The position numbers were made by a program, and so were the translations under genes. From a phage: a stretch of 64,000 nt of DNA. The notes beneath the pieces are model-generated. The model searched no databases, was not told the DNA's origin, and saw only the letters and a program-made list of their open reading frames with translations. The stretch lies in sequence record PZ534512.1. The stretch is one strand, 5' to 3'. Shown here one piece after another: positions 1 through 64,000 of the stretch (positions within the stretch are counted from its first letter, which is position 1; the number at the start of each line of letters is the position of its first letter).

Positions 1-1
1 G

Positions 2-373
2 TCTAATACAGCTCATAATAAGTTTTGTGAACTTCTTGGTTTAACTGGCGGATATCCTTTTACTGTTATTAGTGTTAATAGCGGAATTCTTATCGGTATG
101 ATGTATATTGAAATTAGAAACTATTATGGAATGGTATCACCGCTTATTATTTATGAAAAAGATTTTAGTCTATTGACAGAAATTGAAAAACCTGAAGATC
201 CAACTGATCTACTGTGTAAGGCAGTTTATATTCGTCGTCCATTCGCGAATCCTGTGGGTGGATGGGTGACTGATCAGTGGATTGAAGATGGTGTTGAACT
301 TCTGAACGTAGTTCATGCTGGAGAGTACTCTGTAGTTCCTCGCAGCGCAGTGATTAATGTTCGTGTAAGCTAG
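2..373 (+). CDS. hypothetical protein, 5'-partial (frame open to window start); C-terminal segment paralogous to MotB C-terminus
   Basis: No stop in frame from nt 2; C-terminal WVTDQWIEDGVELLNVV..Y.VVP resembles YITDQWVEDGVKLYNAV..Y.VIP of the next ORF. Confidence 0.5.
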   Translation, partial: SNTAHNKFCELLGLTGGYPFTVISVNSGILIGMMYIEIRNYYGMVSPLIIYEKDFSLLTEIEKPEDPTDLLCKAVYIRRPFANPVGGWVTDQWIEDGVELLNVVHAGEYSVVPRSAVINVRVS

Positions 374-403
374 TTTACAAACTCTTGAGACCAGAGTATA
401 ATG
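373..403 (+). promoter_or_regulatory. early sigma70-type promoter (GTTTAC -17- TATAAT)
   Basis: gtttac at 373-378 and tataat at 397-402, 17-bp spacer, upstream of ORF at 447. Confidence 0.45.
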
Positions 404-446
404 GTCCCGTGGAGTATAAAATCTTTTTAACAAGTGAGAGATAACT

Positions 447-938
447 ATGATTATTAATATTGGTGAATTAGCTCGTGTATCTGATAAATCCCGCTCTAAA
501 GCGGCAGGAAAATTGGTCGAAGTTGTAAGCATTCAGCTTAAACACGGTGTTAAAGATGAAGATTCTGAAGTAAAAGTGCGTATCATTCCTAAAGATGGAA
601 AGTCTAAACCTCAGTTTGGCTATGTTCGTGCGAAATTTCTTGAATCTGCGTTTTTGAAAGCTGTTCCTGCTAAAGGAATTGAAACGATTGATACTTCGCA
701 TGTAGGTGTAGACTTTAAGTGGAAACTCGGTCAGGCTATTAAGTTCGTTGCTCCTTATGAGTTTGAATTTACTGAAGGTGAGGAAGGTGTTGTTAACCGT
801 ACTCGCGCTATGTGTGCATACATTACTGATCAATGGGTAGAAGATGGCGTTAAGTTATACAACGCGGTATTTTTAGGAACATACAAAGTCATTCCTGAAA
901 GTTGGATTAAACACTATAGCAAAGCTCGCTATGCATAA
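447..938 (+). CDS. motB: MotB-like DNA-binding protein
   Basis: 163 aa, size and position (upstream of gene 39 cluster) match T4 motB; sequence recalled, not searched. Confidence 0.6.
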   Translation: MIINIGELARVSDKSRSKAAGKLVEVVSIQLKHGVKDEDSEVKVRIIPKDGKSKPQFGYVRAKFLESAFLKAVPAKGIETIDTSHVGVDFKWKLGQAIKFVAPYEFEFTEGEEGVVNRTRAMCAYITDQWVEDGVKLYNAVFLGTYKVIPESWIKHYSKARYA

Positions 939-1023
939 AGTTTAAAATTTTTTCATAAAACTATATACATCAGTAGTTGATTATGGTACTATATCAATAT
1001 CAACTACTGATACAGAAAACAAC

Positions 1024-1305
1024 TTGGAGAATAAAATGGAAAATTTAATTATCATCGAGCAATCTTTCAATGATTATGGTATGGCTTACGGTTATCGTGC
1101 GATAATGGAAGATTCTCGTGGATGTGTTATCGATATTGCTGAATGTAAAGATTTACTGCAGCTTTTGAAGATTGTTCGCAAAAATTGGGATTGTGAAAAC
1201 ATTAAAGCTCGTGTTGTAACGGAAGAAGAAACTGTTTTTCATGATGTAAAATTCGCTAAAGGTGCTGCTACTCTTCTGAAACGCATCGCTCCACTGTTCA
1301 ATTAA
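1024..1305 (+). CDS. hypothetical protein
   Basis: 93-aa ORF preceded by GGAG RBS and early promoter-like sequence at 961-1015. Confidence 0.6.
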   Translation: MENKMENLIIIEQSFNDYGMAYGYRAIMEDSRGCVIDIAECKDLLQLLKIVRKNWDCENIKARVVTEEETVFHDVKFAKGAATLLKRIAPLFN

Positions 1306-1318
1306 TGAGGAAATTGTA

Positions 1319-1534
1319 ATGAAACGTAAAATTGTTCAGAATTGCACTAATGACGAATTTGAAGATGTACTATTCGATCCAGATTTGGTAGTAGTTCAAA
1401 AAGAACATACCGTTAAGTTTACTCACTTGACTTCGGTTTATGTGTATGAAAAGGTTGGTGATAAACAACCAATTTACGGTGTATTTCGTGAAATTACTGA
1501 AGATGGCACAACTTACTGGAAGGAAACTTATTAA
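1319..1534 (+). CDS. hypothetical protein (T4 cef position and size)
   Basis: 71-aa ORF, stop overlaps next start (ATGA-type coupling). Confidence 0.55.
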
Positions 1535-1959
1535 TGGCTATTAAATTTGAAGTTAATAAATGGTATCAATTTAAAAATAAACAAGCTCAAGAAGATTTTA
1601 TCAAGGACCATACTGAAAACGGAATTTATGCACGTCGTCTTGGTATGGAACCTTTTAGAGTTACAGATATTGACTATCTTGGTCGTCCTACTAAACTTGT
1701 GACATCTAGTGGAAAATTGGCGTTATCTTCTGGTAAAGATATTTTGGATGAAGATTTTATCTGGCTTTCAACGAGCGAAGCTGTGTTCTTTGATGAAGTG
1801 GAAAATCCATACCAGGCAGCCGGAGAGCAAGAGCAGGAAGAGAAAGAGCAAGAACAAATAGAAGATTTCACAGAATTCCCGGTCATGAAAGTTACTATTG
1901 AAAATAATGAACATGCATGGTCCTTGTATCAGATGTTGAAAGCACATTTTAAGGAATAA
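1534..1959 (+). CDS. hypothetical protein (T4 goF position and size), acidic EQ-repeat region
   Basis: 141-aa ORF; [11 protein letters not shown] low-complexity segment. Confidence 0.55.
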
Positions 1960-1961
1960 TT

Positions 1962-2138
1962 ATGCCAATGTATGATTATAAATGCCAATCCGAAGATTGC
2001 GGGCATGAATATGAAAAAATTAAAAAGATTTCTGAACGAGAAAATGATGTTTGCCCTAAATGTCATCGTCTGTCTACTCGTCGGCCTTCTGCTCCTAAGC
2101 ATGTGAATGGTGGTTTTTACGACTTACTTAAAGGGTAA
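1962..2138 (+). CDS. small zinc-ribbon protein (CxxC..CxxC)
   Basis: 58-aa ORF not in track; MPMYDYKCQSEDCGHEY...CPKCH pairs of cysteines; tightly packed between neighbours. Confidence 0.45.
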   Translation: MPMYDYKCQSEDCGHEYEKIKKISERENDVCPKCHRLSTRRPSAPKHVNGGFYDLLKG

Positions 2139-2140
2139 TT

Positions 2141-2512
2141 ATGTTTAAAATTGGTAAGAAATATCGTATTCGTGAAGGTGAAGAACAGAAATTTCTACTT
2201 TCTGTTAGTAATAGGAATAGTTCTATTAATGCTGTAATATTGACAAACGAATTTATCGTTGAAGATATGAAAGGTCATAATGTTACAATGATTGGTACAG
2301 CATCTGGAAATGCTGGAAAAACTCTCCACAGTCTGCAAAGTAGTGTTCTAATTTATGATGAAGAATTTGACTTCTTCGAAGAAGTCACAGAAGATTTTGA
2401 TTTTGAATGCACTATTACTATGAAATCTGGCGACCCTCTTTCTTTTACAGTTAAAGATGAAAGAAGCCGTTTAAGAATTATTAGTCTCCTTCAAGCCATT
2501 AAATTTAAGTGA
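2141..2512 (+). CDS. hypothetical protein
   Basis: 123-aa ORF, coupled to neighbours. Confidence 0.55.
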   Translation: MFKIGKKYRIREGEEQKFLLSVSNRNSSINAVILTNEFIVEDMKGHNVTMIGTASGNAGKTLHSLQSSVLIYDEEFDFFEEVTEDFDFECTITMKSGDPLSFTVKDERSRLRIISLLQAIKFK

Positions 2513-2778
2513 AAATTATGAAATATGTTAATCGTTCTATCGCAGCATTAGTATTAGCAGTATCTTTAGTAGGATGCACTGATGCTGATAATGCAACTAA
2601 AATTTTATCATCAAGTGGTTTTACGAATATTGAAATCACTGGATATAACTGGTTCGGTTGCTCTGAAAATGATTTCCAACATACTGGATTTCGTGCTGTT
2701 GGACCTACTGGGCAGAAAGTAGAAGGAACAGTATGTTCTGGGCTGTTCTTTAAGGATTCAACTATTCGTTTTAAATAA
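2509..2778 (+). CDS. putative lipoprotein
   Basis: N-terminal signal peptide with lipobox LVGC. Confidence 0.6.
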   Translation: MKIMKYVNRSIAALVLAVSLVGCTDADNATKILSSSGFTNIEITGYNWFGCSENDFQHTGFRAVGPTGQKVEGTVCSGLFFKDSTIRFK

Positions 2779-2800
2779 AAGGCCTTCGGGCCTTTAGCTT
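2778..2800 (+). terminator. GGCCTTCGGGCC hairpin (CUUCGG tetraloop type)
   Basis: aaaggccttcgggccttt directly after stop codon. Confidence 0.45.
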
Positions 2801-2847
2801 TATGATTACCGGAGTATAATATTCCCGAAACCAAACGAGGATAAGTG

Positions 2848-4665
2848 ATGATTAAGAATGAAATTAAAATTCTGAGCGATATTGAACATATCAAAAAGCG
2901 TAGCGGCATGTATATTGGCTCTTCTGCTAATGAAATGCATGAGCGCTTTCTGTTTGGTAAATGGGAAAGTGTTCAGTATGTACCTGGTCTTGTTAAGCTT
3001 ATTGATGAAATTATCGATAACTCAGTAGATGAAGGTATTCGTACTAAGTTTAAATTCGCAAATAAAATTAATGTTACTATCAAAAACAATCAAGTAACAG
3101 TTGAAGATAACGGTCGTGGTATTCCACAAGCGATGGTTAAAACACCTACCGGTGAAGAAATTCCTGGTCCAGTTGCTGCTTGGACTATTCCAAAAGCGGG
3201 TGGTAACTTTGGTGATGATAAAGAACGTGTCACCGGTGGTATGAATGGTGTTGGTTCTAGTTTAACTAACATTTTTTCTGTGATGTTTGTCGGTGAAACT
3301 GGCGATGGTCAAAATAATATTGTAGTTCGTTGTTCAAATGGCATGGAAAATAAATCCTGGGAAACTATTCCTGGAAAATGGAAAGGAACTCGTGTTACTT
3401 TCATTCCAGATTTTATGTCATTTGAAACTAATGAGCTGTCCCAAGTTTATCTTGACATTACACTGGATCGTCTCCAGACACTTGCAGTAGTTTATCCTGA
3501 TATTCAATTTACCTTTAATGGTAAAAAGGTTCAGGGCAATTTTAAGAAATATGCACGACAGTATGATGAACATGCTATTGTTCAAGAACAAGAAAATTGT
3601 TCTATTGCGGTTGGTCGTTCACCGGATGGATTTCGCCAATTAACTTATGTGAATAACATTCACACTAAGAATGGTGGCCATCACATTGACTGTGTTATGG
3701 ATGATATTTGTGAAGACCTTATTCCACAAATCAAACGTAAGTTCAAAATTGATGTAACTAAAGCACGTGTCAAAGAATGTTTGACTATCGTTATGTTTGT
3801 CCGTGATATGAAAAACATGCGATTTGATTCTCAAACTAAAGAGCGTTTGACTTCTCCATTTGGTGAAATCCGTAGTCATATTCAACTTGACGCTAAAAAG
3901 ATTTCACGCGCTATTCTAAATAATGAAGCAATTCTGATGCCAATTATTGAAGCTGCACTAGCTCGTAAATTGGCAGCAGAAAAAGCAGCTGAAACTAAAG
4001 CAGCTAAAAAGGCTTCTAAAGCTAAAGTTCATAAACATATCAAAGCGAATCTTTGCGGTAAAGATGCTGATACTACTCTTTTCTTGACTGAGGGTGATTC
4101 TGCTATCGGATATCTTATTGATGTTCGTGATAAAGAACTTCATGGTGGTTATCCATTGCGTGGTAAAGTTCTCAACAGTTGGGGTATGTCATATGCTGAT
4201 ATGCTTAAAAACAAAGAACTATTTGATATTTGCGCAATCACTGGATTAGTTCTTGGTGAAAAAGCTGAAAACTTGAATTATCATAATATTGCTATTATGA
4301 CTGATGCTGACCATGATGGTCTAGGAAGCATTTATCCTTCTCTTCTTGGATTTTTTAGTAATTGGCCAGAACTGTTTGAGCAAGGACGAATTCGCTTTGT
4401 CAAAACTCCTGTAATCATCGCTCAGGTCGGTAAAAAACAAGAATGGTTTTATACAGTCGCTGAATATGAGAGTGCCAAAGATGCTCTACCTAAACATAGC
4501 ATCCGTTATATTAAAGGACTTGGCTCTTTGGAAAAATCTGAATATCGTGAGATGATTCAAAATCCAGTATATGATGTTGTTAAACTTCCTGAGAACTGGA
4601 AAGAGCTTTTTGAAATGCTCATGGGAGATAACGCTGACCTTCGTAAAGAATGGATGAGCCAGTAG
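2848..4665 (+). CDS. 39: DNA topoisomerase II large subunit, gp39 with gp60-equivalent C-terminus fused in one ORF
   Basis: 605 aa from ATG 2848 (track starts at GTG 2845); GyrB-like IDNSVDE ATPase motif and Toprim EGDSA / DADHDG motifs in one uninterrupted frame. Confidence 0.93.
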   Translation: MIKNEIKILSDIEHIKKRSGMYIGSSANEMHERFLFGKWESVQYVPGLVKLIDEIIDNSVDEGIRTKFKFANKINVTIKNNQVTVEDNGRGIPQAMVKTPTGEEIPGPVAAWTIPKAGGNFGDDKERVTGGMNGVGSSLTNIFSVMFVGETGDGQNNIVVRCSNGMENKSWETIPGKWKGTRVTFIPDFMSFETNELSQVYLDITLDRLQTLAVVYPDIQFTFNGKKVQGNFKKYARQYDEHAIVQEQENCSIAVGRSPDGFRQLTYVNNIHTKNGGHHIDCVMDDICEDLIPQIKRKFKIDVTKARVKECLTIVMFVRDMKNMRFDSQTKERLTSPFGEIRSHIQLDAKKISRAILNNEAILMPIIEAALARKLAAEKAAETKAAKKASKAKVHKHIKANLCGKDADTTLFLTEGDSAIGYLIDVRDKELHGGYPLRGKVLNSWGMSYADMLKNKELFDICAITGLVLGEKAENLNYHNIAIMTDADHDGLGSIYPSLLGFFSNWPELFEQGRIRFVKTPVIIAQVGKKQEWFYTVAEYESAKDALPKHSIRYIKGLGSLEKSEYREMIQNPVYDVVKLPENWKELFEMLMGDNADLRKEWMSQ

Positions 4666-4695
4666 TTTACTTTACCACATGGATGTGGTATAATT
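4663..4695 (+). promoter_or_regulatory. early promoter-like sequence
   Basis: gtttac ... tataat with inverted repeat ccacat/atgtgg around the -10 region. Confidence 0.4.
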
Positions 4696-4719
4696 AATTG
4701 GGCAAATGAGGATATTGAA

Positions 4720-4923
4720 ATGAAATCATATAAAGTAAATTTAGAACTTTTTGATAAAGCAGTTCATCGAGAATATAGAATCATTCAACGCTTTTTCGAT
4801 ATGGGAGAAGCCGAAGAATTTAAAAACCGCTTTAAAGATATTAGAGATAAAATTCAATCCGACACTGCAACTAAAGATGAACTACTAGAAGTTGCTGAAG
4901 TTATTAAGCGTAATATGAATTAA
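4720..4923 (+). CDS. hypothetical protein (rIIA.1 position)
   Basis: 67-aa ORF with RBS immediately upstream of rIIA. Confidence 0.55.
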
Positions 4924-4933
4924 TGAGGAAATT

Positions 4934-7111
4934 ATGATTATCACCACTGAAAAAGAAACTATTCTTGGCAATGGTTCTAAATCAAAAGCATTTAGCATCA
5001 CAGCATCTCCTAAAGTATTTAAAATTCTGTCATCTGATTTGTATACAAACAAAATTCGCGCAGTAGTCCGTGAATTGATTACCAACATGATTGATGCCCA
5101 TGCTCTCAATGGAAATCCTGAAAAATTTATCATTCAAGTTCCTGGACGTTTAGATCCACGATTTGTTTGCCGAGATTTTGGTCCGGGTATGAGTGATTTT
5201 GATATTCAGGGTGATGATAATTCTCCTGGTTTGTATAATTCATACTTCAGTTCATCTAAGGCTGAATCTAACGATTTCATTGGCGGATTTGGTTTAGGTT
5301 CTAAATCTCCGTTTAGTTATACTGATACATTTAGTATTACTTCGTATCATAAAGGTGAAATTCGTGGTTATGTAGCTTACATGGATGGCGATGGTCCACA
5401 AATTAAACCTACATTCGTGAAAGAAATGGGTCCAGATGATAAAACTGGTATTGAAATCGTAGTTCCAGTTGAAGAAAAAGACTTTAGAAACTTTGCTTAT
5501 GAAGTTTCTTATATCATGCGACCGTTCAAAGATTTGGCTATCATTAATGGTCTTGACCGCGAAATTGATTATTTTCCGGATTTTGATGACTATTACGGTG
5601 TAAATCCAGAAAGATACTGGCCTGATCGTGGTGGATTATATGCTATCTATGGTGGTATTGTTTATCCTATCGATGGTGTTATTAGAGACCGTAACTGGCT
5701 AAGCATTCGTAATGAAGTGAATTACATTAAATTTCCAATGGGTTCACTTGATATTGCTCCATCACGTGAAGCTCTTTCATTAGATGATCGCACTCGTAAA
5801 AATATTATTGAACGAGTTAAAGAGCTTAGTGAGAAAGCATTTAATGAAGATGTAAAACGATTTAAAGAATCTACATCTCCTCGTCACACATATCGTGAAT
5901 TGATGAAGATGGGGTATTCTGCTCGAGATTATATGATTAGTAATTCAGTCAAATTCACGACTAAAAATCTGTCATATAAGAAAATGCAGAGCATGTTTGA
6001 ACCTGACAGTAAGTTATGTAATGCAGGAGTTGTGTATGAAGTAAATCTTGACCCTCGACTGAAGCGCATTAAGCAAAGTCATGAAACATCAGCCGTTGCG
6101 TCAAGTTATCGTCTGTTTGGTATTAATACAACAAAAATTAATATCGTTATTGATAATATTAAAAATCGTGTTAATATTGTCCGTGGATTAGCACATGCGC
6201 TAGATGATAGTGAATTTAATAACACTTTAAATATTCATCACAATGAGCGTCTTCTATTTATTAATCCGGAAGTAGAATCGCAGATTGATTTACTACCTGA
6301 TATTATGGCAATGTTTGAAAGTGATGAAGTTAACATTCATTATTTGTCAGAAATTGAAGCTTTAGTTAAAAGCTATATTCCAAAGGTAGTTAAAAGTAAA
6401 GCTCCTCGTCCTAAAGCTGCTACAGCATTTAAGTTTGAAATTAAAGATGGGCGTTGGGAAAAAGAGGAATTATTTACACTTACGTCAGAAGCAGATGAAA
6501 TTACTGGTTATGTAGCGTATATGCATCGTTCTGATATTTTCTCTATGGATGGTACTACATCACTTTGTCATCCATCTATGAATATTTTGATTCGTATGGC
6601 TAATCTTATTGGCATTAATGAATTTTATGTTATTCGTCCGCTTTTACAGAAAAAGGTAAAAGAACTCGGTCAGTGCCAATGTATTTTTGAAGCTTTGCGT
6701 GATTTATATGTAGATGCTTTTGATGATGTAGATTATGATAAGTATGTAGGTTATTCAAGTTCAGCTCAACGATATATTGATAAAATTATCAAGTATCCTG
6801 AACTAGATTTTATGATGAAGTACTTCAGTACAGATGAAGTTTCTGAAGAATATACACGACTTGGTAATATGGTTAGTTCATTACGCGGTGTGTATTTCAA
6901 TGGTGGAAAAGATACCATCGGTCATGATATCTGGACAGTAACTAATCTCTTTGATGAATTATCACGTAATGCTTCAAAAAATAGTGATAAAATGGTTGCT
7001 GAGTTTACCAAGAAATTCCGTATTGTTTCCGACTTCATCGGTTATCGCAACTCTTTAAGTGATGATGAAGTTTCCCAAATCGCTAAAACTATGAAGGCCC
7101 TTGCGGCCTAA
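4934..7111 (+). CDS. rIIA: rIIA membrane-associated protein
   Basis: 725 aa; N-terminus [29 protein letters not shown] as recalled for T4 rIIA. Confidence 0.93.
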
Positions 7112-7122
7112 TAAGGAAAATT

Positions 7123-8061
7123 ATGTACAATATTAAATGCCTGACCAAAAACGAACAAGCTGAAATTGTTAAGCTGTATTCAAGTGGTAATTACACCCAA
7201 CAGGAATTGGCTGATTGGCAAGGTGTATCGGTTGACACAATTCGTCGTGTTTTGAAAAATGCTGAAGAAGCTAAACGCTCTAAAGTTACTATTAGCGGTG
7301 ATATTACAATTAAAGTTAATAGCGATGCAGTTATTGCTCCAGTTGCTAAATCTGACATTATTTGGAATGCATCTAAAAAATTCATTTCAATTACTGTTGA
7401 CGGTGTAACTTATAACGCAACTCCTAATACTCATTCAAACTTCCAGGAAATTCTTAATCTGCTTGTAGCAGATAAGTTGGAAGAAGCGGCACAAAAAATT
7501 AATGTTCGTCGCGCTGTTGAAAAATATATTTCCGGCGATGTTCGAATTGAAGGCGGAAGCTTGTTCTATCAAAATATCGAATTACGGTCTGGTTTAGTTG
7601 ATCGTATTCTCGATTCGATGGAAAAAGGTGAAAACTTTGAATTTTATTTTCCGTTCTTGGAAAATCTGCTGGAAAACCCAAGCCAGAAAGCGGTATCTCG
7701 ACTCTTTGATTTCTTGGTAGCAAACGATATTGAAATTACAGAAGATGGTTACTTCTATGCTTGGAAAGTAGTTCGTGACAACTACTTTGACTGTCACTCA
7801 AACACCTTTGATAACAGTCCTGGTAAAGTAGTTAAAATGCCGCGTACTCGTGTGAATGACGATGATACACAAACTTGTTCTCGTGGTCTGCATGTGTGTT
7901 CTAAATCTTATATTCGTCACTTTGGCAGTTCAACCAGCCGAGTTGTAAAAGTTAAAGTACATCCACGTGATGTAGTATCAATTCCGATTGATTACAACGA
8001 TGCTAAAATGCGTACCTGCCAATACGAAGTAGTTGAAGACGTTACTGAACAATTTAAATAA
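7123..8061 (+). CDS. rIIB: rIIB protein
   Basis: 312 aa, directly downstream of rIIA as in T-even phages. Confidence 0.9.
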   Translation: MYNIKCLTKNEQAEIVKLYSSGNYTQQELADWQGVSVDTIRRVLKNAEEAKRSKVTISGDITIKVNSDAVIAPVAKSDIIWNASKKFISITVDGVTYNATPNTHSNFQEILNLLVADKLEEAAQKINVRRAVEKYISGDVRIEGGSLFYQNIELRSGLVDRILDSMEKGENFEFYFPFLENLLENPSQKAVSRLFDFLVANDIEITEDGYFYAWKVVRDNYFDCHSNTFDNSPGKVVKMPRTRVNDDDTQTCSRGLHVCSKSYIRHFGSSTSRVVKVKVHPRDVVSIPIDYNDAKMRTCQYEVVEDVTEQFK

Positions 8062-8093
8062 GGGCTTCGGCCCTTATCATATTAAGGAAAATT

Positions 8094-8288
8094 ATGTTAG
8101 GTTATCAAGCACGAGTAAAAGAAGAATACGATCAATTAATGCTCAAAATTAATGCACTGAGCAAATTTTTAGAAAGCACAAAGTTTCTAACGGTTAGTGC
8201 AGTTGAGCAAGAACTGCTGCTTTCACAGTTCATCTCAATGAAATCTTATGCTGAGTGTCTAGAGAAAAGAATCGCACAATTCAAATAA
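8094..8288 (+). CDS. hypothetical protein
   Basis: 64-aa ORF flanked by two GGGCTTCGGCCC hairpins. Confidence 0.45.
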   Translation: MLGYQARVKEEYDQLMLKINALSKFLESTKFLTVSAVEQELLLSQFISMKSYAECLEKRIAQFK

Positions 8289-8291
8289 AAT

Positions 8292-8317
8292 AAGGGCTTC
8301 GGCCCTTTTGTTTTAAG
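8292..8317 (+). terminator. intrinsic terminator (hairpin plus T-run)
   Basis: aagggcttcggccctt followed by ttgtttt. Confidence 0.6.
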
Positions 8318-8351
8318 AGAAATTATGATTCCGACATAAAGGAAAGTTTAA

Positions 8352-8909
8352 ATGCAGAAAACGAATCCGGGTTTACAGAGACTATTTCAGATTCCGACAT
8401 TTACCCTATCGAACAGTGACTTGACTAGTGAAATGAAGGTCAAAATTGCTGATACAGCAAGATACTCTTTAAAACAAAACCCGAACCAGGATAAAGCAGA
8501 AGTTATCGAAAGATGCCGTATCGCTGTGTACGCAGAGTTTTTTGTGGCAGATTGGCTAAGCGGATATGTCAATAAAGGCCAAGAAAATGTCGATGATCCG
8601 TACACGTATGCATGGGATGTTTTAGCGCATCCAAAATATTGCGGGCTTCGTGTAGAAGTCAAAACACATCAAACTGACTCGCGTTGGATTTCGGTAACAA
8701 CGGGATGCAGCGGAGAGTATCCATATGGTTCTGGAATAAATTTAGGGCCCATTCTAAATCATCAAGTCGCTGACTGTATAATTATATTCAACACTAAAGA
8801 AATTCATCCAGGTGTCATCCAGTACACTCCGAAGTTCATCGGTGACAGAGAAGACCTTCGTAGGGTTGTAAGAAAAAGCAACTACAACGGATGGTATCTT
8901 TCCATTTAA
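8352..8909 (+). CDS. denB: endonuclease IV
   Basis: 185 aa, size and map position between rIIB and ndd match T4 denB. Confidence 0.75.
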   Translation: MQKTNPGLQRLFQIPTFTLSNSDLTSEMKVKIADTARYSLKQNPNQDKAEVIERCRIAVYAEFFVADWLSGYVNKGQENVDDPYTYAWDVLAHPKYCGLRVEVKTHQTDSRWISVTTGCSGEYPYGSGINLGPILNHQVADCIIIFNTKEIHPGVIQYTPKFIGDREDLRRVVRKSNYNGWYLSI

Positions 8910-8925
8910 AAAATTTCACAAAACA

Positions 8926-8956
8926 GTTTACATACCACAAGGACCGTGGTACTATA
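8926..8956 (+). promoter_or_regulatory. early promoter (GTTTAC ... GGTACTATA)
   Basis: cacaaaacagtttacataccacaaggaccgtggtactatacaactatcaactac; same conserved block recurs at 12566 and 29102. Confidence 0.5.
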
Positions 8957-8993
8957 CAACTATCAACTACTGATACGGATTTGGAGAATAAAA

Positions 8994-9256
8994 TGAAATT
9001 TAAATTTTATTACGCTAAACATAAAATAACTGATGAGTTTGTGTCAGTTGAATATTCTAGCGATGATGAAGGCATGATTTATACTCGCTTAGGATTATCG
9101 CATTGGGAGTCTGATCAGCCTTATTTTTCAACTCCCGAAGAAATTACACGCTTAATTAATGGTCATATGAATGACCACTGGAATGTAATTCTTTCAGATA
9201 GTCTTAAAGCGGCTATTAATAGTAATGAAATGAAAATCGCTGAGATTGAGCTATGA
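8994..9256 (+). CDS. hypothetical protein
   Basis: ATG after ggagaataaa RBS; track ORF 8891-9256 probably over-extended upstream. Confidence 0.5.
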
Positions 9257-9339
9257 GTTCATTATGGTGGTGTTTTATTTGGTTAATTAGTATTCCAGTA
9301 ATTTGTTTAACATTTACTTTTGTAATGAGGTTATTATGA
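9253..9339 (+). CDS. small hydrophobic peptide (28 aa)
   Basis: MSSLWWCFIWLISIPVICLTFTFVMRLL, ATGA overlap with upstream stop; below track length cutoff. Confidence 0.35.
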   Translation: MSSLWWCFIWLISIPVICLTFTFVMRLL

Positions 9340-9434
9340 AAATTTTGAATTCTGTACTTATTGCTTGCGCGTGGTGGGTTGCACAGGTTTCAGCGGTAGT
9401 AGTTGGTATTCACATTTATTACGAATATTTTTAA
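9336..9434 (+). CDS. small hydrophobic peptide (32 aa)
   Basis: MKILNSVLIACAWWVAQVSAVVVGIHIYYEYF, ATGA overlap. Confidence 0.35.
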   Translation: MKILNSVLIACAWWVAQVSAVVVGIHIYYEYF

Positions 9435-9499
9435 AAAAGTTGTTTACAAGACTGTTCTTCCGTGGTATTATTACTCTATCAACTACGGAGGAACAGAAA

Positions 9500-9613
9500 A
9501 TGAAAAAGATTATTAAAGCTATATGGAATGTAGTTATAATATTAATAGTTTTGAGTATATTCCCAATCGTTTTAATGATTGATGTATTAAACGCTTACTT
9601 TGGATTTATGTGA
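9500..9613 (+). CDS. small membrane peptide (37 aa)
   Basis: ATG 9500 preceded by ggagg RBS and a promoter-like sequence at 9439-9470; track ORF 9365-9613 is the same frame over-extended. Confidence 0.45.
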   Translation: MKKIIKAIWNVVIILIVLSIFPIVLMIDVLNAYFGFM

Positions 9614-9620
9614 GGAAAAT

Positions 9621-9818
9621 ATGAAGCGTAAACGCAGTTCTTTTACATTTATTGAATGGTTTTTCGATAATATTTTTCCGGCTTTATTCATTTTCATGCT
9701 GATTTTTGCCTTAGGTTCAGTTGTAGTTGGAATCTATTTGATGGCGGTAGTCGGAATGGATATTCATCAAAATGGTTTAAAATCCGTAGTTGAAACAATT
9801 TGGAATGGTGTAAAATGA
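9621..9818 (+). CDS. small membrane protein (65 aa)
   Basis: ATG 9621 after gaggaaaat; hydrophobic core FPALFIFMLIFALGSVVVGIYLMAVVG. Confidence 0.5.
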   Translation: MKRKRSSFTFIEWFFDNIFPALFIFMLIFALGSVVVGIYLMAVVGMDIHQNGLKSVVETIWNGVK

Positions 9819-9925
9819 TGAATTTACTAAACATTTGGTTTTATATTCTTATGTTTTACATTGGCGCAAATTTCCCATATTGGATGGGATGGTCAACAAC
9901 TGCATTTGGATTTTATACTCCTTGA
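9815..9925 (+). CDS. small hydrophobic peptide (36 aa)
   Basis: MMNLLNIWFYILMFYIGANFPYWMGWSTTAFGFYTP, ATGA overlap. Confidence 0.35.
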   Translation: MMNLLNIWFYILMFYIGANFPYWMGWSTTAFGFYTP

Positions 9926-9933
9926 GGTGAATT

Positions 9934-10149
9934 ATGAAAAGTTTTAAAGATGTAAAAGTTGGTGAAATTTTCTGTTTAGATAATGGTGATCAGTTAATTC
10001 GTATTTCACCTCTTAAGAGCACTAGCGAGAAACCGACAGTTAATGCTACTTTAGCAAATAATAGTAATGAACGTTTCTGTATTGAAAATGATACTGAAAC
10101 TTACACCGTAGAAGAATTCTGGGAATTGAGCGTCGACTGCGACGATTAA
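9934..10149 (+). CDS. hypothetical protein
   Basis: 71-aa ORF with RBS gaggtg. Confidence 0.5.
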   Translation: MKSFKDVKVGEIFCLDNGDQLIRISPLKSTSEKPTVNATLANNSNERFCIENDTETYTVEEFWELSVDCDD

Positions 10150-10155
10150 TTTAAT

Positions 10156-10177
10156 GGCCGCGTGTATTCATGCGGCC
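10156..10177 (+). terminator. GC hairpin
   Basis: ggccgc...gcggcc inverted repeat after stop. Confidence 0.35.
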
Positions 10178-10208
10178 TTGGAGTAGAAAATAATTAGAGG
10201 AAATTAAA

Positions 10209-10652
10209 ATGAAATACATGACTGTTACTGATCTGAACAACGCAGGCGCTACTGTTATTGGTACAATCAAGGGTGGTAAGTGGTTTTTGGGAACTCCGCA
10301 TAAAGATATTTTATCTAAACCTGGATTTTACTTTTTAGTAAATGAATTCGATGGTTCATGCGTATCCGCACGATTTTATGTGGGTAATCAGCGTTCTAAG
10401 CAAGGATTCAGCGCAGTTCTAAGTCATATTCGTCAACGCCGGTCTCAACTTGCGCGTACTATTGTAAATAACAATGTTCCATACACAGTATTTTATCTGC
10501 CTGCTTCTAAGATGAAACCTCTGACGACAGGATTTGGTAAAGGTCAGTTAGCTTTGGCGTTTACTCGTAATCATCATTCTGAGTATCAAACACTTGAAGA
10601 AATGAACCGTATGTTGGCTGATAATTTTAAATTCGTTTTGCAGGCATATTAA
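10209..10652 (+). CDS. ndd: nucleoid disruption protein
   Basis: 147 aa; [23 protein letters not shown]... matches recalled T4 Ndd. Confidence 0.85.
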
Positions 10653-10732
10653 TGAGTAATTTCCACAACGAACATGTGATGCAGTTTTATCGTAACAATC
10701 TTAAAACTAAAGGCGTCTTCGGACGCCAGTGA
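10652..10732 (+). CDS. stp: Stp peptide (26 aa), activator of the host PrrC anticodon nuclease system
   Basis: [26 protein letters not shown], recognised by sequence; TAATG overlap with ndd stop. Confidence 0.7.
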
Positions 10733-10739
10733 GGAAAAT

Positions 10740-10898
10740 ATGAATATCGCAAAATTATTAGGAGTTATTTCATTTATTTGTTGGATAGTAGCATGTGTTT
10801 TAACTATCTGTATTGATGCCAGCAGTGTGTTTTCACAAGCTTTAGCCCAGGGTATGTGTGCATATTTAACATTTGTGTTGTTATCTACTAATGATTAA
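10740..10898 (+). CDS. small membrane protein (ac position)
   Basis: 52-aa hydrophobic ORF MNIAKLLGVISFICWIVACVLTICID... after gaggaaaat RBS. Confidence 0.45.
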   Translation: MNIAKLLGVISFICWIVACVLTICIDASSVFSQALAQGMCAYLTFVLLSTND

Positions 10899-11031
10899 GA
10901 AAATCTTGGGCTATTCACTAGCCCTTGCTACTTTATTGGTAGCGTTATATTACGGAATAATGTTCGGATTAATTCAAGTCGTGCTTTTCATTTCTGATGT
11001 TATTATGGCACTACATTCACTAGTATGGTAA
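10891..11031 (+). CDS. small hydrophobic peptide (46 aa)
   Basis: MIKKILGYSLALATLLVALYYGIMFGLIQVVLFISDVIMALHSLVW. Confidence 0.35.
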   Translation: MIKKILGYSLALATLLVALYYGIMFGLIQVVLFISDVIMALHSLVW

Positions 11032-11035
11032 ATTT

Positions 11036-12364
11036 ATGCAACTGAATAATCGCGATTTAAAAAGTATCATTGATAATGAAGCATTGGCTTATGCTATGTA
11101 CACGGTTGAAAATCGTGCTATTCCAAATATGATTGATGGATTTAAGCCAGTTCAACGATTTGTTATTGCTCGAGCTCTTGATTTGGCACGAGGAAATAAA
11201 GATAAGTTTCATAAGCTCGCTTCTATCGCAGGTGGTGTAGCGGACCTTGGATATCACCATGGCGAAAACTCTGCGCAAGATGCAGGTGCTTTGATGGCTA
11301 ACACTTGGAATAATAATTTTCCTCTGTTAGATGGTCAAGGAAACTTTGGTTCTCGTACCGTCCAAAAAGCAGCAGCAAGTCGTTATATTTTTGCTCGTGT
11401 AAGTAAAAATTTCTATAACGTATATAAAGATACTGAATATGCTCCGGTACATCAAGATAAAGAACACATTCCGCCTGCTTTCTATTTGCCTATTATTCCT
11501 ACTGTTCTTCTTAATGGCGTTTCCGGTATTGCAACTGGTTATGCAACTTACATTCTTCCTCATAGTGTTTCTTCTGTCAAGAAAGCTGTACTGCAAGCTC
11601 TTCAAGGAAAGAAAGTAACTAAACCGAAGGTAGAATTCCCAGAATTTCGTGGTGAAGTCGTTGAGATTGATGGTCAATATGAAATTCGCGGAACATATAA
11701 GTTTACTTCACGAACTCAAATGCATATCACTGAGATTCCGTATAAGTATGATCGTGAAACTTATGTGAGTAAAATCTTAGACCCACTTGAAGATAAAGGA
11801 TTCATTACATGGGATGATGCTTGTGGTGAGCATGGTTTTGGATTCAAAGTTAAATTCCGTAAAGAATATTCTTTGAGCGATAATGAAGAAGAACGCCATG
11901 CAAAAATTATGAAAGACTTTGGGTTGATTGAGCGTCGTTCTCAGAATATTACGGTTATTAATGAGAAAGGAAAACTACAAGTTTACGATAACGTAGTTGA
12001 TTTAATCAAAGACTTCGTTGAAGTTCGTAAAACTTATGTCCAAAAACGAATTGATAACAAAATCAAAGAAACTGAATCAGCATTTCGTTTAGCCTTTGCC
12101 AAGGCACATTTCATTAAGAAAGTAATTTCAGGTGAAATTGTTGTACAAGGTAAAACTCGTAAAGAACTGACCGAAGAACTTTCGAAAATCGATATGTATT
12201 CTTCTTATGTTGATAAACTAGTTGGAATGAATATTTTTCATATGACTTCCGATGAAGCAAAGAAACTTGCTGAAGAAGCTAAAGCTAAAAAAGAAGAAAA
12301 CGAATATTGGAAAACTACTGATGTAGTTACCGAATACACCAAAGATTTAGAGGAAATCAAATGA
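11036..12364 (+). CDS. 52: DNA topoisomerase II medium subunit (GyrA-like)
   Basis: 442 aa; AIPNMIDGFKPVQRFV and catalytic-Tyr region AAASRYIFARV. Confidence 0.92.
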   Translation: MQLNNRDLKSIIDNEALAYAMYTVENRAIPNMIDGFKPVQRFVIARALDLARGNKDKFHKLASIAGGVADLGYHHGENSAQDAGALMANTWNNNFPLLDGQGNFGSRTVQKAAASRYIFARVSKNFYNVYKDTEYAPVHQDKEHIPPAFYLPIIPTVLLNGVSGIATGYATYILPHSVSSVKKAVLQALQGKKVTKPKVEFPEFRGEVVEIDGQYEIRGTYKFTSRTQMHITEIPYKYDRETYVSKILDPLEDKGFITWDDACGEHGFGFKVKFRKEYSLSDNEEERHAKIMKDFGLIERRSQNITVINEKGKLQVYDNVVDLIKDFVEVRKTYVQKRIDNKIKETESAFRLAFAKAHFIKKVISGEIVVQGKTRKELTEELSKIDMYSSYVDKLVGMNIFHMTSDEAKKLAEEAKAKKEENEYWKTTDVVTEYTKDLEEIK

Positions 12365-12510
12365 GTCCATTCATTGGTATTACAAGCGCTGCATTAGTAT
12401 CTGGTAGCATTTTACTGGCGGGTTTAGGCGTTGTTCCAGCCATAGCAGGAGGTCTTCTTGCGTTCGGAATTCAACGTGTTATCATGACTGTGATAACTGT
12501 CATGCAGTAA
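12361..12510 (+). CDS. small membrane peptide (49 aa)
   Basis: MSPFIGITSAALVSGSILLAGLGVVPAIAGGLLAFGIQRV..., ATGA overlap with gene 52 stop. Confidence 0.45.
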   Translation: MSPFIGITSAALVSGSILLAGLGVVPAIAGGLLAFGIQRVIMTVITVMQ

Positions 12511-12515
12511 TTTTA

Positions 12516-12545
12516 GGGAGAGCCTCGGCTCTCCCTTTTTTATTT
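12516..12545 (+). terminator. intrinsic terminator
   Basis: gggagagcctcggctctccc followed by tttttatttt. Confidence 0.65.
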
Positions 12546-12565
12546 TAAAATTTTTTCACAAAACG

Positions 12566-12596
12566 GTTTACAACCAAAGCATACTGTGGTACTATA
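12566..12596 (+). promoter_or_regulatory. early promoter upstream of motA
   Basis: cacaaaacggtttacaaccaaagcatactgtggtactatacaactatcaactac. Confidence 0.5.
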
Positions 12597-12636
12597 CAAC
12601 TATCAACTACTGATACAGAATTACGGAGATTAGAAA

Positions 12637-13272
12637 ATGTCTAAAGTAACTTACATCATCAAAGCTTCTAACGATGTTCTGAATGAAAAAACTGCTGCGA
12701 TTTTAATTACCATTGCTAAGAAAGATTTCATTACAGCTGCAGAAGTTCGTGAGGTGCATCCAGATTTAGGTAACGCAGTAGTTAATAGTAATATTGGGGT
12801 ATTGATTAAAAAAGGCCTGGTAGAGAAATCTGGTGATGGATTAATCATTACAGGTGAAGCTCAGGATATTATTTCAAACGCAGCAACTTTATACGCACAG
12901 GAAAATGCTCCGGAACTGCTGAAAAAACGAGCAACTCGTAAAGCTCGCGAGATTACTTCTGATATGGAAGAAGATAAAGACCTCATGTTAAAACTTTTGG
13001 ATGAAAATGGATTTGTTCTTAAAAAGGTTGAAACTTATCGCAGTAACTATCTTGCTATTTTAGAAAAACGCACTCACGGAATTCGTAATTTTGAAATTAA
13101 CAACAATGGAAATATGCGAATTTTTGGATACAAAATGATGGAACATCATATTCAGAAATTTACTGACATCGGAATGTCATGTAAAATCGCTAAAAACGGT
13201 AATGTGTATCTTGACATTAAACGCTCGGCAGAAAACATTGAAGCAGTAATCACTGTAGCATCTGAACTGTGA
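12637..13272 (+). CDS. motA: MotA middle-promoter transcription activator
   Basis: 211 aa, matches recalled T4 MotA length and N-terminus. Confidence 0.88.
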   Translation: MSKVTYIIKASNDVLNEKTAAILITIAKKDFITAAEVREVHPDLGNAVVNSNIGVLIKKGLVEKSGDGLIITGEAQDIISNAATLYAQENAPELLKKRATRKAREITSDMEEDKDLMLKLLDENGFVLKKVETYRSNYLAILEKRTHGIRNFEINNNGNMRIFGYKMMEHHIQKFTDIGMSCKIAKNGNVYLDIKRSAENIEAVITVASEL

Positions 13273-13282
13273 GGAATAAATA

Positions 13283-13612
13283 ATGAACAAGTTAGAAATT
13301 GTTAATGAACTTCGTCGTTGTGCAGAACCTACACAAGAGGGTTGGGACATCTGGTATCATGGAGCTTATCTTGGAACTATCGTAAAGATTAAGACTGGTA
13401 AATACATGATTATTCGTGAAAGTAAAGATGCTCCAGTAGGTATTCGTAATAATTTTATGGCAGCGATAAGTTCATTTACGGATGCAGCTTACGAAATTTA
13501 CCTTGCTGATTATAAAGAATTCCAGGAATCTCAACCGGTTATTCGTTCAATTGGTGTTAACAGAGCTCAGCAGAAAACTTTGTGGCAACGTATTAAAGGA
13601 TGGTTTAAATGA
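13283..13612 (+). CDS. hypothetical protein (motA.1 position)
   Basis: 109-aa ORF. Confidence 0.6.
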
Positions 13613-14070
13613 ACCCATTTATCAATCGTTTAAAAATGCTGAATGTTCCTTTATCTCGTGAAACTCCAGAAAGTCTTGTTGAAAAATTTAAAACGCATGG
13701 TTATAAATGCACAGAAGAAGATATTCTGAAAGAAGTTCCTGAAATCTGTTGGCAGACTGCGTACTGGGATGAAAACCAAAAGTATCAACGACGAATTGTC
13801 TGTGCAGCCAACCGTTTTAAATTAAAAGATGGACGAACTCTTATTATTCCAGGTGCTCGTCATTATTCTAAAGATATGGCCGAAGTTTTAGATGTAGTTA
13901 AACCTCAATTAGTTACTCAACAAGTTTGTGATGATGACCAAGGGTTTATTGACCAATACAGTAATTATTGGACACGTGAAGAAGCAATGATTATTGCAAC
14001 TTACGCTGGACAAGTACGTATTGAACGTGGTGGTAGTGAAAAAGAACTTTACTCTGAGGACCTTTACTAA
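13609..14070 (+). CDS. hypothetical protein
   Basis: 153-aa ORF, ATGA coupling. Confidence 0.6.
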
Positions 14071-14366
14071 TGAATATTAAAAAGTTTCAAATCGATGGAA
14101 TTATGAATCAAATCCAGGCACTGGAATATGCCAATAAAATGATGTCAACTAATTGGGGAATTTATGCGAATGAGCCGGCATTTAAATTTTGTGATATGGA
14201 ATTTGCCAAAAAGCTTGTAGGAAAAGATTATGTATGTCCATTTAGTTCTCCAGTAAATGGAATGCTAAAACCTGCTTTACGCGATCTTTATATTGCGATG
14301 AACGAAGAAATGATAAAAGAATTAAAACGTCAACTGAAGGTGATTCAATTTGGCCAGGGAAATTAA
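14070..14366 (+). CDS. hypothetical protein
   Basis: 98-aa ORF. Confidence 0.55.
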   Translation: MNIKKFQIDGIMNQIQALEYANKMMSTNWGIYANEPAFKFCDMEFAKKLVGKDYVCPFSSPVNGMLKPALRDLYIAMNEEMIKELKRQLKVIQFGQGN

Positions 14367-14568
14367 TTCAAAATCTGATTATTTTAATTCTCTCAATGAT
14401 AAAGATAAAAATCTAATACGGCATTTTATTGTTGAGATGGGATATACCGATACACGCGATTTAAGAGAACATATATTTGAATGTGGTGTAGCTAAAAAGT
14501 TTTCATTCACATGCAAATGTTTGAGAGAGGTAATTCAGCACTATGAACAATTTAGTCGCAAAACATAA
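14350..14568 (+). CDS. hypothetical protein
   Basis: 72-aa ORF overlapping previous stop. Confidence 0.45.
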   Translation: MAREINSKSDYFNSLNDKDKNLIRHFIVEMGYTDTRDLREHIFECGVAKKFSFTCKCLREVIQHYEQFSRKT

Positions 14569-14651
14569 TTTCAATAAAGCTTCTGTTCATAAGGATAAGA
14601 AGAAAGCGTTTAAAGAATCTAATCGCAAACAGAAACATAAGGGGAAGGTCT

Positions 14652-14930
14652 ATGATTATTGATTCTCAGTCTGTGGTTCAATACACAATCAAAATTGATA
14701 TTCTAGAAAAGCTATATAAGTTTCTACCAAATTTATACCACTCAATTGTTAATGAATTAGTTGAAGAACTACATCTTGAGAATAATGATTTCTTGATTGG
14801 AACTTATAAAGACCTCTCAAAAGCAGGGTATTTTTACGTAATTCCAGCTCCAGGAAAAAGTATTGATGATGTATTAAAAACTATAATGATTTATGTCCAT
14901 GATTATGAAATTGAAGATTATTTCGAATGA
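14652..14930 (+). CDS. hypothetical protein
   Basis: 92-aa ORF after RBS aaggggaagg. Confidence 0.55.
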   Translation: MIIDSQSVVQYTIKIDILEKLYKFLPNLYHSIVNELVEELHLENNDFLIGTYKDLSKAGYFYVIPAPGKSIDDVLKTIMIYVHDYEIEDYFE

Positions 14931-15079
14931 GTCATAATCTTGAAAAGGTAATCGAGCATAATGTAGCTCAGGAACGTAAGTCGTTCAAGGAATTCGTAGA
15001 AAAAATTTTTGAAGAAAATAACACAGACCAGTTTACAAATCAAGCGTCTGATGATATTATAACAAAGTCAACTAATTGA
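14927..15079 (+). CDS. small hypothetical protein (50 aa)
   Basis: MSHNLEKVIEHNVAQERKSFKEF..., ATGA overlap; below track cutoff. Confidence 0.35.
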   Translation: MSHNLEKVIEHNVAQERKSFKEFVEKIFEENNTDQFTNQASDDIITKSTN

Positions 15080-15091
15080 GTGGTATAGTTA

Positions 15092-15364
15092 ATGAATAAA
15101 AACATTGATACAGTTCGTGAAATTATTACTGTTGCGTCTATTTTGATTAAATTTTCCAGAGAAGATATTGTTGAAAATCGTGCTAATTTTATTGCATTTC
15201 TGAATGAGATTGGAGTAACGCATGAAGGTAGAAAGTTAAATCAGAATTCATTCCGTAAAATTGTTTCTGAATTAACTCAAGAAGATAAGAAAACCCTCAT
15301 CGACGAATTCAACGAGGGTTTTGAGGGTGTATATCGATATCTAGAGATGTATACGAACAAATAA
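15092..15364 (+). CDS. asiA: anti-sigma70 factor AsiA
   Basis: 90 aa, MNKNIDTVREIITVASILIKFSREDIVENRANF... matches recalled T4 AsiA. Confidence 0.9.
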   Translation: MNKNIDTVREIITVASILIKFSREDIVENRANFIAFLNEIGVTHEGRKLNQNSFRKIVSELTQEDKKTLIDEFNEGFEGVYRYLEMYTNK

Positions 15365-16021
15365 TTATTTAGCCCTTCCTAATATTCTGGCCGCCTGAGC
15401 ACATATTGATTCAAGGCGGTCATTACTTATATGATCATTTCTATACCAGTACATGGTTATCGTTCCAGCATAGATATTATCCAAATTAAAATATGGACAA
15501 CTGTACATGTAGTTTATTTCGGGAGTAGGCTTTTTAGTTGGTAAAAAAGCAAATTTTGAGTCAGAATAATAATGACGTCCATTTAAATGAACTGCATATT
15601 CATCCATAGTTTTATCAACAGGATATCCTCCAAGTGATTTTTCAGTTATTGTTGAAGGTAATCTTCCTTCGTATGCTATAATATCAACAAAATAGTTTAA
15701 GTTTTTAGGGCGGAAAGAATACACCGCACTAAAGTCTGCCTCAGATGATATATGAACTATCTGGAGTTGTTCCAGGGCGACAGATTCAAAGCGTGCATTT
15801 CTTTCCTTTTCAATAATTTCACTATATGTTTCATACTTTGATTGCTTATAGTACTCAAAGAAACTATCTCCCCTATACCAAACAATCGCCATCATAAATA
15901 AAAGAATTACGACAGCTACCCGGGAAGCAAGAACTTTCCCGGTAGCGTTATCTTTGAACAAGCGATCTAGAACACCAAATAGAATATCAGAGGGCGAAAA
16001 TGATATTCTAGGTGCTGCCAT
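15365..16021 (-). CDS. t: holin T
   Basis: 218 aa, MAAPRISFSPSDILFGVLDRLFKDNATGKVLASRVAVVILLFMMAIVWY (single N-terminal TM, large periplasmic domain). Confidence 0.9.
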   Translation of the reverse strand: MAAPRISFSPSDILFGVLDRLFKDNATGKVLASRVAVVILLFMMAIVWYRGDSFFEYYKQSKYETYSEIIEKERNARFESVALEQLQIVHISSEADFSAVYSFRPKNLNYFVDIIAYEGRLPSTITEKSLGGYPVDKTMDEYAVHLNGRHYYSDSKFAFLPTKKPTPEINYMYSCPYFNLDNIYAGTITMYWYRNDHISNDRLESICAQAARILGRAK

Positions 16022-16041
16022 AGACCCTCCTTTTAAGATAT

Positions 16042-16593
16042 TTATACGTAATGCTTGAATAAACGCTTATACCAAGGTTTCCGTTCTTTTTCAGGCCATG
16101 AAGGGAATTCACCACCTAAATGCTCATGCTTTTCTAAAAGAGCAAAGAACCGCTTAAGGTTTTTATAATAAAATTTTTCCTTTTTATTGGCGACAGAAGC
16201 TTCAATCATATTATTTAAAACTTGGAACTCTTTATATAATTCTTCAATTTTTCTATTACGAATTAAAACTCGCTTATATGTTTCGTCTTCTTTCCAACCG
16301 TCATCAGTCCATATATCAAATTCGCCAGGCTCATCAAAAGTTATACCAACCGGGCTTCCAATTTCACTTATAAAAATTTCTTCTTTATTAAAAGTCCATG
16401 CTCGTTTTCCGCGATGGTCTTCTTCATAAATCCAATCCTGAGTACGTTCATCAAATACAACTGCATATCCTTCTTTAGGTTCTAAAGGTTTTTTAATTGT
16501 TGAATGAGCAGGAAGACCGAGGCCTTTAACCGGTTTGTAATTTTCTTCTTTGTAAAATTCTTTAGTGTCAAAATAATAATGATATATTTTCAT
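16042..16593 (-). CDS. 38: long-tail-fibre assembly chaperone gp38 (T4-type)
   Basis: 183 aa, MKIYHYYFDTKEFYKEENYKP... as recalled for T4 gp38. Confidence 0.85.
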   Translation of the reverse strand: MKIYHYYFDTKEFYKEENYKPVKGLGLPAHSTIKKPLEPKEGYAVVFDERTQDWIYEEDHRGKRAWTFNKEEIFISEIGSPVGITFDEPGEFDIWTDDGWKEDETYKRVLIRNRKIEELYKEFQVLNNMIEASVANKKEKFYYKNLKRFFALLEKHEHLGGEFPSWPEKERKPWYKRLFKHYV

Positions 16594-16600
16594 ATTTAGA

Positions 16601-16618
16601 AGGGGCCGAAGCCCCTCT
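16601..16618 (-). terminator. GGGGCUUCGGCCCC hairpin between genes 37 and 38
   Basis: aggggccgaagcccct. Confidence 0.4.
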
Positions 16619-16620
16619 CC

Positions 16621-19600
16621 TTATGCTAAACGAACGATATAGTTAAAAGCAATGTTTTTAACCGTGTTTTCTGTATTACCTGTACTATTTACAGTGATAG
16701 TATGACCATGCGAGCCAATTGCTACCGTGTGGGTATGAGCACCGATACCTACAGTATGGGTATGAGCACCAATACCTACTGTGTGAGCATGGTTACCTGT
16801 AGTGCTTGTAGTACCAGACCAAGTATGAGTATGAGCACCGTCTGAAGAAGTTTTGGCTATATTCGACCCTGCAGTAGCACCGTTCACGGTTCCAGTGAAT
16901 TTAGCGTTGGCGTTTGCACCTACACTATTATATCCGTCATAGAATATGTTATTGGGTATGCCGGCTTGTATCTGAGGACCTGAGCGCGCATGTTGGTGTG
17001 CACCAGCAGAACTCGTAGTACCGCTTACAGTATGAGAGTGGTTACCTGTGGTATTGCTAGTCTTAGTGCCATAGTCAAAGCTACTTGTCGTCTTAGTACC
17101 ATAATCAAAACTCGACGTAGTTTTAGTACCCAAGTCAGTACTTGAAGCCGATGCACTATGGCTATGAGCCTTAACACCATCGGCTTCTGCGCTTAATACA
17201 GCTCGACCACTTGGTTTACCTTTAATAGTTTGCCCGCGCATATCTGGAATTACGCCAGATGGGTAAGCCATAGCCAATTTTGGGTATGCAGACTTATCAA
17301 AAGTCTGGCCTTCCATAATAGCGTAACCGTCAGGAGGAGTATCCGTTGGCCATGGAATAGGAGCACCGATTGGGTAACTCGATACAATATCGGTTTTAAG
17401 TGATTCAATTGTACTGTTTAAATTAGCAAAATTGCCAGAACCACCTGTAATATTGCCGTCTGTACCTAAATAAACTGAACCACCAGCAGAAACACGCTTA
17501 GGAGATATAAAATCACCATTTTTGTTAAATTCCCAACCTAAATCCTTTATAATAGCGCCAGTCGAACCGCCATCGCCGCCTTCATGATAATGAACTCTGA
17601 AGTTACCGCCGTTAATTAGAGTTCCCAGAGAATAACAACTGTAAATTTTTGTTAAATTCCCAACCTAAATCCTTTATAATAGCGCCAGTCGAACCGCCAT
17701 CGCCGCCTTCATGATAATGAACTCTGAAGTTACCGCCGTTAATTAGAGTTCCCAGAGAATAACAACTGTTTCCTTGGACATATCGTTGTTTCAAAATAGG
17801 AACGTAAGTACTTGTATCTGTACGATTAATATTCATATAGAATGGAGCACGAACGTTTTCATTATTTTGTGAAGCAAAAGACCCTGCACCAGCCGGGCGA
17901 ACTGTGTCAGTACATTCAGCATCAATATAAGCTGCTTGTCCTACCTGCATACGGTAATTAGGAGAAATGCGACTATTACTAGTAACAACAACAAGTTTGG
18001 TATCGTTGTCCACAGTAATCATATTACCGCCAGCGCCATCATCGCCTAACGTAACAGAATGGCGCATTTGTACCATACCATTATTAAGACTAATACTAAG
18101 TGGGCGGAGATTACTTATTCCACCACTTTCACCGGCATCTTTAGGAGTCGGGATAATATGTAATGCTGTTTCTGAGCGACGGAAAATAGCACCGTATTCG
18201 GCATTCCAAATTCTTAATGCATCAGCAGTTCCACCAATTTTTACTTGTCCAGTAATAGAAGAACCACCTTGGACAAACAAACCATTAGACATGGTAACAT
18301 TACCGACTAAAGTGCTTAATCCATTAACTTTAAAACTTCCGTCAGTAATAATACTTCCTCTAGCATTAACTTGTCCATTGAACTGGGTTACAACAGGCCC
18401 AGTAGTTTCAGAGCCACTTGGAGCCACACGCTGTGAATAAAAATAATATCCTTGTCCATCAGCTACTTCAAAAACCGTTTCACGATTACGATCGCCAGAT
18501 GCGTTAAATGAATTACCCCATGCTTTAACAGTTACATAGCTTTTATTCTGACCAGCACGAGTACCGCCTTCCCACAAAATTTGCTTAGTGCCATCAATTG
18601 TAGTAGTTGGAGCGAATGTTAGCCCAGCAGTAGAATTATTAGCTGCTAAATATATGCCATTATATATTGAAAGCTGCTTAACAGATGTAATACCGCCATC
18701 AGCATAAAACATTACATTATTAGAGCCAGTTACCAATTTCAAAATACCCGGGTTAACTTCCATGCCTTCTTGAGTATTAATATTAGTTTTGCCTTTACCA
18801 CGGAAATAGTGGTTCATTTTTCCGCCTGAGTTATAGCCAATATGCGTCTGGCCGTCTCCAGCAGTGTTTTCATCAGCTTGTGTTTGAACCGATAAAAACG
18901 CGGCGTTGGTTCCAGGCATAATCCATGTTGTACCTTGGTCCTCGGAACGACCAAAAATCGCTTTACGGGTACTACGGAAACTATCAGGAGTAATAGATGC
19001 TAAAGAAAGACCACTAGCAACTAAATCATATACTCCAGTTTTTTTGTATGATAAGCCTGTTGATGCATCACCGATAACTATATAACATTCGCCCATTGCT
19101 CCAGCGGAGCCGTAGTTATTAATGTTTTCATCTGTTGTAATTGTACCAATTGCGAGTGAGCGTCGTAATACTAAAGCCCCATCATTACGAAGACCCATTT
19201 GTTTATTAACGGCTGTATTACCAGTCCACCAAGAAAGTTCATCACTTTTTCCGGTTTGCGCAGAAGCTAATTCATGATAAATTGTACCGCCTGATTTAGC
19301 TCGAACTTTACGAAGATAGTTTATACCATTTTCTTCGCCTGTTCCAGGATAAACATATTGAACTAATGATTGCGAATCGTATTGTCCAAATGCTTTTGTA
19401 TCTAAAATAATATTTTTAGTATTAATCTGAGGCGAAGTAATATTTCCAATAGCTGCAATATTTCCAGATGTAGTTATACTACCTCCTGATACTGCTAAAC
19501 CTCCACCGTCAACAGTAAATCCGCCGTCACGTCGAAACGTCCAATATTTCGAATCGCCAGATTCATTGATATAATGAATCTTCAACGAACCTTCAGAAAC

Positions 19601-20023
19601 TAAAGTACCTAATGAAAAAGTTCCATCTTTAAAGCGCTGTTTAATTATAGGATTATATTCAGATGTGGAAGTAGCTGAGCTTAAATCTACAAAAATTGGA
19701 GCTTTCGCAGTATGTTGACCGGACCAAGCCCCACTTCCAGTAGTACGATAATTAAACTCAATATATCCACCGCTTGCTACAATTTGCGGACCAATTAAAT
19801 TAAATTTTCCAGTCTGTGTATAATCACCAGTTTGAGTGATATTACCACTGATATTACCGCCAGTAGAAATGCTTAAATCGATGATATTTCCTGAATCATC
19901 TTTAGTAAAAATTGTTCTATCTTTTAAGTTTATAGCCAATTCACCTTCGGCTAATACTGAAGCAGCAGGACGTGCACCTGCGGTTTTGCTTCTTTTAAAT
20001 TGTATTTGTTTTAAAGTAGCCAT
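16621..20023 (-). pseudogene. 37: long tail fibre distal subunit gp37, reading frame interrupted by a 127-bp tandem duplication
   Basis: N-terminal 803-aa ORF (17612-20023) stops 10 codons into the second repeat copy; C-terminal part continues in the +1 frame to 16621 with His-box tip ...[39 protein letters not shown]; removing one copy gives one 1091-aa ORF. Confidence 0.85.
17518..17771. repeat. direct tandem duplication, 2 x 127 bp (125 bp identical plus 2-nt junction)
   Basis: 17518-17642 is identical to 17645-17769. Confidence 0.95.
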
Positions 20024-20031
20024 AAGTCCTC

Positions 20032-20697
20032 TTAATAATAGCCGAAATCTTGAACAGAATCTTTAATTACGATTTGGTCAAATCGTGGAACATGTGAAGG
20101 TTGAGACGCAGGATTCTGTGAGAAAAAGTTTGGCGCGGTTAAATTACCTATCATAGTGTCGCCAGAACGCAACACTCTAGAGTTCGCATTTGCTGTAACA
20201 GTATTTATTGCTCCATCAACATAGTCCTTTCTAGTAAGGTCATTCGCTGCTATAGGAGCAGCTGCATCACTTCTTACTTGACCTGCCGCAGACACAACAC
20301 CTTTTGTATTAATATCACCATTACGTGCATTAATTACAACAGTTCGGGCTGCTGAACCTTGCGATGATTTAAAACCAATACCATTCCACGAAACAATATC
20401 GATATTTGCTACAGCAAAAGTAGCATTATCACCGTTACCTGGATAAACACCGCATGGGTTTGTGTTGTTTACAGCATACGGAACTTGAACTCCACCGTTA
20501 AATGTTACCTTTGATGCATAAGTACCACCATTAGCTTTAGAAACGAAATCGTTATCAGCAGCTTGTGGTTTATTATATTCTGAATATATTTTAAATGATT
20601 TATAGAGTACATCGTCACCGGCTGGATTCAATGGAAAATTTCCTTGATGCCAAATGACAGAGCCTCCGGTTGTTGAACCTACTTTTAAATCAGCCAT
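20032..20697 (-). CDS. 36: long tail fibre distal connector gp36
   Basis: 221 aa, position between 35 and 37. Confidence 0.85.
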
Positions 20698-20720
20698 TGT
20701 ATGCCCCTTTATTTTAATAG

Positions 20721-20728
20721 TATTTATA
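20721..20728 (-). promoter_or_regulatory. late promoter TATAAATA for gene 36
   Basis: tatttata on + strand 24 nt upstream of gene 36 start. Confidence 0.5.
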
Positions 20729-20736
20729 AAGAAAAA

Positions 20737-20754
20737 GGGAACCCGAAGGCTCCC
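20737..20754 (-). terminator. UUCG-loop hairpin after gene 35
   Basis: minus-strand RNA gggagccuucggguuccc, 7-bp stem with one G-U. Confidence 0.4.
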
Positions 20755-20759
20755 TCAAT

Positions 20760-21875
20760 TTATACTTCTCTAAATTCTTGCCCAAACACTTTACCAGTTT
20801 TAGATGATGCTTGCGTAGGAAGTACCATTATATCCGGAGGTGAAGCGGATTCACAGATATAATTAACACGAATACCGTTGACGCCAAATTCAGCAGGTTT
20901 TGAAATACCGCCGTTTCTTGATACTTCAGAAAAGCTTAAATTTCTCATGCCACCTTGGCCAGCTTTAGCAGTTCTTTGTGCATATATCGTAAATCCTACA
21001 GCGTTTTCTGGAACAACTACATAATCTTCCTTTAATTCCCATGACCCAGCTTGTCCGGTAAATTCAGCTTGTGTCGAGGAAATATATCCATTTGATGCAT
21101 TATAAAAACGGATAGATATATTTGTAGTTCCAAGAGCAAGTAAATCGGCATCAGCATATAACTGAGCTTTAAGATAAAGAACATCGCCAGGAATTAAATT
21201 ATAATCAGATAATTTACTTATAGTAGCTGAAGTTGGTAGACGCGCAATTTCGTTATTAGTTCCACCAACCGCTGACATGAATTGCTCAACGCTTTCATAC
21301 GTTCTTCTTGGAAACCCGGTAGCTCCGACGTCTTCTAAACTGTCAAATACAACATCTAAAATAGTTTGATAATCATCTGTGCTTTTTCTATTACTTAATT
21401 TAACATGCTCTAATGCAATAGCTCTTTTAGAAGAAGTATAAAAAGCAGCATATGATACGTCGAATCTTGACAATATAGAATCAGATGGAAAAGCAGACGT
21501 TCCGGCGGTTCTTAACCAAGATACTACTTCAGGAGGAAAATTAACCTTTCCACTAGTTAATATAGCGACAATTCGATTATTCGTCAAAGAATTCATGAAA
21601 CTAACAAAAGCAGCTGATGTAGTATCATTTGAAGTCGAAAAAGCATATGACTTACTATCAACTAATGCTCCGGTGGAAGGGTCAAAAACTCTTAAATGAA
21701 GACCTGCGCTAAATGTTTGACTTCCTACAGGATTATCCTGAAATTTAACGTATGGTCCTGCTGTAGAAAGCGGGCAAGAACCCGCTATACTTATTTTGTA
21801 TCTTACTGAATTACTTTCCGATAAAAATGGCGTTTGGACATATCCTTGTCCAAACTCTGCCATAAATTTTTCCAT
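20760..21875 (-). CDS. 35: long tail fibre hinge protein gp35
   Basis: 371 aa, position. Confidence 0.85.
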   Translation of the reverse strand: MEKFMAEFGQGYVQTPFLSESNSVRYKISIAGSCPLSTAGPYVKFQDNPVGSQTFSAGLHLRVFDPSTGALVDSKSYAFSTSNDTTSAAFVSFMNSLTNNRIVAILTSGKVNFPPEVVSWLRTAGTSAFPSDSILSRFDVSYAAFYTSSKRAIALEHVKLSNRKSTDDYQTILDVVFDSLEDVGATGFPRRTYESVEQFMSAVGGTNNEIARLPTSATISKLSDYNLIPGDVLYLKAQLYADADLLALGTTNISIRFYNASNGYISSTQAEFTGQAGSWELKEDYVVVPENAVGFTIYAQRTAKAGQGGMRNLSFSEVSRNGGISKPAEFGVNGIRVNYICESASPPDIMVLPTQASSKTGKVFGQEFREV

Positions 21876-21883
21876 AATACCTC

Positions 21884-24800
21884 TTATTCAACCCATTCAA
21901 ATTTAACCGTTTTATTCACTGGGTCAGGAATAATGCGAACATTACCAATTCGTAAGAAATCACGAATAGTAAGATTACCCATTGTGGCATTATCAGATGG
22001 TAAAGCACCGATATCAGATGGTTGAGGAGGGTTACCTCCATCAAATACCTGAACAAAACTTGACCAAGAGTTTTTGGTTTTCTGCCATGTACGTGTCCAG
22101 CGAGTGGTACGCGCGTCTGGCGTCGTTGGATAAGTAATCCAATCTTGGTAAAGCGAATCAAGTGTGTTACCAAACTGAGTCAGTGTACCAGGAGATTTAA
22201 CTTCTTCGCCACGTTCTAAGTATGGAAGCCCAGTCACTTCATTAGTTTTTTCAACCATTTTAAAATAACCCGGGAACTGGTTATAAGTGGCTGAATCGTT
22301 AATATCAATTGACCAGAATCCTACCGTATCAGATGTTGGCGCACGGGTATATAAATCAGATGTTTTAGTACCCTGAGAACGAATTCTCGAGTTAACAGTT
22401 AAACCGCCTGAATTTATAGTAGCACCTTTGGCAATGATTAAGCTTTCACCAATTGTGACTTGACCGGATTGATTATTAATTGATAATGGACGTAATCCAT
22501 TAAATCCACCGGTCTGATCACCAGATGCAGTAAGCATAAAATATGTACTGCCGCCATCATTCCTGATAAAGAATCCATAATCACCGTTTATTGCTCTGAA
22601 AGCATTTGCAGACTTGCTAATGAATTCACCATTGGCTGTAACTGAACTACCAAATGTTGCTACGCCATTCGCATTCAATGAACCGGAAGCGTTAACATTT
22701 ATTGGCATCACAGTACCATTAATGCTAAACGTAATATTACCAGCTTTATTACGTTGAGAATAAAAGTGATTAGATGTTTCATCACCAACTTCAAATACAG
22801 TAGAACGTGTTGTATCTGAACCGCCGCCAAACTGATTTCCCCAAACTCTGATAGTCATCGTCTGTGCTGGGTTAGTTCCAGTTTGAGGTCCTTTCTCAAA
22901 AATCAGACGAGTTGCCGTTCCAGTATTAGAAATAGTTAATGTACTATTTGCCGAAACTGATCCACCAAACGTAGCAGTACTAGATGATACAAGAGGGGCA
23001 CTCAGATTCGTTTGTTGAGTTAAGGTTAGTGAACCATTAACCGTCTGTGCAATATCCCTACGAATGAACTGAGATGAATCTAGACCATCCAATAAATTAC
23101 TATCTACAGCTTTTGCTTTTAACGGCAAATAATTTGCTAATACACGGTTTAATTCATATGGTGATACCGCATAGCTATTTTTCTCATACAGTTCTAAATC
23201 TTGGGTAGAACCGACTGTATCATTACCAACGAATGTAATTGAACCAGATGAAGTTTTAACAAAACCTCTTATTGCAGTAGTAGCTGCCCAGGTAGGTTCA
23301 CTCTGCACAATCCATTTTAAATTTTTTGGAGATACAGCAGTATTTGCTGATGTTCCAGTCACAGTTTCAGACTGGGTTGCAACTTTAATAACACCTTCCT
23401 GTGCTTCAGTAGATTTAGTACCTAAAAGTTTTTTAGGAGTTATTAAAACATTATCTAATGTTCCTGCAGCAGCTTCGACCTGTGTAGCTACACGAAGTGT
23501 ACCACGCTGTGTCTCATTTGCTTCAAGAATATTAAGGGTATAATGGTCCCAGAGAGTTCCTGATTCAACTAATCCAGATAGAGCAACAACAGAAGTACGA
23601 TCAGTACTATTAAATCTAGTTTTAATTTTTAATGGTGTAGAGATACGAGTATCGTCGACGCCTGCGTCGAATTCAACTTGTGTAGCAATTTCAGCTATAC
23701 CACTTAAACTTTCAGTTGCTCTACGGTCATTTAAAGTTTTAGGAGTGACTGCACGAGTATAATCAGTTCCTGTATTAACTTCACTTTGCGTAGCAATTTC
23801 AATTAAACCAATTCTTCCATCAGTTGATGTCTTTTTATGTAACGTTTCTGGCGTTACAACCGCATTTGCCCATCCTTCTTGGCTTTGTCCAGCAATTACT
23901 TCACTTTCAACTGCTAAAATTACTGCACCTTGCTGCGTTGGAGTAGCTTTATACTGATCCAAAGCTTTTGGCGAAACAACTAAATTATTAGTGTTTTTAT
24001 TATAAACATTCGTACCATTTAATTCACGGCTAGAAGCTGGAGTAGCACCTGCAGTAGATACAAAAGTTACAATACCAGATAATGATTCAGAACCTTGACG
24101 AGCTTGAAGCTTTTTAGGAGTAATGATGGTTGTATCATCAGTACCTGTATTAGTTTCCTGTTGTGTAGCAATTTCTGCGACACCTCTGCGAGTTTCTGTA
24201 GCAGTTCTTTCATTCAGCTTTTTAGGAGTGATGATAAGGTCATCAGCAAAAGAGAATGTGGTGTTCTGATTCACTTGAGCAGTAGTTGCTATTCTTGCGA
24301 TACCTCTACGAGTTTCAGTAGCAGTACGGTTAGCTAATGTTTCTGGAGTAATTGCTAATTCTTTTTGTGGAGAATTTTCTAAATCGACATTAGCTTGAGC
24401 TTGTGTAGCTAAAGCTATTACGCCTAATCTCGCTCTAGTAGAATCATTTAAAGAGTCTACTCTTTCTACGGTTGGAACATTTTGTTGCACAACCCAGTAT
24501 TTTCCATCAGAATCTTCTATATAAGCAAGTTGTAAAACTGGAACATAATTAGTTTCACCGTTAAAAACTAATTCTTGAACTGTAACCCACTCAGCTTCAG
24601 GCGGATACTCTGAACGTTTTGGGAATTGCAGCAATTGAACTGAAGAAGCAATTTTATCTTCACCGGCAGCTTTGATTTTAACTGTTTGTCCTTTTCTCAT
24701 GTAATTCATGGAAATTTTAACAGTATCACCAACAGAAATATTAGTTGGAAGCTGAAGCTCAATTGTTTGAATTGTTCCGTTATTCGCACCAAATACCATA

Positions 24801-25753
24801 ACTTCTTCGTTTGGACGAATGTTTGAATTAGTCGTTATGATACGTAAACGTGCTTTACTGTCCCCGTCAAACAGTCTCCATAATTTTTCGTTATCATCAT
24901 ACATTAAAAAGCCATCAATCGATGTACGGCCTTCAATGGAATGAGTTCCATCTTCTTGTACTGATGTCGTTTCATCGTATGTCGTAACAATTGTATGATA
25001 AAGAGGGTTTAATTTATCCAAATCGACGAAATTAATAATATCGCCGTGATTAGCAAATCTCGGAAGTTTAATATTTATCGGTGCAGCAGAAGTAAATCTA
25101 CGTACGATAAAATCATTTGATTGCGCTTGATAAGTATTCGCTGGTGTTACAATTACAGCTTCTCTACTATAATCAGCAACATACATTTGCCACAGACGAT
25201 TACTAAAAATTAAAACTAGCTGTGACTTTGGATGAGTCATTAGTACTGAACGTACCTGTTCACCTCTAAAGTTTACAATACTTTGCACTGGAGCTACAAT
25301 TAAAACTTGGTTAACTCCAGGTTTTCCTCCAATATCTTGGAGAACGATAGTATCACCATCAATTGGAGAAGACGGTAAAGTAAACGTAATGTCATTTCCA
25401 GCTGCAGTGTTAACCGAAATTGCTTCACCAGATTTTAATTGATATGAACCAGATGAAACCGTAATCCAGTTAGCATCTGTACGTAATGCTCTCCAGCGTC
25501 CGCTATTAAAAGCTCCTGCCGGTTTTGGAATATCATTTATAGCAGCCCAAAAGCGGTTATCATAAATGATTACAAAATCTTTTAAATATCCACGAGTTGG
25601 ATCATATTGTTGAACTGTGTTTTCTTGAATTAGGTAATCAACGTTAACACCGTCAGTTCCTACGGCACGATCAGCTAAAGCTACGTTGATTATTTTATCA
25701 CCACCTGCGTCCAGACCATCTTCTGCTCTGAACTTTCTTTTAATCTCGGCCAT
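21884..25753 (-). CDS. 34: long tail fibre proximal subunit gp34
   Basis: 1289 aa with internal repeats (RTATETRRGIA.IAT... x several). Confidence 0.92.
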   Translation of the reverse strand: MAEIKRKFRAEDGLDAGGDKIINVALADRAVGTDGVNVDYLIQENTVQQYDPTRGYLKDFVIIYDNRFWAAINDIPKPAGAFNSGRWRALRTDANWITVSSGSYQLKSGEAISVNTAAGNDITFTLPSSPIDGDTIVLQDIGGKPGVNQVLIVAPVQSIVNFRGEQVRSVLMTHPKSQLVLIFSNRLWQMYVADYSREAVIVTPANTYQAQSNDFIVRRFTSAAPINIKLPRFANHGDIINFVDLDKLNPLYHTIVTTYDETTSVQEDGTHSIEGRTSIDGFLMYDDNEKLWRLFDGDSKARLRIITTNSNIRPNEEVMVFGANNGTIQTIELQLPTNISVGDTVKISMNYMRKGQTVKIKAAGEDKIASSVQLLQFPKRSEYPPEAEWVTVQELVFNGETNYVPVLQLAYIEDSDGKYWVVQQNVPTVERVDSLNDSTRARLGVIALATQAQANVDLENSPQKELAITPETLANRTATETRRGIARIATTAQVNQNTTFSFADDLIITPKKLNERTATETRRGVAEIATQQETNTGTDDTTIITPKKLQARQGSESLSGIVTFVSTAGATPASSRELNGTNVYNKNTNNLVVSPKALDQYKATPTQQGAVILAVESEVIAGQSQEGWANAVVTPETLHKKTSTDGRIGLIEIATQSEVNTGTDYTRAVTPKTLNDRRATESLSGIAEIATQVEFDAGVDDTRISTPLKIKTRFNSTDRTSVVALSGLVESGTLWDHYTLNILEANETQRGTLRVATQVEAAAGTLDNVLITPKKLLGTKSTEAQEGVIKVATQSETVTGTSANTAVSPKNLKWIVQSEPTWAATTAIRGFVKTSSGSITFVGNDTVGSTQDLELYEKNSYAVSPYELNRVLANYLPLKAKAVDSNLLDGLDSSQFIRRDIAQTVNGSLTLTQQTNLSAPLVSSSTATFGGSVSANSTLTISNTGTATRLIFEKGPQTGTNPAQTMTIRVWGNQFGGGSDTTRSTVFEVGDETSNHFYSQRNKAGNITFSINGTVMPINVNASGSLNANGVATFGSSVTANGEFISKSANAFRAINGDYGFFIRNDGGSTYFMLTASGDQTGGFNGLRPLSINNQSGQVTIGESLIIAKGATINSGGLTVNSRIRSQGTKTSDLYTRAPTSDTVGFWSIDINDSATYNQFPGYFKMVEKTNEVTGLPYLERGEEVKSPGTLTQFGNTLDSLYQDWITYPTTPDARTTRWTRTWQKTKNSWSSFVQVFDGGNPPQPSDIGALPSDNATMGNLTIRDFLRIGNVRIIPDPVNKTVKFEWVE

Positions 25754-25787
25754 TCTCCCGGGCTCCTATTGTGTTTTCAATAATAAG

Positions 25788-25795
25788 TATTTATA
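25788..25795 (-). promoter_or_regulatory. late promoter TATAAATA for gene 34
   Basis: tatttata on + strand about 35 nt upstream of gene 34 ATG. Confidence 0.55.
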
Positions 25796-25798
25796 CTT

Positions 25799-25828
25799 GT
25801 TTACTTTAAGATTTGGATGGTATATAAT
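25799..25828 (+). promoter_or_regulatory. promoter for rnh (GTTTAC -17- TATAAT)
   Basis: gtttac 25799-25804, tataat 25823-25828. Confidence 0.5.
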
Positions 25829-25857
25829 AGAAATCTCACTAATTGAACGAGGTTCAT

Positions 25858-26775
25858 ATGGATTTAGAAATGATGCTGGATGAAGATTACAAAGAAGGAA
25901 TTTGCTTAATTGACTTTAGTCAAATTGCGCTTTCAACTGCTTTAGTAAACTTCCCAGATAAAGAAAAAATTAATTTATCAATGGTTCGTCATTTGATATT
26001 GAACTCAATTAAGTTTAATGTCAAAAAAGCAAAAACGCTTGGATACACTAAAATTGTACTGTGTATTGATAACGCGAAATCTGGATACTGGCGTCGTGAT
26101 TTCGCGTATTATTACAAGAAAAACCGTGGAAAAGCACGAGAAGAATCTACTTGGGACTGGGAAGGTTATTTTGAATCCAGCCATAAAGTTATAGATGAAT
26201 TGAAAGCTTATATGCCATACATTGTTATGGATATTGATAAGTATGAAGCAGATGACCACATTGCTGTTCTTGTTAAAAAGTTCTCTTTAGAAGGGCATAA
26301 GATTTTAATCATTTCATCTGATGGTGACTTTACTCAGCTTCACAAATATCCAAATGTTAAGCAATGGTCACCGATGCACAAGAAATGGGTTAAAATTAAA
26401 AGCGGTTCTGCTGAAATTGATTGTATGACTAAAATTCTTAAGGGTGACAAAAAGGATAACGTTGCTTCAGTTAAAGTACGTTCTGACTTTTGGTTTACCA
26501 GAGTTGAAGGTGAACGAACTCCTTCAATGAAAACTTCAATCGTTGAAGCTATTGCTAATGACCGTGAGCAAGCTAAGGTGCTTCTCACAGAATCTGAATA
26601 TAATCGTTATAAAGAAAATTTAGTTCTAATTGATTTTGATTATATTCCTGATAATATTGCTTCAAACATTGTGAATTACTATAATTCATATAAATTACCA
26701 CCGCGTGGCAAAATTTATTCATATTTTGTAAAAGCGGGTCTTTCTAAATTAACTAATAGCATTAATGAATTTTGA
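25858..26775 (+). CDS. rnh: RNase H (5'-3' exonuclease, FEN-like)
   Basis: 305 aa from ATG 25858 with gaggt RBS (track starts at upstream TTG); MDLEMMLDEDYKEGICLIDFSQ... Confidence 0.9.
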   Translation: MDLEMMLDEDYKEGICLIDFSQIALSTALVNFPDKEKINLSMVRHLILNSIKFNVKKAKTLGYTKIVLCIDNAKSGYWRRDFAYYYKKNRGKAREESTWDWEGYFESSHKVIDELKAYMPYIVMDIDKYEADDHIAVLVKKFSLEGHKILIISSDGDFTQLHKYPNVKQWSPMHKKWVKIKSGSAEIDCMTKILKGDKKDNVASVKVRSDFWFTRVEGERTPSMKTSIVEAIANDREQAKVLLTESEYNRYKENLVLIDFDYIPDNIASNIVNYYNSYKLPPRGKIYSYFVKAGLSKLTNSINEF

Positions 26776-26783
26776 GGTGAATA

Positions 26784-27053
26784 ATGGCTAAAAAAGAAAT
26801 GGTTGAATTTGATGAAGCTATCCATGGCGAAGACTTGGCTAAATTTATTAAAGAAGCATCTGATCATAAACTGAAAATTTCCGGTTATAATGAATTGATT
26901 AAAGATATTCGAATTCGTGCCAAAGATGAACTTGGCGTTGATGGTAAGATGTTTAATCGTCTATTAGCTTTGTATCATAAAGATAACCGTGATGTGTTTG
27001 AAGCTGAAACTGAAGAGGTAGTTGAACTTTATGACACAGTTTTCTCTAAATGA
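26784..27053 (+). CDS. dsbA: dsDNA-binding protein DsbA
   Basis: 89 aa, position between rnh and gene 33. Confidence 0.75.
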   Translation: MAKKEMVEFDEAIHGEDLAKFIKEASDHKLKISGYNELIKDIRIRAKDELGVDGKMFNRLLALYHKDNRDVFEAETEEVVELYDTVFSK

Positions 27054-27369
27054 TATTCGTCCGGTCGATGAGACCGGTCTTTCAGAAAAAGAACTTTCAA
27101 TTAAGAAAGAAAAGGATGAAATAGCAAAGCTTCTTGATCGTCAAGAAAATGGATTTATTATTGAAAAAATGGTAGAAGAGTTTGGAATGAGTTATCTTGA
27201 AGCTACGACAGCATTCTTGGAAGAAAACTCTATTCCTGAAACTCAATTTGCTAAATTTATTCCTTCGGGTATAATTGAAAAAATTCAGTCAGAAGCTATT
27301 GACGAAAATCTTTTACGTCCTTCTGTTGTTCGTTGTGAAAAAACTAATACATTAGATTTTCTACTATGA
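27031..27369 (+). CDS. 33: late transcription accessory protein gp33
   Basis: 112 aa from ATG 27031. Confidence 0.8.
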   Translation: MTQFSLNDIRPVDETGLSEKELSIKKEKDEIAKLLDRQENGFIIEKMVEEFGMSYLEATTAFLEENSIPETQFAKFIPSGIIEKIQSEAIDENLLRPSVVRCEKTNTLDFLL

Positions 27370-28019
27370 TTAAACTCCGCATGCCTGCTGGTGGTGAAAG
27401 ATACATTGATGGTAAATCAGTTTATAAATTATACTTAATGATAAAACAACATATGAATGGAAAGTATGATGTAATTAAGTATAATTGGTGCATGCGGGTG
27501 TCTGATGCCGCTTATCAAAAGCGAAGGGATAAGTATTTTTTCCAGAAGTTATCAGAAAAATATAAATTAAAGGAACTTGCTTTAATCTTTATAAGTAATT
27601 TGGTTGCTAACCAAGATGCTTGGATTGGTGACATCTCTGACGCTGATGCACTTGTGTTTTATCGTGAATATATCGGACGCTTAAAGCAAATTAAATTTAA
27701 GTTTGAAGAAGATATTCGCAACATTTATTATTTTAGTAAAAAAGTTGAAGTTTCTGCTTTTAAAGAAATTTTTGAATATAATCCAAAAGTTCAATCAAGT
27801 TATATTTTTAAACTGCTTCAGTCGAACATAATTTCGTTTGAGACGTTTATCTTGCTTGATTCATTTTTAAATATAATTGATAAACATGATGAACAGACTG
27901 ATAATTTAGTCTGGAATAATTATTCTATAAAGTTAAAGGCTTATAGAAAAATTTTAAATATTGATTCACAGAAAGCTAAAAGTGTTTTCATTGAAACTGT
28001 GAAATCTTGTAAGTATTAA
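27366..28019 (+). CDS. 59: helicase loader gp59
   Basis: 217 aa, immediately upstream of gene 32. Confidence 0.88.
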   Translation: MIKLRMPAGGERYIDGKSVYKLYLMIKQHMNGKYDVIKYNWCMRVSDAAYQKRRDKYFFQKLSEKYKLKELALIFISNLVANQDAWIGDISDADALVFYREYIGRLKQIKFKFEEDIRNIYYFSKKVEVSAFKEIFEYNPKVQSSYIFKLLQSNIISFETFILLDSFLNIIDKHDEQTDNLVWNNYSIKLKAYRKILNIDSQKAKSVFIETVKSCKY

Positions 28020-28027
28020 TTGCTTAT

Positions 28028-28035
28028 TATAAATA
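28028..28035 (+). promoter_or_regulatory. late promoter TATAAATA upstream of gene 32
   Basis: exact tataaata. Confidence 0.5.
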
Positions 28036-28052
28036 GATTATAATTATCTCAC

Positions 28053-28118
28053 TGACCAGCTATGAGGTCATACATCGTCATAGCACCAACTGTTAATTAA
28101 ATTAAAAAGGAAATAAAA
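28053..28118 (+). promoter_or_regulatory. gene 32 translational operator: leader pseudoknot plus A/U-rich unstructured gp32-binding region
   Basis: tgacc-agctatga-ggtca-tacatcg-tcatagc (stem1 tgacc/ggtca, stem2 gctatga/tcatagc) followed by accaactgttaattaaattaaaaaggaaataaaa up to the ATG. Confidence 0.8.
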
Positions 28119-29027
28119 ATGTTTAAACGTAAATCTACTGCTGAACTCGCTGCACAAATGGCTAAACTGGCTGGAAATAAAGGTGGTTTTTCTTCTGAAG
28201 ATAAAGGCGAGTGGAAACTGAAACTCGACAATGCGGGTAACGGTCAAGCAGTAATTCGTTTTCTTCCGTCTAAAAATGATGAACAAGCACCATTCGCAAT
28301 TCTTGTAAATCACGGTTTCAAGAAAAATGGTAAATGGTATATTGAAAACTGTTCATCTACCCACGGTGATTACGATTCTTGCCCAGTATGTCAATACATT
28401 AGTAAAAATGATCTGTACAACACTGACAATAAAGAGTACAGTCTTGTTAAACGTAAAACTTCTTACTGGGCTAACATTCTTGTAGTAAAAGACCCAGCTG
28501 CTCCAGAAAACGAAGGTAAAGTATTTAAATACCGTTTCGGTAAGAAAATCTGGGATAAAATCAATGCAATGATTGCGGTTGATGTTGAAATGGGTGAAAC
28601 TCCAGTTGATGTAACTTGTCCGTGGGAAGGTGCTAACTTTGTACTGAAAGTTAAACAAGTTTCTGGATTTAGTAACTACGACGAATCTAAATTCCTGAAT
28701 CAATCTGCGATTCCAAACATTGATGATGAATCTTTCCAGAAAGAACTGTTCGAACAAATGGTTGACCTTTCTGAAATGACTTCTAAAGATAAATTCAAAT
28801 CATTTGAAGAACTGAATACTAAATTCGGTCAAGTTATGGGAACTGCTGTGATGGGCGGTGCCGCAGCGACTGCTGCTAAGAAAGCTGATAAAGTTGCTGA
28901 TGATTTGGATGCATTCAATGTTGATGACTTCAATACAAAAACTGAAGATGATTTTATTAGCTCAAGCTCTGGCAGTTCATCTAGTGCTGATGACACGGAC
29001 CTGGATGACCTTTTGAATGACCTTTAA
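28119..29027 (+). CDS. 32: single-stranded DNA-binding protein gp32
   Basis: 302 aa, [50 protein letters not shown]..., acidic Ser/Asp-rich C-terminus. Confidence 0.95.
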
Positions 29028-29049
29028 TAGATTATATTATTAATTAATT

Positions 29050-29080
29050 GGGGACCCTAGAGGTCCCCTTTTTTTTATTT
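29050..29080 (+). terminator. intrinsic terminator after gene 32
   Basis: ggggaccctagaggtcccc followed by nine T. Confidence 0.7.
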
Positions 29081-29101
29081 TTAAAATTTTTTCACAAAAC
29101 A

Positions 29102-29132
29102 GTTTACATCCTTGTCCTTCCATGGTACTATA
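29102..29132 (+). promoter_or_regulatory. early promoter
   Basis: cacaaaacagtttacatccttgtccttccatggtactatacaactatc. Confidence 0.5.
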
Positions 29133-29174
29133 CAACTATCGGCAATACTGCTGATGATTAAAGAGGAAAATAAT

Positions 29175-29405
29175 ATGGCTAAAGTTGATATTGACATCGT
29201 TGATTTTGAATATATCGAAGAAATTATTCGTAATCGTTATCCTGAACTTAGCATCACAAGTATTCACGATGATCCCAATTATTGCAATTTTTCTATTGTC
29301 ATTGAAGGTCCTCTTGAAGACCTCACCCGCTTTATGGCTAATGAATACTGTGATGGCATGGATTCTGAAGACGCAGAATTTTACATGGGATTGATTGAAC
29401 AATAA
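29175..29405 (+). CDS. hypothetical protein
   Basis: ATG 29175 after aagaggaaaa RBS; track ORF 29112 over-extended. Confidence 0.55.
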
Positions 29406-29449
29406 TTATCAAGGGGCTATTACAGCCCCGTTAAAATGAGGAAAACGTA

Positions 29450-29815
29450 ATGTATATCGGCAAAAAGTATGAACTTGTTCCAAGACTTATTGATACATTT
29501 ATTAATTATCGCCCACGTTCTAATTCATCAATAGTTAAAATTATTCAAGAAAATGGAGGATGGTTTGAAGTTAAAGAAGCTTTCTTTGTTGATGGATTTA
29601 GAGTAATAAAACACATTGAATGCGCAAATGGAAAGCATTTTTACTTTAACGTTTGTGAAGACGAATTTCATTGTTTTCGTGAGTATAAAGAACCGACTTC
29701 TGAAGAAGATGAAGTCAAAGACGAGGTTTATGGCGTAACAAAAATTCACTGCATTGTTGACGAAAACAATGTAGATGAAATCATTGAACTTTTGCGAAAA
29801 ACTTTTAAGGCCTAA
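29450..29815 (+). CDS. hypothetical protein
   Basis: 121-aa ORF. Confidence 0.6.
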   Translation: MYIGKKYELVPRLIDTFINYRPRSNSSIVKIIQENGGWFEVKEAFFVDGFRVIKHIECANGKHFYFNVCEDEFHCFREYKEPTSEEDEVKDEVYGVTKIHCIVDENNVDEIIELLRKTFKA

Positions 29816-29816
29816 T

Positions 29817-30071
29817 ATGACTAAAGATGATTTCCTGGATGCGGTAGAAAAAGCTAGTGAGAAATTTGAAGTGATGGGTGTACGGGTCCATAAAGACAGA
29901 AATTACGGGCTCGATATTCAAACGTATTCGTTATGGCTTGTGGGTGAACACAGTCTTGTAACCAGTTTAGTTATGGGTGTCGATACCTATCCTCTATTGG
30001 TTAAGTTCAGAAGTATGGAAAAGGCTACTAAAGAAATGATTAAGCTTGGTAAGTGGCTCGATAAAATTTAA
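29817..30071 (+). CDS. hypothetical protein
   Basis: ATG 29817; 84 aa. Confidence 0.5.
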   Translation: MTKDDFLDAVEKASEKFEVMGVRVHKDRNYGLDIQTYSLWLVGEHSLVTSLVMGVDTYPLLVKFRSMEKATKEMIKLGKWLDKI

Positions 30072-30138
30072 AAATAATTGTTTACAACAGGGTAGTAGTG
30101 TGATACTATTACCCTATCAACTACATGAGGAGAATAAA

Positions 30139-30381
30139 ATGAGATTACAACGTCAGAGCATTAAAGATTCAGAAGTTAGAGGTAAATGGTATTTTAATAT
30201 CATCGGTAAAGATTCTGAGCTTGTTGAAAAAGCTGAACACCTTTTACGTGATATGGGGTGGGAAGATGAATGTGATGGATGTCCTCTTTATGAAGACGGA
30301 GAAAGCGCAGGATTCTGGATTTACCATTCTGACGTCGAGCAGTTTAAAGCCGATTGGAAAATTGTGAAAAAGTCTATTTGA
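30139..30381 (+). CDS. hypothetical protein
   Basis: ATG 30139 after gaggagaataaa RBS and promoter-like sequence 30080-30115. Confidence 0.55.
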   Translation: MRLQRQSIKDSEVRGKWYFNIIGKDSELVEKAEHLLRDMGWEDECDGCPLYEDGESAGFWIYHSDVEQFKADWKIVKKSI

Positions 30382-30390
30382 GGAAATATA

Positions 30391-31211
<821 letters not shown>

Positions 31212-31219
31212 AATAACGC

Positions 31220-31579
31220 GTGGCGGAAAATATGAATTTTAATTATTACCCTATTCTATTAGAAAAAGACGCGAAACAGCCAAAGTGGCAGGGTCCTCAG
31301 TTTATTAAAGGTGTCTATCAATTAGTAGTTCCTAAAGACAAGATTTATAGCAGTTGTTTCACTGAATCCGCTTGCAGTATTTTCGGTAATAGTTCTCCGT
31401 ATTGGAATTTTGACATAAAGCTGGATAGAAATATCGATATTTGGTTGAAAGCTATGGATATTGGTAATATCACGTTTGATGAGAATAATTATCATATTAT
31501 TGGTCGCTTTTCCAAACGCGGTAAAGAATTATATTTCACGCCTGAAATTGAGAGAAAATTTGATGCTAAACCGTATTAA
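31220..31579 (+). CDS. hypothetical protein between frd and td
   Basis: 119-aa ORF (GTG 31220; possible ATG 31232). Confidence 0.5.
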   Translation: MAENMNFNYYPILLEKDAKQPKWQGPQFIKGVYQLVVPKDKIYSSCFTESACSIFGNSSPYWNFDIKLDRNIDIWLKAMDIGNITFDENNYHIIGRFSKRGKELYFTPEIERKFDAKPY

Positions 31580-31623
31580 TTATTAGCTTCATAAAATGTA
31601 TTATAATTTATATAAGGTACTAA

Positions 31624-32484
31624 ATGAAACAATACCAAGATTTAATTAAAGACATTTTTGAAAATGGTTATGAAACCGATGACCGAACAGGCACAGGAAC
31701 AATTGCTTTGTTCGGTACTAAATTACGCTGGGATTTAACTAAAGGTTTTCCTGCAGTAACAACTAAGAAGCTCGCCTGGAATGCATGCATTGCTGAGCTT
31801 CTATGGTTTATTTCCGGTTCTACCAATGTTAATGATTTACGTCTTCGCACTCATGGTAGTCTTATTCAAGGTAAAACTATTTGGGACGATAACTATGAAA
31901 ACCAGGCTAAAGACCTAGGATATCATAGTGGTGAACTTGGTCCTATATACGGTAAACAATGGCGTGATTTCGGTGGTGTGGATCAATTAGTTGAAACTAT
32001 TGATCGTATTAAAAAATTACCAACTGATCGACGTCAAATCGTTTCAGCATGGAATCCAGCTGAAATCAATCAAATGGCATTACCGCCCTGTCATATGTTC
32101 TATCAGTTTAATGTGCGTAATGGTTATCTTGATTTACAATGGTACCAAAGAAGTGTAGATGTTTTCTTGGGCTTGCCATTCAACATTGCCTCGTACGCTG
32201 CCTTGACGCATATTGTGGCTAAGATGTGTAATCTTATCCCAGGAGATTTGATATTTTCTGGTGGTAATACTCACATCTATATGAATCATACTGAGCAATG
32301 TAAAGAAATTTTACGTCGTGAGCCTAAAGAACTATGTGAACTTAAAATTGATTGGCCTATAGAGTTTGGAAATTGTGACACCGAAACACAGCTTTACTGG
32401 TTAACTGAATACATGAAACCGAAAGATTTTATCCTTGAAAATTATGAATCGCATCCAGCAATTAAAGGGAAAATGGCAATATGA
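31624..32484 (+). CDS. td: thymidylate synthase, uninterrupted (no intron)
   Basis: 286 aa with active-site LPPCH in one continuous frame. Confidence 0.93.
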
Positions 32485-32744
32485 TTTTACGATTTAAAGA
32501 TACTTCTGGCGTTGTTCTTTTTACACTTCCTAACCCAAGCGAGTTAGAAGTTCCAGGACCAGAACAGCCTATTACCATTTATGGTAAAAAATACTATACT
32601 CATAAAATGACTCGTGAGTATTTTGATAATAAAATTTCCACAGTTAAAACTTCTTCTGACTGTTACTACGATATTACTGTTTTAACGGAAAAACAATATG
32701 ACGAATTATTCCAGCGTGGGCCGTCTATGCCGGGTAGTGAATAA
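32481..32744 (+). CDS. hypothetical protein
   Basis: 87-aa ORF coupled to td stop. Confidence 0.5.
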
Positions 32745-33024
32745 ATACAAATCCGACTTTGATGTTAATATTCACCGCGGTACATTTTGGGGAAATTACG
32801 TCGGTAAAGATGCTGGCAGCCGGGAGGCTGCCATTGAATTATTCAAAAAAGATTTTATACGTCGAATTAAATCCGGAGAAATAACTAAAGCACATTTAGA
32901 GCCTTTACGTGGAATGAGGCTAGGATGCACATGTAAACCAAAGCCGTGTCATGGTGATATAATAGCTCATATAGTTAACCGAGTGTTTAAAGACGATTTT
33001 CAAGTTGAGGACTTATGCAATTAA
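32698..33024 (+). CDS. hypothetical protein with C-terminal CTC..PCHGD motif
   Basis: 108-aa ORF; start ambiguous (ATG 32698 or GTG 32737). Confidence 0.5.
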
Positions 33025-35279
33025 TTAATGTTATCAAAAGTAGTGGTGTTTCTCAGAGCTTCGACCCACAAAAAATTATTAAAGTTTTATCTTGGGCAGC
33101 TGAAGGAACATCAGTAGATCCTTATGAATTATATGAAAATATTAAATCTTATCTCCGTGATGGAATGACAACTGATGATATTCAGACTATTGTCATTAAG
33201 GCTGCTGCGAATTCTATTTCGGTTGAAGAGCCTGATTACCAATATGTAGCTGCACGCTGTTTAATGTTTGCTCTTCGTAAGCATGTTTACGGGCAGTATG
33301 AACCGCGTTCATTTATTGACCATATTTCTTATTGCGTAAATGAAGGGAAATATGACCCTGAATTATTGTCAAAATATTCTGCGGAAGAAATTACATTTTT
33401 AGAATCAAAAATTAAGCACGAGCGGGATATGGAATTTACTTATTCCGGAGCGATGCAATTAAAAGAAAAATATCTAGTCAAAGATAAAACCACCGGTCAA
33501 ATTTATGAAACTCCGCAGTTTGCATTTATGACTATTGGAATGGCACTGCATCAAGATGAACCTGTTGATAGATTAAAACATGTTATCCGTTTTTATGAAG
33601 CAGTATCTACTCGACAGATTTCATTGCCAACTCCTATTATGGCTGGTTGTCGTACTCCGACTCGACAGTTTAGTTCATGTGTTGTTATTGAGGCAGGTGA
33701 TTCATTGAAGTCTATCAATAAGGCTTCCGCTTCAATTGTTGAATATATCTCTAAACGCGCTGGAATTGGTATTAACGTTGGTATGATTCGTGCTGAAGGT
33801 TCTAAGATTGGTATGGGTGAAGTACGCCATACCGGTGTTATTCCTTTTTGGAAACATTTTCAGACTGCAGTTAAATCATGCTCACAGGGTGGAATTCGTG
33901 GCGGCGCTGCTACTGCTTATTATCCTATTTGGCATTTGGAAGTTGAAAATCTTCTCGTTTTGAAAAATAACAAAGGCGTAGAAGAAAACCGCATTCGTCA
34001 TATGGATTATGGTGTTCAGCTGAATGATTTGATGATGGAACGATTCGGAAAGAACGATTACATTACTTTGTTCAGTCCGCATGAAATGGGTGGCGAGCTT
34101 TATTATTCTTATTTTAAAGACCAAGACCGTTTCCGTGAATTATACGAAGCAGCAGAAAAAGACCCTAATATTCGTAAAAAGCGTATTAAAGCCCGTGAAC
34201 TATTTGAATTGCTCATGACTGAACGTTCAGGAACAGCAAGGATTTATGTGCAGTTCATTGATAATACGAATAACTATACTCCGTTTATTCGTGAAAAGGC
34301 ACCTATTCGTCAGAGTAACTTGTGCTGTGAAATTGCTATTCCAACAAATGATGTGAACAGTCCTGATGCTGAAATTGGATTGTGTACTCTCTCTGCATTC
34401 GTACTAGATAATTTTGACTGGCAAGACCAAGATAAAATTAATGAATTGGCAGAAGTTCAAGTTCGTGCTCTTGATAATCTTTTGGATTATCAAGGATATC
34501 CAGTTCCTGAAGCAGAAAAAGCTAAAAAGCGTCGTAACCTCGGTGTAGGTGTTACCAACTATGCGGCTTGGCTGGCAAGTAACTTTGCTTCTTATGAAGA
34601 TGCTAACGATTTAACACATGAACTATTTGAGAGATTACAGTATGGACTCATTAAAGCATCCATTAAGCTCGCCAAAGAAAAAGGACCTTGCGAATATTAT
34701 TCAGACACTCGTTGGTCTCGAGGCGAATTACCTATCGACTGGTACAATAAAAAGATTGACCAAATCGCAGCTCCAAAATACGTTTGTGACTGGTCGTCGC
34801 TGCGGGAAGACCTTAAGCTCTTTGGCATCCGTAATAGCACATTATCAGCACTTATGCCATGTGAGTCATCTTCCCAAGTTTCTAACAGTACAAACGGTAT
34901 CGAGCCTCCACGTGGACCAGTCTCTGTTAAAGAATCAAAAGAGGGCTCCTTTAATCAAGTCGTGCCCAATATTGAGCATAACATAGACCTCTATGATTAT
35001 ACATGGAAATTAGCTAAGAAAGGTAATAAACCTTATCTTACGCAGGTAGCTATTATGCTGAAATGGGTTTGTCAATCAGCTTCAGCGAATACATACTATG
35101 ACCCCCAAATCTTCCCTAAAGGCAAGGTTCCAATGTCAATAATGATTGATGACCTTTTGTATTTCTGGTATTTTGGCGGAAAAAATTTCTATTATCATAA
35201 TACCCGTGATGGTTCTGGTACTGATGATTATGAAATAGAAACTCCAAAAGCTGAAGATTGTTCATCCTGTAAATTATGA
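33015..35279 (+). CDS. nrdA: ribonucleotide reductase large subunit
   Basis: 754 aa, class I RNR alpha. Confidence 0.93.
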   Translation: MQLINVIKSSGVSQSFDPQKIIKVLSWAAEGTSVDPYELYENIKSYLRDGMTTDDIQTIVIKAAANSISVEEPDYQYVAARCLMFALRKHVYGQYEPRSFIDHISYCVNEGKYDPELLSKYSAEEITFLESKIKHERDMEFTYSGAMQLKEKYLVKDKTTGQIYETPQFAFMTIGMALHQDEPVDRLKHVIRFYEAVSTRQISLPTPIMAGCRTPTRQFSSCVVIEAGDSLKSINKASASIVEYISKRAGIGINVGMIRAEGSKIGMGEVRHTGVIPFWKHFQTAVKSCSQGGIRGGAATAYYPIWHLEVENLLVLKNNKGVEENRIRHMDYGVQLNDLMMERFGKNDYITLFSPHEMGGELYYSYFKDQDRFRELYEAAEKDPNIRKKRIKARELFELLMTERSGTARIYVQFIDNTNNYTPFIREKAPIRQSNLCCEIAIPTNDVNSPDAEIGLCTLSAFVLDNFDWQDQDKINELAEVQVRALDNLLDYQGYPVPEAEKAKKRRNLGVGVTNYAAWLASNFASYEDANDLTHELFERLQYGLIKASIKLAKEKGPCEYYSDTRWSRGELPIDWYNKKIDQIAAPKYVCDWSSLREDLKLFGIRNSTLSALMPCESSSQVSNSTNGIEPPRGPVSVKESKEGSFNQVVPNIEHNIDLYDYTWKLAKKGNKPYLTQVAIMLKWVCQSASANTYYDPQIFPKGKVPMSIMIDDLLYFWYFGGKNFYYHNTRDGSGTDDYEIETPKAEDCSSCKL

Positions 35280-35330
35280 TATAATTTGACTCATGGACGA
35301 GTCACTATCTATTAACTAAGTGGAAAATTT

Positions 35331-36509
35331 ATGAGCACAGTTTTTAATACAAATCCAGTTGATGTTTTAAAAGAACCTATGTTTTTTGGTTCAGGTCTTG
35401 GTATTGCGCGTTATGATATTCAACGCCATAAAGTTTTTGAAGATTTGACCGAAAAGCAATTATCATTTTTCTGGCGTCCTGAAGAAGTAAACTTAATGAT
35501 GGATGCTGCACAGTTTAATAAGCTTCCTCAGTATCAGCAAAATATTTTTACTAATAACCTGAAGTATCAATCACTTTTGGATAGCATTCAGGGTCGTGCA
35601 CCGTCTGCTGTACTTATGTCATTAATTTCAGACCCAAGCCTTGATACATGGGTTGCTACATGGACTTTTAGTGAAACTATTCACAGCCGTTCATATACAC
35701 ATATCATGCGAAATCTTTATACTGATCCATCGAAGGTATTTGATGAAATTGTATTAGATGAAGCTATTATGAAACGTGCTGAATCCATTGGACGTTATTA
35801 TGATGATGTTCTGATTAAAACTCGTTATTGGGAAAACGCTAAAGCTGATATCGAATACCAAAAAGAAATTAATGCAGACGAAGACGTTATTGAAGATGCT
35901 ATTGAGCATGAGACATATTGGAAGCGTGAGCTAATGAAATCTCTTTACCTCTGTTTGCACGTTATTAATGCCTTAGAAGCTATTCGTTTTTATGTATCTT
36001 TCGCGTGTACCTTTAACTTCCATAAGAACATGGAAATCATGGAAGGTAATGCCAAGATTATGAAGTTCATTGCACGTGATGAGCAGCTTCACCTTAAAGG
36101 CACCCAATATATTATTCGTCAACTTCAACTTGGCACTGATGGCGATGAATGGGTTAAAATTGCTCAAGAGTGTGAACAAGAAGCAGTTGATATTTTCATG
36201 GAAGTTAACCGCCAAGAAAAAGATTGGGCAGTTCATTTATTTAAAGATGGCGATGTTCCTGGATTAAATACAAATAGCATGTGGAGCTTTATTGATTACT
36301 TAACTGTATCTCGTATGAAACAGTGTGGTCTTCCATGCCCAATTACCGATGCTCCGGTTAAACACCCATATCCTTGGATTCGTGAATATCTTAATTCTGA
36401 TAATGTTCAATCCGCGCCACAAGAAGTAGAACTGTCATCTTATCTTGTTGCACAGATTGATAATGATGTTGATGATAAAGTTATGATGAGTTTTAAAAAA
36501 TATTTTTAA
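35331..36509 (+). CDS. nrdB: ribonucleotide reductase small subunit, uninterrupted (no intron)
   Basis: 392 aa in one frame, follows nrdA after 51 nt. Confidence 0.9.
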   Translation: MSTVFNTNPVDVLKEPMFFGSGLGIARYDIQRHKVFEDLTEKQLSFFWRPEEVNLMMDAAQFNKLPQYQQNIFTNNLKYQSLLDSIQGRAPSAVLMSLISDPSLDTWVATWTFSETIHSRSYTHIMRNLYTDPSKVFDEIVLDEAIMKRAESIGRYYDDVLIKTRYWENAKADIEYQKEINADEDVIEDAIEHETYWKRELMKSLYLCLHVINALEAIRFYVSFACTFNFHKNMEIMEGNAKIMKFIARDEQLHLKGTQYIIRQLQLGTDGDEWVKIAQECEQEAVDIFMEVNRQEKDWAVHLFKDGDVPGLNTNSMWSFIDYLTVSRMKQCGLPCPITDAPVKHPYPWIREYLNSDNVQSAPQEVELSSYLVAQIDNDVDDKVMMSFKKYF

Positions 36510-36513
36510 GGAG

Positions 36514-36536
36514 TGGGCCGCAAGGCCCATTTTATT
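36514..36536 (+). terminator. hairpin plus T-run after nrdB
   Basis: tgggccgcaaggccca followed by ttttatt. Confidence 0.5.
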
Positions 36537-38124
<1,588 letters not shown>

Positions 38125-38127
38125 GCT

Positions 38128-38180
38128 GTTTACAAGTCCCTCATGTTGTGTTATAGTAATCTTACTGACATAACATGAGG
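38128..38180 (+). promoter_or_regulatory. early promoter embedded in inverted repeat that includes the alc RBS
   Basis: gtttacaag, -10 tatagt; arms cctcatgtt / aacatgagg; near-identical copy at 53957-54009. Confidence 0.5.
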
Positions 38181-38188
38181 ACTTTATG

Positions 38189-38692
38189 ATGGATTTGCAG
38201 CTTATTACTACTGAAATGGTCGTTGAAGCATACGGTGATACTACAGATGGGATTTCTGTATTTAAAGGAAATCGTCGAGTTGGATATATCACCGATCTTA
38301 AGAAAGATTTAGCTAAGCAAGTCAAGCGGAAAACGACCATTAAAGAATATCGAAATCGTCGTCTTGAGCAAGCCCGTGATATGCTTCCTGATGCGGTTGA
38401 AGAGATGAAAGTCTTTTTAGAAAATCAACTCGCTAAGTATGATTGTGAAGTGTTCATTAATCAGACTCAACCTAATGTTCATATCAATAGCTGTAAATGC
38501 TATATTATCGTTAATCCTTTAACGGGAAAACATCGTCTTGGAATTAGTAATCCAAATCGTAGCGCATCGGATATGGCAGAAGATGTTGCGGCATGCTTTA
38601 AAATTTCTAAATCTCCGGCGGAACATCATATTTTAATTAACGGTCTTTCTCAAGACGATATTATAGAGGTTATTAAAACTTTATGCAATTAA
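38189..38692 (+). CDS. alc: Alc, inhibitor of host transcription on cytosine DNA
   Basis: 167 aa from ATG 38189; position after rnlA. Confidence 0.8.
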   Translation: MDLQLITTEMVVEAYGDTTDGISVFKGNRRVGYITDLKKDLAKQVKRKTTIKEYRNRRLEQARDMLPDAVEEMKVFLENQLAKYDCEVFINQTQPNVHINSCKCYIIVNPLTGKHRLGISNPNRSASDMAEDVAACFKISKSPAEHHILINGLSQDDIIEVIKTLCN

Positions 38693-39036
38693 GTAATACG
38701 ACAGCAGGTTTGCTATTACTTGTAATAGTATTTGGTGGAACATCTATTATTTTAAAAAATAAGGTAGAAAGATTAGAAACATCGGTTACTGAAATTACAA
38801 AAACGGCCAATGAAAACGCCTTAGCATTAAATAATTTGCGAATTCAGTATAATTATATTGATGCGATGAATAATAAAAATCGTGAGGCAATTGCTGCTAT
38901 TGAGCGTGAAAATGAAAAACTGCGCAAAGACGCAAAGAAGGCGGATGTGGTGGCTCATAAGCCAGGATTGGTTGAAAAACAAATCAACAACTCCTTCAAC
39001 AAGTTCGCAGAAGACATCCAGGACCTTTCTAAATGA
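38683..39036 (+). CDS. hypothetical membrane-anchored protein
   Basis: 117 aa, N-terminal TM segment. Confidence 0.55.
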   Translation: MQLSNTTAGLLLLVIVFGGTSIILKNKVERLETSVTEITKTANENALALNNLRIQYNYIDAMNNKNREAIAAIERENEKLRKDAKKADVVAHKPGLVEKQINNSFNKFAEDIQDLSK

Positions 39037-39332
39037 TTAAACTATCAGCAGTAATATTATCTATTGGTCTTCTAGTTGGTTGTTCGACAAAGCCTCTAGA
39101 AGTAAAGAAAGAAACAGTTCATCCTAATTGGCCTGTGCAAATAAAGTCATATGACGAAGCTAAACTATCTTGGCAAGTTAAAGTTATTGATGGTAAAGCT
39201 TGGGTAGGTATGCCATTTGAAGATTCTCAGGAATTTCGTATTTGGCTTAATGATGTAAAACGATATGTACATGACCAGAAAACTATGATATGTTATTATC
39301 GTCAAGAGTTAAAAGAGGATAAATGTAAATGA
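39033..39332 (+). CDS. putative lipoprotein
   Basis: signal peptide with LVGC lipobox. Confidence 0.55.
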   Translation: MIKLSAVILSIGLLVGCSTKPLEVKKETVHPNWPVQIKSYDEAKLSWQVKVIDGKAWVGMPFEDSQEFRIWLNDVKRYVHDQKTMICYYRQELKEDKCK

Positions 39333-39556
39333 TTTCATGGCATCAATTTGAACATCTCAAAGGATTGATTTATGAATCCGAGATGGCTGCAATGATTTAT
39401 GGACGCCAGATTCAGCGATTAGAATCTTTACCTCCAACTAATGATGTTTTATTAGCTCAATCACGTGCTAATCTCAAAAATGAATATCAAAATAAGTGGG
39501 GCAAAGCATCTAAAGACCTACATGATTATATTCAATCATTAGTTGAGAAAAAATAA
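39329..39556 (+). CDS. hypothetical protein
   Basis: 75-aa ORF. Confidence 0.5.
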   Translation: MISWHQFEHLKGLIYESEMAAMIYGRQIQRLESLPPTNDVLLAQSRANLKNEYQNKWGKASKDLHDYIQSLVEKK

Positions 39557-40773
<1,217 letters not shown>

Positions 40774-40970
40774 TGGCTTGGCACTATGAAACTTGGGCTA
40801 TTGTTATTGTAAATAGCGGTTTAGTTGGTACTAGTAATGGGCAATTTTGTGTATTTACTAGTGAAAATAGAGCATGGGAGGAATGTCTTAAATTAAGAGA
40901 AAAGAATCCCGATGTTGAACTAGTAGTAAAGAAAACTAAACTGCCTTTACCATGGAAAACTTATGAATAA
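40774..40970 (+). CDS. hypothetical protein
   Basis: ATG 40774 overlapping pseT stop. Confidence 0.45.
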
Positions 40971-41163
40971 CCTAGAAAAGATTTATCGTCTTTGTGATAA
41001 AATTGAAAAAGAAAAGAAATATCTATTTTGTCTATGGCCTATTGTTGACGGAAGAGTAGGCCTAGATGTTCTTGATTATGAAACAGAAGACAAAGTAGAT
41101 GGCGCAACTTTTGATAACGCTTTGGATGTTATTGATTGGCTCGAAGAAAATTATGTGAGGTAA
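40963..41163 (+). CDS. hypothetical protein
   Basis: 66-aa ORF. Confidence 0.5.
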   Translation: MNNLEKIYRLCDKIEKEKKYLFCLWPIVDGRVGLDVLDYETEDKVDGATFDNALDVIDWLEENYVR

Positions 41164-41165
41164 AT

Positions 41166-41441
41166 ATGTTTCCGACTTACTCTAAAATCGTAGAAGTAGT
41201 GTTTAGCCAAATTATCGCTAATAATATGTTTGAAAAACTTGATAACGCAGCTGAGCTTCGAATCCATGCTCAAGTGACTCATGTATTGAACACTTTGCTT
41301 CCAGACCAGGTGGATTCTATTGCCATTACGCTGTATCCAGGTTCCGCGCATATCATTGTTGTATTCGGTCTTGATGCTGAGCTAGTTATCAAAGGCGACA
41401 TTCGCTTTGAATCTCAAACTGCGGAATTCAAAGCGATTTAA
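41166..41441 (+). CDS. hypothetical protein
   Basis: ATG 41166 (track ORF starts earlier). Confidence 0.5.
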   Translation: MFPTYSKIVEVVFSQIIANNMFEKLDNAAELRIHAQVTHVLNTLLPDQVDSIAITLYPGSAHIIVVFGLDAELVIKGDIRFESQTAEFKAI

Positions 41442-41503
41442 TGGTTTACTTTACGGTAGAGTTGTGATATTATAGCTCTACCAAAACAAATGAGGAAATT
41501 GAA

Positions 41504-42031
41504 ATGAGCGAATGGTTTGAAGAAGATAAGGTTTATCGCTTTAAAACTGGGTATAAAGATATTTTTAATGAAACTTGCGGGGCTAATAAACGAATTGCCC
41601 AGTTTATTGGGGAAAATTCATTTAAAGTAAAAATAGATCCTGCGAAAAATGTTATTAGCATTAAACACGAAATTGATGATTGCTGGTATAAAGCTATTGA
41701 TGTAATGGGCGAATCCTATAAAGATAGCCCGTTATTTTCAATTGCTTATATGTTAGAATATTCTTTTTTCGAAGAAGTTCAAAAAGATGATTCTGTCAGT
41801 AAATTTGAAATTAAAGCTGATAAAGAAATTAAGTGGAAAGTAGTAGGTATTACTGGTTGTATGTTTTATATCTATGCTCAAACTGATACGAAGGAAGAAG
41901 CTAAAAAGAAAGCTCTAGAATATCTTGAAGAGTATGAAGAAGGTCCGGTAATGATTACTCAAGATGCTGAATTAGTTTCTGTCAAATTAGTTAAAAATGT
42001 TGAAAGTAAGGAGCTGGGATCAACATGCTAA
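41504..42031 (+). CDS. hypothetical protein
   Basis: 175-aa ORF after promoter-like sequence 41443-41476. Confidence 0.6.
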   Translation: MSEWFEEDKVYRFKTGYKDIFNETCGANKRIAQFIGENSFKVKIDPAKNVISIKHEIDDCWYKAIDVMGESYKDSPLFSIAYMLEYSFFEEVQKDDSVSKFEIKADKEIKWKVVGITGCMFYIYAQTDTKEEAKKKALEYLEEYEEGPVMITQDAELVSVKLVKNVESKELGSTC

Positions 42032-42261
42032 GTGAAAAACCAATTACTGTTAAAGAATTCCAAGAAAAAGTTAAACTATTTGCACAGGAATTAGTAAATA
42101 AGGTTTCTGAACGATTTCCTGAAACATCGGTTCGTGTTATTACCGAAACTCCTCGTTCAGTATTAGTAATTGTGAATCCAGGTGATGGCGATCAAATATC
42201 GCATCTTAAACTGGATTTCGATGGATTAGTTGAAGCACAAAGGGTGTATGGCGTACTATGA
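42025..42261 (+). CDS. hypothetical protein
   Basis: 78-aa ORF. Confidence 0.5.
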   Translation: MLSEKPITVKEFQEKVKLFAQELVNKVSERFPETSVRVITETPRSVLVIVNPGDGDQISHLKLDFDGLVEAQRVYGVL

Positions 42262-42596
42262 TGAATTTAACTGATATAATTGATAATTGTCTTGAAAATG
42301 ATACTGGCGATCATAGAGCGCTTGATTCTGAAACAGCACAGTTCATTAGAATAACTTTAATGAATGATACTCTGGTGAATAGTATTCATCCTTCTGTGTA
42401 TGATGCTATTATTGTGACGAAGTATCCGGTTGAGCTTCACAAAAAGATGACTGGCGCAGTTTTTATTGATAAGAAAAACCGCTTTAAAGATGGGCAGAAT
42501 ATAATTAGTTCTGTTATTAAAAGTATAACTAAACTTCGTCACGAAATTTATCGTGTTGAAACTGCTAAATCTGCTTATCTGGTGATTATGAAATGA
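42258..42596 (+). CDS. hypothetical protein
   Basis: 112-aa ORF. Confidence 0.55.
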   Translation: MMNLTDIIDNCLENDTGDHRALDSETAQFIRITLMNDTLVNSIHPSVYDAIIVTKYPVELHKKMTGAVFIDKKNRFKDGQNIISSVIKSITKLRHEIYRVETAKSAYLVIMK

Positions 42597-43174
42597 AAGC
42601 GAGTACAGTACTTCAAATTGCATATTTAGTATCACAGGAATCAAAATGTTGCTCCTGGAAGGTAGGAGCAGTAATTGAAAAGAATGGACGTATTATTTCT
42701 ACTGGGTATAATGGTTCACCCGCAGGGGGTGTGAACTGTTGTGATTATGCTGCTGAGCAAGGTTGGTTGCTGAATAAACCTAAACATACTATCATCCAAG
42801 GCCATAAGCCTGAATGCGTATCATTTGGTTCAACTGATCGCTTTGTCTTGGCGAAAGAACACCGTAGCGCTCACTCTGAATGGTCGTCTAAAAATGAAAT
42901 TCATGCTGAACTAAATGCAATTTTGTTTGCTGCACGAAATGGTTCTTCTATTGAAGGTGCTACTATGTATGTAACACTTTCTCCTTGTCCAGATTGCGCA
43001 AAAGCGATAGCTCAATCTGGTATTAAAAAGCTGGTTTATTGCGAAACATATGATAAAAATAAACCTGGCTGGGATGATATTCTGCGAAATGCAGGTATTG
43101 AAGTGTTTAATGTTCCCAAGAAAAACTTGAATAAGTTAAACTGGGAAAATATCAACGAATTCTGTGGTGAATAA
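42593..43174 (+). CDS. cd: dCMP deaminase
   Basis: 193 aa; HAE...PCPDC zinc-binding deaminase motifs. Confidence 0.9.
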   Translation: MKASTVLQIAYLVSQESKCCSWKVGAVIEKNGRIISTGYNGSPAGGVNCCDYAAEQGWLLNKPKHTIIQGHKPECVSFGSTDRFVLAKEHRSAHSEWSSKNEIHAELNAILFAARNGSSIEGATMYVTLSPCPDCAKAIAQSGIKKLVYCETYDKNKPGWDDILRNAGIEVFNVPKKNLNKLNWENINEFCGE

Positions 43175-43410
43175 TGAAATTTCGTTTGGTAAAGCTCACA
43201 GCAATTAGTTCTTATTCTAACGAGAACATCTCATTTGCTGTAGAGTATAAGAAATATTTTTTCTCTAAATGGAAACAGTATTATAAAACTGATTGGACTA
43301 GTATTGATAGGCCGTATAGTTGGAAATCTGATTTAGAAAAATGCCAAAAATTGCTTTCCACTCTTAAAGAACGTGGAACAACCCATATTAAAACTGTAAT
43401 AGGTAAATAA
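43174..43410 (+). CDS. hypothetical protein
   Basis: 78-aa ORF. Confidence 0.5.
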   Translation: MKFRLVKLTAISSYSNENISFAVEYKKYFFSKWKQYYKTDWTSIDRPYSWKSDLEKCQKLLSTLKERGTTHIKTVIGK

Positions 43411-43719
43411 ATGAAACTGACGACTGAACAAAAAGTAGCAATTCGTGAAATTTTGAAAACTAAATTGTCTATGGGTATTTCAAACGTAGTTTTTGAAAAG
43501 TCTGATGGTACTATTCGTACTATGAAAGGTACTCGTGATGCGGACTTTATGCCAACTATGCAAACTGGTAAATTGACTGAATCTGCTCGGAAAGAATCTA
43601 CTGATATGATTCCAGTATTTGATGTTGAGCTTGGCGAGTGGCGAGGTTTTTCTATTGACAAATTGATTTCCGTTAATGGTATGAAAGTTGAGCATTTGCT
43701 CCAATTTATTGGTAAATAA
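43411..43719 (+). CDS. hypothetical protein
   Basis: 102-aa ORF. Confidence 0.55.
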   Translation: MKLTTEQKVAIREILKTKLSMGISNVVFEKSDGTIRTMKGTRDADFMPTMQTGKLTESARKESTDMIPVFDVELGEWRGFSIDKLISVNGMKVEHLLQFIGK

Positions 43720-43775
43720 ATGCTTTAAGAATTATTTGTTATTATTAATTCATCTGCTAACAAAAAGGAAAAATG

Positions 43776-44111
43776 ATGTCTGAAGTACAACAGCTACCAA
43801 TTCGTGCTGTCGGTGAATATGTTATTTTAGTTTCTGAACCTGCACAAGCCGGTGATGAAGAAGTTACAGAATCAGGACTTATTATCGGTAAACGTGTTCA
43901 AGGTGAAGTTCCTGAACTGTGTGTAGTTCACTCTGTTGGTCCTGATGTTCCTGAAGGTTTCTGCGAAGTTGGCGATTTGACTTCTCTTCCAGTTGGTCAA
44001 ATTCGAAATGTTCCGCATCCTTTTGTAGCTCTGGGTCTTAAGCAGCCAAAAGAAATTAAACAAAAATTCGTTACTTGTCACTATAAAGCTATTCCGTGTC
44101 TTTATAAGTGA
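43776..44111 (+). CDS. 31: co-chaperonin gp31 (GroES functional analogue)
   Basis: 111 aa, [29 protein letters not shown]... Confidence 0.85.
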
Positions 44112-44119
44112 TATAAATA
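44112..44119 (+). promoter_or_regulatory. late promoter TATAAATA
   Basis: exact tataaata immediately after gene 31 stop. Confidence 0.45.
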
Positions 44120-44237
44120 ATAATATGAATTGAGTTTCAATTCTATGTGGTAGTCTACAACTGAGAGATCTGTCGAAAGAAGATGAAATTCAGAAGAACG
44201 TGACTACCGAGTTTTAATCTCTAACGAGAATTTTTAA

Positions 44238-44486
44238 ATGATTAAACAATTACAACACGCTCTTGAACTGCAACGAAACGCATGGAATAATGGTCACGAA
44301 AACTATGGCGCATCTATTGATGTTGAAGCCGAAGCTCTTGAAATCCTGCGTTATTTCAAACATCTGAATCCTGCTCAAACTGCATTAGCTGCTGAGCTTC
44401 AGGAAAAAGATGAACTTAAGTATGCTAAGCCTCTGGCTTCTGCTGCACGAAAAGCAGTTCGTCACTTTGTGGTAACATTGAAGTAA
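44238..44486 (+). CDS. rIII: rIII lysis-inhibition accessory protein
   Basis: 82 aa, position downstream of gene 31. Confidence 0.75.
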   Translation: MIKQLQHALELQRNAWNNGHENYGASIDVEAEALEILRYFKHLNPAQTALAAELQEKDELKYAKPLASAARKAVRHFVVTLK

Positions 44487-44554
44487 TTTATTGGAGATTC
44501 ACTGCCTTAGTGTGAGCTAAAATCGAGGAGCCATCGAACTGTCTGATTAATGAT

Positions 44555-44743
44555 TTGCGAATCATTATAGTTTTAAGACCCCGGCAGTTTTATGGTGTAC
44601 CTCTTGAATGTTACTATCATGCGTCAGAAAAGTGTTATCTGTGTAAGTCTTGGTGGTATGATGACGAGGTTTATGGTTATCCTGTCGGTAAATATTCAAA
44701 ACCTAAGTACCCCTTTGAGGGCTTGCGCAGGCAATGCCAATAA
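44555..44743 (+). CDS. hypothetical Cys-rich protein
   Basis: 62-aa ORF. Confidence 0.4.
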   Translation: MRIIIVLRPRQFYGVPLECYYHASEKCYLCKSWWYDDEVYGYPVGKYSKPKYPFEGLRRQCQ

Positions 44744-44775
44744 GTCCTGCATTTTCATTTAAAAGAGAATTTATA

Positions 44776-44952
44776 ATGGCAAAACAAGTTAAAGCAAAGA
44801 AAGCAGTTGAAAAGAAAGTTGGTGATTCTAAACGCGCTGGTTACAAGCGTGGGTCGAACTCTCGTATCAATCAAACTGTTGAGAAGATCATGCGCCGAGC
44901 ACGTGCGGTTCTTCGAGATGATGCTTCTCGTTTTGGTAAGCAGAAAGCATAA
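44776..44952 (+). CDS. small basic protein
   Basis: ATG 44776; MAKQVKAKKAVEKKVGDSKRAGYKRG... Confidence 0.5.
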   Translation: MAKQVKAKKAVEKKVGDSKRAGYKRGSNSRINQTVEKIMRRARAVLRDDASRFGKQKA

Positions 44953-44957
44953 GTTGA

Positions 44958-44985
44958 GGACTCCTTCGGGAGTCCTTTTTTATTT
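44958..44985 (+). terminator. intrinsic terminator
   Basis: aggactccttcgggagtcct followed by tttttatttt. Confidence 0.65.
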
Positions 44986-45062
44986 TCCAAAGATTGCATA
45001 AAGTTGTTTACAGTATAGTTCCTTTGTGATAGTATTATCTTACACAAACAAAGGAGAATAAA

Positions 45063-45395
45063 ATGAAAACGATTAATCTGAACGCTGCAGTTAAAACTAA
45101 ATGCTTCAATGGTAAATATAATGAAACTATGTGGTTCTTAATGGCAGTTGAAGGTGATATTATTGAAGTAGAAACAACAGAAGGTATGGGAACAGATTTC
45201 ACCTTTACAATTCAAGTTCATAATTTCTTTACTGGTTGGATTTATGAATTGAATACAGTAATCGTTGGAAAAATTGAACAAAATGAATTAGGCGAATGGC
45301 ATTATGTTACAGCTCGCCAACGTGCAGAACGCTTAATTGAGAAGATGAAAAAAGTTGGTAAACTTGACATGCAGCATTGGAAAGTAGTAAAATAA
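45063..45395 (+). CDS. hypothetical protein
   Basis: 110-aa ORF after promoter 45008-45040 and ggagaataaa RBS. Confidence 0.6.
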   Translation: MKTINLNAAVKTKCFNGKYNETMWFLMAVEGDIIEVETTEGMGTDFTFTIQVHNFFTGWIYELNTVIVGKIEQNELGEWHYVTARQRAERLIEKMKKVGKLDMQHWKVVK

Positions 45396-45462
45396 TTGTT
45401 TACTTTGGTACAGGATATGATATTATATACCTGTACCGCAATTAAACATCTTGGAGAATAAA

Positions 45463-45828
45463 ATGAACTACATCAACTTTGAACGTAAATATGTTTCTAA
45501 TGGTATTGCAGGTTCTATTGATACTATTTGCCTCTGGAAACATCAAAACGGATCAGTATGCGAAATTGAACAGTATATGACTCCTAACTACGTTTATATG
45601 CGATTTGAAAACGGTATCACGGTTTCAATCACGATGAAAGGTTCCAACTTCAAAATCGCTCTGGATGATGATTTCCGCCAACGCGATTTAGGGACTCATC
45701 CTTGCTGGAATGGTGCTAATCGTAAACTCTTAGTTAAAACTTGGATTCGTCATATTCTGAGTAACAAAGCTAAACCTGAGCACTTGGAAGCAATCTTTGA
45801 TGTAGTTCTTAACGAATTTGATATTTAA
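45463..45828 (+). CDS. hypothetical protein
   Basis: ATG 45463 after ggagaataaa. Confidence 0.55.
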   Translation: MNYINFERKYVSNGIAGSIDTICLWKHQNGSVCEIEQYMTPNYVYMRFENGITVSITMKGSNFKIALDDDFRQRDLGTHPCWNGANRKLLVKTWIRHILSNKAKPEHLEAIFDVVLNEFDI

Positions 45829-45870
45829 AAATAAAATGAGGGGCTTCGGCCCCTTACTGAGGAAAATATT

Positions 45871-46158
45871 ATGTTTATGACTACTTATTTTGATACCCGC
45901 AAAAATTTCTGTGAAGTGGTTTTCTCAAAGGCGCCTAAAGACCTTCCTGCTCATTTGCAGCCTACTAGTGAATCGATTAAAAACTACGTTGATGTGGTTT
46001 GTCCTTTAGAGTTCCGTACTGTAAATGGGCGCGATACTTTAGCTATCACTAAACTCAATCGTGAAATTGACATTGACCCTTCAATTGCGCGTGAAATTAA
46101 TATTTCTGATATTGGCGGTGGTAACGTTAAATCGCATGGTTTTCAGATGAGGTTTTAA
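45871..46158 (+). CDS. hypothetical protein
   Basis: 95-aa ORF. Confidence 0.55.
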   Translation: MFMTTYFDTRKNFCEVVFSKAPKDLPAHLQPTSESIKNYVDVVCPLEFRTVNGRDTLAITKLNREIDIDPSIAREINISDIGGGNVKSHGFQMRF

Positions 46159-46355
46159 TGAAATTCTTTTTAGGTCAAACCGTTGAATTAAAGGGAGTTG
46201 GTATACCTGGATTAATTTCTAAGGTTCTACCTCCATTTAAATGGAGTGGTATTCAAATAAAAGAGGCTTATATTGTTTCCTGGGTAGATGGAAATGAAGA
46301 CCTTCGTATGGGTGATGAATTATCTCCTATCTACGGATTAAAGGAATTAGTATGA
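46158..46355 (+). CDS. hypothetical protein
   Basis: 65-aa ORF. Confidence 0.5.
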   Translation: MKFFLGQTVELKGVGIPGLISKVLPPFKWSGIQIKEAYIVSWVDGNEDLRMGDELSPIYGLKELV

Positions 46356-46558
46356 ATATAATTAATAAGATTTTTGGAATTCAGTACATTAAGGTCACAT
46401 ATAAAGTAACAGATAAAAATCCGTATACTGATGAACACGAAGAACCACAAGTTAAGTCTATTATATTAGAAAAGGACCCTAACTGGCCAGTTGAATTTCG
46501 TCTTCCTTGCTATGGTCATTGGGCTGATGTTGAAATTATAAGCATTGAAAATGTCTGA
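46352..46558 (+). CDS. hypothetical protein
   Basis: 68-aa ORF. Confidence 0.5.
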   Translation: MNIINKIFGIQYIKVTYKVTDKNPYTDEHEEPQVKSIILEKDPNWPVEFRLPCYGHWADVEIISIENV

Positions 46559-47009
46559 GTTAGAGATTAGAAGCAATTTTAGATGGCCATCATGTGCATT
46601 AAGTAATTTCGCCCATTGGCCTTTCGTTATGGATGGTATTCAATTTGGAGGTCTCGAAGGATTCCTCCAAGGGTGTAAGGTGAAAAATGTTGAACAACAA
46701 CGTCGTATATTTGGGTTATCCGGGCTTGCCGCCCAACAAGCTGGAAGGTCTTATGCTAGAGCTCAGGACCGTGGGACCCTCTTCTGGCTTGGAGTTCCGT
46801 TTTCAAGATACTCCCCGGCGTGGAAAGAATTATACACAAATGCATATTTTGAAGCAGCGATCCAAAACAAGGGCTTTCGTGATGCATTACAAGCCTCGAA
46901 AGGAAAAGTTTTGAAGCACAGCATGGCTAGTGGTCTAACAAAAGATGATACAATATTAACCGAAGCTGAATTTATTGATGTGTTAAACCTATTAAGAGAC
47001 TCTCTATGA
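46545..47009 (+). CDS. NADAR/YbiA-like domain protein (putative ADP-ribose-processing hydrolase)
   Basis: 154 aa; LSNFAHWPFVMDGIQFGGLEGFLQGCK resembles E. coli YbiA FSNFAAWPIKVDGKTWPTSEHYFQAQK; locally GC-rich. Confidence 0.5.
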   Translation: MKMSELEIRSNFRWPSCALSNFAHWPFVMDGIQFGGLEGFLQGCKVKNVEQQRRIFGLSGLAAQQAGRSYARAQDRGTLFWLGVPFSRYSPAWKELYTNAYFEAAIQNKGFRDALQASKGKVLKHSMASGLTKDDTILTEAEFIDVLNLLRDSL

Positions 47010-47842
47010 AGCCTACTATTTTAACTGATATTGATGGAGTATGTTTAAGCTGGCAATCAGGTCTTCCTTATTTTGCTCAGAAATATAATCTTCCGTTGGA
47101 ACATATTTTAAAAATGATCCAAGATGAGAAATTTATTTCTCCAGGTAAACTCTTTAATTGTGATGAAGAACTTGGCGTCAAGTTAATTGAAAAATATAAT
47201 CGATCAGATTTTATTCGTTACTTGTCTCCATATAAAGATGCTCTGTGTGTAATTAACAAATTAAAAGAAGATTATAATTTTGTAGCTGTTACAGCATTGG
47301 GTGATTCTATTGACGCTCTGTTGAATCGTCAATTTAATTTGAATGCTCTTTTTCCTGGTGCCTTCTCAGAAGTAATGATGTGTGGTCATGATTCTTCAAA
47401 AGAAGAGTTGTTCAAAAAGGCAAAAGAGAAATATAACGTAATTTGTTATATTGACGATCTCGCTCACCACTGCGATCATGCGAGTGAAATATTACGTGTT
47501 CCTGTGTATTGGATGGCTCGAGGGGAACGTGACAGTATTCCAAAAACCGCTCAGCGAGTTTATACATGGAACGATGTAGAGAATAAGCTTTTTTCACCAA
47601 AGGAAAATAAAGAAAGTTTTGATAGTGAAAAAGCTATAAAAGATGTAATTGAAAAGATGATTAAAAATGATTCTTTTCGTTGGAACACTACCTGGAGAAC
47701 TCCTGGATTTAATCCTTATAATCCATATCATCCATATCAGACACATCCGTTTCAGACATGGAACTATATTAAACCTGGTGGCATAGAGTATTTGTATAAT
47801 AGACCTACTAGTGGTGATAATATTTTCCAAGGAGCATTCTAA
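47006..47842 (+). CDS. HAD-superfamily hydrolase-like protein
   Basis: 278 aa; N-terminal LTDIDGV (DxDG[T/V] phosphatase motif I). Confidence 0.55.
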   Translation: MKPTILTDIDGVCLSWQSGLPYFAQKYNLPLEHILKMIQDEKFISPGKLFNCDEELGVKLIEKYNRSDFIRYLSPYKDALCVINKLKEDYNFVAVTALGDSIDALLNRQFNLNALFPGAFSEVMMCGHDSSKEELFKKAKEKYNVICYIDDLAHHCDHASEILRVPVYWMARGERDSIPKTAQRVYTWNDVENKLFSPKENKESFDSEKAIKDVIEKMIKNDSFRWNTTWRTPGFNPYNPYHPYQTHPFQTWNYIKPGGIEYLYNRPTSGDNIFQGAF

Positions 47843-48111
47843 TGTTTGTTGTTCACACTATTTATGAAAATGAAGGTAATACTACACGTGATTACGGTCA
47901 CGTAAATCAATTTTTTAGATGCAATCCAGAATTCCGAGCTCAAAAAGACGAACGAATTTTTAAAAAATGTGTAGAGCAAGGTTTCATTTACGTCAAACAC
48001 TGGATGCAAGGAAATAAAGTTAGAACCACGTACCATAGGTCTTTGACTGAGCTTAATGATGAATTGATTTATAATAGAGCTGTAAACCAAACTCTAAAGG
48101 ATGAACAATGA
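47842..48111 (+). CDS. hypothetical protein
   Basis: 89-aa ORF. Confidence 0.5.
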   Translation: MFVVHTIYENEGNTTRDYGHVNQFFRCNPEFRAQKDERIFKKCVEQGFIYVKHWMQGNKVRTTYHRSLTELNDELIYNRAVNQTLKDEQ

Positions 48112-49571
48112 TTCTTAAAATTCTGAACGAAATAGCATCTATTGGTTCAACTAAGCAGAAGCAAGCAATTCTTGAAAAGAATAAAGATAATGAATTGCTT
48201 AAACGAGTATATCGTCTGACTTATTCTCGTGGGTTGCAGTATTATATCAAGAAATGGCCTAAATCTGGTATTGCTACCCAGAGTTTTGGAATGTTGACTC
48301 TTACCGATATGCTTGACTTCATTGAATTCACGTTAGCTACTCGGAAATTGACCGGAAATGCGGCAATTGAGGAATTATCTGGATATATCACCGATGGTAA
48401 AAAAGATGATGTTGAAGTTTTGCGTCGAGTGATGATGCGAGACCTTGAATGTGGTGCTTCAGTATCTATTGCAAACAAAGTTTGGCCAGGTTTAATTCCT
48501 GAACAACCTCAAATGCTCGCAAGTTCTTATGATGAAAAAGGCATTAGTAAGAATATCAAATTTCCAGCCTTTGCACAATTAAAAGCAGATGGAGCTCGGT
48601 GTTTTGCTGAAGTTAGAGGTGATGAATTAGATGATGTCCGTCTTTTATCACGAGCTGGTAATGAATATCTAGGATTAGATCTTCTTAAGGAAGAGTTAAT
48701 CAAAATGACCGCTGAAGCCCGCCAGATTCATCCAGAAGGTGTGTTAATTGATGGCGAATTGGTATACCATGAGCAAGTTAAAAAGGAGCCAGAAGGCCTA
48801 GATTTTCTTTTTGATGCTTATCCTGAAATTAGTAAAGCTAAAGAGTTTGCTGAAGTAGCTGAATCACGTACTACTTCTAATGGAATCGCTAATAAATCTT
48901 TAAAGGGAACTATTTCAGAAAAAGAAGCTCAATGCATGAAGTTTCAGGTCTGGGATTATGTTCCGTTGGTAGAAATATACGGTCTTCCAGCATTTCGTTT
49001 AAAATATGATGTACGTTTTTCTAAATTAGAACAAATGACATCAGGATATGATAAAGTAATTTTAATTGAAAACCAAGTAGTAAATAACCTAGATGAAGCT
49101 AAGGTAATTTATAAAAAGTATATTGACCAAGGTCTTGAAGGTATTATTCTCAAAAATACCGATGGATTATGGGAAAATGCTCGTTCAAAAAATCTTTATA
49201 AATTTAAAGAAGTAATTGATGTTGATTTAAAAATTGTAGGAATTTATCCTCACCGTAAAGACCCTACTAAAGCAGGTGGATTTATTCTTGAGTCAGAGTG
49301 TGGAAAAATTAAGGTAAATGCGGGTTCAGGCTTAAAAGATAAAGCCGGCGTAAAATCACATGAACTTGACCGTACTCGCATTATGGAAAATCAAAATTAT
49401 TATATTGGAAAAATTCTAGAGTGCGAATGCAACGGTTGGTTAAAATCTGATGGCCGCACTGATTACGTTAAATTATTTCTTCCGATTGCGATTCGTTTAC
49501 GCGAAGATAAAACTAAAGCTAATACATTCGAAGATGTATTTGGTGATTTTCATGAGGTAACTGGTCTATGA
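48108..49571 (+). CDS. 30: ATP-dependent DNA ligase
   Basis: 487 aa; adenylation motif KADGARC; N-terminus MILKILNEIASIGSTKQKQAILEKNKDNELLKRVYRLTYSRG. Confidence 0.95.
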   Translation: MILKILNEIASIGSTKQKQAILEKNKDNELLKRVYRLTYSRGLQYYIKKWPKSGIATQSFGMLTLTDMLDFIEFTLATRKLTGNAAIEELSGYITDGKKDDVEVLRRVMMRDLECGASVSIANKVWPGLIPEQPQMLASSYDEKGISKNIKFPAFAQLKADGARCFAEVRGDELDDVRLLSRAGNEYLGLDLLKEELIKMTAEARQIHPEGVLIDGELVYHEQVKKEPEGLDFLFDAYPEISKAKEFAEVAESRTTSNGIANKSLKGTISEKEAQCMKFQVWDYVPLVEIYGLPAFRLKYDVRFSKLEQMTSGYDKVILIENQVVNNLDEAKVIYKKYIDQGLEGIILKNTDGLWENARSKNLYKFKEVIDVDLKIVGIYPHRKDPTKAGGFILESECGKIKVNAGSGLKDKAGVKSHELDRTRIMENQNYYIGKILECECNGWLKSDGRTDYVKLFLPIAIRLREDKTKANTFEDVFGDFHEVTGL

Positions 49572-49756
49572 AAGCTTACTTAGAAACAATTGTCGTGGCT
49601 CAAAAAGAAGGTGGAGATGTTTCTACTTCTGTATCACAAATCATGATTGAATTTATAGATGCATATGCTTATAATAAATTCACAGAAACTTTTGATGCTT
49701 ATGAAAAAGGTCCAAAGTTTGAAATATATCGTACTCTCTTACCAATAGATTATTAA
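49568..49756 (+). CDS. hypothetical protein
   Basis: 62-aa ORF followed by GGCCTTCGGGCC hairpin at 49755-49772. Confidence 0.5.
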   Translation: MKAYLETIVVAQKEGGDVSTSVSQIMIEFIDAYAYNKFTETFDAYEKGPKFEIYRTLLPIDY

Positions 49757-49777
49757 AGGCCTTCGGGCCTTTAATTT

Positions 49778-49785
49778 TATAAATA
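49778..49785 (+). promoter_or_regulatory. late promoter TATAAATA upstream of first alt-type gene
   Basis: exact tataaata. Confidence 0.5.
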
Positions 49786-49808
49786 GAATAAACACTAGAG
49801 AGGATATG

Positions 49809-51896
49809 ATGGAACTCATTACAGAATTATTTGACGAAGATACTACTCTTCCGATTACAAACTTAAATCCAAAGAAGAAAATACCACAAATTTTTTCAGT
49901 TCACGTTGATGATGCAATTGAACAACCAGGATTTCGTTTATGTACCTATACATCTGGAGGTGATACTAATCGCGATTTAAAGATGGGCGATAAAATGATG
50001 CATATTGTTCCTTTTACATTAACTGCTAAAGGTTCAATTGCTAAATTAAAAGGTCTTGGTCCAAGCCCAATTAATTATATCAATTCAGTTTTTACTGTTG
50101 CAATGCAAACAATGCGTCAGTATAAAATTGATGCCTGTATGCTCCGTATTCTTAAGTCTAAAACCGCTGGTCAAGCTCGACAAATTCAAGTTATTGCTGA
50201 TAGACTTATCCGTAGTCGTTCAGGTGGCAGATACGTCCTTCTTAAGGAACTCTGGGATTACGATAAAAAGTATGCATATATTCTTATACATCGCAAAAAT
50301 GTATCACTAGAAGACATTCCAGGAGTTCCAGAAATTAGTACCGAGCTCTTTACTAAAGTTGAATCGAAGGTCGGTGATGTTTATATCAATAAAGATACTG
50401 GAGCTCAAGTAACTAAAAATGAGGCAATTGCAGCATCTATTGCACAAGAAAATGATAAACGTTCTGACCAAGCTGTAATCGTTAAAGTTAAAATTTCCCG
50501 TAGAGCAATTGCGCAAAGTCAATCGTTAGAGTCTTCTAGATTTGAAAGTGAATTATTCCAGAAGTATGAATCTACTGCAGCTAATTTCAATAAACCTGCT
50601 ACCGCTCCTTTAATTCCCGAAGCAGAAGAAATGAAGCTTGGAATTAATTCATTAGCTTCTAAAACTAAGGCAGCAAAAATTATTGCTGAAGGAACTGCAG
50701 ATGAACTTCATTATGACTATAAATTCTTTTCAAAAAGTGAGGTTAATGAAGTTTCTGAAAAAATTAAAGATGTAATTCTTAATGCGATTAAAAATGAACC
50801 AACTACTTCAATAAAATGTTTAGAGAAATACGCAGCAGCTGTTAATCAACTCTTTGAAGAATATAAAGATAATTGGCTTGATAAACATAATAAAACTCGT
50901 AAAGGGCAGCCAGATGAAGTCTGGGAAGAAATAACTAAAAATGCCTGGAATGCAGCAAAAACTAAATTCCTCAAACGAATGATTTATAGCTTTTCTGGAA
51001 TTGGTGCTGGTCCAATGATTGATATTACTATTGCCCGTGATGGTTCTAAATATACTCCATCACAAAAGCGCGGCATTAGAGAATATTGTGGTTCAGGATA
51101 TACAGACATTAATAATCTTCTTTTAGGTCGTTACAATCCAGAACGATATGATGTAATGAGTGAAAAAGAAATTGAATCTGCTATAAATAATTTAGATTCA
51201 GCTTTTGAAAATGGTGACCGCATACCGGAAGGCATTACAGTTTATCGTGCTCAAAGTATGACTGCTCCTATATACGAAGCGCTAGTTAAAAATAAAGTGT
51301 TCTATTTCAGAAATTTTGTATCTACTTCTTTAACTCCTATCATTTTTGGGCGTTTTGGAATTACACATGCTGGTATTGGTCTTTTAGAACCAGAAGCTCG
51401 TAATGAATTAACAGTTGATAAAAATGAAGAAGGAATAACTATTAATCCAAACGAAATAAGAGCGTATAAAGAAAATCCTGAATACGTTAAAGTTCAAATA
51501 GGATGGGCAATTGACGGCGCGCATAAAGTTAATGTTGTATATCCAGGAAGTCTCGGAATAGCAACAGAAGCTGAAGTTATTCTACCGCGCGGATTGATGG
51601 TCAAAGTTAATAAAATAACTGATGCTTCTAATAATGACGGAACAACATCTAATAATACAAAACTCATTCAAGCTGAAGTTATGACCACAGAAGAACTCAC
51701 CGAATCAGTAATCTATGACGGAGACCATTTAATGGAAACTGGTGAATTGGTTACAATGACAGGTGATATAGAAGATAGAGTTGACTTTGCATCATTTGTT
51801 TCATCAAATGTTAAACAGAAAGTAGAATCATCTCTTGGAATTATTGCGTCTTGCATAGATATTACAAACATGCCTTACAAGTTCGTTCAAGGATAA
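49809..51896 (+). CDS. alt: Alt-family ADP-ribosyltransferase paralog 1
   Basis: 695 aa from ATG 49809; N-terminus MELITELFD; ART motifs YRAQS, FVSTSL, EAEVILPRG. Confidence 0.75.
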   Translation: MELITELFDEDTTLPITNLNPKKKIPQIFSVHVDDAIEQPGFRLCTYTSGGDTNRDLKMGDKMMHIVPFTLTAKGSIAKLKGLGPSPINYINSVFTVAMQTMRQYKIDACMLRILKSKTAGQARQIQVIADRLIRSRSGGRYVLLKELWDYDKKYAYILIHRKNVSLEDIPGVPEISTELFTKVESKVGDVYINKDTGAQVTKNEAIAASIAQENDKRSDQAVIVKVKISRRAIAQSQSLESSRFESELFQKYESTAANFNKPATAPLIPEAEEMKLGINSLASKTKAAKIIAEGTADELHYDYKFFSKSEVNEVSEKIKDVILNAIKNEPTTSIKCLEKYAAAVNQLFEEYKDNWLDKHNKTRKGQPDEVWEEITKNAWNAAKTKFLKRMIYSFSGIGAGPMIDITIARDGSKYTPSQKRGIREYCGSGYTDINNLLLGRYNPERYDVMSEKEIESAINNLDSAFENGDRIPEGITVYRAQSMTAPIYEALVKNKVFYFRNFVSTSLTPIIFGRFGITHAGIGLLEPEARNELTVDKNEEGITINPNEIRAYKENPEYVKVQIGWAIDGAHKVNVVYPGSLGIATEAEVILPRGLMVKVNKITDASNNDGTTSNNTKLIQAEVMTTEELTESVIYDGDHLMETGELVTMTGDIEDRVDFASFVSSNVKQKVESSLGIIASCIDITNMPYKFVQG

Positions 51897-51899
51897 ATC

Positions 51900-53957
51900 A
51901 TGGAACTTATTACAGAATTATTTGACGGCGCTTCGGCGCCGGTTGTTAACTTAAATCCTAAGCATAAAATACCACAAATTTTTGCTATCCAAGCCGGCGA
52001 AGAAAGCGTGCTTCCTGGATTTAGATTTTGTACATACACCTCTGGTGGTGATACAAATAAAAACGTTAAGCCAGGCGATAAAATGATGCATATCGTAATG
52101 ATAGGTGTCAATGAGAAACTATCATTAGTTAAGCTTAAAAACTTGGGTGGAAATCCAATTGGTGTCATTAATGCCGTTTTTGATACTGCTCTTCAAACAA
52201 TGAAACAGTATAAAATCGACGCATGCCTATTCCGCGTACTAAAGAGTAAAACAAATGGCGCAGCTCGTCAAATGCAAGTTATTGCTGACCGTTTAGTACG
52301 TACTAAGGGAGCAGGTCGATATGTTCTCTTAAAGGAAATCTGGGACTATGATAAGAAATATGCATATATTATGGTTTACCGTAAAAATGCCAATTTAGAA
52401 GACATTCCAGGTGTACCTCCTATTTCAACTGAGTTATTCACAAAAGTTGAATCAAAGGTTGGTGATGTTTATGTAGACGTTAAAACAGGTAATGCTGTTC
52501 CTAAAGCTGTCGCTGTTGCTGCTTCTATTGCTTTAGAAAATGATAAGCGCACTGATCAAGCTGTTATTCAGAAAACTAAAATTAGTCGTCGATTAGCAGC
52601 ACAAGCTCAATATTCTACTGTTGATGCTTCACTTCAGGGTGATAGCTTCGCTGCCAAGAAATATCAAGAGTTTGAATCTAAAGTTCCGGTATATAAAGCA
52701 GAAGGACCAATGAACTCTGGCGTTATCCAGATTGGTTCAAACTTCAGCAAAGGAGCTATCGGTGGTATGAGAAGTGCTTCTCGTTTTAAATCTAATGATT
52801 ATGAACTAGAAAGTTTCCGAAATCATATTGCATTGACCCATGCACGTTTACGCGATCCATCTATCAAGCTGCAGAGCGATATAACATATCAAGGTTCTCA
52901 AGAATATTTAAAGAATAAAGAATTCTTTGATTATAAAACTGATAAAATTTTAAGCGATCTTGCTGACATTAATATTTCTAATAGCTTTGATGTTATTAAG
53001 AAAATTATCAATGATTTAGTTAAAGATTCTAAAGCTACATCAGATGAAAAGACAGCTATTATTCAATTTGTAATGAATGGCATTTATAAATTGATTAATG
53101 AATCTGCTGCTCAGGCATATGAATATGCAAGTACTGAAGTAACTCCAAAAGGACTGACTCAGGCTGAGTCTGATGTAATTGAAGATTATTGTGCAGATTC
53201 ATATGTTGAAATGAACTCGTTCCTCTTGGGTAAACCAGATTCTACCCGTGAAGAATACATGGAACGAGCTATTAAACACATCGAGACGCTGGATTCTGCA
53301 TTCGCCAAAGGATCAGTTCTTCCTCCGGGAACTACGCTTTATCGTGGACAAGAAGTTACTTTTAAAACTTTACGCCATAATATTGAAAATAAAATGTTCT
53401 ATTTCAAGAACTTCGTATCAACATCGCTTAAACCAAATATCTTCGGTGAGCATGGTAAAAACTATATGGCTCTAGATGATTCCGGCGCAGTATTTTCTGG
53501 TGAAGGAGAAGGTTCTGTTGATGCCGAAGATTTAATGCATATGGGTAGTCATTCTGCATATGCTAATGAAGATGCTGAAACTAGCGTAGGTATGGTAATT
53601 AAAGGGGCTGAACGAATCAAAGTTATCGTTCCAGGTCATTTATCAGGATTTCCATCAGAAGCTGAAGTTATTCTACCACGTGGAATTTTGTTGAAGATTA
53701 ATAAAGTAAGCACGTACATGATGAAAGAAACTGCTTATAACAAGTATCTAATCGAAGGCACAATCGTTCCTCCTTCTGAACAATTAGAAGAATCGGTATA
53801 TGATGGCGATCATCTAATGGAAACTGGCGAAGTTCGTCCAATGGCTGGGTTTAATCAATTCCTTGTAGAAGAATCAAAAGAAGAGGAAAACGAAGTTTCT
53901 CAAATCTTGGCTTCTTTGGTTAACATCAACGGAATGTCTAAAAAGTTCAAGATGTAG
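51900..53957 (+). CDS. alt: Alt-family ADP-ribosyltransferase paralog 2
   Basis: 685 aa; N-terminus MELITELFD; ART motifs YRGQE, FVSTSL, EAEVILPRG. Confidence 0.75.
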   Translation: MELITELFDGASAPVVNLNPKHKIPQIFAIQAGEESVLPGFRFCTYTSGGDTNKNVKPGDKMMHIVMIGVNEKLSLVKLKNLGGNPIGVINAVFDTALQTMKQYKIDACLFRVLKSKTNGAARQMQVIADRLVRTKGAGRYVLLKEIWDYDKKYAYIMVYRKNANLEDIPGVPPISTELFTKVESKVGDVYVDVKTGNAVPKAVAVAASIALENDKRTDQAVIQKTKISRRLAAQAQYSTVDASLQGDSFAAKKYQEFESKVPVYKAEGPMNSGVIQIGSNFSKGAIGGMRSASRFKSNDYELESFRNHIALTHARLRDPSIKLQSDITYQGSQEYLKNKEFFDYKTDKILSDLADINISNSFDVIKKIINDLVKDSKATSDEKTAIIQFVMNGIYKLINESAAQAYEYASTEVTPKGLTQAESDVIEDYCADSYVEMNSFLLGKPDSTREEYMERAIKHIETLDSAFAKGSVLPPGTTLYRGQEVTFKTLRHNIENKMFYFKNFVSTSLKPNIFGEHGKNYMALDDSGAVFSGEGEGSVDAEDLMHMGSHSAYANEDAETSVGMVIKGAERIKVIVPGHLSGFPSEAEVILPRGILLKINKVSTYMMKETAYNKYLIEGTIVPPSEQLEESVYDGDHLMETGEVRPMAGFNQFLVEESKEEENEVSQILASLVNINGMSKKFKM

Positions 53958-54009
53958 TTTACAAGTCCCTCGTGTTGTGTTATAGTAGTCTTACTGACAT
54001 AACATGAGG
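53957..54009 (+). promoter_or_regulatory. early promoter embedded in inverted repeat (copy of element at 38128)
   Basis: gtttacaagtccctcgtgttgtgttatagtagtcttactgacataacatgagg. Confidence 0.5.
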
Positions 54010-54017
54010 AACACAAA

Positions 54018-54308
54018 ATGAAATCTTCTTTGCGCTTTTTGGGTCAAGAACTTGTAGTTGAAGGCGTTATTCCTGCTGATAATGCTTTTAATGAAGCAGT
54101 TTATGATGAATTTATCAAAATTTTTGGAACAGATAAAAAGTTCGGAATTTTTCCTTCTGAAAATTTTTCAAAGCCAGAACAGACTGAAAGCATTTTCCAA
54201 GGTGTAGTAACAGGTAAATTTGAGTCAGAAGCTCCGGTAAAAATTGAAGTTTATATTGAAGACAGTTTAGTTGCTTCAGTTGCTGCTTTTATTTCATTCC
54301 GTAAATAA
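54018..54308 (+). CDS. hypothetical protein
   Basis: 96-aa ORF. Confidence 0.55.
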   Translation: MKSSLRFLGQELVVEGVIPADNAFNEAVYDEFIKIFGTDKKFGIFPSENFSKPEQTESIFQGVVTGKFESEAPVKIEVYIEDSLVASVAAFISFRK

Positions 54309-54314
54309 AAATAT

Positions 54315-54332
54315 GGGGACCTTTCGGTCCCC
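54315..54332. terminator. bidirectional hairpin between convergent genes
   Basis: ggggacctttcggtcccc between + ORF end 54308 and gene 54 stop 54337. Confidence 0.5.
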
Positions 54333-54336
54333 ATTG

Positions 54337-55302
54337 TTATATTGCTCCTAATATTTTACTTTGCGAATTGACAATTCCTGTCATAGTATTAATGTTTGAA
54401 ATGCTTCCAGCAGTTCCTCCTAATCTACTAAGTCGTGAAAGCGAATTAGATAATCCAGTAACACCTCCACTATTTCCGAGAACACTTTGAATGCCATTTA
54501 TAGCAGCAGATTCAAGCCACTCAAGCGCAGCTTGTCTATCAACCGACCCAGCCTGCATGACTCTATACGCAAAAGTAACATCAAATGTAGTTATTTGGTT
54601 ATCTCCATCATATGATAACTCAGGAGCGCTCACTGACACTGGAATGCATCCGGTGAACATCACTGCAGTATGAGGTAATCCATTACGAGCATGAAGATTA
54701 ACCTGAATATCTGCCTCGACATCTTGCGGCAAAGCACGCAGTCCAGTTACTGGGTCTTGAACAGCGTTAACCCAGTCTTGCATTGCACGATAGTTACAAG
54801 CTTCTGAATCCATTCTAAATGAAATAACCAAAGGGTCTAATTCTCTCCCAGTTATACGAATATTAGGAGAATTATAGTTCCAGTCAGTTTCATAGGATAA
54901 TCTATTCTCTGGCATTTTTACAGAATATATCATCAATCCAGATGAGTTATATGCCATATTAAAGAAGTCAATTAAATATGTACCAACTGTAAATGAGCCC
55001 AATAAACTTTGAACTGTACGTTGACTCATGGCACCAATAAGATATTTACTAACCCCTGATTTTCTTATCAGTTTTTGTGTGCCAGCAGTAATTAGCGTGG
55101 TAATTCCCTGATTAATATCGCCTTGAGACAATCCTAACCAGTCTGAATTTAGACCCAAGTTATTATAAGAAAAGTTGCTAATTGAACTTATCAACGAAGA
55201 GCTTTTAGTTGATGGAGTTGTCGCAAAAACGCAGCTAAACATATTATTACGCTGGAAATCTGCGTTTATTGCTTGATTATTAAATTCCTCTAAAGAATAC
55301 AT
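54337..55302 (-). CDS. 54: baseplate tail-tube initiator gp54
   Basis: 321 aa; size and order 54-48-29-28-27-51 as in T4. Confidence 0.8.
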   Translation of the reverse strand: MYSLEEFNNQAINADFQRNNMFSCVFATTPSTKSSSLISSISNFSYNNLGLNSDWLGLSQGDINQGITTLITAGTQKLIRKSGVSKYLIGAMSQRTVQSLLGSFTVGTYLIDFFNMAYNSSGLMIYSVKMPENRLSYETDWNYNSPNIRITGRELDPLVISFRMDSEACNYRAMQDWVNAVQDPVTGLRALPQDVEADIQVNLHARNGLPHTAVMFTGCIPVSVSAPELSYDGDNQITTFDVTFAYRVMQAGSVDRQAALEWLESAAINGIQSVLGNSGGVTGLSNSLSRLSRLGGTAGSISNINTMTGIVNSQSKILGAI

Positions 55303-56396
55303 TAAAAAGTCCCCGCATATAAAGAAGCACGGTTTAACGTGATAATTTCTCTCATAGTAATCTCAAGAGTAAATGTACTAGGGAGGTTTGGAGCAATAGC
55401 TAATCCGTTAAAGTTACCATTAGGTGTTTTATCAAATCTGATGCTCTGTATTTGACATGGGCCAAATATTTCCGTTTTTCCATCAAACTTAGACGTTGCA
55501 CCAAAGTTTTTCACCATCCAAATTGTCGGGTTTGAAACTACTAGAACGTTAGTTAAACTCGATGTCATTTTCTCAAATAGTGTTTTATTTTTAGCTGCGT
55601 CTTCCGGAGATAAAGGTTCAATTAATGTAGAACGATACCAATCATCTAAATACCCCTTTATTTCAGCAGCATATTGAGATTTGCCCGTTTCACCATAAGA
55701 AAAATAGTTAAAATATTGATAGATATTAATAATAGCCATCAAATCTTCTGTTGAACGTGGAGTCAAATCCCATGTAAACACTTTAGTTCTATTCTCAGCA
55801 CCGCCATACATACTTCTGGCTGTCGTATAAATCTGTTCATTATTATCAGCCATTATACCTTGTGTTATACTTTCCAGTGCCCCAAATACTGCAGTTGAAG
55901 CAATATTACTTAACACACCAGTAGCAGTACCTCCGCCTCTGCTGATAAGACTTTCTTGAACATCATTAAATCTATGTGATGATGTATCAACGTCAGATTT
56001 AGATCTCGGTAAAAGAATGTTTGCGACAGGAGCTTTACTTATTGTTCCTGAATTATTGTTTGATATTAATCCATTTGATAGTTTTGATACTGTACTACTA
56101 ATAGTGTTTCTAGCTGTACTTAAAATACTCGAAGATGAAGAAGAGTAGTTAGATCTCATCGATCTAAGACTTCCAGAATCCCTAGATGACATATTGTATG
56201 CAGTAAATAATAATCCATTCTTATATAGATCTGTTACCTGGAAGTCCCCTGTGGTGTCATTACCACTAGCACGCCCAGTTGGAAACTGGGCGGTGTATGT
56301 TTTAGTTGCTACTTCTGATTTAGTACTCTGTCCGGCTGAAATTTTCTCACCGGACTTTTTAATTAAATCAGCAGTTATTTCTTTAACAATTGCCAT
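55302..56396 (-). CDS. 48: baseplate tail-tube cap gp48
   Basis: 364 aa, position. Confidence 0.8.
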   Translation of the reverse strand: MAIVKEITADLIKKSGEKISAGQSTKSEVATKTYTAQFPTGRASGNDTTGDFQVTDLYKNGLLFTAYNMSSRDSGSLRSMRSNYSSSSSSILSTARNTISSTVSKLSNGLISNNNSGTISKAPVANILLPRSKSDVDTSSHRFNDVQESLISRGGGTATGVLSNIASTAVFGALESITQGIMADNNEQIYTTARSMYGGAENRTKVFTWDLTPRSTEDLMAIINIYQYFNYFSYGETGKSQYAAEIKGYLDDWYRSTLIEPLSPEDAAKNKTLFEKMTSSLTNVLVVSNPTIWMVKNFGATSKFDGKTEIFGPCQIQSIRFDKTPNGNFNGLAIAPNLPSTFTLEITMREIITLNRASLYAGTF

Positions 56397-56404
56397 ATTA
56401 TTCC

Positions 56405-58177
56405 TTAATTAACTCCAGTCGCATCAAATACACCAGGAGCAGTCGTGCTCGTTACGGGTGTCATATTATGAACGACAGTATTTTTCTTAATAACATTATT
56501 AGTATTATTGATTGAAGGAGATGCTTGTTGAGCAGGAGCTTGCTGTGCTTTGTTCTTTTCTATTACCTGGACTTGTTTTGCTTCTGGCGATTTAGCAGAA
56601 GTTTCAGGCTTGGCATTAGGCTGATTTTTCTTGAGCTCTTGATAAGTAGCATCAATTTTAGAAAATCTAGCAGCAAGTTCTTTTTTAACTGCCGGTGAAT
56701 TATTTAAATCCGGGTCATCCATTCGTTTTTTAAGGTCTTCATAGGCAGCTTCAACTGATTTAACCGTTGAGTCTTTACTCATATCAGCCGAATCAGCGTA
56801 TTTTTCAAAACGAATCATCGCGGCACGAGCTTCATTAGCTTTCATTAAAGCATTTTTTCTTTCTTCAGGTGAAAGTTGCTTTAATTTTTCTTCTTCTGCT
56901 GCGCGTTCTTCATCGGTTGTCAATGCTTCTTTATTATCAACGCCACGAATCCAGTTAGATGCACGGGTTTTCCAATTAGCAATTTTATCTAATCCTTTTG
57001 CTATTGGACCAAGATCGTCATTCATTCGTTTATCTTGATAATTTGCTACTTTTTCTTGGTCTTCTTTATTGAGAGATGCTCCAGTAGAATTTTGGAAATT
57101 TTCCAGCGCTCTTCCTTCTACTTCATCAGCGGTATCCTTCATACCAGGAATAACTCGAAGAATTGCTGCTGATAATTTAGCCATTCCAAGCTGAATAAGT
57201 TCTCCTAAATTATAAAGAACCTTTCCAAGCCCTTCTACAATAGCTACCGTCAAACCACCCCAATCTCCCGCTTCCCAGAATTTTTTAATTTCATCGATAG
57301 AACTAAAGATGCTCTGTAATAAAGGACCCCATGTTCCCGTTTCACTAGAGAATTTAGTAAAGTCTGTACTAAATAAATCCCATGCCTGTGAAAATTTATC
57401 TGACCAATATTTGAAATGAACCATCAACAGATCTATTCCAACAACAACAGCCAATATCATTGCAGTCATTTTAGCAGCTTCAATAGCAGCACTGACGGTA
57501 TACTTAAATAGCATGCTTGATATTTTATCAGTAATTGAAATGGATTTCTTAAATCCGAAATCAACAGTCTTTGTTAATTTATCTAAAGCTTGAGATAATT
57601 TTAAGTTAAATGCTTCTTTTTTCTGTTTTTCTTCTGGCGATTCTTGTTTGGGTTCAACTGGCTGAGGGGTAGGGAAAAAATCAGCATCAGGATCATTATT
57701 AACTGCTTCAGGAGCTGGTAATAAAGGACCAACAGATTCAGCTGTATCATCCTCAACGACTTTAACAGGAATAGCGCTTTCAACCGTAGCTAAACTAGTT
57801 CCTGTTTGTTGAATTCCAGCTGTCTGGATTTTTTGCTCGAGTAAACTCGTTAATTTATCTAATTTACTTCCGAGTGATTCACCGATTTCTTTATTAATAT
57901 TGTTGCCAATTTCGACAGTTTCAGCAATTAACTCAGAACCAGCAGTAGTATCACTCACTGCGCTTTCTACACTGTCAATTGCTCCAATTATTTCATTCGA
58001 TTTTTCTTCGACAGTTTGAGCAATTAATTCAGAAGCAGCTTGAGCATCATCCAATTTCGTAGATATATCGTTAAGTCCAGATAGAGTATTGGAAGCGGAT
58101 TTAGCCGCTTCCTGTGTTGGTTTATTATCTGAAATAACTTTTCTACGCATCGTTTGCATTTCTTGTGGCTTTTTCAT
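56405..58177 (-). CDS. 29: baseplate hub / tail length determinant gp29
   Basis: 590 aa, position. Confidence 0.82.
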   Translation of the reverse strand: MKKPQEMQTMRRKVISDNKPTQEAAKSASNTLSGLNDISTKLDDAQAASELIAQTVEEKSNEIIGAIDSVESAVSDTTAGSELIAETVEIGNNINKEIGESLGSKLDKLTSLLEQKIQTAGIQQTGTSLATVESAIPVKVVEDDTAESVGPLLPAPEAVNNDPDADFFPTPQPVEPKQESPEEKQKKEAFNLKLSQALDKLTKTVDFGFKKSISITDKISSMLFKYTVSAAIEAAKMTAMILAVVVGIDLLMVHFKYWSDKFSQAWDLFSTDFTKFSSETGTWGPLLQSIFSSIDEIKKFWEAGDWGGLTVAIVEGLGKVLYNLGELIQLGMAKLSAAILRVIPGMKDTADEVEGRALENFQNSTGASLNKEDQEKVANYQDKRMNDDLGPIAKGLDKIANWKTRASNWIRGVDNKEALTTDEERAAEEEKLKQLSPEERKNALMKANEARAAMIRFEKYADSADMSKDSTVKSVEAAYEDLKKRMDDPDLNNSPAVKKELAARFSKIDATYQELKKNQPNAKPETSAKSPEAKQVQVIEKNKAQQAPAQQASPSINNTNNVIKKNTVVHNMTPVTSTTAPGVFDATGVN

Positions 58178-58707
58178 TCAAATAATCCAATAATATTACC
58201 AATTCCAGTTATTGGACCATTAGGGCCAGGAATTGCTAAAGTTGTAAAAATATCATTTGCCCATTTTAAAACGAATGCTGGCATCTCAAGAAAATTAATT
58301 TCTTTAACTTCATCATTGACCTTAAGCAAGCATTTGGATAACATATCGCTCACCGTTAAAAATTGTTCAAATTTTCCAGGAGGTCTAAAATAAAATGTAT
58401 TTCCTTGGTATTGAAATTCTAATCTTTGGCACACATAAACATCATTAATGTCATAAGTATAACCATCTATTTCTTTACGAGATTTAATCTTTCCATTAAA
58501 TTCCAATAAATGAATAGAAACAAAATCAACTTCTGCTGGTGATAAATTCGGACAAATAGAATCAATAAGAAGTTTTAAATTTTCATCAGGACCTTTAACA
58601 TCTTTTAAAATGTTATAATGTTTAAGACCCATTTTAGGAATAGAAACTTCTTTATTGCTTATTGGAAGAACTACTTTCTTCAGTGGTAGTATCAGATTTA
58701 AATTCAT
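58174..58707 (-). CDS. 28: baseplate hub distal subunit gp28
   Basis: 177 aa, position. Confidence 0.78.
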
Positions 58708-59827
58708 TTTTAACCTTAACTGGGTCTATTGTTTCCAGTTTCGTTGCATTAGTGAACATATATAGATGAGTTACTGAATTATTATTGGATAATTCATGGA
58801 TAACTTCATCAACGTAAAATTCTGTTTTAAATTGGTTTTTACTATCATTAAAAATAATTTTAACGCCAGGAGTCAAGTTAAAATTACCGACAGTAGAACA
58901 TTTAGCATAGCCATCGTATTGTGCCATAGTTTGAAGACGAATAGCTTCTTCATATCCATTCCTATAAGTCATTTCAGAATAAGCACCTGACCTTGACACT
59001 ACAATAGAGTTTTCTCCCTTTCCTGTAGTAATCATTGGCAATGAAGAATCTAAAAATGAATGAGCATAAATAGTAGCATTTTTCATTGGGTCGCGTTTGT
59101 GAGGATTCGATTTAGTCAACCAAACGAAATCATATGCTAATGGATATTTTAATTCTTGGATGAATTGACCTATTAAAGATGGCTCACCGACAATCATTGG
59201 ATACGGTTCTTGATTTATCATCATATCATAGTCCATCATGTTAACTCCCATGATGTCTTGCCACACAAATACAAATTTGTCACTTCCTACAGCTAGAGCA
59301 ACTTCCCTGACATACGACAAATAGTTTTCAAATGTGCTAGTCCATGGAATATCAGGAACATAAGCATTTATAGCATTTATTGCTGGAGTTAATAACGTGC
59401 GATCCTGATAAATGACGCCAAGCATTTCCTTTATAGATTCACCTGCATCAGAGAAAAACGGTCTGCCAAATTTAAGATTTTCTATGGAATGAATAGTTCC
59501 CAATTCAATAGCAATGATGTTATCACCTTTTGAATCTACAGATACAGAAAAATGCTTACATCCATAAATTCGTGTTTTAACATTATTAATATCGTTTGCA
59601 TTAGCTACAGAAATCTGAATTATTTCATTTCCATCCATTTTTGTATGGATATTTTTAGAATCATAAAACTGCAGCATTCCTTCATTTCGGCCATAAAGAG
59701 AATCCCGCATAGTTAATGTGGTAATAGTAGCAGCTAATTCAACAAATCTATTATTACTCCAAGCGTCGTAGCTATCAAATAATTTAACGCTGAGATTTGG
59801 ATATCCTGGGCGTTGCAACATACTCAT
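58652..59827 (-). CDS. 27: baseplate hub subunit gp27
   Basis: 391 aa, position. Confidence 0.82.
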
Positions 59828-60576
59828 TATTGTTTATCCTTCTCAATCAGTTTTAATACGAATCCGCGCTCAGCAGGAATCATTTTCATTATTGAATTTA
59901 AGCTATAATTACTTTTTACGAGCGTGTGATTGATTTGATAAAAAGTAAATATTTCATCTGGGTTAACTAATAGCTTAAACACATCTACTATATCAGTGTA
60001 TTTTTTTACATACTTATTACAACATGACATATGCAATGTTAAATTAATAGGATTCATTGCATCGAGAATTTTTTCTAATGTTTCTATCTCGATGGCATCA
60101 ACAAGTTCTATTTGACTCGATTCGCTAATTTCCTTCCAATCATACCACATTTCATCTACTTGAACAGAATGAATATTTTCAGTAATCATCTTTGCTTTAT
60201 TTTCATAAAACTCAGAAGGAAACTTTAATTTAATTTTAACATTAGCTACATCAAAAACAGGTTCCTTTAATTCTTTTTGATATATTTCAAATGGAACTGT
60301 CTTTTCTTTTTTACATTTTGGACATACAAATGTGACAGGTACTTTAGTTTTACCTATTGACCCTACAAATACCTGCAAAAATATAAATGGTTGCCAAGTC
60401 TTCGGATAGTCTCCAAAATAATCGGCAATTAAATCAGCAATTATTTCTTTTTGTTCTTGTGGTGACCGATGTTCTATATCGTTTCGAACTAACAAAAAAT
60501 CTCGATAATCTTCTACCGTAAATGGTTTAAAACGATGAACACCATCTGGTAATTTACAACGAATAATGTTTGCCAT
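59827..60576 (-). CDS. 51: baseplate hub assembly catalyst gp51
   Basis: 249 aa, position. Confidence 0.78.
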
Positions 60577-60593
60577 AGATGCTCCTTTTATTC

Positions 60594-60605
60594 TATTTAT
60601 AAATA
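60594..60605. promoter_or_regulatory. back-to-back late promoters (TATTTATAAATA) for gene 51 (-) and gene 26 (+)
   Basis: overlapping tatttata and tataaata in divergent intergenic region. Confidence 0.5.
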
Positions 60606-60626
60606 TGATAAATAAAGGAGCTAAAT

Positions 60627-61253
60627 ATGTATGAATACAAATTTGACGTGAGAGTTGGTTCTAAAATAATCAACTGCCGCGCATTTACTCTTAAAGAATA
60701 TCTAGAACTTATTACTGCTAAAAAGAACGGTTCAGTAGAAGAGATCGTTAAAAAGCTAATCAAAGAATGCACAAATGCAAAAGATTTAAACCGCCAAGAA
60801 TCAGAACTACTGCTGATTCATTTATGGGCACATTCTCTTGGAGAAGTTAATCACGAAAACTCCTGGAAGTGCACCTGTGGAACTGAAATACCAACCCATA
60901 TAAATCTATTACATACACAAATAGATGCACCAGAAGACCTCTGGTATACACTGGGTGACATTAAAATTAAGTTCCATTACCCTAAAATTTTTGATGATAA
61001 AAATATAGCCCACATGATAGTATCATGTATAGAAACGATTCATGCTAACGGGGAAAGCATTCCAGTTGAAGACTTAAATGAAAAAGAACTGGAAGATTTA
61101 TATTCTATCATCACAGAGTCAGATATTGTAGCTATAAAAGATATGCTTTTAAAGCCTACTGTTTATTTGGCTGTTCCAATTAAGTGTCCAGAGTGTGGAA
61201 AAACTCACGCTCATGTAATAAGAGGACTCAAAGAATTCTTTGAGCTATTGTAA
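60627..61253 (+). CDS. 26: baseplate hub subunit gp26
   Basis: 208 aa, position. Confidence 0.8.
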
Positions 61254-61651
61254 TGGCAAATATTAATAAGCTTTATTCTGACATTGACCCAGAAATGAAA
61301 ATGGATTGGGACAAAGATGTTTCAAGATCTCTTGGATTAAGGTCAATTAAAAATAGCCTTTTAGGAATTATTACAACCAGGAAAGGGTCAAGGCCATTTG
61401 ACCCAGAATTTGGATGTGATTTATCTGATCAGCTTTTTGAGAATATGACTCCTCTTACTGCTGATACTGTTGAGCGTAACATTGAAAGCGCAGTAAGAAA
61501 CTACGAGCCGCGTATTGATAAATTAGCAGTTAATGTAATACCGGTTTATGATGATTATACTCTAATAGTAGAAATACGCTTTTCAGTCATCGATAACCCT
61601 GATGATATTGAGCAGATAAAACTGCAACTGGCTTCTAGTAACAGAGTATAA
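61253..61651 (+). CDS. 25: baseplate wedge protein gp25
   Basis: 132 aa, [54 protein letters not shown]. Confidence 0.9.
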   Translation: MANINKLYSDIDPEMKMDWDKDVSRSLGLRSIKNSLLGIITTRKGSRPFDPEFGCDLSDQLFENMTPLTADTVERNIESAVRNYEPRIDKLAVNVIPVYDDYTLIVEIRFSVIDNPDDIEQIKLQLASSNRV

Positions 61652-61677
61652 TGCTTCACGTATAAACGTGGTATAAT
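61652..61677 (+). promoter_or_regulatory. MotA-dependent middle promoter upstream of uvsY (oriF region)
   Basis: MotA-box-like aatgcttca about 20 nt upstream of tataat (61672-61677). Confidence 0.5.
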
Positions 61678-61717
61678 GAATCTAAGTCCATCCAATAACA
61701 ATTGAATAGAGAACAAT

Positions 61718-62131
61718 ATGAAATTAGAAGATCTTCAAGAAGAATTGAAGAAAGATGTGTTTATAGATTCGACTAAATTACAGTATGAAGCAGCTAATAA
61801 TGTGATGTTATATAGTAAATGGCTCAATAAGCATTCAAGTATTAAAAAGGAAATGCTTAGAATTGATGCACAGAAAAAAGTTGCTCTTAAAGCTAAATTA
61901 GACTACTACTCGGGACGAGGAGATGGTGATGAATTTAGTATGGACCGTTATGAGAAATCAGAAATGAAGACAGTTCTATCAGCTGATAAGGATGTTTTAA
62001 AAGTTGATACTTCATTACAATATTGGGGAATTTTATTGGATTTCTGTAGCGGAGCTCTTGATGCTATTAAATCACGCGGATTTGCTATTAAGCATATTCA
62101 AGACATGCGAGCATTTGAGGCTGGAAAATAA
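61718..62131 (+). CDS. uvsY: recombination mediator UvsY
   Basis: 137 aa, MKLEDLQEELKKDVFIDSTKLQYEAANNVMLYSKWLNK... Confidence 0.92.
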   Translation: MKLEDLQEELKKDVFIDSTKLQYEAANNVMLYSKWLNKHSSIKKEMLRIDAQKKVALKAKLDYYSGRGDGDEFSMDRYEKSEMKTVLSADKDVLKVDTSLQYWGILLDFCSGALDAIKSRGFAIKHIQDMRAFEAGK

Positions 62132-62355
62132 TGAGATATAGCATTGATGATGCTTTTAATTATGAAGAAGAATTCGAAACGGAAATTCAATTCTTAATGA
62201 AAAAGTATAATCTCAAGCGTCAGGATATTCGTATCCTGGCCGACCACCCATGCGGTGAAGATGTACTTTATGTTAAAGGAAAATTTGCTGGATATCTTGA
62301 TGAATATTTTTATTCTAAAGATATGGGCATTGATATGCATATGAGAGTTATATAA
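62131..62355 (+). CDS. hypothetical protein
   Basis: 74-aa ORF, ATGA-coupled to uvsY. Confidence 0.55.
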   Translation: MRYSIDDAFNYEEEFETEIQFLMKKYNLKRQDIRILADHPCGEDVLYVKGKFAGYLDEYFYSKDMGIDMHMRVI

Positions 62356-62358
62356 ATA
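62351..62358 (+). promoter_or_regulatory. late promoter TATAAATA
   Basis: exact tataaata upstream of small ORF at 62384. Confidence 0.45.
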
Positions 62359-62383
62359 GATATATAATTTAGAGGAGACAATC

Positions 62384-62551
62384 ATGTCAGATAAGATTTG
62401 CGTTGTCTGTAAAACTCCAATCGATTCTGCATTGGTTGTTGAAACAGACAAAGGTCCTGTACATCCTGGGCCTTGTTATAATTACATTAAAGAACTACCA
62501 GTTTCAGAAAGTTCGGAAGAACAATTAAATGAAACACAACTTTTGCTATAG
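62384..62551 (+). CDS. small Cys-containing protein (55 aa)
   Basis: MSDKICVVCKTPIDS...GPCYNY after gaggag RBS; below track cutoff. Confidence 0.4.
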   Translation: MSDKICVVCKTPIDSALVVETDKGPVHPGPCYNYIKELPVSESSEEQLNETQLLL

Positions 62552-62606
62552 TGTGACCTTTAGTCTATAGTTTTGGCCCTTCCTTTTTGGTTGGGCCTTT
62601 TTTAAT

Positions 62607-62837
62607 TTAAAAGCTTTCTTCTACATCATCGTCTGAATCTTCTAATTCAGCTCTTTTTCCTGCCAAAGCATCTCTGACAGAGATGTCATCAGTATCTTTT
62701 AATTCAGTTTCTTTAACTCTTTTCTTGTAATAAGCTTCAAGTTCTTCTAGACCTTCTATCGTTTGACAAGAGGCAATTTTACCCATAAATTCATCAATAG
62801 AAGCTTCATAAAGAAATTGTTTAAATTCTAGTAACAT
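62607..62837 (-). CDS. UvsW.1 small acidic protein
   Basis: 76 aa from ATG 62837 (track uses upstream TTG); directly downstream of uvsW. Confidence 0.6.
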   Translation of the reverse strand: MLLEFKQFLYEASIDEFMGKIASCQTIEGLEELEAYYKKRVKETELKDTDDISVRDALAGKRAELEDSDDDVEESF

Positions 62838-62862
62838 CTTTTTCTCCAAAGGGCCGAAGCCC

Positions 62863-64000
62863 TTATAAATTAACTGTTTTCATTACGTAATTAAATTTTT
62901 CATCTGCATAGCGCTGAATACGATCAATGCCGTGTTTTAAAAGATAGTTCAAATGAACGTATTTCTTTTTCGTATTAGCAGATTTTGGCTTAACACCGCA
63001 ATCATCTATGAGGTCCCAGACTGTTGCGATTGTTTTAGAACCGTGCTTACGTAATACGCGACCTATTGTTTGCAATACAATAATTTTAGATTTAACACCG
63101 TGTGCTAAAACAACGTGATGCAGATTTTTAACTGAAATACCAGTAGAAAATACACCATAACTAGCTACTATAATTATTCCTTTACCGTTTTCAGCTAAGG
63201 TTTTCATTATATTGCGGGTTTCGGTATCAACTTCCCCTGATACGTAATAAACTTTATCGTATTCATTTTTAATTAAATCGAAAATAGCTTTACCGTGCGA
63301 TACGTGTTTAAACATGACAAAAGCGTTTTCATCTTTTTGCGCAAGCTTAATAGCTAATTTAGCGATCCATTTATTTCTTTTACTGAGTCCAGTAATAATT
63401 TTTATTTCTTCTTGGTAAGTTTTTCCCTTTAATTTAGTAGTGAACTCATCGGGATAGCGAAGAAAAATACTATTAATTTTTAACTCAGTTACTTGTCCAT
63501 CTTCCATTAATTTAGAGGTCGTTACTGGCTTAAATATTTCACCAAACATTCCAACATACTGCATGATATTAGCTTTGCCATCACGTAATGAACCAGACAA
63601 ACCAAATTTGAACATGCAGTTATTTAAACCTGATATGATAGATGAAATACTTTTTCCTGTAGCAAGATGGCATTCATCATTCATCATCATTCCAAACTGT
63701 GAGAACCATTCTTTCGGTTGTTTTACTACAGTTTGCCATGTACCAACAACGACTGGTGCATCATTTTTATATTTATCATCTTTTGATGCTCCACCGCCGA
63801 TTTTCTTTATCATTGCATGACTGAATAAACGATAGTCAACAAAGTCATCAGCCATCTGAGTTGTCAGAGCAGTTGTTGGAACAATGATAAGAATTTTACC
63901 TTCATAATTTTCCAAATAATACCGAGCGAGCAAAGCTTGAATTAACGATTTACCAGCGGATGTTGGAAGATTAAGAATTCTACGACGATTAACTAATCCT
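62863..64000 (-). CDS. uvsW: UvsW SF2 helicase, 5'-partial (continues beyond window end)
   Basis: frame open to window edge with Walker A PTSAGKS at 63950-63970; motif II NDECH. Confidence 0.88.
   Translation of the reverse strand, partial: GLVNRRRILNLPTSAGKSLIQALLARYYLENYEGKILIIVPTTALTTQMADDFVDYRLFSHAMIKKIGGGASKDDKYKNDAPVVVGTWQTVVKQPKEWFSQFGMMMNDECHLATGKSISSIISGLNNCMFKFGLSGSLRDGKANIMQYVGMFGEIFKPVTTSKLMEDGQVTELKINSIFLRYPDEFTTKLKGKTYQEEIKIITGLSKRNKWIAKLAIKLAQKDENAFVMFKHVSHGKAIFDLIKNEYDKVYYVSGEVDTETRNIMKTLAENGKGIIIVASYGVFSTGISVKNLHHVVLAHGVKSKIIVLQTIGRVLRKHGSKTIATVWDLIDDCGVKPKSANTKKKYVHLNYLLKHGIDRIQRYADEKFNYVMKTVNL

Follow-up and report, generated by a model that had tools for sequence, protein, structure and literature searches.

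A perfect 127-nt tandem insertion that breaks tail-fibre gene 37 of a T4-like phage is probably of assembly origin

Introduction

Why does a T4-like phage genome, as written, carry a gene 37 that stops before the receptor-binding tip of the distal long tail fibre? In the 64-kb stretch of phage DNA analysed here (the window), the gene is interrupted by a 127-nt tandem insertion, for which the first-pass annotation had offered three readings: a real and unstable duplication mutant, translational recoding, or an assembly artefact. The last of these is the best supported because of the 127-nt length of the insertion, its unique junction, the zero divergence of its copies and the lethal genotype that it creates. 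The unstable mutant stays as a rival, while recoding fell away for want of both conservation and a stimulatory structure.

The phage and its tail-fibre region

The window is part of a T4-like genome (Tequatrovirus), and its closest records are of the teqdroes type, for example FelixPlatter, with approximately 98% identity over 25 kb. The long-tail-fibre genes 34, 35, 36, 37 and 38, followed by the holin gene, occupy 15.3-25.8 kb on the minus strand. The genes on either side of gene 37 are intact:

20032..20697, minus strand: gp36 distal hinge connector, intact.
16042..16593, minus strand: gp38-type chaperone of tail-fibre assembly, intact, with 100% identity to gp38 of FelixPlatter.

The quality of the sequence was assessed by translating the 105 annotated FelixPlatter CDSs and comparing them to the window by tblastn. 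Ninety-nine of the 105 match the window in one unbroken frame, any gaps being in frame, and of these 99 one is cut solely by the window start; three have no counterpart in the window and two lie upstream of its start. Gene 37 is the only gene of the 105 tested that is split between frames. Since the 99 other CDSs are unbroken, the lesion in gene 37 is isolated and is not a symptom of indel-rich sequence, and a generally poor assembly was rejected as an explanation on the same ground.

Several further differences from FelixPlatter were recorded along the window. Only 54 nt (35277-35330) separate nrdB from nrdA, at a place where FelixPlatter has a 642-nt putative homing-endonuclease gene, and two more small FelixPlatter genes (49610-50199 in that genome) are without counterpart. 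The window has an extra 175-aa ORF (41504-42031, plus strand) in a segment of about 530 nt that is absent from FelixPlatter; its exact sequence is absent from a 15-billion-protein index. A putative homing-endonuclease-like protein (39557-39865) shows 57.5% identity to its FelixPlatter counterpart and contains a 21-nt tandem repeat of 2.5 copies (39669-39721), and a hypothetical protein (29450-29809) shows 39% identity.

Dispersed repeats were also observed. Direct repeats of about 78 nt occur four times (942-1019, 8905-8982, 12545-12622 and 29081-29158), with 64-79% identity to the reference copy. Each has a promoter-like core, TTTACA...TGGTACTATA, which in three of the four copies continues with ATCAACTACTGATAC; the four are probably T4-type early promoters with a common leader. 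A 54-nt repeat, 96% identical between 38128-38181 and 53957-54010, combines GTTTACA with an inverted repeat (CCTCATGTT...AACATGAGG). It precedes two gene blocks that lie far apart and has the look of a promoter with a hairpin.

Anatomy of the repeat

Two identical 125-nt copies with a period of 127 nt and a 2-nt junction had been reported within gene 37. Direct reading, Tandem Repeats Finder (17518-17769, period 127, 2.0 copies, 100% matches, score 504) and a repeat search of the 64-kb window all return this structure. Its parts, in the order in which the ribosome meets them, are:

17645..17769, minus strand: copy A, 125 nt, in the correct gp37 frame, from the second base of codon 752 to the last base of codon 793.
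17643..17644, minus strand: filler, 2 nt, 'TT' on the gene strand ('AA' on the plus strand).
17518..17642, minus strand: copy B, 125 nt, 100% identical to copy A, out of frame in frame 0 and encoding wild-type gp37 in the +1 frame.

A perfect match of 125 nt cannot arise by chance. The repeat is the sole perfect tandem array within the 64 kb, and the repeat search found no other perfect repeat of k-mer size in the window.

The structure is a 125-nt copy with a 2-nt filler rather than a clean 127-nt unit present twice. On the gene strand, FelixPlatter reads CCAAGGAA|ACAGTTG...(125 nt)...AACAAAAAT|GGTGATT, so that the wild type at this site is GGAA|ACAG...AAAAAT|GGTG. The window reads GGAA-[125 nt]-TT-[125 nt]-GGTG, and the novel junction is AAAAAT-TT-ACAG. 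The filler differs from both wild-type flanks, 'AA' upstream and 'GG' downstream, and was seen in none of the relatives compared. A variant allele was considered as its template and rejected, as the GGAA and GGTG flanks are also those of the more distant relatives ATK47 and GiZh. The endpoints GGAA|ACAG and AAAT|GGTG share no base and so show no microhomology, and two filler nucleotides stand at the junction.

Consequences for gp37

The length of the insertion is 3 x 42 + 1 nt, and the stop comes 10 codons past the junction. The open frames that result are as follows:

17612..20023, minus strand: gene 37 ORF as it stands, truncated to 803 aa, starting with the ATG at 20023 and ending with the TAA stop at 17614-17612; N-terminal shaft of the distal long tail fibre.
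16621..17664, minus strand: rest of gene 37 in the +1 frame, 347 open codons (17664 to 16624), stop at 16623-16621.
17615..17664, minus strand: overlap of both open frames, 50 nt, with the generic leak sites AAC-AAA-AAT (17653-17645) and TCT-AAT-TAA-C (17620-17611).

The break in the frame had been described correctly in the first-pass annotation, including the stop ten codons into the second copy, and the last ten residues of the 803-aa product are indeed that copy read out of frame. Its claim that the truncated product would lack the His-box tip likewise holds. The 803-aa ORF has no Pfam domain, and the +1-frame part contains the collar domain PF07484 with phage-fibre repeats and matches the solved T4 gp37 tip, 2XGF, with E=7e-96. 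The 803-aa product is consequently without the collar, the needle and the receptor-binding head, the last being the part of gp37 that contacts LPS and OmpC (PMC5221442). Finally, removal of 127 nt (one copy with the filler) restores a single 3276-nt ORF of 1091 aa, as had been predicted for the deletion of one copy. Reinitiation yielding a nearly full C-terminal part was rejected, since the +1 frame has no ATG, GTG or TTG before 17316.

Two natural tandem arrays, both in frame, are found in the tip-encoding part of gene 37 on the minus strand. The first (16715-16785) has 2.6 copies of a 27-nt unit with 81% matches and encodes GIGAHTHTV His-box units, while the second (17058-17130) has 2.4 copies of a 30-nt unit with 76% matches and encodes 10-residue units. 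Each holds one extra unit relative to the solved T4 tip, visible as gaps in the 2XGF alignment, and both are common to all close relatives. By their form, these arrays resemble the in-frame gene 37 duplications that are reported to change T4 host range.

Comparison with other sequences

Alignment to relatives gives an insertion of exactly 127 nt. The site spans 401 nt in the window and 265-274 nt, corresponding to a single copy, in every phage record covering it (62 records with at least 80% coverage, among which a duplicated record would have ranked first). In seven public contigs with an identical gp35 and a whole gene 37, gp37 is intact, with a length of 1091 aa in six and 1058 aa in one.

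The repaired gene 37 has 100% DNA identity over 3276 nt to an independent metagenome contig, k119_145955 of ENA ERZ27288125 (hereafter L003), and differs by 1-4 nt from four other loci, those of FelixPlatter, KMB22 and 101117BS1 and that of a metagenome scaffold in ENA. Only four Logan/ENA contigs encode the exact 1091-aa protein. The flanks of L003 differ from the window by 0.2-0.8%, the gp34 region by about 0.8%, and the window therefore belongs to a different phage with the same fibre allele. Such a pattern of sequence identity suggests that Tequatroviruses which are otherwise distinct have recently exchanged the distal-fibre module.

The duplicated form itself was not encountered elsewhere. 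The 38-mer spanning the junction was not found in IMG/VR, JGI metagenomes or GTDB genomes, and megablast gave no match to the duplication in 50,697 phage records or in E. coli genomes. Exact-protein indexes (including the one of 15 billion proteins) contain neither the 803-aa product nor the 231-aa ORF downstream of it, and they also lack the window's own gp34 and several other proteins specific to the window. Because neither these proteins nor the junction were matched, the phage is without an independent copy in the collections searched.

A probable artefact of assembly or finishing

The insertion is probably an artefact of assembly or finishing that lies outside the functional genome. Its length equals the maximal SPAdes k-mer, and it is absent from independent assemblies and from relatives. 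The copies diverge neither from each other nor from the intact allele found elsewhere, and the event is therefore without evolutionary age. The missing microhomology also counts for an artefact, as classical slipped-mispairing duplications usually show it.

The genetics of T4 points in the same direction. Nonsense mutants of T4 gene 37 produce fibreless, non-infectious particles, and the very active homologous recombination of T4 would quickly remove a 125-bp tandem repeat under such selection. As the loss of gene 37 is lethal and the repeat would be rapidly resolved, the allele should not be the consensus of a propagating stock.

A plausible route to the insertion can be proposed. T4-like genomes being circularly permuted, a short-read de Bruijn assembler would give the circular path as a linear contig, in which the last k bases repeat the first k. 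This overlap would measure 127 nt at the usual top k of SPAdes (also of MEGAHIT at k-max 127). If the untrimmed contig were then rotated or joined, the overlap would turn into an internal 127-nt tandem duplication at an arbitrary place, which here would be gene 37. The error could have been introduced at assembly, circularisation, re-orientation or finishing, and the real gene would encode an intact 1091-aa gp37, as in all relatives.

Artificial end overlaps of 127 bp, or artefactual direct terminal repeats (DTRs), are described for SPAdes contigs of circular or permuted phages, where they need to be trimmed (PMC5923482, PMC7372960, PMC9331655). A preprint on INPHARED similarly states that SPAdes short-read assemblies can yield artefactual DTRs, with no length given (bioRxiv 10.64898/2026.05.06.722914). 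According to one of the three former sources, PhageTerm rearranges contigs automatically, and a rearrangement of this type is the kind of step that makes a terminal overlap an internal tandem repeat.

The insertion thus looks like an artefact of the untrimmed-overlap type, yet it is no textbook member of that class. Only 125 of the 127 positions repeat, and a textbook k=127 overlap fails on the 'TT' filler, so that an extra step, such as an end error, a manual join or a gap closer, must be assumed. No simple k=127 graph could be made to yield 'TT', and polishing was rejected as its source on theoretical grounds only, since reads mapped at these positions would give 'AA' or 'GG' but never 'TT'. 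A precedent was sought in the one other unrotated record checked, that of TH09, whose first base lies within gene 37, but its ends do not overlap. Taking the length, the perfection and the uniqueness of the repeat together with the frame break, we infer an assembly origin for the insertion.

A possible real and recent duplication

Possible, if rather unlikely, is a real and very recent spontaneous tandem duplication (125 nt with 2 filler nucleotides) in the DNA that was sequenced, resulting in a loss of gene 37 function. The duplication could have been carried by a defective subpopulation that was picked by the assembler and complemented at high multiplicity, or by a dead-end variant. The carrier phage would make a truncated distal half-fibre and remain non-infectious until recombination dropped one copy.

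The duplication is, after all, present in the sequence as given, and the rest of the window is clean, which makes the sequence otherwise trustworthy. The 2-nt filler is as compatible with illegitimate joining as with any simple model of an assembler. Against this stands the exact coincidence of the total length with k=127. No short direct repeat is present at both endpoints, contrary to what is expected from slipped mispairing or unequal crossover.

In favour of a real event, gene 37 is known for duplications (PMC4281060 and PMC7002106, citing Tetart et al. 1996), and it already has two natural tandem arrays. However, these natural repeats keep the frame, with units of 27 and 30 nt, and have diverged to 76-81% matches, in both respects unlike the 127-nt repeat. 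A second sighting was found in none of the collections searched. Judging from T4 genetics, the genotype would be lethal where plaques have to form, and within one or two passages it would revert or lose out to competitors.

Recoding and other candidates

A real duplication whose frame break is overcome by recoding, so that full-length gp37 is still produced, is very improbable. A net +1 event would be confined to 17664-17615, because only there are both frames open. Three routes to full-length gp37 can be envisaged. By the first, tRNA-Lys would slip by +1 at AAA-A (17650-17647), and the product would be 1133 aa long, with 42 aa cleanly inserted. By the second, tRNA-Asn would hop from AAT over the TAA stop to AAC (17617-17611), again giving a fibre with a 42-aa insertion. 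The third would be a gene-60-like bypass from a codon of copy A to its counterpart in copy B, which would yield the wild-type fibre.

The 50-nt overlap with its two sequences permitting +1 re-pairing speaks for these routes, as does the standing of T4 as the classic home of translational bypassing (gene 60). Nevertheless, the duplication occurs in no relative, all of which have one ORF of 1091 aa (or 1058 aa), so that nothing is conserved or selected. The AAC-AAA-AAT motif is plain wild-type sequence, and no Shine-Dalgarno-like element is present at prfB-type spacing. Folding of the downstream RNA is no better than that of shuffled sequences (z=-0.07), and a run as short as A5 would not allow transcriptional slippage to be efficient. 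Without a stimulator, recoding events of this kind occur at 1% or less. With neither structure nor conservation, and with generic leak sites only, programmed recoding was rejected.

It would be far-fetched to suppose that the tandem duplication is rapidly gained and lost as a reversible on/off switch of the long tail fibre, or that a real duplication is tolerated through low-level +1 recoding or hopping in the 50-nt overlap, supplying some full-length fibre with a 42-aa insertion. Among the neighbours of the repeat (gp34-38, holin, asiA and arn), neither a reverse transcriptase (RT) nor an endonuclease is found; a diversity-generating retroelement (DGR) was dismissed, the copies being 100% identical and adjoining, with no adenine-specific mismatches and no RT annotated nearby, and a mobile element or intron was dismissed as well, the insert being an exact copy of adjoining gene sequence.

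Significance for annotation

Should the insertion be an artefact, the record needs 127 nt removed, and gene 37 should have a single annotation as a receptor-binding fibre of 1091 aa in place of two fragments or a pseudogene. A record corrected in this manner would keep host-range predictions and tail-fibre catalogues from being misled. The case is also a reminder to screen re-oriented phage genomes for perfect internal tandem repeats of k-mer size. If the duplication were real, it would be an ordinary loss-of-function mutation in a well-understood essential gene, notable only if stable or recoded, for which the present analysis gives no support. The finding matters for the annotation of receptor-binding fibres and not as new biology.

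Comparison with known systems

The repeat described here shares with the duplications of Tetart, Repoila, Monod and Krisch (1996) its tandem form and its place in gene 37 of a T4-type phage. These are the nearest genuine precedent in biology: in T4, in-frame duplications of His-box segments of gene 37 widen the host range, as PMC4281060 and PMC7002106 report with reference to Tetart et al. 1996. As these citing papers present them, those duplications are in frame, lie in the receptor-binding tip and leave the fibres functional, whereas the 127-nt repeat is out of frame, its length not being a multiple of 3, and destroys the protein. Its location differs too: the repeat corresponds to codons 752-793 of 1091, while the collar starts at about codon 861 and the His boxes lie further downstream. 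Compared with the natural arrays of the same gene, the 127-nt repeat is neither in frame, nor diverged, nor common to close relatives.

With the two overlapping open frames whose fusion gives the full protein, the locus recalls prfB +1 frameshifting and the bypass of T4 gene 60. Unlike these, the window has neither a conserved shift site nor a stimulator; it lacks the architecture of take-off and landing, and the arrangement is conserved in no relative. The classical T4 tail-fibre frameshift and duplication nulls share with it the predicted outcome, namely a truncated gp37, no distal half-fibre tip and no adsorption. In contrast, those were kept as conditional mutants or under complementation, and one has no reason to expect that the consensus of a wild isolate would carry such an allele.

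The untrimmed SPAdes end overlap at k=127 has in common with the insertion the 127-nt length, the perfect copies, a location arbitrary to gene structure, the lack of any relative that shares it and a circularly permuted genome. The two differ in that the insertion is internal, which would require a later rotation or join, and in that 125 nt repeat, with two junction bases that match neither flank.

Follow-up and report, generated by a model that had tools for sequence, protein, structure and literature searches.

The window analysed here, a 64,000-nucleotide stretch of phage DNA (sequence record PZ534512.1), carries two kinds of short tandem repeat at the distal end of its long-tail-fibre gene 37: a His-free decapeptide (the FDY unit) and a nonapeptide, GIGAHTHTV, with a His-x-His (HxH) box. 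The evidence as a whole is best explained if the two kinds of repeat make up opposite strands of a single, recurring stem module, a reading to which we assign a probability of about 0.8. The decapeptide, on the way down the stem, would form one half of the module, and the nonapeptide, on the way back and level with the decapeptide, would supply the HxH pair. The stem encoded in the window would then have one paired module more than that of phage T4, which would add an eighth metal site and lengthen the stem by some 9–10 residues per strand, or roughly 3 nm. Receptor choice would reside in a longer and different tip insert, not in the repeats.

Gene 37 of this T4-like phage (genus Tequatrovirus) occupies positions 16621–20023 on the minus strand. 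The wild-type frame of its C-terminal part spans 16621–17664 (minus strand), being open from 17664 down to the stop codon at 16621–16623. The portion coding for collar, stem and tip (16621–17499, minus strand) gives a 292-aa translation, which matches PDB entry 2XGF (T4 gp37 785–1026) with an E-value of 4.5e-96, query residues 15–292 aligning with residues 2–242 of the chain. The core of the collar domain (PF07484) is recognized ahead of the stem at residues 45–92 of this translation (17224–17367, minus strand; E = 4.9e-12, 46.1 bits, cut-off 24). A match to the 14-residue repeat PF03335 (Phage_fiber) follows at residues 149–162 (E = 3.2e-7, 30.3 bits, cut-off 20), and its best stretch overlaps the HxH-x2-SG module of the descending strand. 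The first start codon in the frame of the tip is an internal ATG at 17316, which opens a 231-aa ORF (16621–17316); this ORF is the tail of gene 37 and not a separate gene.

The order of genes is g36-g37-g38-t. Gene 38 (16042–16593, minus strand, 183 codons) is annotated as a T4-type tail-fibre assembly chaperone, and its product is identical to T4 gp38 at 181 of 183 residues (99%); the holin gene t (15365–16021) lies downstream of it. A chaperone of the gp38 type is required for folding of the gp37 tip. Gene order and the match to 2XGF bear out the original prediction, made from the DNA letters, that this region is the distal receptor-binding end of gp37. These similarities identify the region as coding for the C-terminal "needle", the receptor-binding end of a long-tail-fibre protein of the T4 type.

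Both peptide strings named in the original prediction are present, on the minus strand, and the needle can be laid out from collar to C-terminus as follows. His box 1 (AHSHS, 17158–17166), equivalent to H883/H885 of T4, begins the descending stem strand. Next come the two FDY units (17071–17130), the putative descending half of a 10/9-residue stem module, at 17130–17101 and 17100–17071. They are followed by a partial copy, GTKT (17070–17059), within a degenerate third ten-residue unit (17041–17070) that leads into His box 2. The repeat had earlier been placed at 17062–17120; the repeat itself is there, with the limits of the full units shifted to those given above. A descending 14-residue module containing His box 2, together with His box 3 (HQH), fills 16990–17040, and the 52-residue tip or head insert (ARSGPQ...KTSSDGA), presumably the receptor-contact region, covers 16834–16989. 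The ascending strand starts with a second 14-residue module, containing His box 4, and His box 5 (HAH) at 16783–16833. It continues at 16696–16776 with the putative ascending half of the 10/9-residue module: GIGAHTHTV at 16776–16750 and 16749–16723 (His boxes 6 and 7) and AIGSHGHTI at 16722–16696 (His box 8). All of these features are encoded on the minus strand. The last 292 codons thus hold eight HxH motifs, three descending and five ascending. In the teqhad record (MN895434), a repeat_region is annotated over the His-box array, at the equivalent of window positions 16722–16784.

Both arrays are detected by Tandem Repeats Finder, with a period of 30 nt at 17058–17130 (score 83) and of 27 nt at 16715–16785 (score 100). 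At the protein level, a stretch in which every residue recurs one period away reaches 14 residues, compared to a maximum of 6 in 2000 protein shuffles. The two FDY units are identical as protein but have diverged silently at 8 of 30 nt, a TCG/AGT switch of serine codons among them, in agreement with the earlier description of units that are identical in protein and diverged at synonymous positions. The GIGAHTHTV pair is likewise identical as protein and differs silently at 3 of 27 nt. When sets of 8 substitutions were simulated in the FDY unit, none of 200,000 was fully silent. Of the sets of 3 simulated in the His-box unit, 2,962 of 200,000 (about 1.5%) were fully silent, making the silent-only divergence of the nonapeptides the weaker evidence. 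Each FDY unit of the window also lies 5/30 nt away from the single unit of T4. These distances, together with the 8 silent differences, show that the FDY duplication is old and that both copies have been under purifying selection. More generally, the tip repeats are old, in frame, under purifying selection and common to hundreds of homologues.

Collar, stem and tip follow one another in the same order in T4 gp37 (PDB 2XGF, 785–1026; Bartual et al. 2010) and in the window. T4 has seven HxH motifs, at 883, 915 and 929 on the descending strand and at 966, 980, 989 and 998 on the ascending strand, compared to eight in the window. All seven align with an HxH of the window, and the eighth falls within an inserted nonapeptide. 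In the T4 needle, the seven motifs hold seven iron ions (PMC6957217; PMC11705849), and the conservation of all seven upholds the earlier view of the His boxes as metal-coordinating motifs of a T4-type tip. T4 has one FDY unit (895–904) and the window two, with a 10-residue alignment gap that corresponds exactly to the second decapeptide. Similarly, T4 has one GIGAHTHTV (985–993) and the window two, with a 9-residue gap that corresponds exactly to the second copy. The same 10- and 9-residue gaps appear when full-length gp37 of phage KMB22 is aligned with that of T4. It had been suggested that repeat number might differ from T4, with alignment as the check; the alignment gives one FDY unit more and one His box more, for two FDY units versus one and four closely spaced His boxes versus three. 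The tip segment differs as well, with 34 residues in T4 (932–965) and 52 in the window insert, which is 18 residues longer and unrelated in sequence.

Evidence that the two repeats belong together comes from their co-variation in 186 distinct homologous stems, collected in three independent searches and drawn mostly from E. coli and Shigella prophage side tail fibres that share the gp37 tip. Stems were parsed with the first HxH gap excluded when locating the tip, and the number of FDY units is that implied by the gap between HxH 1 and HxH 2. A gap of 32, corresponding to one FDY unit, is accompanied by two nine-residue His-box steps in 98 stems; a gap of 41 or 42 (two units) by three steps in 82 stems; and a gap of 52 (three units) by four steps in 5 stems. 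The sole exception, L004 (IMGVR_UViG_3300030021_000020), has a gap of 42, two FDY units and two steps. Hence, in 185 of 186 stems, a descending strand with k FDY units is matched by an ascending strand with k + 1 nine-residue steps, and the window, with two units and three steps, conforms. For the 14-residue HxH-x2-SG modules, the descending and ascending counts agree in every one of the 186 stems (0/0 in 80, 1/1 in 105 and 2/2 in 1). More than one module state occurs in 10 of 58 clusters of tip sequence, and the pairing is kept in all except L004. One caveat here is that the homologues are related, and swapping of tips among a few ancestral stems could yield part of the apparent independence. 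A single crossover between alleles of unequal module number would mismatch the strands, yet mismatches are almost absent, and we therefore infer selection for matched strands. The FDY and His-box repeats are probably not independent of each other. Where the original prediction saw two separate repeats, the co-variation makes two strands of a single structural module the most likely arrangement.

This arrangement fits the known fold of the fibre tip. In the T4 gp37 trimer, each chain emerges from the collar, descends along a thin stem to a small tip and turns back up; on the trimer axis, the HxH motifs of the three chains come together and bind a column of metal ions, iron in the case of T4. 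The T4 stem comprises residues 882–931 and 960–1009, 50 in each direction, with published contacts between G921 and F970 and between H929 and G964 (PMC6957217). From these two contacts, we computed that stem residues at the same level have numbers that sum to about 1891–1893. This sum places the FDY unit (895–904) opposite residues 987–996. Judged from the domain limits and the two contacts, a His-free descending stretch of T4 faces a His-rich ascending one, and it is on the same grounds that the two unit types would be physically paired. Modelling of the 292-residue C-terminus as a monomer with AlphaFold2, based on an alignment of 34 sequences, gave a low-quality model (mean pLDDT 49.8, pTM 0.19). 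A search for sequence matches in the PDB found no solved structure of an eight-box form of gp37.

A broader rule can be put forward tentatively, with the odds against it: gp37-type needles could be assembled from paired modules that can be counted and come in two kinds, with selection keeping their strands matched. The first kind, just as tentatively, might be the 10/9-residue FDY/His-box module, holding a single metal site, and the second a 14/14-residue module represented on both strands. If this is true, needle length is a discrete and evolvable trait, ranging from 5 to 10 metal layers among the surveyed homologues, and it might tune the reach of the tip through the LPS layer. Phage records with a match number 723; box number was surveyed in representatives at 50% identity. 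Eight-box stems are common: among representatives of at least 900 aa, 5 have seven boxes, 4 have eight and 2 have six. For engineering of gp37-type tips, the practical advice is to change FDY units and His boxes jointly, whether adding or removing, since natural sequences hardly ever have either kind on its own. In the accessible literature, a scope outside which the original structure paper lies, we found no statement of the paired-module rule, and it may already be known.

The gene is interrupted, however, between shaft and tip. A perfect 125-nt tandem duplication (17518–17642 and 17645–17769) with an AA filler at 17643–17644 occupies 17518–17769. It had been described as a 127-bp duplication; the net gain is indeed 127 nt, in the form of a perfect 125-nt copy plus the filler dinucleotide. 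Instead of one uninterrupted frame joining shaft and tip, there is a frameshift caused by the insertion at 17643–17769. The N-terminal ORF (17612–20023, minus strand, 803 codons), which aligns to gp37 residues 1–793 of KMB22 and T4, reads ten codons out of frame within the second copy and then stops. In relatives, gene 37 is intact, with 1091 codons, and the closest listed relatives span 3276 nt versus 3403 in the window. The insertion is absent from all 30 listed public relatives, which align in two or three pieces. Unless the insertion is an artefact, the tip would not be translated as part of gp37 in this window. Production of a functional fibre by this genome hinges on this frame-breaking insertion, a matter that precedes any inference about host range.

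If the insertion is real, gp37 comprises 803 residues only, leaving the repeats unexpressed in a dead gene end. The early stop is what this explanation predicts, there is no start in the tip frame before the ATG at 17316, which lies inside the collar domain, and no recorded protein has exactly the 231-aa sequence. We nonetheless regard a dead gene end as rather unlikely. With the insertion removed, direct comparison with g37 of KMB22 finds a single base different, at 19594; the rest of the gene is thus one base from a working allele and shows no decay. Amber mutants of T4 gene 37 are lethal, and a phage without the C-terminus of gp37 could neither fold nor use its long fibres, nor propagate alone. 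For T4, folding of the gp37 tip has been found to depend on gp38 (PMC6957217). Given an undecayed gene and a defect that could not be propagated, a true defect is no more likely than an artefact of assembly or sequencing, or a minority variant. We also considered a recurrent split of gene 37, as two database proteins of 231 aa (P0003 and P0004) share the start of the window ORF. This was ruled out, since P0003 lies within an intact gene 37 of 1080 codons (OQ031495.1) and represents a gene-calling quirk.

Proximity of the insertion to the repeats, with the first FDY unit 388 nt downstream of a perfect 125-nt duplication, lends some appeal to the original view that the whole distal half is duplication-prone, in which case slippage or unequal recombination in an active segment would yield host-range variants. 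The number of FDY units does vary from 1 to 3 among homologues, only 3 of 27 nt distinguish the GIGAHTHTV units, and duplications in the adhesin region of gene 37 are reported for host-range mutants of T4 (Tetart et al. 1996, J Mol Biol 258:726). But the FDY units are 8/30 nt apart, with a serine codon switch that spans three bases, and repeat-sized length changes are absent from gene 37 of the 14 closest genomes (99.4–100% identical), 12 of which have a gene of 3276 nt and two a gene 18 nt shorter. Unpaired changes, at 1 in 186, argue against tolerated free slippage, and the 125+2-nt event, which breaks the frame, is missing from relatives and contains a filler dinucleotide, points to a different process. 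These data make a duplication-prone tip highly improbable. Old and widespread, the tip repeats keep the frame, whereas the 125+2-nt copy is perfect, frame-breaking and absent from the listed relatives; the two are unrelated in age and kind.

That the extra module alters host range or receptor specificity, for instance through a longer needle that reaches OmpC across thicker LPS, also seems improbable, if somewhat less so. Module number varies within 10 of the 58 tip-sequence clusters, as would be expected of an evolvable trait, and in one published docking model of T4, head and needle both touch OmpC (PMC5221442). However, the receptor contacts of T4, and mutations that alter its use of OmpC or LPS, map to the tip or head at 932–959 and not to the stem (PMC6957217, PMC5221442), and it is in the stem that the repeats lie. 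Moreover, phage FelixPlatter (Bas40), with the same gp37 allele as the window, depends on OmpC (PMC8594841); T4, with one module fewer, has OmpC as its primary receptor too. This result runs counter to the earlier proposal that repeat number alters host range. And because the entire tip insert is different from that of T4 as well, a host-range difference could not be assigned to the repeats.

The gp37 allele of the window is not new: GenBank records of more than a dozen phages already include it. vB-Eco-KMB22 (OR539217) and FelixPlatter/Bas40 (MZ501065) have the same allele over 3276 nt (listed identity 100.0%) without the 125+2-nt insertion. Their gp37 is annotated as a long tail fibre distal subunit with an adhesin domain, and the KMB22 tip is identical to that of the window. 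Among the matches listed, about 12 further Tequatrovirus genomes are at least 99.4% identical in gene 37. Across the 25 kb around the gene, the window is only 97.8% identical to FelixPlatter. The window allele itself matters little, being an already sequenced allele from a family with a solved structure and one carrier with a mapped receptor; what this analysis adds is the paired-module rule.

Several known systems share parts of this architecture. In T2/T6-type fibres, a separate gp38 adhesin of about 260 aa carries glycine-rich motifs (PMC3157838). Such an arrangement can be ruled out for the window, as the gene downstream of gene 37 encodes a 183-aa chaperone of the T4 type; with 99% identity to T4 gp38, it indicates the T4 arrangement, in which the adhesin is fused to gp37. 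The gp38 chaperone gene adjoins gene 37 in both T4 and the window, and the last 42 residues of gp37 are identical between the two, compared to 63% identity over the whole protein. C-termini of prophage side tail fibres from E. coli and Shigella have the same collar, FDY units and His boxes (56–88% identity), the same 11-residue C-terminal motif and the same pairing rule as the window, but their N-terminal shafts are shorter and unrelated, their tip inserts are different, and they carry 5 to 10 HxH motifs. Finally, host-range mutants of T4 reportedly carry duplications in the adhesin domain of gp37, bounded by His boxes; these are said to have arisen in the laboratory under selection on a new host. 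The mutants resemble the window in that repeat number changes in the C-terminal part of gp37. They differ in that their duplications are fresh, whereas the units of the window are old, diverged at silent positions and common to many natural alleles.

The pairing of k FDY units (the His-free decapeptide of the descending stem strand) with k+1 nine-residue His-box steps on the ascending strand was broken in 1 of the 186 distinct homologous stems. This stem, from the nucleotide record IMGVR_UViG_3300030021_000020 (L004, 1501–2331), carries two FDY units and only one GIGAHTHTV unit, and no length change elsewhere in it makes up for the difference. It represents either a tolerated mismatch or a metagenome-assembly error. 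Longer needles are predicted for some homologues. In database proteins P0181, P0195, P0198, P0211 and P0234, the first gap is 52 residues, which implies three FDY units, and the nine-residue steps number four. Another homologue, P0041, contains ten HxH motifs, with two 14-residue modules on each strand. Across the surveyed homologues, needle length accordingly spans 5 to 10 predicted metal layers.

Upstream of the tip, the frame of gene 37 is broken by a perfect 125-nt tandem copy with a 2-nt filler (17518–17769), referred to as the 127-bp duplication. This duplication is missing in all public relatives among the matches listed (30/30). The filler, an AA dinucleotide at 17643–17644, is unlike the product expected from simple slippage or homologous unequal exchange. 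Two database proteins, P0003 and P0004, are each 231 aa long and share their start, an internal ATG, with the window ORF, and we considered whether gene 37 is recurrently split. This idea was rejected, as P0003 (OQ031495.1; L084, 4001–4696) is part of an uninterrupted gene 37 of 1080 codons, and hence is a gene-calling artefact.

With the insertion taken out, gene 37 of the window differs from that of Escherichia phage vB-Eco-KMB22 (OR539217) by only one base substitution, at position 19594 (C in the window versus T in KMB22). Identity to the gene of FelixPlatter (Bas40; MZ501065) is listed as 100.0%, while around gene 37 the window (1–25000) is only 97.8% identical to the same genome. No record of the phage collection matched the window better than MZ501065. 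The gp37 allele is common to genomes that are otherwise diverged.

The stop codon of gene 37 is separated from the start codon of gene 38 by 27 nt, and this spacer contains a C(UUCG)G tetraloop hairpin, GGGGCTTCGGCCCC (16602–16615, minus strand). A second, identical copy lies 29 kb away on the opposite strand (45840–45853, plus strand), and no match to this sequence was obtained among shuffles of the window. The 41-nt fold at the hairpin has a predicted energy of −15.6 kcal/mol (z = −2.5). Hairpins of the C(UUCG)G type are known from intercistronic regions of T4.

Follow-up and report, generated by a model that had tools for sequence, protein, structure and literature searches.

Two copies of an early promoter embedded in a hairpin predicted to mask the ribosome-binding sites of alc and alt.-3 in a T4-like phage

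In the 64,000 nucleotides of phage DNA analyzed here (sequence record PZ534512.1, below called the window), alc and alt.-3 are each preceded by a copy of the same 54-nt cassette. The cassette combines an early promoter with the arms of a long predicted RNA hairpin, and the 3' arm of this hairpin ends on the ribosome-binding site (the SD). RNA folding and the covariation of the arms across T4-like genera point to a model in which the hairpin lets alc and alt.-3 be translated only from RNA that starts at their own early promoters. We put the probability of this model at roughly 0.6.

The window stems from a Tequatrovirus (T4-like), with 94-98% identity to genomes of that genus. Early transcription runs along the + strand, in the order nrdB, denA, rnlA, alc, pseT.3 ... 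gene 30, alt.1 and alt. A second alt paralog and alt.-3 follow alt, and the convergent late genes 54 and 48 come next. The features that matter for the argument are the following:

36946-36973, + strand: putative middle-type promoter 5' of rnlA, read from the sequence only (MotA-box-like gaTGCTTcc, 13 nt, TGgTACTAT)
37000-38124, + strand: rnlA (RNA ligase 1), the cistron 5' of copy 1, stop codon 38122-38124
38128-38181, + strand: cassette copy 1, separating the end of rnlA from alc
38129-38134, + strand: -35 hexamer TTTACA of copy 1 (T4 early-promoter type GTTTACA), from the promoter scan
38134-38158, + strand: 5' arm of copy 1, comprising promoter spacer and -10 hexamer, 5' of the predicted start
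38139-38142, + strand: anti-SD CCUC in the 5' arm of copy 1
38149-38157, + strand: extended -10 TGtTATAGT of copy 1 (-10 hexamer 38152-38157)
38163-38184, + strand: 3' arm of copy 1, the 5'UTR of the promoter's own transcript, including GAGG
38189-38692, + strand: alc, inhibitor of host transcription (phrog_1253, E = 3e-82), with an alternative ATG at 38186
49755-49785, + strand: terminator-like hairpin (49755-49772), then late-promoter motif TATAAATA (49778-49785), 5' of alt
49806-53957, + strand: two tandem alt paralogs (49806-51896 and 51900-53957), the cistrons 5' of copy 2
53957-54010, + strand: cassette copy 2, separating the second alt paralog (stop codon 53955-53957) from alt.-3
53958-53963 and 53981-53986, + strand: -35 and -10 of the copy 2 promoter, from the promoter scan
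53965-54012, + strand: predicted hairpin of copy 2 (53965-53981 with 53996-54012; apical stem 53984-53987 with 53992-53995)
54018-54308, + strand: alt.-3, a conserved 96-aa protein with no assigned function (phrog_1739)
54313-54334, no strand assigned: bidirectional terminator-like hairpin between alt.-3 and the convergent late gene 54

Both alt (ADP-ribosyltransferase) paralogs are full-length and are about 72-78% identical in repeated stretches; the T4 counterpart of the second one consists only of the remnants alt.-1 and alt.-2. A minus-strand ORF that overlaps the first cassette (38029-38340) was taken as a mechanical ORF.

An earlier, sequence-only reading of this DNA had noted a repeat upstream of alc and about 16 kb downstream. 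The repeat is real, and 38128-38181 and 53957-54010 agree at 52 of 54 positions, so that the three mismatches counted earlier come down to two. Both are A/G differences, one in the left arm (38143 vs 53972) and one in the loop (38159 vs 53988). At a tolerance of up to three mismatches, the window has two occurrences of the 54-mer and 100 dinucleotide-preserving shuffles have none, and the remaining pairs of early promoters in the window are only 60-79% alike. The GTTTACA and tatagt promoter elements that had been recognized are found by a promoter scan as well, which returns TTTACA-17 nt-TATAGT with a TG extended -10 in both copies. Both upstream stop codons abut GTTTAC. From the promoter geometry, we infer transcription starts at about A38164 in copy 1 and about 53993 in copy 2, which would lie inside the apical stem-loop and about 22-25 nt before the ATG. 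The 1989 work of Liebig and Rueger on T4 early promoters reportedly may discuss dyad symmetries. The GAGG of the right arm lies at 38177-38180 and 54006-54009, as the sequence-only reading had it, at a distance of 5 or 8 nt from the ATG of alc (38186 or 38189) and of 8 nt from that of alt.-3 (54018). The cassette is not a middle promoter: its -35 element is GTTTACA, a MotA box is absent, and Table 1 of Hinton 2010 contains no middle promoter at alc or alt.-3. The terminator scan made no call at either cassette, where a U tract is lacking, and an Rfam search returned chance-level matches only, far under the gathering scores.

The arms proposed earlier, cctcatgtt and aacatgagg, do exist, but they are merely the core of a predicted helix of about 22 bp that spans the promoter spacer, the -10 hexamer and the 5'UTR. 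In copy 1, positions 38134-38152 pair with 38167-38184, and 38155-38158 form the apical stem with 38163-38166. The predicted fold energies are -24.8 kcal/mol for copy 1 and -23.0 kcal/mol for copy 2 (z = -4.7 and -4.1), and not one of 200 shuffles folds equally well. Folded from the predicted start onwards, the RNA shows no significant structure (z = +0.8 and +1.4). Folding of both contexts, a check that the sequence-only reading had named, places the SD in a helix in read-through RNA and leaves it freer in promoter-initiated RNA: the SD is predicted to be unpaired with a probability of 0.008 at alc and 0.001 at alt.-3 in the former, and of 0.61-0.71 at alc and 0.375 at alt.-3 in the latter. 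The AUG is predicted to be mostly unpaired even when the SD is paired, which counts against masking. The earlier proposal that read-through RNA hides the SD, and that RNA from the internal promoter, without the left arm, exposes it, is in line with these predictions and, more strongly, with the covariation of the arms described below; folding in vivo and an effect on translation are what we infer from them.

A 101-nt query around copy 1 hits 999 places in 500 phage records, all of them close relatives of T4, indicating two copies per genome; alc itself is carried by about 1100 phages. In T4 itself, the cassettes lie at 136283-136336(c) and 123040-123093(c) and are identical at 53 of 54 positions; the sole difference, G>A at position 40 of copy 2, turns a G.U into an A-U pair. 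Across the genus, both loci share one consensus 54-mer. The difference between cat and cgt in the arms had been read as a change in the second copy that preserves pairing. Pairing is indeed kept, as A-U or as G.U, but G is the consensus of both loci, and it is the A at 38143 in the alc copy of this phage that is derived, the G of the G.U pair being the common and ancestral state. Within the genus, variation was assessed on about 30 sequences, against about 1000 copies in GenBank phages; related IMG/VR loci with Alc and with Alt.-3 contributed five each, and a metagenome scan eight. A loose IMG/VR scan with GTTTAC-N16-TGTTATAGT gave 120 chance matches, the element itself not among them.

Most arm variants in these roughly 30 sequences maintain or strengthen RNA pairing through G.U or A-U. 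Changes that keep pairing include C>T at position 11, C>T at position 15 (three occurrences, giving U.G), G or A at position 16 opposite U, and T>C at position 44, which converts G.U to G-C. The alc leader of Shigella phage ESh36 (an UNVERIFIED record) has GAGGGGC in place of GAGGAC (A>GG); the added G pairs with a C that is otherwise bulged in the left arm, and the ribosome-binding site becomes longer. The left arm also carries C>T and T>C changes. The few variants that break pairs fall at the outer base of the stem (positions 9, 10 and 12) and at one internal site in an unverified record. The tolerance of G.U pairs speaks for the + strand RNA, and against a DNA palindrome, as the target of selection.

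Comparison of the rnlA-alc intergenic regions of twelve further genera shows that eight of them keep the layout with different arm sequences, which makes nine genera with Tequatrovirus (Tequatro-, Gelderland-, Karam-, Jiaoda-, Dhaka-, Braga-, Marfa-, Winkler- and Roskildevirus). Common to them are GTTTACA, an anti-SD (CUCC or CCUC) immediately after it, the -10 hexamer and a 3' arm that ends on the SD. The arms read TCTCCGTTT/AAACGGAGA in Gelderlandvirus, TCTCCATTTGGTTGTGT/ACACTAACCAAATGGAGA in Karamvirus, TCCTCATCAG/CTGATGAGGA in Jiaodavirus, CCCTCTCGTTTTTG/CAAAAACGAGAGG in Bragavirus and CCTCGTTTGTT/ACAAACGAGG in Marfavirus, and are similar in Dhaka-, Winkler- and Roskildevirus. In an alignment-free comparison of the spacer of each genus with its own 5'UTR and with those of the other genera, the mean duplex energy is -19.3 kcal/mol for cognate and -10.5 kcal/mol for non-cognate combinations; none of 20000 permutations is as good, a result inflated by close relatives among the genera (Dhaka/Roskilde, Gelderland/Karam). 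Spacer positions 9-16 (numbered from the G of GTTTAC) form pairs in eight to nine of the nine genera, with two to four types of pair at seven of the eight positions and invariably C-G at position 12, in a table that is anchored on the -35 hexamer and biased towards pairing by its use of each sequence's own minimum-energy fold. RNAalifold predicted no pairs on a MAFFT alignment of the nine genera, because the right arms are out of register in that alignment. The alc cassette is ancient.

Masking of the SD at alc was not found in four of the twelve compared genera. In Mosigvirus, there is just a small hairpin inside the spacer; the Kanagawavirus hairpin extends across the -10 hexamer without involving the SD; the rnlA-alc gap of Gaprivervirus contains an additional Alc-like ORF; and the alc leader of Acajnonavirus shows nothing comparable. 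These four genera indicate that the mask is common but dispensable. In the Gaprivervirus phage vB_EcoM_VR26, a 77-aa ORF annotated as 'similar to T4 Alc' (157-390 of the compared locus) replaces the cassette; it appears to be a partial duplication of alc.

The alt.-3 genes of Gelderland-, Karam-, Jiaoda-, Dhaka- and Mosigvirus follow an ordinary early promoter, with a short local hairpin of the CACAAGGATGTG type in its spacer and an unmasked SD. This marks the second cassette as a genus-specific copy of the alc cassette. Most parsimoniously, a copy of the alc cassette, from the -35 element up to and including the SD, overwrote the promoter that the Tequatrovirus ancestor had at alt.-3. Since alt.-3 works unmasked outside Tequatrovirus, the second copy may be a neutral by-product of this copying. 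The sequence-only reading had also suggested that the two copies, as direct repeats, could mediate deletion or duplication of the block from alc to alt. In T4, 54 bp of homology suffices for recombination, and patches below 50 bp have been cited (PMC2839356). Physically possible as such events are, they are unsupported, with both copies retained in all of about 500 records. The 15.8-kb block between the copies carries DNA ligase and other conserved genes, and gp31 by synteny. A duplication of 15.8 kb would exceed the terminal redundancy of T4. Given the conserved genes in the block and the presence of both copies in all sampled genomes, a viable deletion or duplication is unlikely, and a past transfer of the cassette from alc to alt.-3 is the better explanation of the repeat.

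The cassette combines the principle of a well-known group of T4 hairpins with the layout of another class of element, an early promoter replacing the late one. SD-sequestering hairpins with an internal promoter are experimentally established for T4 e (lysozyme), soc, 49 and I-TevI (PMC3014915), and Aeh1 mobE and T4 segB are further cases (Uzan and Miller 2010, PMC3014915). As in e, soc, 49 and I-TevI, the SD lies in the 3' arm and the 5' arm lies upstream of the predicted start of the internal promoter, long transcripts would be masked and short ones translatable (here by prediction), and the structure is kept in related phages (here in nine genera at alc, with covarying arms). Unlike in those genes, where the internal promoter is late (TATAAATA), it is here an early sigma-70 promoter (TTTACA-17-TGtTATAGT); the timing is thereby inverted, from late-only to early-only, so that we regard the cassette as a variant and not as a strict member of the group. 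Other differences are that the 5' arm consists here of the entire promoter spacer plus the -10 hexamer, and that the AUG is outside the helix. Neither alc nor alt.-3 is among the cases in the 2010 review (PMC3014915), and an earlier mention elsewhere is possible. As the underlying principle is textbook T4 biology, the advance is incremental.

The layout is that of PeSL (promoter-early stem-loop) cassettes of T4-like phages (Arbiol et al. 2010, PMC2839356; Comeau et al. 2014, PMC4122927), whose early-promoter consensus in PST/T4 is TTTACW-N17-TAYWAT. The stem-loop of PeSLs has been described in five positions, including between -35 and -10 and overlapping -10 (PMC2839356). Like PeSLs, our cassettes are intergenic, with stop codon, sigma-70-like early promoter, stem-loop, ribosome-binding site and ATG; their stem covers spacer and -10 hexamer, and the element is repeated within the genome in copies similar enough to recombine. 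Whereas PeSLs are numerous and clustered in hyperplastic regions, adjacent to insertions and deletions, there are here exactly two copies per genome at conserved syntenic loci, 96-100% identical, 13-16 kb apart and flanking essential genes. The absence of a U tract and a stem that ends on the ribosome-binding site also set them apart. The PeSL papers treat the stem-loop as a terminator or attenuator and as a recombination substrate, with no mention of translation or ribosomes (PMC2839356, PMC4122927).

The PeSL precedent raises the question of whether the stem-loop terminates or attenuates rnlA or alt transcription, the SD lying in the stem only incidentally. The PeSL order of elements, with the stem-loop over the -10 hexamer, is matched, and one PeSL stem-loop cut lacZ expression like a strong terminator (PMC2839356). 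Moreover, at Kanagawavirus alc and at the window promoters at 30081, 41445 and 45399, the hairpin extends over the -10 hexamer but does not include the ribosome-binding site. However, the sequence 3' of the helix is A-rich and without a U tract in every genus, and the terminator scan was negative at both cassettes; an intrinsic terminator is rejected for lack of the U tract. Attenuation also leaves unexplained why the 3' arm always ends on the SD, and why the anti-SD has a fixed position in the spacer in nine genera, and we consider it improbable. To about the same degree, we doubt that the helix serves RNA processing or stability, as a site for RNase III or another double-strand-specific nuclease, or as a barrier to 3'-exonucleases that stabilizes cleaved rnlA and alt messages. 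The helix sits exactly at the cistron boundary, and in Tequatro-, Karam- and Winklervirus it has 17-22 bp with few defects, a length compatible with RNase III. Yet Gelderland-, Jiaoda-, Dhaka-, Braga- and Roskildevirus have only 8-13 contiguous pairs around the SD, which is short for RNase III, and it is the masking of the ribosome-binding site that is conserved, not the length of the helix.

A further explanation, which we rate slightly lower still, dispenses with an RNA function at the second copy or at both, and sees in them a recent ectopic copy, gene conversion or a DNA-level palindrome for protein binding or recombination. The ordinary promoter and free ribosome-binding site of alt.-3 outside Tequatrovirus fit this explanation, as do the documented role of PeSL pairs as recombination substrates (PMC2839356) and the conservation of the loop (-10 hexamer and start region), which a promoter role alone would predict. 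Against it speak the covariation of the arms across genera at alc, polymorphisms of the G.U-tolerated kind, which fit RNA pairing and not a DNA palindrome, and the intactness of both copies in about 500 genomes. For the alt.-3 copy alone, a neutral or DNA-level repeat is plausible.

There are candidate sources of read-through RNA at both loci. At copy 1, the putative middle-type promoter 5' of rnlA, identified from its similarity to the MotA-box consensus (PMC2988021), is a likely source; this promoter is absent from Table 1 of Hinton 2010 for T4. At copy 2, the late-promoter motif 5' of alt marks a likely source of late read-through RNA, and T4 omics data show that alt behaves as a late gene (PMC9697503). 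The terminator scan predicts no terminator between the rnlA and alt units and the cassettes. The upstream stop codons lie 9-10 nt 5' of the helix base, so that, judging by the size of the ribosome footprint, a terminating ribosome should miss the core pairing of anti-SD and SD.

Together, these data suggest a model for the two loci. Each cassette would be a T4 early promoter of the sigma-70 type built into an RNA hairpin, with the spacer and -10 region of the promoter as the 5' arm, the anti-SD just after the -35 element, and the 5'UTR with the SD as the 3' arm. RNA made from the cassette promoter would contain the 3' arm alone and be translatable. RNA entering from upstream, middle-mode RNA via rnlA for alc and late RNA via alt for alt.-3, would contain both arms, fold and hide its SD. 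In this manner, alc and alt.-3 would depend on their own early promoters for translation, and translation would end when early promoters are shut off, even though transcription through the genes continues. The cassette might thus be viewed as a translational insulator, placed where a later-class transcription unit meets an early gene.

The 3' end of alc overlaps the start of pseT.3 (i-spanin) by 10 nt (38683-38692), which suggests translational coupling. A late block of alc translation could then affect the coupled downstream gene, and this counts against the masking model. If alc is masked in late read-through RNA, spanin initiation would need to be independent of alc translation.

A crude scan of the window and five other genera finds the SD paired to a segment upstream of the start at 14 of 34 early-type promoters, among them those at 9442 and 45006 of the window, the latter with orthologues in four genera. 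By this count, the alc/alt.-3 pair is the clearest instance of a recurrent design, and not a singular case. Cassettes of note in the window lie at 9442-9502, 29102-29177 and 45006-45065; the last stands before a 110-aa ORF at 45063, and its orthologues in Melville, Pet-CM3-4, KPV15 and O157 typing phage 3 are built in the same way. The early-type promoters at 30081-30116, 41445-41483 and 45399-45440 have strong hairpins over the -10 and start region that leave the ribosome-binding site free, and form a PeSL-like class with no translational mask. A terminator-like hairpin, GGCCTTCGGGCC / GGGCTTCGGCCC with a T-rich tail, recurs at 2775-2808, 8043-8090, 8275-8322, 45822-45852 and 49752-49785, and the last of these copies is immediately followed by the late promoter TATAAATA. 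The window also contains a perfect 127-bp tandem duplication (17518-17769, two copies, 100% identity). Its unit length is not a multiple of 3, and the repeated stretch includes the 3' end of a minus-strand ORF of 803 aa (17612-20023, stop at 17612). This may be a genuine frameshifting duplication within a large late gene; otherwise, it is an artefact of the assembly.

If the masking model is right, Alc (the host-transcription terminator) and similar early proteins would be controlled beyond promoter shut-off and RegB cleavage, by translational silencing of all RNA that enters from later-class units. PeSL 'stem-loops' would, at least in part, have to be reinterpreted as translational masks instead of terminators. 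The transfer from alc to alt.-3 is a clean and datable case of a regulatory cassette transplanted within a phage genome. For annotation, a testable rule follows: an anti-ribosome-site sequence is to be looked for directly 3' of the -35 hexamer. We suggest tentatively, and with a good deal less assurance than for the two cassettes themselves, that an anti-SD in the spacer of early promoters is a general, conserved design of T4-like phages that makes the translation of selected early genes strictly dependent on their own promoters. If it is general, it would explain why some early proteins cease to be made once early promoters are shut off, even as middle and late transcription runs on through their genes. 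As an early-only gate, it would complement RegB cleavage and be the mirror image of the late-only gate of e, soc and 49.

Follow-up and report, generated by a model that had tools for sequence, protein, structure and literature searches.

Phage T4 provides the closest described system for a single-domain enzyme that removes ADP-ribose from phage DNA. Its gp30.3 protein is a member of the NADAR superfamily, in which it represents the phage branch, and in vitro hydrolyses guanosine-linked ADP-ribose without being active on the thymidine-linked form (PMC11125620). Johannesman et al. (Nat Commun 2025; PMC11825919) identified gene 30.3, which they renamed adfN, as the determinant that makes T2 and T4 resistant to DarTG1. 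Once adfN is deleted, neither phage forms plaques on DarTG1 hosts; ectopic expression of the gene rescues phage RB69, and the purified AdfN protein strips ADP-ribose from DarT1-modified DNA (PMC11825919). The E36A and K43A mutants of AdfN-T4 are impaired, with E36A affected both in vivo and in vitro, and frameshift and truncation data from RB69 revealed that the C-terminal helix is needed for full activity (PMC11825919). Rather than binding DarT1, AdfN-T4 acts on the DNA adduct as an enzyme; its full activity is confined to infections by T-even phages, with T5 and Bas25 being barely helped (PMC11825919). What has been published for T4 is an orphan antitoxin-like phage enzyme that repairs the DNA after its ADP-ribosylation by a toxin-antitoxin defence of the host.

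Several related or functionally overlapping proteins have been characterized alongside AdfN. The DarG1 antitoxin is encoded in the DarTG1 operon; in uninfected cells, AdfN-T4 can neither replace it nor neutralise DarT1 (PMC11825919). E. coli YbiA (PDB 2b3w; PF08719) is a chromosomal protein from a LexA-controlled operon that gives no protection against DarT1 in vivo (PMC11125620). The three groups differ at the catalytic position of the last strand, which is a histidine in the phage gp30.3 NADARs, a glutamate in YbiA and an aspartate in BC4488/DarG1 (PMC11125620). T-even phages have another anti-DarT1 factor, AdfA (homologue of T4 gp61.2), which counters the same defence. Mutant RB69 AdfA associates directly with DarT1, whereas AdfN works without binding the toxin (PMC11825919).

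An intact adfN allele upstream of the DNA ligase gene

We analyzed a 64,000-nucleotide stretch of phage DNA, referred to as the window, in which an earlier note had flagged a GC-rich ORF at 46545-47009 as a candidate ADP-ribose-removing enzyme. Region 46352-47100 matched 684 phage records, with an identity of 98.7% to phage T4 and of up to 99.3% to other Tequatrovirus genomes. Mapped on the window, the T4T annotation places genes 30.9 (44734-44952), 30.8 (45063-45395), 30.7 (45463-45828), 30.6 (45871-46158), 30.5 (46158-46355) and 30.4 (46352-46558) upstream of the flagged ORF, and genes 30.2 (47006-47842, plus strand), 30.1 (47842-48111) and 30, coding for DNA ligase (48108-49571), downstream of it. 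The window therefore exhibits the Tevenvirinae gene order 30.4 - 30.3 - 30.2 - 30.1 - DNA ligase, and because the T4T annotation maps onto the flagged ORF, this ORF is T4 gene 30.3, or adfN (46551-47009, plus strand; 152 aa plus stop). The ORF itself was correctly recognized, but its start needs to be moved. Whereas the mechanical ORF list opens the frame at TTG 46545, ATG 46551 is the start according to the T4 annotation as well as the residue numbers used in the literature (E36, K43), yielding a protein of 152 aa and a start codon that overlaps the stop of gene 30.4 (ATGTCTGA). Scanning 44400-49700 for promoters and terminators gave counts no higher than those of shuffled sequences, with promoter-like matches at chance level, and the interval from 30.8 to the ligase gene contained no terminator-like site.

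The window protein and T4 gp30.3 have the same length and share 150 of 152 residues, and in both phages the gene sits between 30.4 and 30.2, ahead of the DNA ligase gene. The two proteins differ only by Q22H and I125M, and position 22 is naturally Q, H or K among close relatives. The window protein retains E36, K43 and H123 as well as the C-terminal helix. RB69 carries the orthologous gene in the same position; there, however, a T insertion at nucleotide 411 removes the last 15 residues and the phage is DarTG1-sensitive (PMC11825919), whereas the window allele is full length. All 27 adfN alleles examined likewise encode 152 aa. Compared to these phage proteins, the DarG1-type NADAR from Geobacter lovleyi (PDB 8bat) is larger, comprising 219 aa as opposed to the 152 aa of the window protein, and has an aspartate at the last-strand position that is occupied by H123 here. 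Moreover, in contrast to DarG1 with its operon partner, adfN is an orphan without a darT neighbour, being flanked by 30.4 and 30.2, and a PADLOC defence-protein search of 30.3 and 30.2 returned no match. The resemblance to E. coli YbiA is low, with about 17-20% identity and a glutamate in the last strand of YbiA.

Taken together, the ORF at 46551-47009 is, with a high degree of confidence, adfN, encoding an orphan NADAR-fold DNA ADP-ribosylglycohydrolase directed against DarTG1. The identity of the gene, its intactness, the fold and the conserved residues are established for this allele. Given the 99% identity to the T4 protein, the Q22H/I125M allele is predicted to behave like that of T4, both in conferring DarTG1 resistance and in removing ADP-ribose from DNA, and a phage carrying the intact gene should be resistant to DarTG1. 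The earlier note had proposed that the protein removes ADP-ribose from guanine and serves as a counter-defence against DarT toxins, and both ideas agree with what had been demonstrated experimentally for T4: hydrolysis of the guanine adduct by gp30.3 (PMC11825919, PMC11125620) and the loss of plaquing of the T4 and T2 deletion phages (PMC11825919). The enzyme function was already known for the T4 protein, so the finding in the window is not new and adds no new biology to what has been described for its 99%-identical counterpart.

According to the proposed mechanism, host DarT1 would ADP-ribosylate guanines in the replicating phage DNA. AdfN, a small single-domain NADAR-fold glycohydrolase whose gene is presumably expressed as part of the early/middle block 30.8-30, ahead of DNA ligase, would then hydrolyse the guanine-ADP-ribose bond, employing the conserved Glu36/Lys43 pair together with the family-specific His123. 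Removal of the adduct should restore a replicable template. AdfN would thus be the orphan counterpart of an enzyme type that serves bacteria as the DarG1 antitoxin.

Family profile and fold place the protein among the NADARs

The family assignment of the earlier note had been derived from the motif SNFA.WP..MDG..F...E.F.Q..K, which can be read directly from the sequence and is present exactly, covering residues S18-K43 (SNFAHWPFVMDGIQFGGLEGFLQGCK; 46602-46679, plus strand). To follow its conservation, we used 104 homologs from a database search, 72 of which were full-length and entered the family alignment. S18, N19, F20, E36, G37, F38, Q40 and H123 were invariant in these 72 homologs, and K43 was found in at least 90% of them. 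The S18-K43 stretch aligns with YbiA residues 29-83, such that E36 and K43 align with the E..Q..K of YbiA. E36 (codon GAA, 46656-46658) is the catalytic glutamate and K43 (codon AAG, 46677-46679) the lysine contacting ADP-ribose, the two positions whose alanine mutants impair AdfN-T4 (PMC11825919). H123 (codon CAC, 46917-46919), which marks the phage (gp30.3) NADAR family, adjoins the last strand, represented by strand E120-122 in the AF2 model. The C-terminal helix, comprising residues 138-151 of the model (46962-47003), is intact; all of these features lie on the plus strand.

When searched as a single sequence, the protein was assigned to the Pfam family Phage_30_3 (PF08010) with an E-value of 7.4e-70 and 233.6 bits against a cut-off of 36, the match spanning profile positions 1-138 of 138, and to PHROG 652 (E 1e-51). 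The protein alone gave no match to the Pfam NADAR model PF08719 (E≤1), NCBIfam (E≤10), PADLOC (E≤1) or PDB sequences (E≤10). As single-sequence searches gave PF08010 only, profile and structure methods were needed to make the link to NADAR. The profile of the 72-member alignment matched E. coli YbiA (2b3w) across the motif (E 0.0043), its sole match among PDB sequences. PF08719 was matched individually by 9 of the 72 relatives (best E 1.5e-7), and one homolog, P0083, has both Pfam assignments. The AF2 model of the adfN protein reached a pLDDT of 92.8 and, in a fold search, retrieved NADAR structures only, with YbiA being the closest by Foldseek. The earlier note had considered that a lack of significant NADAR profile hits would refute the assignment. 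The single sequence formally shows this lack, but the protein is tied to NADAR by its fold, by the profile of its family and by its relatives, which contradicts such a reading. The missing PF08719 match only reflects the existence of PF08010 as a separate Pfam family. NADAR membership is thus supported by profile and fold evidence, and profile, relatives and fold independently reproduce the published structural assignment. A short motif sufficed to recognise a remote family where the Pfam NADAR model misses the sequence.

The GC-rich patch reflects mostly protein composition

The segment 46680-46920 had been described as visibly richer in G+C than the rest of the genome, and the calculation bears this out: its GC content is 0.461 compared to 0.356 for the window (z = 2.8; matched by 0.74% of 241-nt windows). 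The excess is significant but modest; four peaks of this height exist in the 64 kb, counting the segment itself. Delimited best, as the maximal-scoring segment, the patch extends over 46610-46823 with a GC content of 0.51 and has no strand of its own. The entire adfN gene has a GC content of 0.423, ranking second of 88 crude genes by GC and third by GC3. The implied tie of the patch and the overlapping alternative ORF to the function of the protein, in contrast, was not supported.

Analysis of the codon positions revealed GC values of 0.55, 0.45 and 0.39 (positions 1, 2 and 3) for the patch, compared to 0.48, 0.37 and 0.245 for the long ORFs of the window. The amino-acid composition of the protein, which is rich in Ala, Gly, Arg and Gln, explains about 60% of the GC excess. 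Synonymous resampling with the codon usage of the window predicted a GC content of 0.42 ± 0.017 as compared to the observed 0.461, leaving a residual third-position excess (P = 0.013). In 66 distant homologous loci, the GC content of the gene lay on average 0.02 above that of its flanks, with a positive difference in 52 of the 66, and the mild GC excess is therefore a property of the family. We conclude that the patch is mostly compositional, being a consequence of the conserved Ala/Gly/Arg/Gln-rich core and not a separate element. A structured RNA or known RNA family was also considered as the origin of the patch and rejected: no Rfam family matched anywhere in the window, and the patch folded no better than shuffled sequences (z = -0.43).

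The third-position signal could alternatively be a trace of ancestry, if adfN were the relic of a DarG1-like NADAR that was acquired horizontally from a bacterial donor of higher GC content and has not yet been ameliorated. Such an origin would be in line with the elevated GC3 of the patch, with a GC content exceeding that expected from protein and codon usage, with the third rank of adfN by GC3, and with the published phylogeny, in which DarG1-like NADARs are the closest relatives. We nevertheless consider it unlikely. The GC3 excess is a weak signal derived from 80 codons only, the larger part of the total excess follows from amino-acid composition, and the 0.02 mean excess seen in the distant loci is a family-wide feature that does not indicate a recent import. 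Furthermore, the adfN family is found in 231 viral loci, and relatives sharing 36-47% identity reside in genomes with a GC content of 26-66%. Amelioration should therefore be complete in a gene that is this old and this widely distributed across the T4 superfamily.

Two other regions of the window stood out by composition. The GC-richest crude gene (16621-17316, minus strand; GC 0.444, local 241-nt windows peaking at 0.48) has phage tail-fibre repeat and tail-collar matches and represents another composition-driven GC peak. The highest GC3 in the window (0.382) was observed for an ORF of 185 aa at 8352-8909 on the plus strand, which had no Pfam match at E≤0.01.

The nested frame 30.3' is probably not a selected gene

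The alternative-frame ORF at 46687-46914 (plus strand, +1 frame in adfN, 75 aa), which the earlier note had seen overlapping the patch, exists and corresponds to the annotated T4 gene 30.3'. It matches the Pfam family DUF2883 (E 9e-54), and T4 records describe it as 'internal translation in a different reading frame'. Its expression was reportedly observed in the 1994 source paper of the annotation. Were 30.3' a real overprinted protein, translated from AAGGTG-N4-ATG, the GC-rich patch might result from dual coding. Beyond the annotation and the Pfam family, this idea draws on the SD-like AAGGTG located 4 nt upstream of the 30.3' ATG and on the conservation of the frame, which is open in 19 of 27 distinct Tevenvirinae alleles, including lineages at a dS of about 0.85.

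The same set of 27 alleles, all of which have an intact 152-aa 30.3, yielded evidence against dual coding. Premature stops interrupt the 30.3' frame in 8 of them, at three independent sites (alternative codons 14, 35 and 44; the one at codon 35 is a TGA of Mosigvirus alleles that is synonymous in adfN), and the 30.3' ATG is lost in two further alleles, L001 (ACG) and L008 (GTG). The dN/dS ratio in the 30.3' frame amounts to 0.94-1.08, and the synonymous divergence of 30.3 is not depressed by the overlap, with a dS of 0.85 inside compared to 0.78 in the 5' flank and 1.9 in the 3' flank. Consistently, 64% of the third-position sites of 30.3 are variable inside the overlap and 63% outside, and between clades the amino-acid identity is 60% for 30.3' as opposed to 84% for 30.3. 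Openness of the frame does not exceed chance, as the +1 frame was open in 16% of synonymous resamplings in which the 30.3 protein and the window codon usage were fixed, and the SD-like hexamer is forced by the codons for K43-V44. Among the 66 distant homologs, we found no comparable +1 ORF; the longest open stretch had a median of 45 codons, the longest ones occurring mainly in GC-rich loci. Likewise, 30.3' was called in none of the 11 annotated records examined.

Having failed the conservation, selection and chance tests, 30.3' was rejected as a real gene, and it is very improbable that dual coding gave rise to the GC-rich patch. We thus regard 30.3' as probably not a real selected gene and best read it as a by-product of the GC-rich coding sequence, the notion of a very young overprinted protein specific to the T4 clade being a weaker reading. 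The 30.3' (DUF2883) annotation probably should not be propagated. The interrupted frames belong to loci L006 and L085-L091. If 30.3' were real, the published K43A mutation would also destroy its pseudo-RBS (46672-46689).

YbiA-like activity and gene 30.2 as a candidate partner

It is extremely improbable that the adfN protein functions like YbiA, as an N-glycosidase on riboflavin-pathway intermediates or in NAD/ADP-ribose recycling and not on DNA: YbiA is indeed its closest Foldseek structure and the sole PDB sequence match of its family profile, and some sources name its relatives 'YbiA (DUF1768 family)', but its last-strand residue is a histidine and not the glutamate of the YbiA family, and the 99%-identical T4 protein shows DNA de-ADP-ribosylation and a DarTG1-specific phenotype (PMC11825919).

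We considered the adjacent gene 30.2, which codes for 278 aa and whose start overlaps the adfN stop (ATGA), as a possible partner. Its protein starts with MKPTILTDIDGV, in which DIDGV resembles motif I of HAD phosphatases, and one phage record labels 30.2 as 'putative phosphatase' next to 30.3 as 'NADAR domain containing protein'. On the basis of this motif and the third-party annotation, 30.2 may be a putative HAD-like protein. We obtained no match for it in Pfam or PDB sequences and, in PHROG, only a match to a family of unknown function; its single-sequence AlphaFold model had a pLDDT of 35.5. Among close relatives, of the T4 and Mosigvirus type, gene 30.2 comes directly after adfN; only a few of the more distant loci have 30.2, at most 2.5 kb away from adfN. 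Overall, no more than 21 of 81 loci had 30.2 within 2.5 kb of adfN, and 30.2 goes with the ligase gene rather than with adfN; we rejected it as an obligate syntenic partner on these grounds. That 30.2 could be the missing T-even factor, forming with AdfN a two-enzyme module for DNA de-ADP-ribosylation and clean-up, seems to us a rather far-fetched idea.

Broken alleles and database labels

Public assemblies also contain naturally broken versions of adfN, represented by proteins P0014, P0015, P0016, P0049, P0093 and P0007. Some of these are frameshift chimeras of the 30.3 and 30.3' frames, and others are in-frame deletion fusions, in which the C-terminal part of gp30.3 is preceded by the N-terminus of gp30.4, gp30.7 or gp30.8. 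This pattern fits a deletion-prone 30.8-30.3 block and a role of adfN as a dispensable accessory counter-defence gene.

The methods of one of the T4 studies list the T4 NADAR construct as 'gp30.3; residues 1-208' (PMC11125620), compared to a gene of 152 aa both here and in T4; the construct may be tagged or may represent another phage protein. Regarding database labels, the adfN orthologue of NRG-P0074 (L090) is named 'virion structural protein', and the name 'prohead core protein' is given to one feature under the 30.3 match in both T6 AP018814 and vB_EcoM_P8; these labels look like mis-annotations. In most of the 736 matching records, adfN is still listed as 'hypothetical protein'.

Follow-up and report, generated by a model that had tools for sequence, protein, structure and literature searches.

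For the alt gene of phage T4, and for that gene only, the product (Alt or gpAlt, NP_049811, an NAD+--arginine ADP-ribosyltransferase) has been shown to be present in the virion and to be ejected into the host (PMC9026906, PMC5694885). T4 Alt ADP-ribosylates Arg265 of the RNA polymerase alpha subunit together with other host proteins (PMC5512222, PMC9503650), and is cut by the prohead protease gp21 at ITE-6 and LTE-619, as mapped by mass spectrometry (PMC5694885). A glutamate of its E-x-E motif is needed for activity, and Alt has been called an important core protein besides its catalysis (PMC11404850). Nolan et al. 2006 (PMC1524935) had already described duplications of alt, and in the T4 record alt.-1 and alt.-2 are explained as what is left of a duplication. 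Phage T2 (MH751506, AYD82792/AYD82791; X69893) carries two such genes, the second labelled 'hypothetical protein, alt.-1', and RefSeq Tequatrovirus genomes annotate pairs as 'Alt-like RNA polymerase ADP-ribosyltransferase (x2)'. Here we compare these systems with a pair of alt genes found in a 64,000-nucleotide stretch of phage DNA (PZ534512.1; the window).

A standard two-gene alt cluster

An earlier note on this DNA had described two tandem, diverged Alt-type genes, and pairwise BLASTP bears this out: alt1 (695 aa) and alt2 (685 aa) are 42% identical over their full length (E 1e-159). Both lie on the late-transcribed strand between DNA ligase/alt.1 and alt.-3/gene 54, in synteny with T4 genes 30, alt.1, alt, alt.-3, 54 and 48, and the cluster runs in the order late promoter, alt1, alt2, alt.-3, terminator (Table 1). 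The alt1 reading frame can open at 49806 or 49809 (696 or 695 aa); we favour the ATG at 49809, a choice supported by a GAGG Shine-Dalgarno (49800-49803) and by how T4, T2 and phage teqsoen are annotated. The hairpin directly 3' of alt.1 is a probable terminator between the ligase/alt.1 unit and the alt operon, read from the sequence and absent from the output of a consensus terminator scan. The T4 late-promoter motif that follows it occurs 10 times in the whole window against 9.9 expected by chance, so its assignment here is one of position. T4 Alt is a late, head-packaged protein, and a late-promoter motif 5' of alt1 fits that. The alt1 stop TAA (51894-51896) is separated from the alt2 ATG by 3 nt and the alt2 Shine-Dalgarno falls within the final alt1 codons, which suggests co-transcription and translational coupling of the two genes.

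Table 1. Features of the alt cluster, in coordinates of the window
Feature	Position	Strand	Remarks
Hairpin AAAGGCC-TTCG-GGCCTTT, then AATTTTAT	49755..49772	+	Directly 3' of alt.1; probable terminator
T4 late-promoter consensus TATAAATA	49778..49785	+	24 nt 5' of alt1 start
alt1	49809..51896	+	695 aa
alt1 N-terminal propeptide MELITE	49809..49826	+	gp21 predicted to cut after E6; same sequence as residues 1-6 of T4 Alt
alt1 N-terminal alpha/beta domain, aa 7-237	49827..50519	+	Pfam PF26846 Tevenvirinae_ADPRT
alt1 hypervariable all-helical region, aa 238-415	50520..51053	+	Helical in model, pLDDT about 90
alt1 ART catalytic domain, aa 416-626	51054..51686	+
alt1 catalytic motifs R480 (VYRAQ); S505-T-S507; E587-A-E589	51246-51248; 51321-51329; 51567-51575
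alt1 LTE-632 (51696-51704) and 63-residue acidic C-propeptide, aa 633-695	51696..51893	+
alt2 Shine-Dalgarno AAGGA	51889..51893	+	Within final alt1 codons
alt2	51900..53957	+	685 aa; second Alt paralog
alt2 N-terminal propeptide MELITE	51900..51917	+	gp21 expected to cut after E6, from homology with T4 Alt (PMC5694885)
alt2 N-terminal domain, aa 7-237	51918..52610	+	PF26846
Segment absent from T4	52239..53946	+	1,699-bp deletion between 9-bp near-repeats
Deletion near-repeats CTAAAGAGT; CTAAAAAGT	52239-52247; 53938-53946
alt2 hypervariable helical region, aa 238-415	52611..53144	+
alt2 ART catalytic domain, aa 416-626	53145..53777	+
alt2 catalytic motifs R482 (LYRGQ); S507-T-S509; E587-A-E589	53343-53345; 53418-53426; 53658-53666
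alt2 predicted LEE-631 (53784-53792) and 54-residue C-propeptide, aa 632-685	53784..53954	+	By homology
alt.-3	54018..54308	+	96 aa, DUF5498; final gene of the cluster
Bidirectional terminator hairpin	54313-54334		3' of alt.-3

The two-gene arrangement is already known: it is the standard annotated layout of T2 and of most Tequatrovirus genomes. T2 has the same genes in the same order and with the same spacing, with no substantial difference. Each of 338 database records covers at least 80% of our 4.9-kb query, the nucleotide identity to many Tequatrovirus genomes with two annotated Alt-like genes is 97-98%, and alt2 recurs at 90% or higher amino acid identity in about 402 records, T2 among them, often with 'Alt-like' annotated twice. 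By position, alt1 is the ortholog of alt in T4 and T2, and it is of the T2 allele type (98% amino acid identity to T2 Alt X69893, 100% to that of teqsoen and, end to end, 70.6% to T4 Alt); alt2 is the ortholog of the 685-aa 'alt.-1' ORF of T2 (98.4%). The interest that the earlier note had attached to the layout itself has essentially fallen away, since it is the T2/Tequatrovirus standard and T4 carries a remnant of alt2; as a genome feature it is routine, with the same gene pair in hundreds of annotated T-even genomes.

T4 has the counterpart of alt1 and the same flanking genes but no intact alt2: its alt.-1 and alt.-2 correspond to the first 116 codons of alt2. T4 has lost the rest by deletion at the 9-bp microhomology, and laboratory T4, with its second copy deleted, is the exception among its relatives. 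RB55 and fPS-2, like T4, keep only a truncated alt2 remnant. These remnants, the single fused gene of PST-type phages and the finding that T4 Alt is non-essential (PMC9026906) would all suit a view of alt2 as a redundant or decaying duplicate without a distinct role, heading to the loss of which T4 is the end state. We regard that as improbable, because alt2 has stayed intact in some 400 genomes (97-99.7% amino acid identity), evolves at a dN/dS of 0.03-0.06 with dS up to 0.26, keeps every catalytic and processing motif, persists as an orthologous lineage in Dhakavirus with a bootstrap of 100, and contributes the effector part that is retained in the PST and P0005 hybrids. For alt1, dN/dS is 0.00-0.07; both genes are intact and under strong purifying selection.

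Two predicted arginine ADP-ribosyltransferases

Both proteins share a five-part build: a 6-residue N-propeptide (ITE), an N-domain of ~230 aa, a helical region of ~180 aa, an ART domain and an acidic C-propeptide following L-x-E. Both begin with MELITELFD, as had been observed before, and both contain a QYKIDAC...KKYAYI block, which belongs to the N-terminal third (aa 1-238) and not, as the earlier note had it, to the middle. Identity between the two is 55-75% over aa 1-238, only 8-20% over aa 238-423, in agreement with the strong divergence already noticed there, 15-45% in the ART region and 26-42% in the C-terminal tail. The N-terminal domain of alt1 (fold predicted at pLDDT 70-89, in an AlphaFold model of pLDDT 82) is ~100% identical to that of T4 Alt, 67% to that of alt2 and only 46% to that of Dhakavirus alt-a; its helical region is as distant from alt2 as the range above indicates and is 15-65% identical to that of T4 Alt. 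At the nucleotide level, T4 alt and alt1 are 96-100% identical over codons 1-240 and 629-695, whereas the central 360 codons (helical region and ART) are a different allele, at 38-72% nucleotide and 15-72% amino acid identity. alt2 has the whole architecture in common with T4 Alt, at a full-length identity of 41%.

Both proteins match PHROG 802 'Alt-like RNA polymerase ADP-ribosyltransferase' along their entire length (E 4.7e-273 for alt1, 1.4e-256 for alt2) and Pfam PF03496 ADPrib_exo_Tox (1.8e-37 and 2e-20), and precomputed PF26846 and PF03496 domains are present on their orthologs. The R / STS / ExE motifs proposed earlier, located by translation, are complete in both copies and stand in the correct order for the R-S-E clade (Arg, Ser-Thr-Ser, Glu-x-Glu) within an ART fold; neither copy lacks catalytic residues on alignment, and a 44-member family alignment shows no variation at the R, the first S or either E. 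In a profile-to-PDB alignment, the Alt catalytic residues coincide with YRG and QxE/ExE in C3 and Certhrax, and Foldseek matches the alt1 model to Vis, CDTa, iota Ia, C2-I, C3 and VIP2 in the PDB. Both genes are thus predicted to encode arginine-type (R-S-ExE) mono-ADP-ribosyltransferases. The sequence identity of the Alt proteins to R-S-E clade toxins (Vis, iota Ia, CDTa, C2-I, VIP2 and the C3 exoenzymes) is only 14-26%; where those toxins have a translocation/adaptor domain, Alt has an N-domain and propeptides specific to phages, and Alt-type delivery is by ejection from the phage head, unlike that of the bacterial toxins. Assignment as a binary-toxin A component (VIP2 or iota Ia type) was rejected, as the N-terminal inactive ART-like adaptor domain of that type was not found.

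The ART domains of alt1 and alt2 are only 34% identical overall, belong to separate, well-supported lineages across genera, and differ in the substrate-recognition (ARTT) loop, where the alt2 class has an aromatic residue (Phe584 in alt2) three positions ahead of ExE and the alt1 class does not. These differences make distinct targets for Alt1 and Alt2 plausible. Modification of RNA polymerase alpha Arg265 would be expected of alt1 by orthology, even though it carries another ART allele than T4.

Processing sites and packaging

Both gp21 sites of T4 Alt are kept as sequence motifs at aligned positions in alt1 and alt2, the first as ITE-6 and the second as LTE-632 in alt1 and LEE-631 in alt2. 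The ITE-L of the N-terminus had been likened to the prohead protease pattern, and ITE-6 is indeed a mapped gp21 site of T4 Alt (PMC5694885). The second conserved processing site had been overlooked. The alt1 site aligns to T4 LTE-619, and the alt1 tail is 97-100% identical to that of T4. L/I-x-E occurs 7-11 times per protein, so the motif by itself says little, and the argument is one of positional conservation with the T4 sites. The pattern [LIM]-x-E/[SA] (the slash marking the cut) followed by (V/I)YDGD is kept in most of the 44 aligned sequences (about 40), the YDGD block being missing in a few divergent ones (e.g., P0133, P0154 and P0156). alt1 and alt2 both have it as L-x-E/S(V/I)YDGD, and the sites of both ends recur throughout the family. 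In both AlphaFold models the C-terminal site lies in a low-confidence, disordered linker (pLDDT <50 at residues 629-636 of alt2). With both cuts, mature T4 Alt has a calculated mass of 68.2 kDa, in agreement with PMC5694885.

Packaging and ejection of alt2, like those of alt1, are supported by homology, and we propose that the Alt N-terminal domain may be a module for head-core incorporation or ejection. Alt2 could also be active but uninjected, acting late in the producing cell or serving mainly as a structural or scaffolding protein of the head core: it would be expressed late together with alt1, Alt is described as an important core protein, and no Alt2 experiment or virion proteome was found in the searchable literature. 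This we consider unlikely, given that the N-propeptide, N-domain and C-terminal site of alt2 match those of the packaged and ejected T4 Alt, and that proteins with this N-domain are almost all of the Alt type (69 representative clusters), in keeping with a role dedicated to delivery.

Modular architecture and exchange of effector cassettes

The N-domains cluster by genome and genus, with within-genome identities of 67% in the window, 66% in Dhakavirus IME341 and 80% in Shewanella phage Thanatos-1. In neighbour-joining trees of only about 200 columns, the alt1 and alt2 ART lineages remain separate across genera (bootstrap 100 per lineage), with 96% identity between alt1 and Dhakavirus alt-a and 57% between alt2 and alt-b; the duplication probably predates the split of Tequatrovirus and Dhakavirus. 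At the nucleotide level, the alt1 ART cassette (codons ~419-628) is 84-96%, or about 90%, identical to that of IME341 alt-a and the rest of the gene about 55%, with sharp cassette boundaries in the identity profiles. Recombination between copies has yielded single hybrid genes, each with one clean crossover; the single fused gene of PST-type phages is one, and the part of alt2 that survives in it and in P0005 is the effector. From these comparisons, the N-domain and C-propeptide appear to be conserved and genus-specific, and the central helical region and ART cassette to be swappable.

The similarity of N-domains within each genome and the presumed translational coupling would also accord with Alt1 and Alt2 working as a pair on the same targets, for example as a hetero-oligomer formed through the N-domains, with one activity subfunctionalised. 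That seems very improbable: either effector occurs alone in natural phages (alt1 only in T4, the alt2 effector only in PST), the cassettes are exchanged independently, and the ARTT loops differ.

The locus as a whole is likely an ordinary alt cluster of a T2-like Tequatrovirus encoding two packaged ARTs. Alt1 and Alt2 would be synthesised late and would enter the prohead core via their shared terminal modules; gp21 would trim both ends, to about 70 and 69 kDa by homology to the T4 Alt sites, and the two would be ejected together with the DNA, as T4 Alt is. Alt1 and Alt2 would then each ADP-ribosylate arginines in their own set of host proteins, with alt1 in the classical Alt role. The copies would stay distinct in the effector part and similar in the delivery part, and recombination between them and with other phages would swap cassettes and yield deletions (T4), fusions (PST) and triplications (LHE83). 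As T4 and PST-type phages are each without one effector, neither is essential in laboratory hosts.

Elsewhere in the Straboviridae, alt paralogs adjoin gene 54 and have the same domain build, with one to three copies and genus-specific N-domains. Dhakavirus IME341 has two copies and LHE83 three, the a and b copies being ART orthologs of alt1 and alt2; Aeromonas phages 44RR/31.2 and Shewanella phage Thanatos-1 have two each, without clear placement in either ART lineage; and Krischvirus ECD7/RB49 has one alt and a C-terminal fragment. We tentatively suggest, as something close to an even prospect, that Alt2 is a second injected ART with its own host targets, possibly anti-defence or translation-directed, that has been overlooked for fifty years because T4, the model phage, has deleted alt2, and that Alt genes in general combine a genus-specific delivery module, co-evolving with the head core, with effector cassettes mobile between copies and genera. 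Knowledge of injected ADP-ribosyltransferases derives from T4, which lacks Alt2, and most natural T-even phages probably inject this additional enzyme beyond what T4 shows; work on it could start concretely from the differing ARTT loops and from the modular, recombining build of the genes.

This organisation resembles the polymorphic toxin and polyvalent-protein logic of a conserved delivery module with a variable effector (Iyer et al. 2017, PMC5512222) in its conserved termini, its swappable central effector and the recombination between tandem copies. Unlike polymorphic toxins, the Alt family varies only in the ART and the helical region; two distant N-domain proteins without a detectable ART are the exception within it.

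Layout and expression signals of the tandem alt genes

The window comes from a T4-like Tequatrovirus genome, and between 45.8 and 58 kb its gene order follows that of T4 (30.6 through 30, alt.1, alt, alt.-3, 54, 48 and 29). Within this part, two long ORFs, alt1 and alt2, are arranged in tandem on the + strand. Their products align over the full length at 42% identity (pairwise BLASTP, E 1e-159), both match Pfam PF03496 (ADP-ribosyltransferase exoenzyme), and PHROG 802, "Alt-like RNA polymerase ADP-ribosyltransferase", matches both end to end, confirming the tandem, diverged Alt-type gene pair described in the earlier note. NCBIfam returned no match for alt1, alt2 or alt.-3. By segment, alt1-alt2 identity is 55–75% over aa 1–238, 8–20% over aa 238–423, 15–45% in the ADP-ribosyltransferase (ART) region and 26–42% in the tail. 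The N-terminal MELITELFD is present in both proteins, as is the QYKIDAC...KKYAYI block, although the latter, previously placed in mid-protein, sits at residues ~105–160 inside the conserved N-terminal domain.

Features of the alt locus (window positions)
Feature	Position	Strand	Basis or remark
gene 30 (DNA ligase)	48108-49571		T4 counterpart, collinearity
alt.1	49568-49756		T4 counterpart, collinearity
Hairpin with T-rich tail	49755-49772		after alt.1
T4 late-promoter consensus TATAAATA	49778-49785		between hairpin and alt1 Shine-Dalgarno
alt1	49809-51896	+	695 aa ORF
alt2 Shine-Dalgarno AAGGA	within final alt1 codons		sequence
alt2	51900-53957	+	685 aa ORF
alt.-3	54018-54308		T4 counterpart; 96 aa, DUF5498
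Bidirectional terminator	54313-54334		3' of alt.-3, ends unit

An in-frame ATG at 49806, one codon 5' of 49809, had earlier been taken as the alt1 start; we rejected it for its poor Shine-Dalgarno spacing and because every ortholog begins MELITE. The start at 49809 is favored because of the Shine-Dalgarno sequence GAGG (49800–49803) and the starts annotated in T4, T2 and teqsoen. The alt2 ATG is located 3 nt past the alt1 stop, and from this arrangement we infer that the two genes would be co-transcribed and translationally coupled. TATAAATA occurs 10 times in the window against 9.9 expected, which is chance level; a second exact copy lies within alt1 at 51182–51189, ~720 nt 5' of alt2, and may be either an internal late promoter or a chance occurrence. 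A late-acting or structural role for alt2 is not favored by the data.

Downstream, alt.-3 is identical to T4 Alt.-3 when the translations are compared, and a site resembling a T4 early-type promoter, GTTTACA-17 nt-(TG)TATAGT, lies 5' of it at 53957–53986, right after the alt2 stop. T4 escapes the CmdTAC defense through C-terminal extension mutations of alt.-3 (PMC11618068). Elsewhere in the region, a 75-aa ORF at 46687–46914, in a second frame within the gene 30.3 ortholog (46545–47009), corresponds to the annotated T4 internal gene 30.3'.

Catalytic motifs and selection in both copies

The R, S-T-S and E-x-E motifs reported previously were found in both translations, as R480, S505-T-S507 and E587-A-E589 in alt1 and R482, S507-T-S509 and E587-A-E589 in alt2; with all three complete in each copy, the possibility that one gene lacks catalytic residues does not hold. 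The catalytic R, the first serine of STS and both ExE glutamates do not vary across a 44-member alignment spanning phages of Escherichia, Klebsiella, Acinetobacter, Kosakonia and Pectobacterium. A PDB sequence search found no solved Alt structure, and because it gave only weak matches for alt1, limited to the beginning of its ART domain, and none for alt2, we used a family profile, in which "LYRG" and "E-a-E-VILPRG" align to "YRG" and "Q-Y-E-LLLPR" of C3-like ART and Certhrax. Mutating a glutamate of the ExE motif abolishes T4 Alt activity (PMC11404850). That mutant is numbered E577A, whereas RefSeq T4 Alt has E574-M-E576 as its ExE motif and Val at 577; the mismatch is probably an off-by-one or construct numbering.

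Among four phages (the window, teqsoen, WL-3 and T2), dN/dS was 0.00–0.07 for alt1 and 0.03–0.06 for alt2, and dS reached as much as 0.26; purifying selection acts strongly on both genes. The alternative that alt2 is a redundant or decaying copy is not favored by these data, and its interpretation as a pseudogene was rejected on dN/dS and intact motifs. Thus alt1 and alt2 are both intact and conserved, and they belong to the arginine-type R-S-ExE class of ARTs.

The two-gene layout across the genus and its loss in T4

Alt2 occurs at ≥90% amino acid identity in ~402 phage records (31 at ≥99%, 366 at 95–99%), and a 4.9-kb two-gene query is matched over at least 80% of its length, at 95–98% nucleotide identity, by 338 phage records, many of them annotated "Alt-like RNA polymerase ADP-ribosyltransferase (x2)". 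Because of this spread, we regard the two-gene layout as the norm for Tequatrovirus and T4 as a derived exception. The concern in the earlier note that the arrangement might simply be standard is essentially borne out, although T4 itself holds only an alt2 remnant; the earlier interpretation is therefore partly supported, and the pair as a genome feature is already known and annotated.

The small T4 ORFs alt.-1 and alt.-2 correspond to the first 116 alt2 codons (95–98% identity), with an extra frameshift near codon 55, and the rest of alt2 is gone from T4, where 1,699 bp have been deleted between two nearly identical 9-mers, CTAAAGAGT (52239–52247) and CTAAAAAGT (53938–53946). This deletion stops only ~10 nt short of the alt.-3 promoter-like site. 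According to the T4 RefSeq note, both small ORFs "reflect an old duplication of the first part of gene alt"; phage T2, in contrast, has alt2, labelled "hypothetical protein, alt.-1". Nolan et al. 2006 (PMC1524935) listed alt paralogs in T4, RB49 and 44RR, among them a duplicate of full length in 44RR.

By position, alt1 is the ortholog of T4 alt, but its allele is of the T2 type: amino acid identity is 98% to T2 Alt (X69893) and 100% to teqsoen, against only 70.6% to T4 Alt. Nucleotide identity to T4 alt is 96–100% over codons 1–240 and 629–695 but only 38–72% over codons ~241–600. Comparing window 50529–51600 with the T4 locus (L001), T2-type and T4-type alleles have near-identical termini and differ strongly over codons ~241–600. 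The T2 type is found in ~320 phage records; ~210 lie at 60–80% identity, a band that includes both the T4 type and Dhakavirus alt-a.

Predicted delivery and targets of Alt2

About 40 copies of T4 Alt reside in the prohead core; the protein is ejected with the DNA, and the prohead protease gp21 cleaves it after L/I-x-E (PMC9026906). Cuts at ITE-6 and LTE-619, mapped by mass spectrometry, yield a mature protein of 68.2 kDa (PMC5694885); T4 Alt residues 7–619 compute to 68.2 kDa, confirming the cut-site numbering. The termini processed in T4 Alt are shared by alt1 and alt2: ITE-6 is kept in both, and the second site lies at the aligned position, as LTE-632 followed by SVIYDGD in alt1 and LEE-631 followed by SVYDGD in alt2, giving predicted mature proteins of 70.1 kDa (aa 7–632) and 69.2 kDa (aa 7–631), respectively. 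Because L/I-x-E occurs 7–11 times per protein, only its positional conservation carries weight; both L-x-E sites are kept family-wide, ~40 of the 44 members have (V/I)YDGD after the C-terminal site, and this site is in a segment with pLDDT <50 in both models.

The earlier suggestion that the ITE site points to packaging is backed by homology to the T4 sites and strengthened by the C-terminal site, and for Alt2 it stands as a prediction. Core incorporation, gp21 trimming and ejection are established for T4 Alt only (PMC9026906, PMC5694885); Alt2 packaging is plausible, and Alt2 would follow the same route. We found no virion data for Alt2 in the searchable literature, and the accessible part of the fD1 virion proteome supplement, naming only Mod-type ribosylases, gives no evidence either way.

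Once ejected, T4 Alt modifies host proteins, RNA polymerase alpha among them, as known from T4 only. The alt2 class carries an aromatic residue three positions ahead of the first ExE Glu (GFPS-EAE, EYPE-EAE, SYPN-ECE), as do C3 and iota-type toxins, whereas the alt1 class is without it (GIAT-EAE, APSN-EME); in the window, the loop reads G583-F-P-S586 in alt2 and G583-I-A-T586 in alt1. This aromatic belongs to the ARTT motif (the substrate-recognition loop) and contributes to substrate recognition, providing a lead rather than a test. Distinct targets of Alt1 and Alt2 are plausible from this difference, and Alt2 would modify a substrate set different from that of Alt1.

Separate histories of the N-terminal and effector domains

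The N-domain (aa 7–237) corresponds to Pfam PF26846, "Tevenvirinae_ADPRT", which a search of 1.84 billion representative proteins found in only 69, nearly always at the N terminus of Alt-type proteins of 600–710 aa. We considered it as a second, binary-toxin-type ART domain and rejected this, there being no ART among the matches attributed to it.

Domain-wise neighbor-joining trees with bootstrap disagreed, the ART domain grouping by gene and the N-domain by genome or genus. In the ART tree, window alt1 joins Dhakavirus alt-a (96% amino acid identity) and window alt2 joins Dhakavirus alt-b (57%), both with bootstrap 100, showing that the two effector domains are separate, long-lived lineages. 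N-domain identity within a genome is 67% for alt1-alt2, 66% for the two Dhakavirus IME341 copies, 80% for those of Thanatos-1 and 56% for those of Aeromonas 31.2, against only 42–46% between genera, and genus clades are supported at 88–100; this pattern suggests that the N-domains have evolved in concert. In the alt1 ART cassette (codons ~419–628; window 51054–51686), nucleotide identity to IME341 alt-a (L005:1913-3997) is 84–96%, whereas the flanks of the same gene, beyond sharp boundaries, reach 36–74%, which suggests recent inter-genus exchange of the cassette. The conserved termini would serve as a delivery module, with the central cassette being an interchangeable effector.

Copy number varies, with two alt genes in IME341, Aeromonas 31.2 and Shewanella Thanatos-1, three in Dhakavirus LHE83, and one plus a C-terminal fragment in Krischvirus ECD7. 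The LHE83 paralogs (L008:5995-10590 and L009:1-1665) are in tandem, with 694, 681 and 707 aa; the middle copy has an ART that branches basally in the alt1-like clade and an N-domain 88% identical to that of the third.

Single alt1N::alt2 hybrids occur in Yersinia phage PST (L014:1501-3561) and in the metagenomic protein P0005 (L012:4001-6055), each with a single clean crossover, at ~aa 100 and ~aa 185, respectively. A further protein, P0007 (L013), is also a single hybrid, with the alt1 N terminus in frame with the alt2 remainder. None of the three loci has a second alt between alt.1 and alt.-3, and the reading of alt1 and alt2 as an obligate pair is not favored by the data. Assembly artifacts are unlikely because the PST isolate genome and the metagenomic contigs both show one clean crossover, at different positions. 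Such hybrids are the product expected of unequal recombination between tandem N-domains.

We did not find the domain-wise incongruence, inter-genus cassette sharing, ARTT-loop class difference or hybrid genes in the searchable literature; we regard them as modest comparative-genomic refinements on simple trees. Two distant proteins from the search of representative sequences, P0212 (485 aa) and P0213 (541 aa), also share the Alt N-domain over ~140–160 residues (hhalign probability 99.8 and 99.1); their remainder has no detectable ART domain and no Pfam match, and it may represent other cargo on the Alt delivery module.
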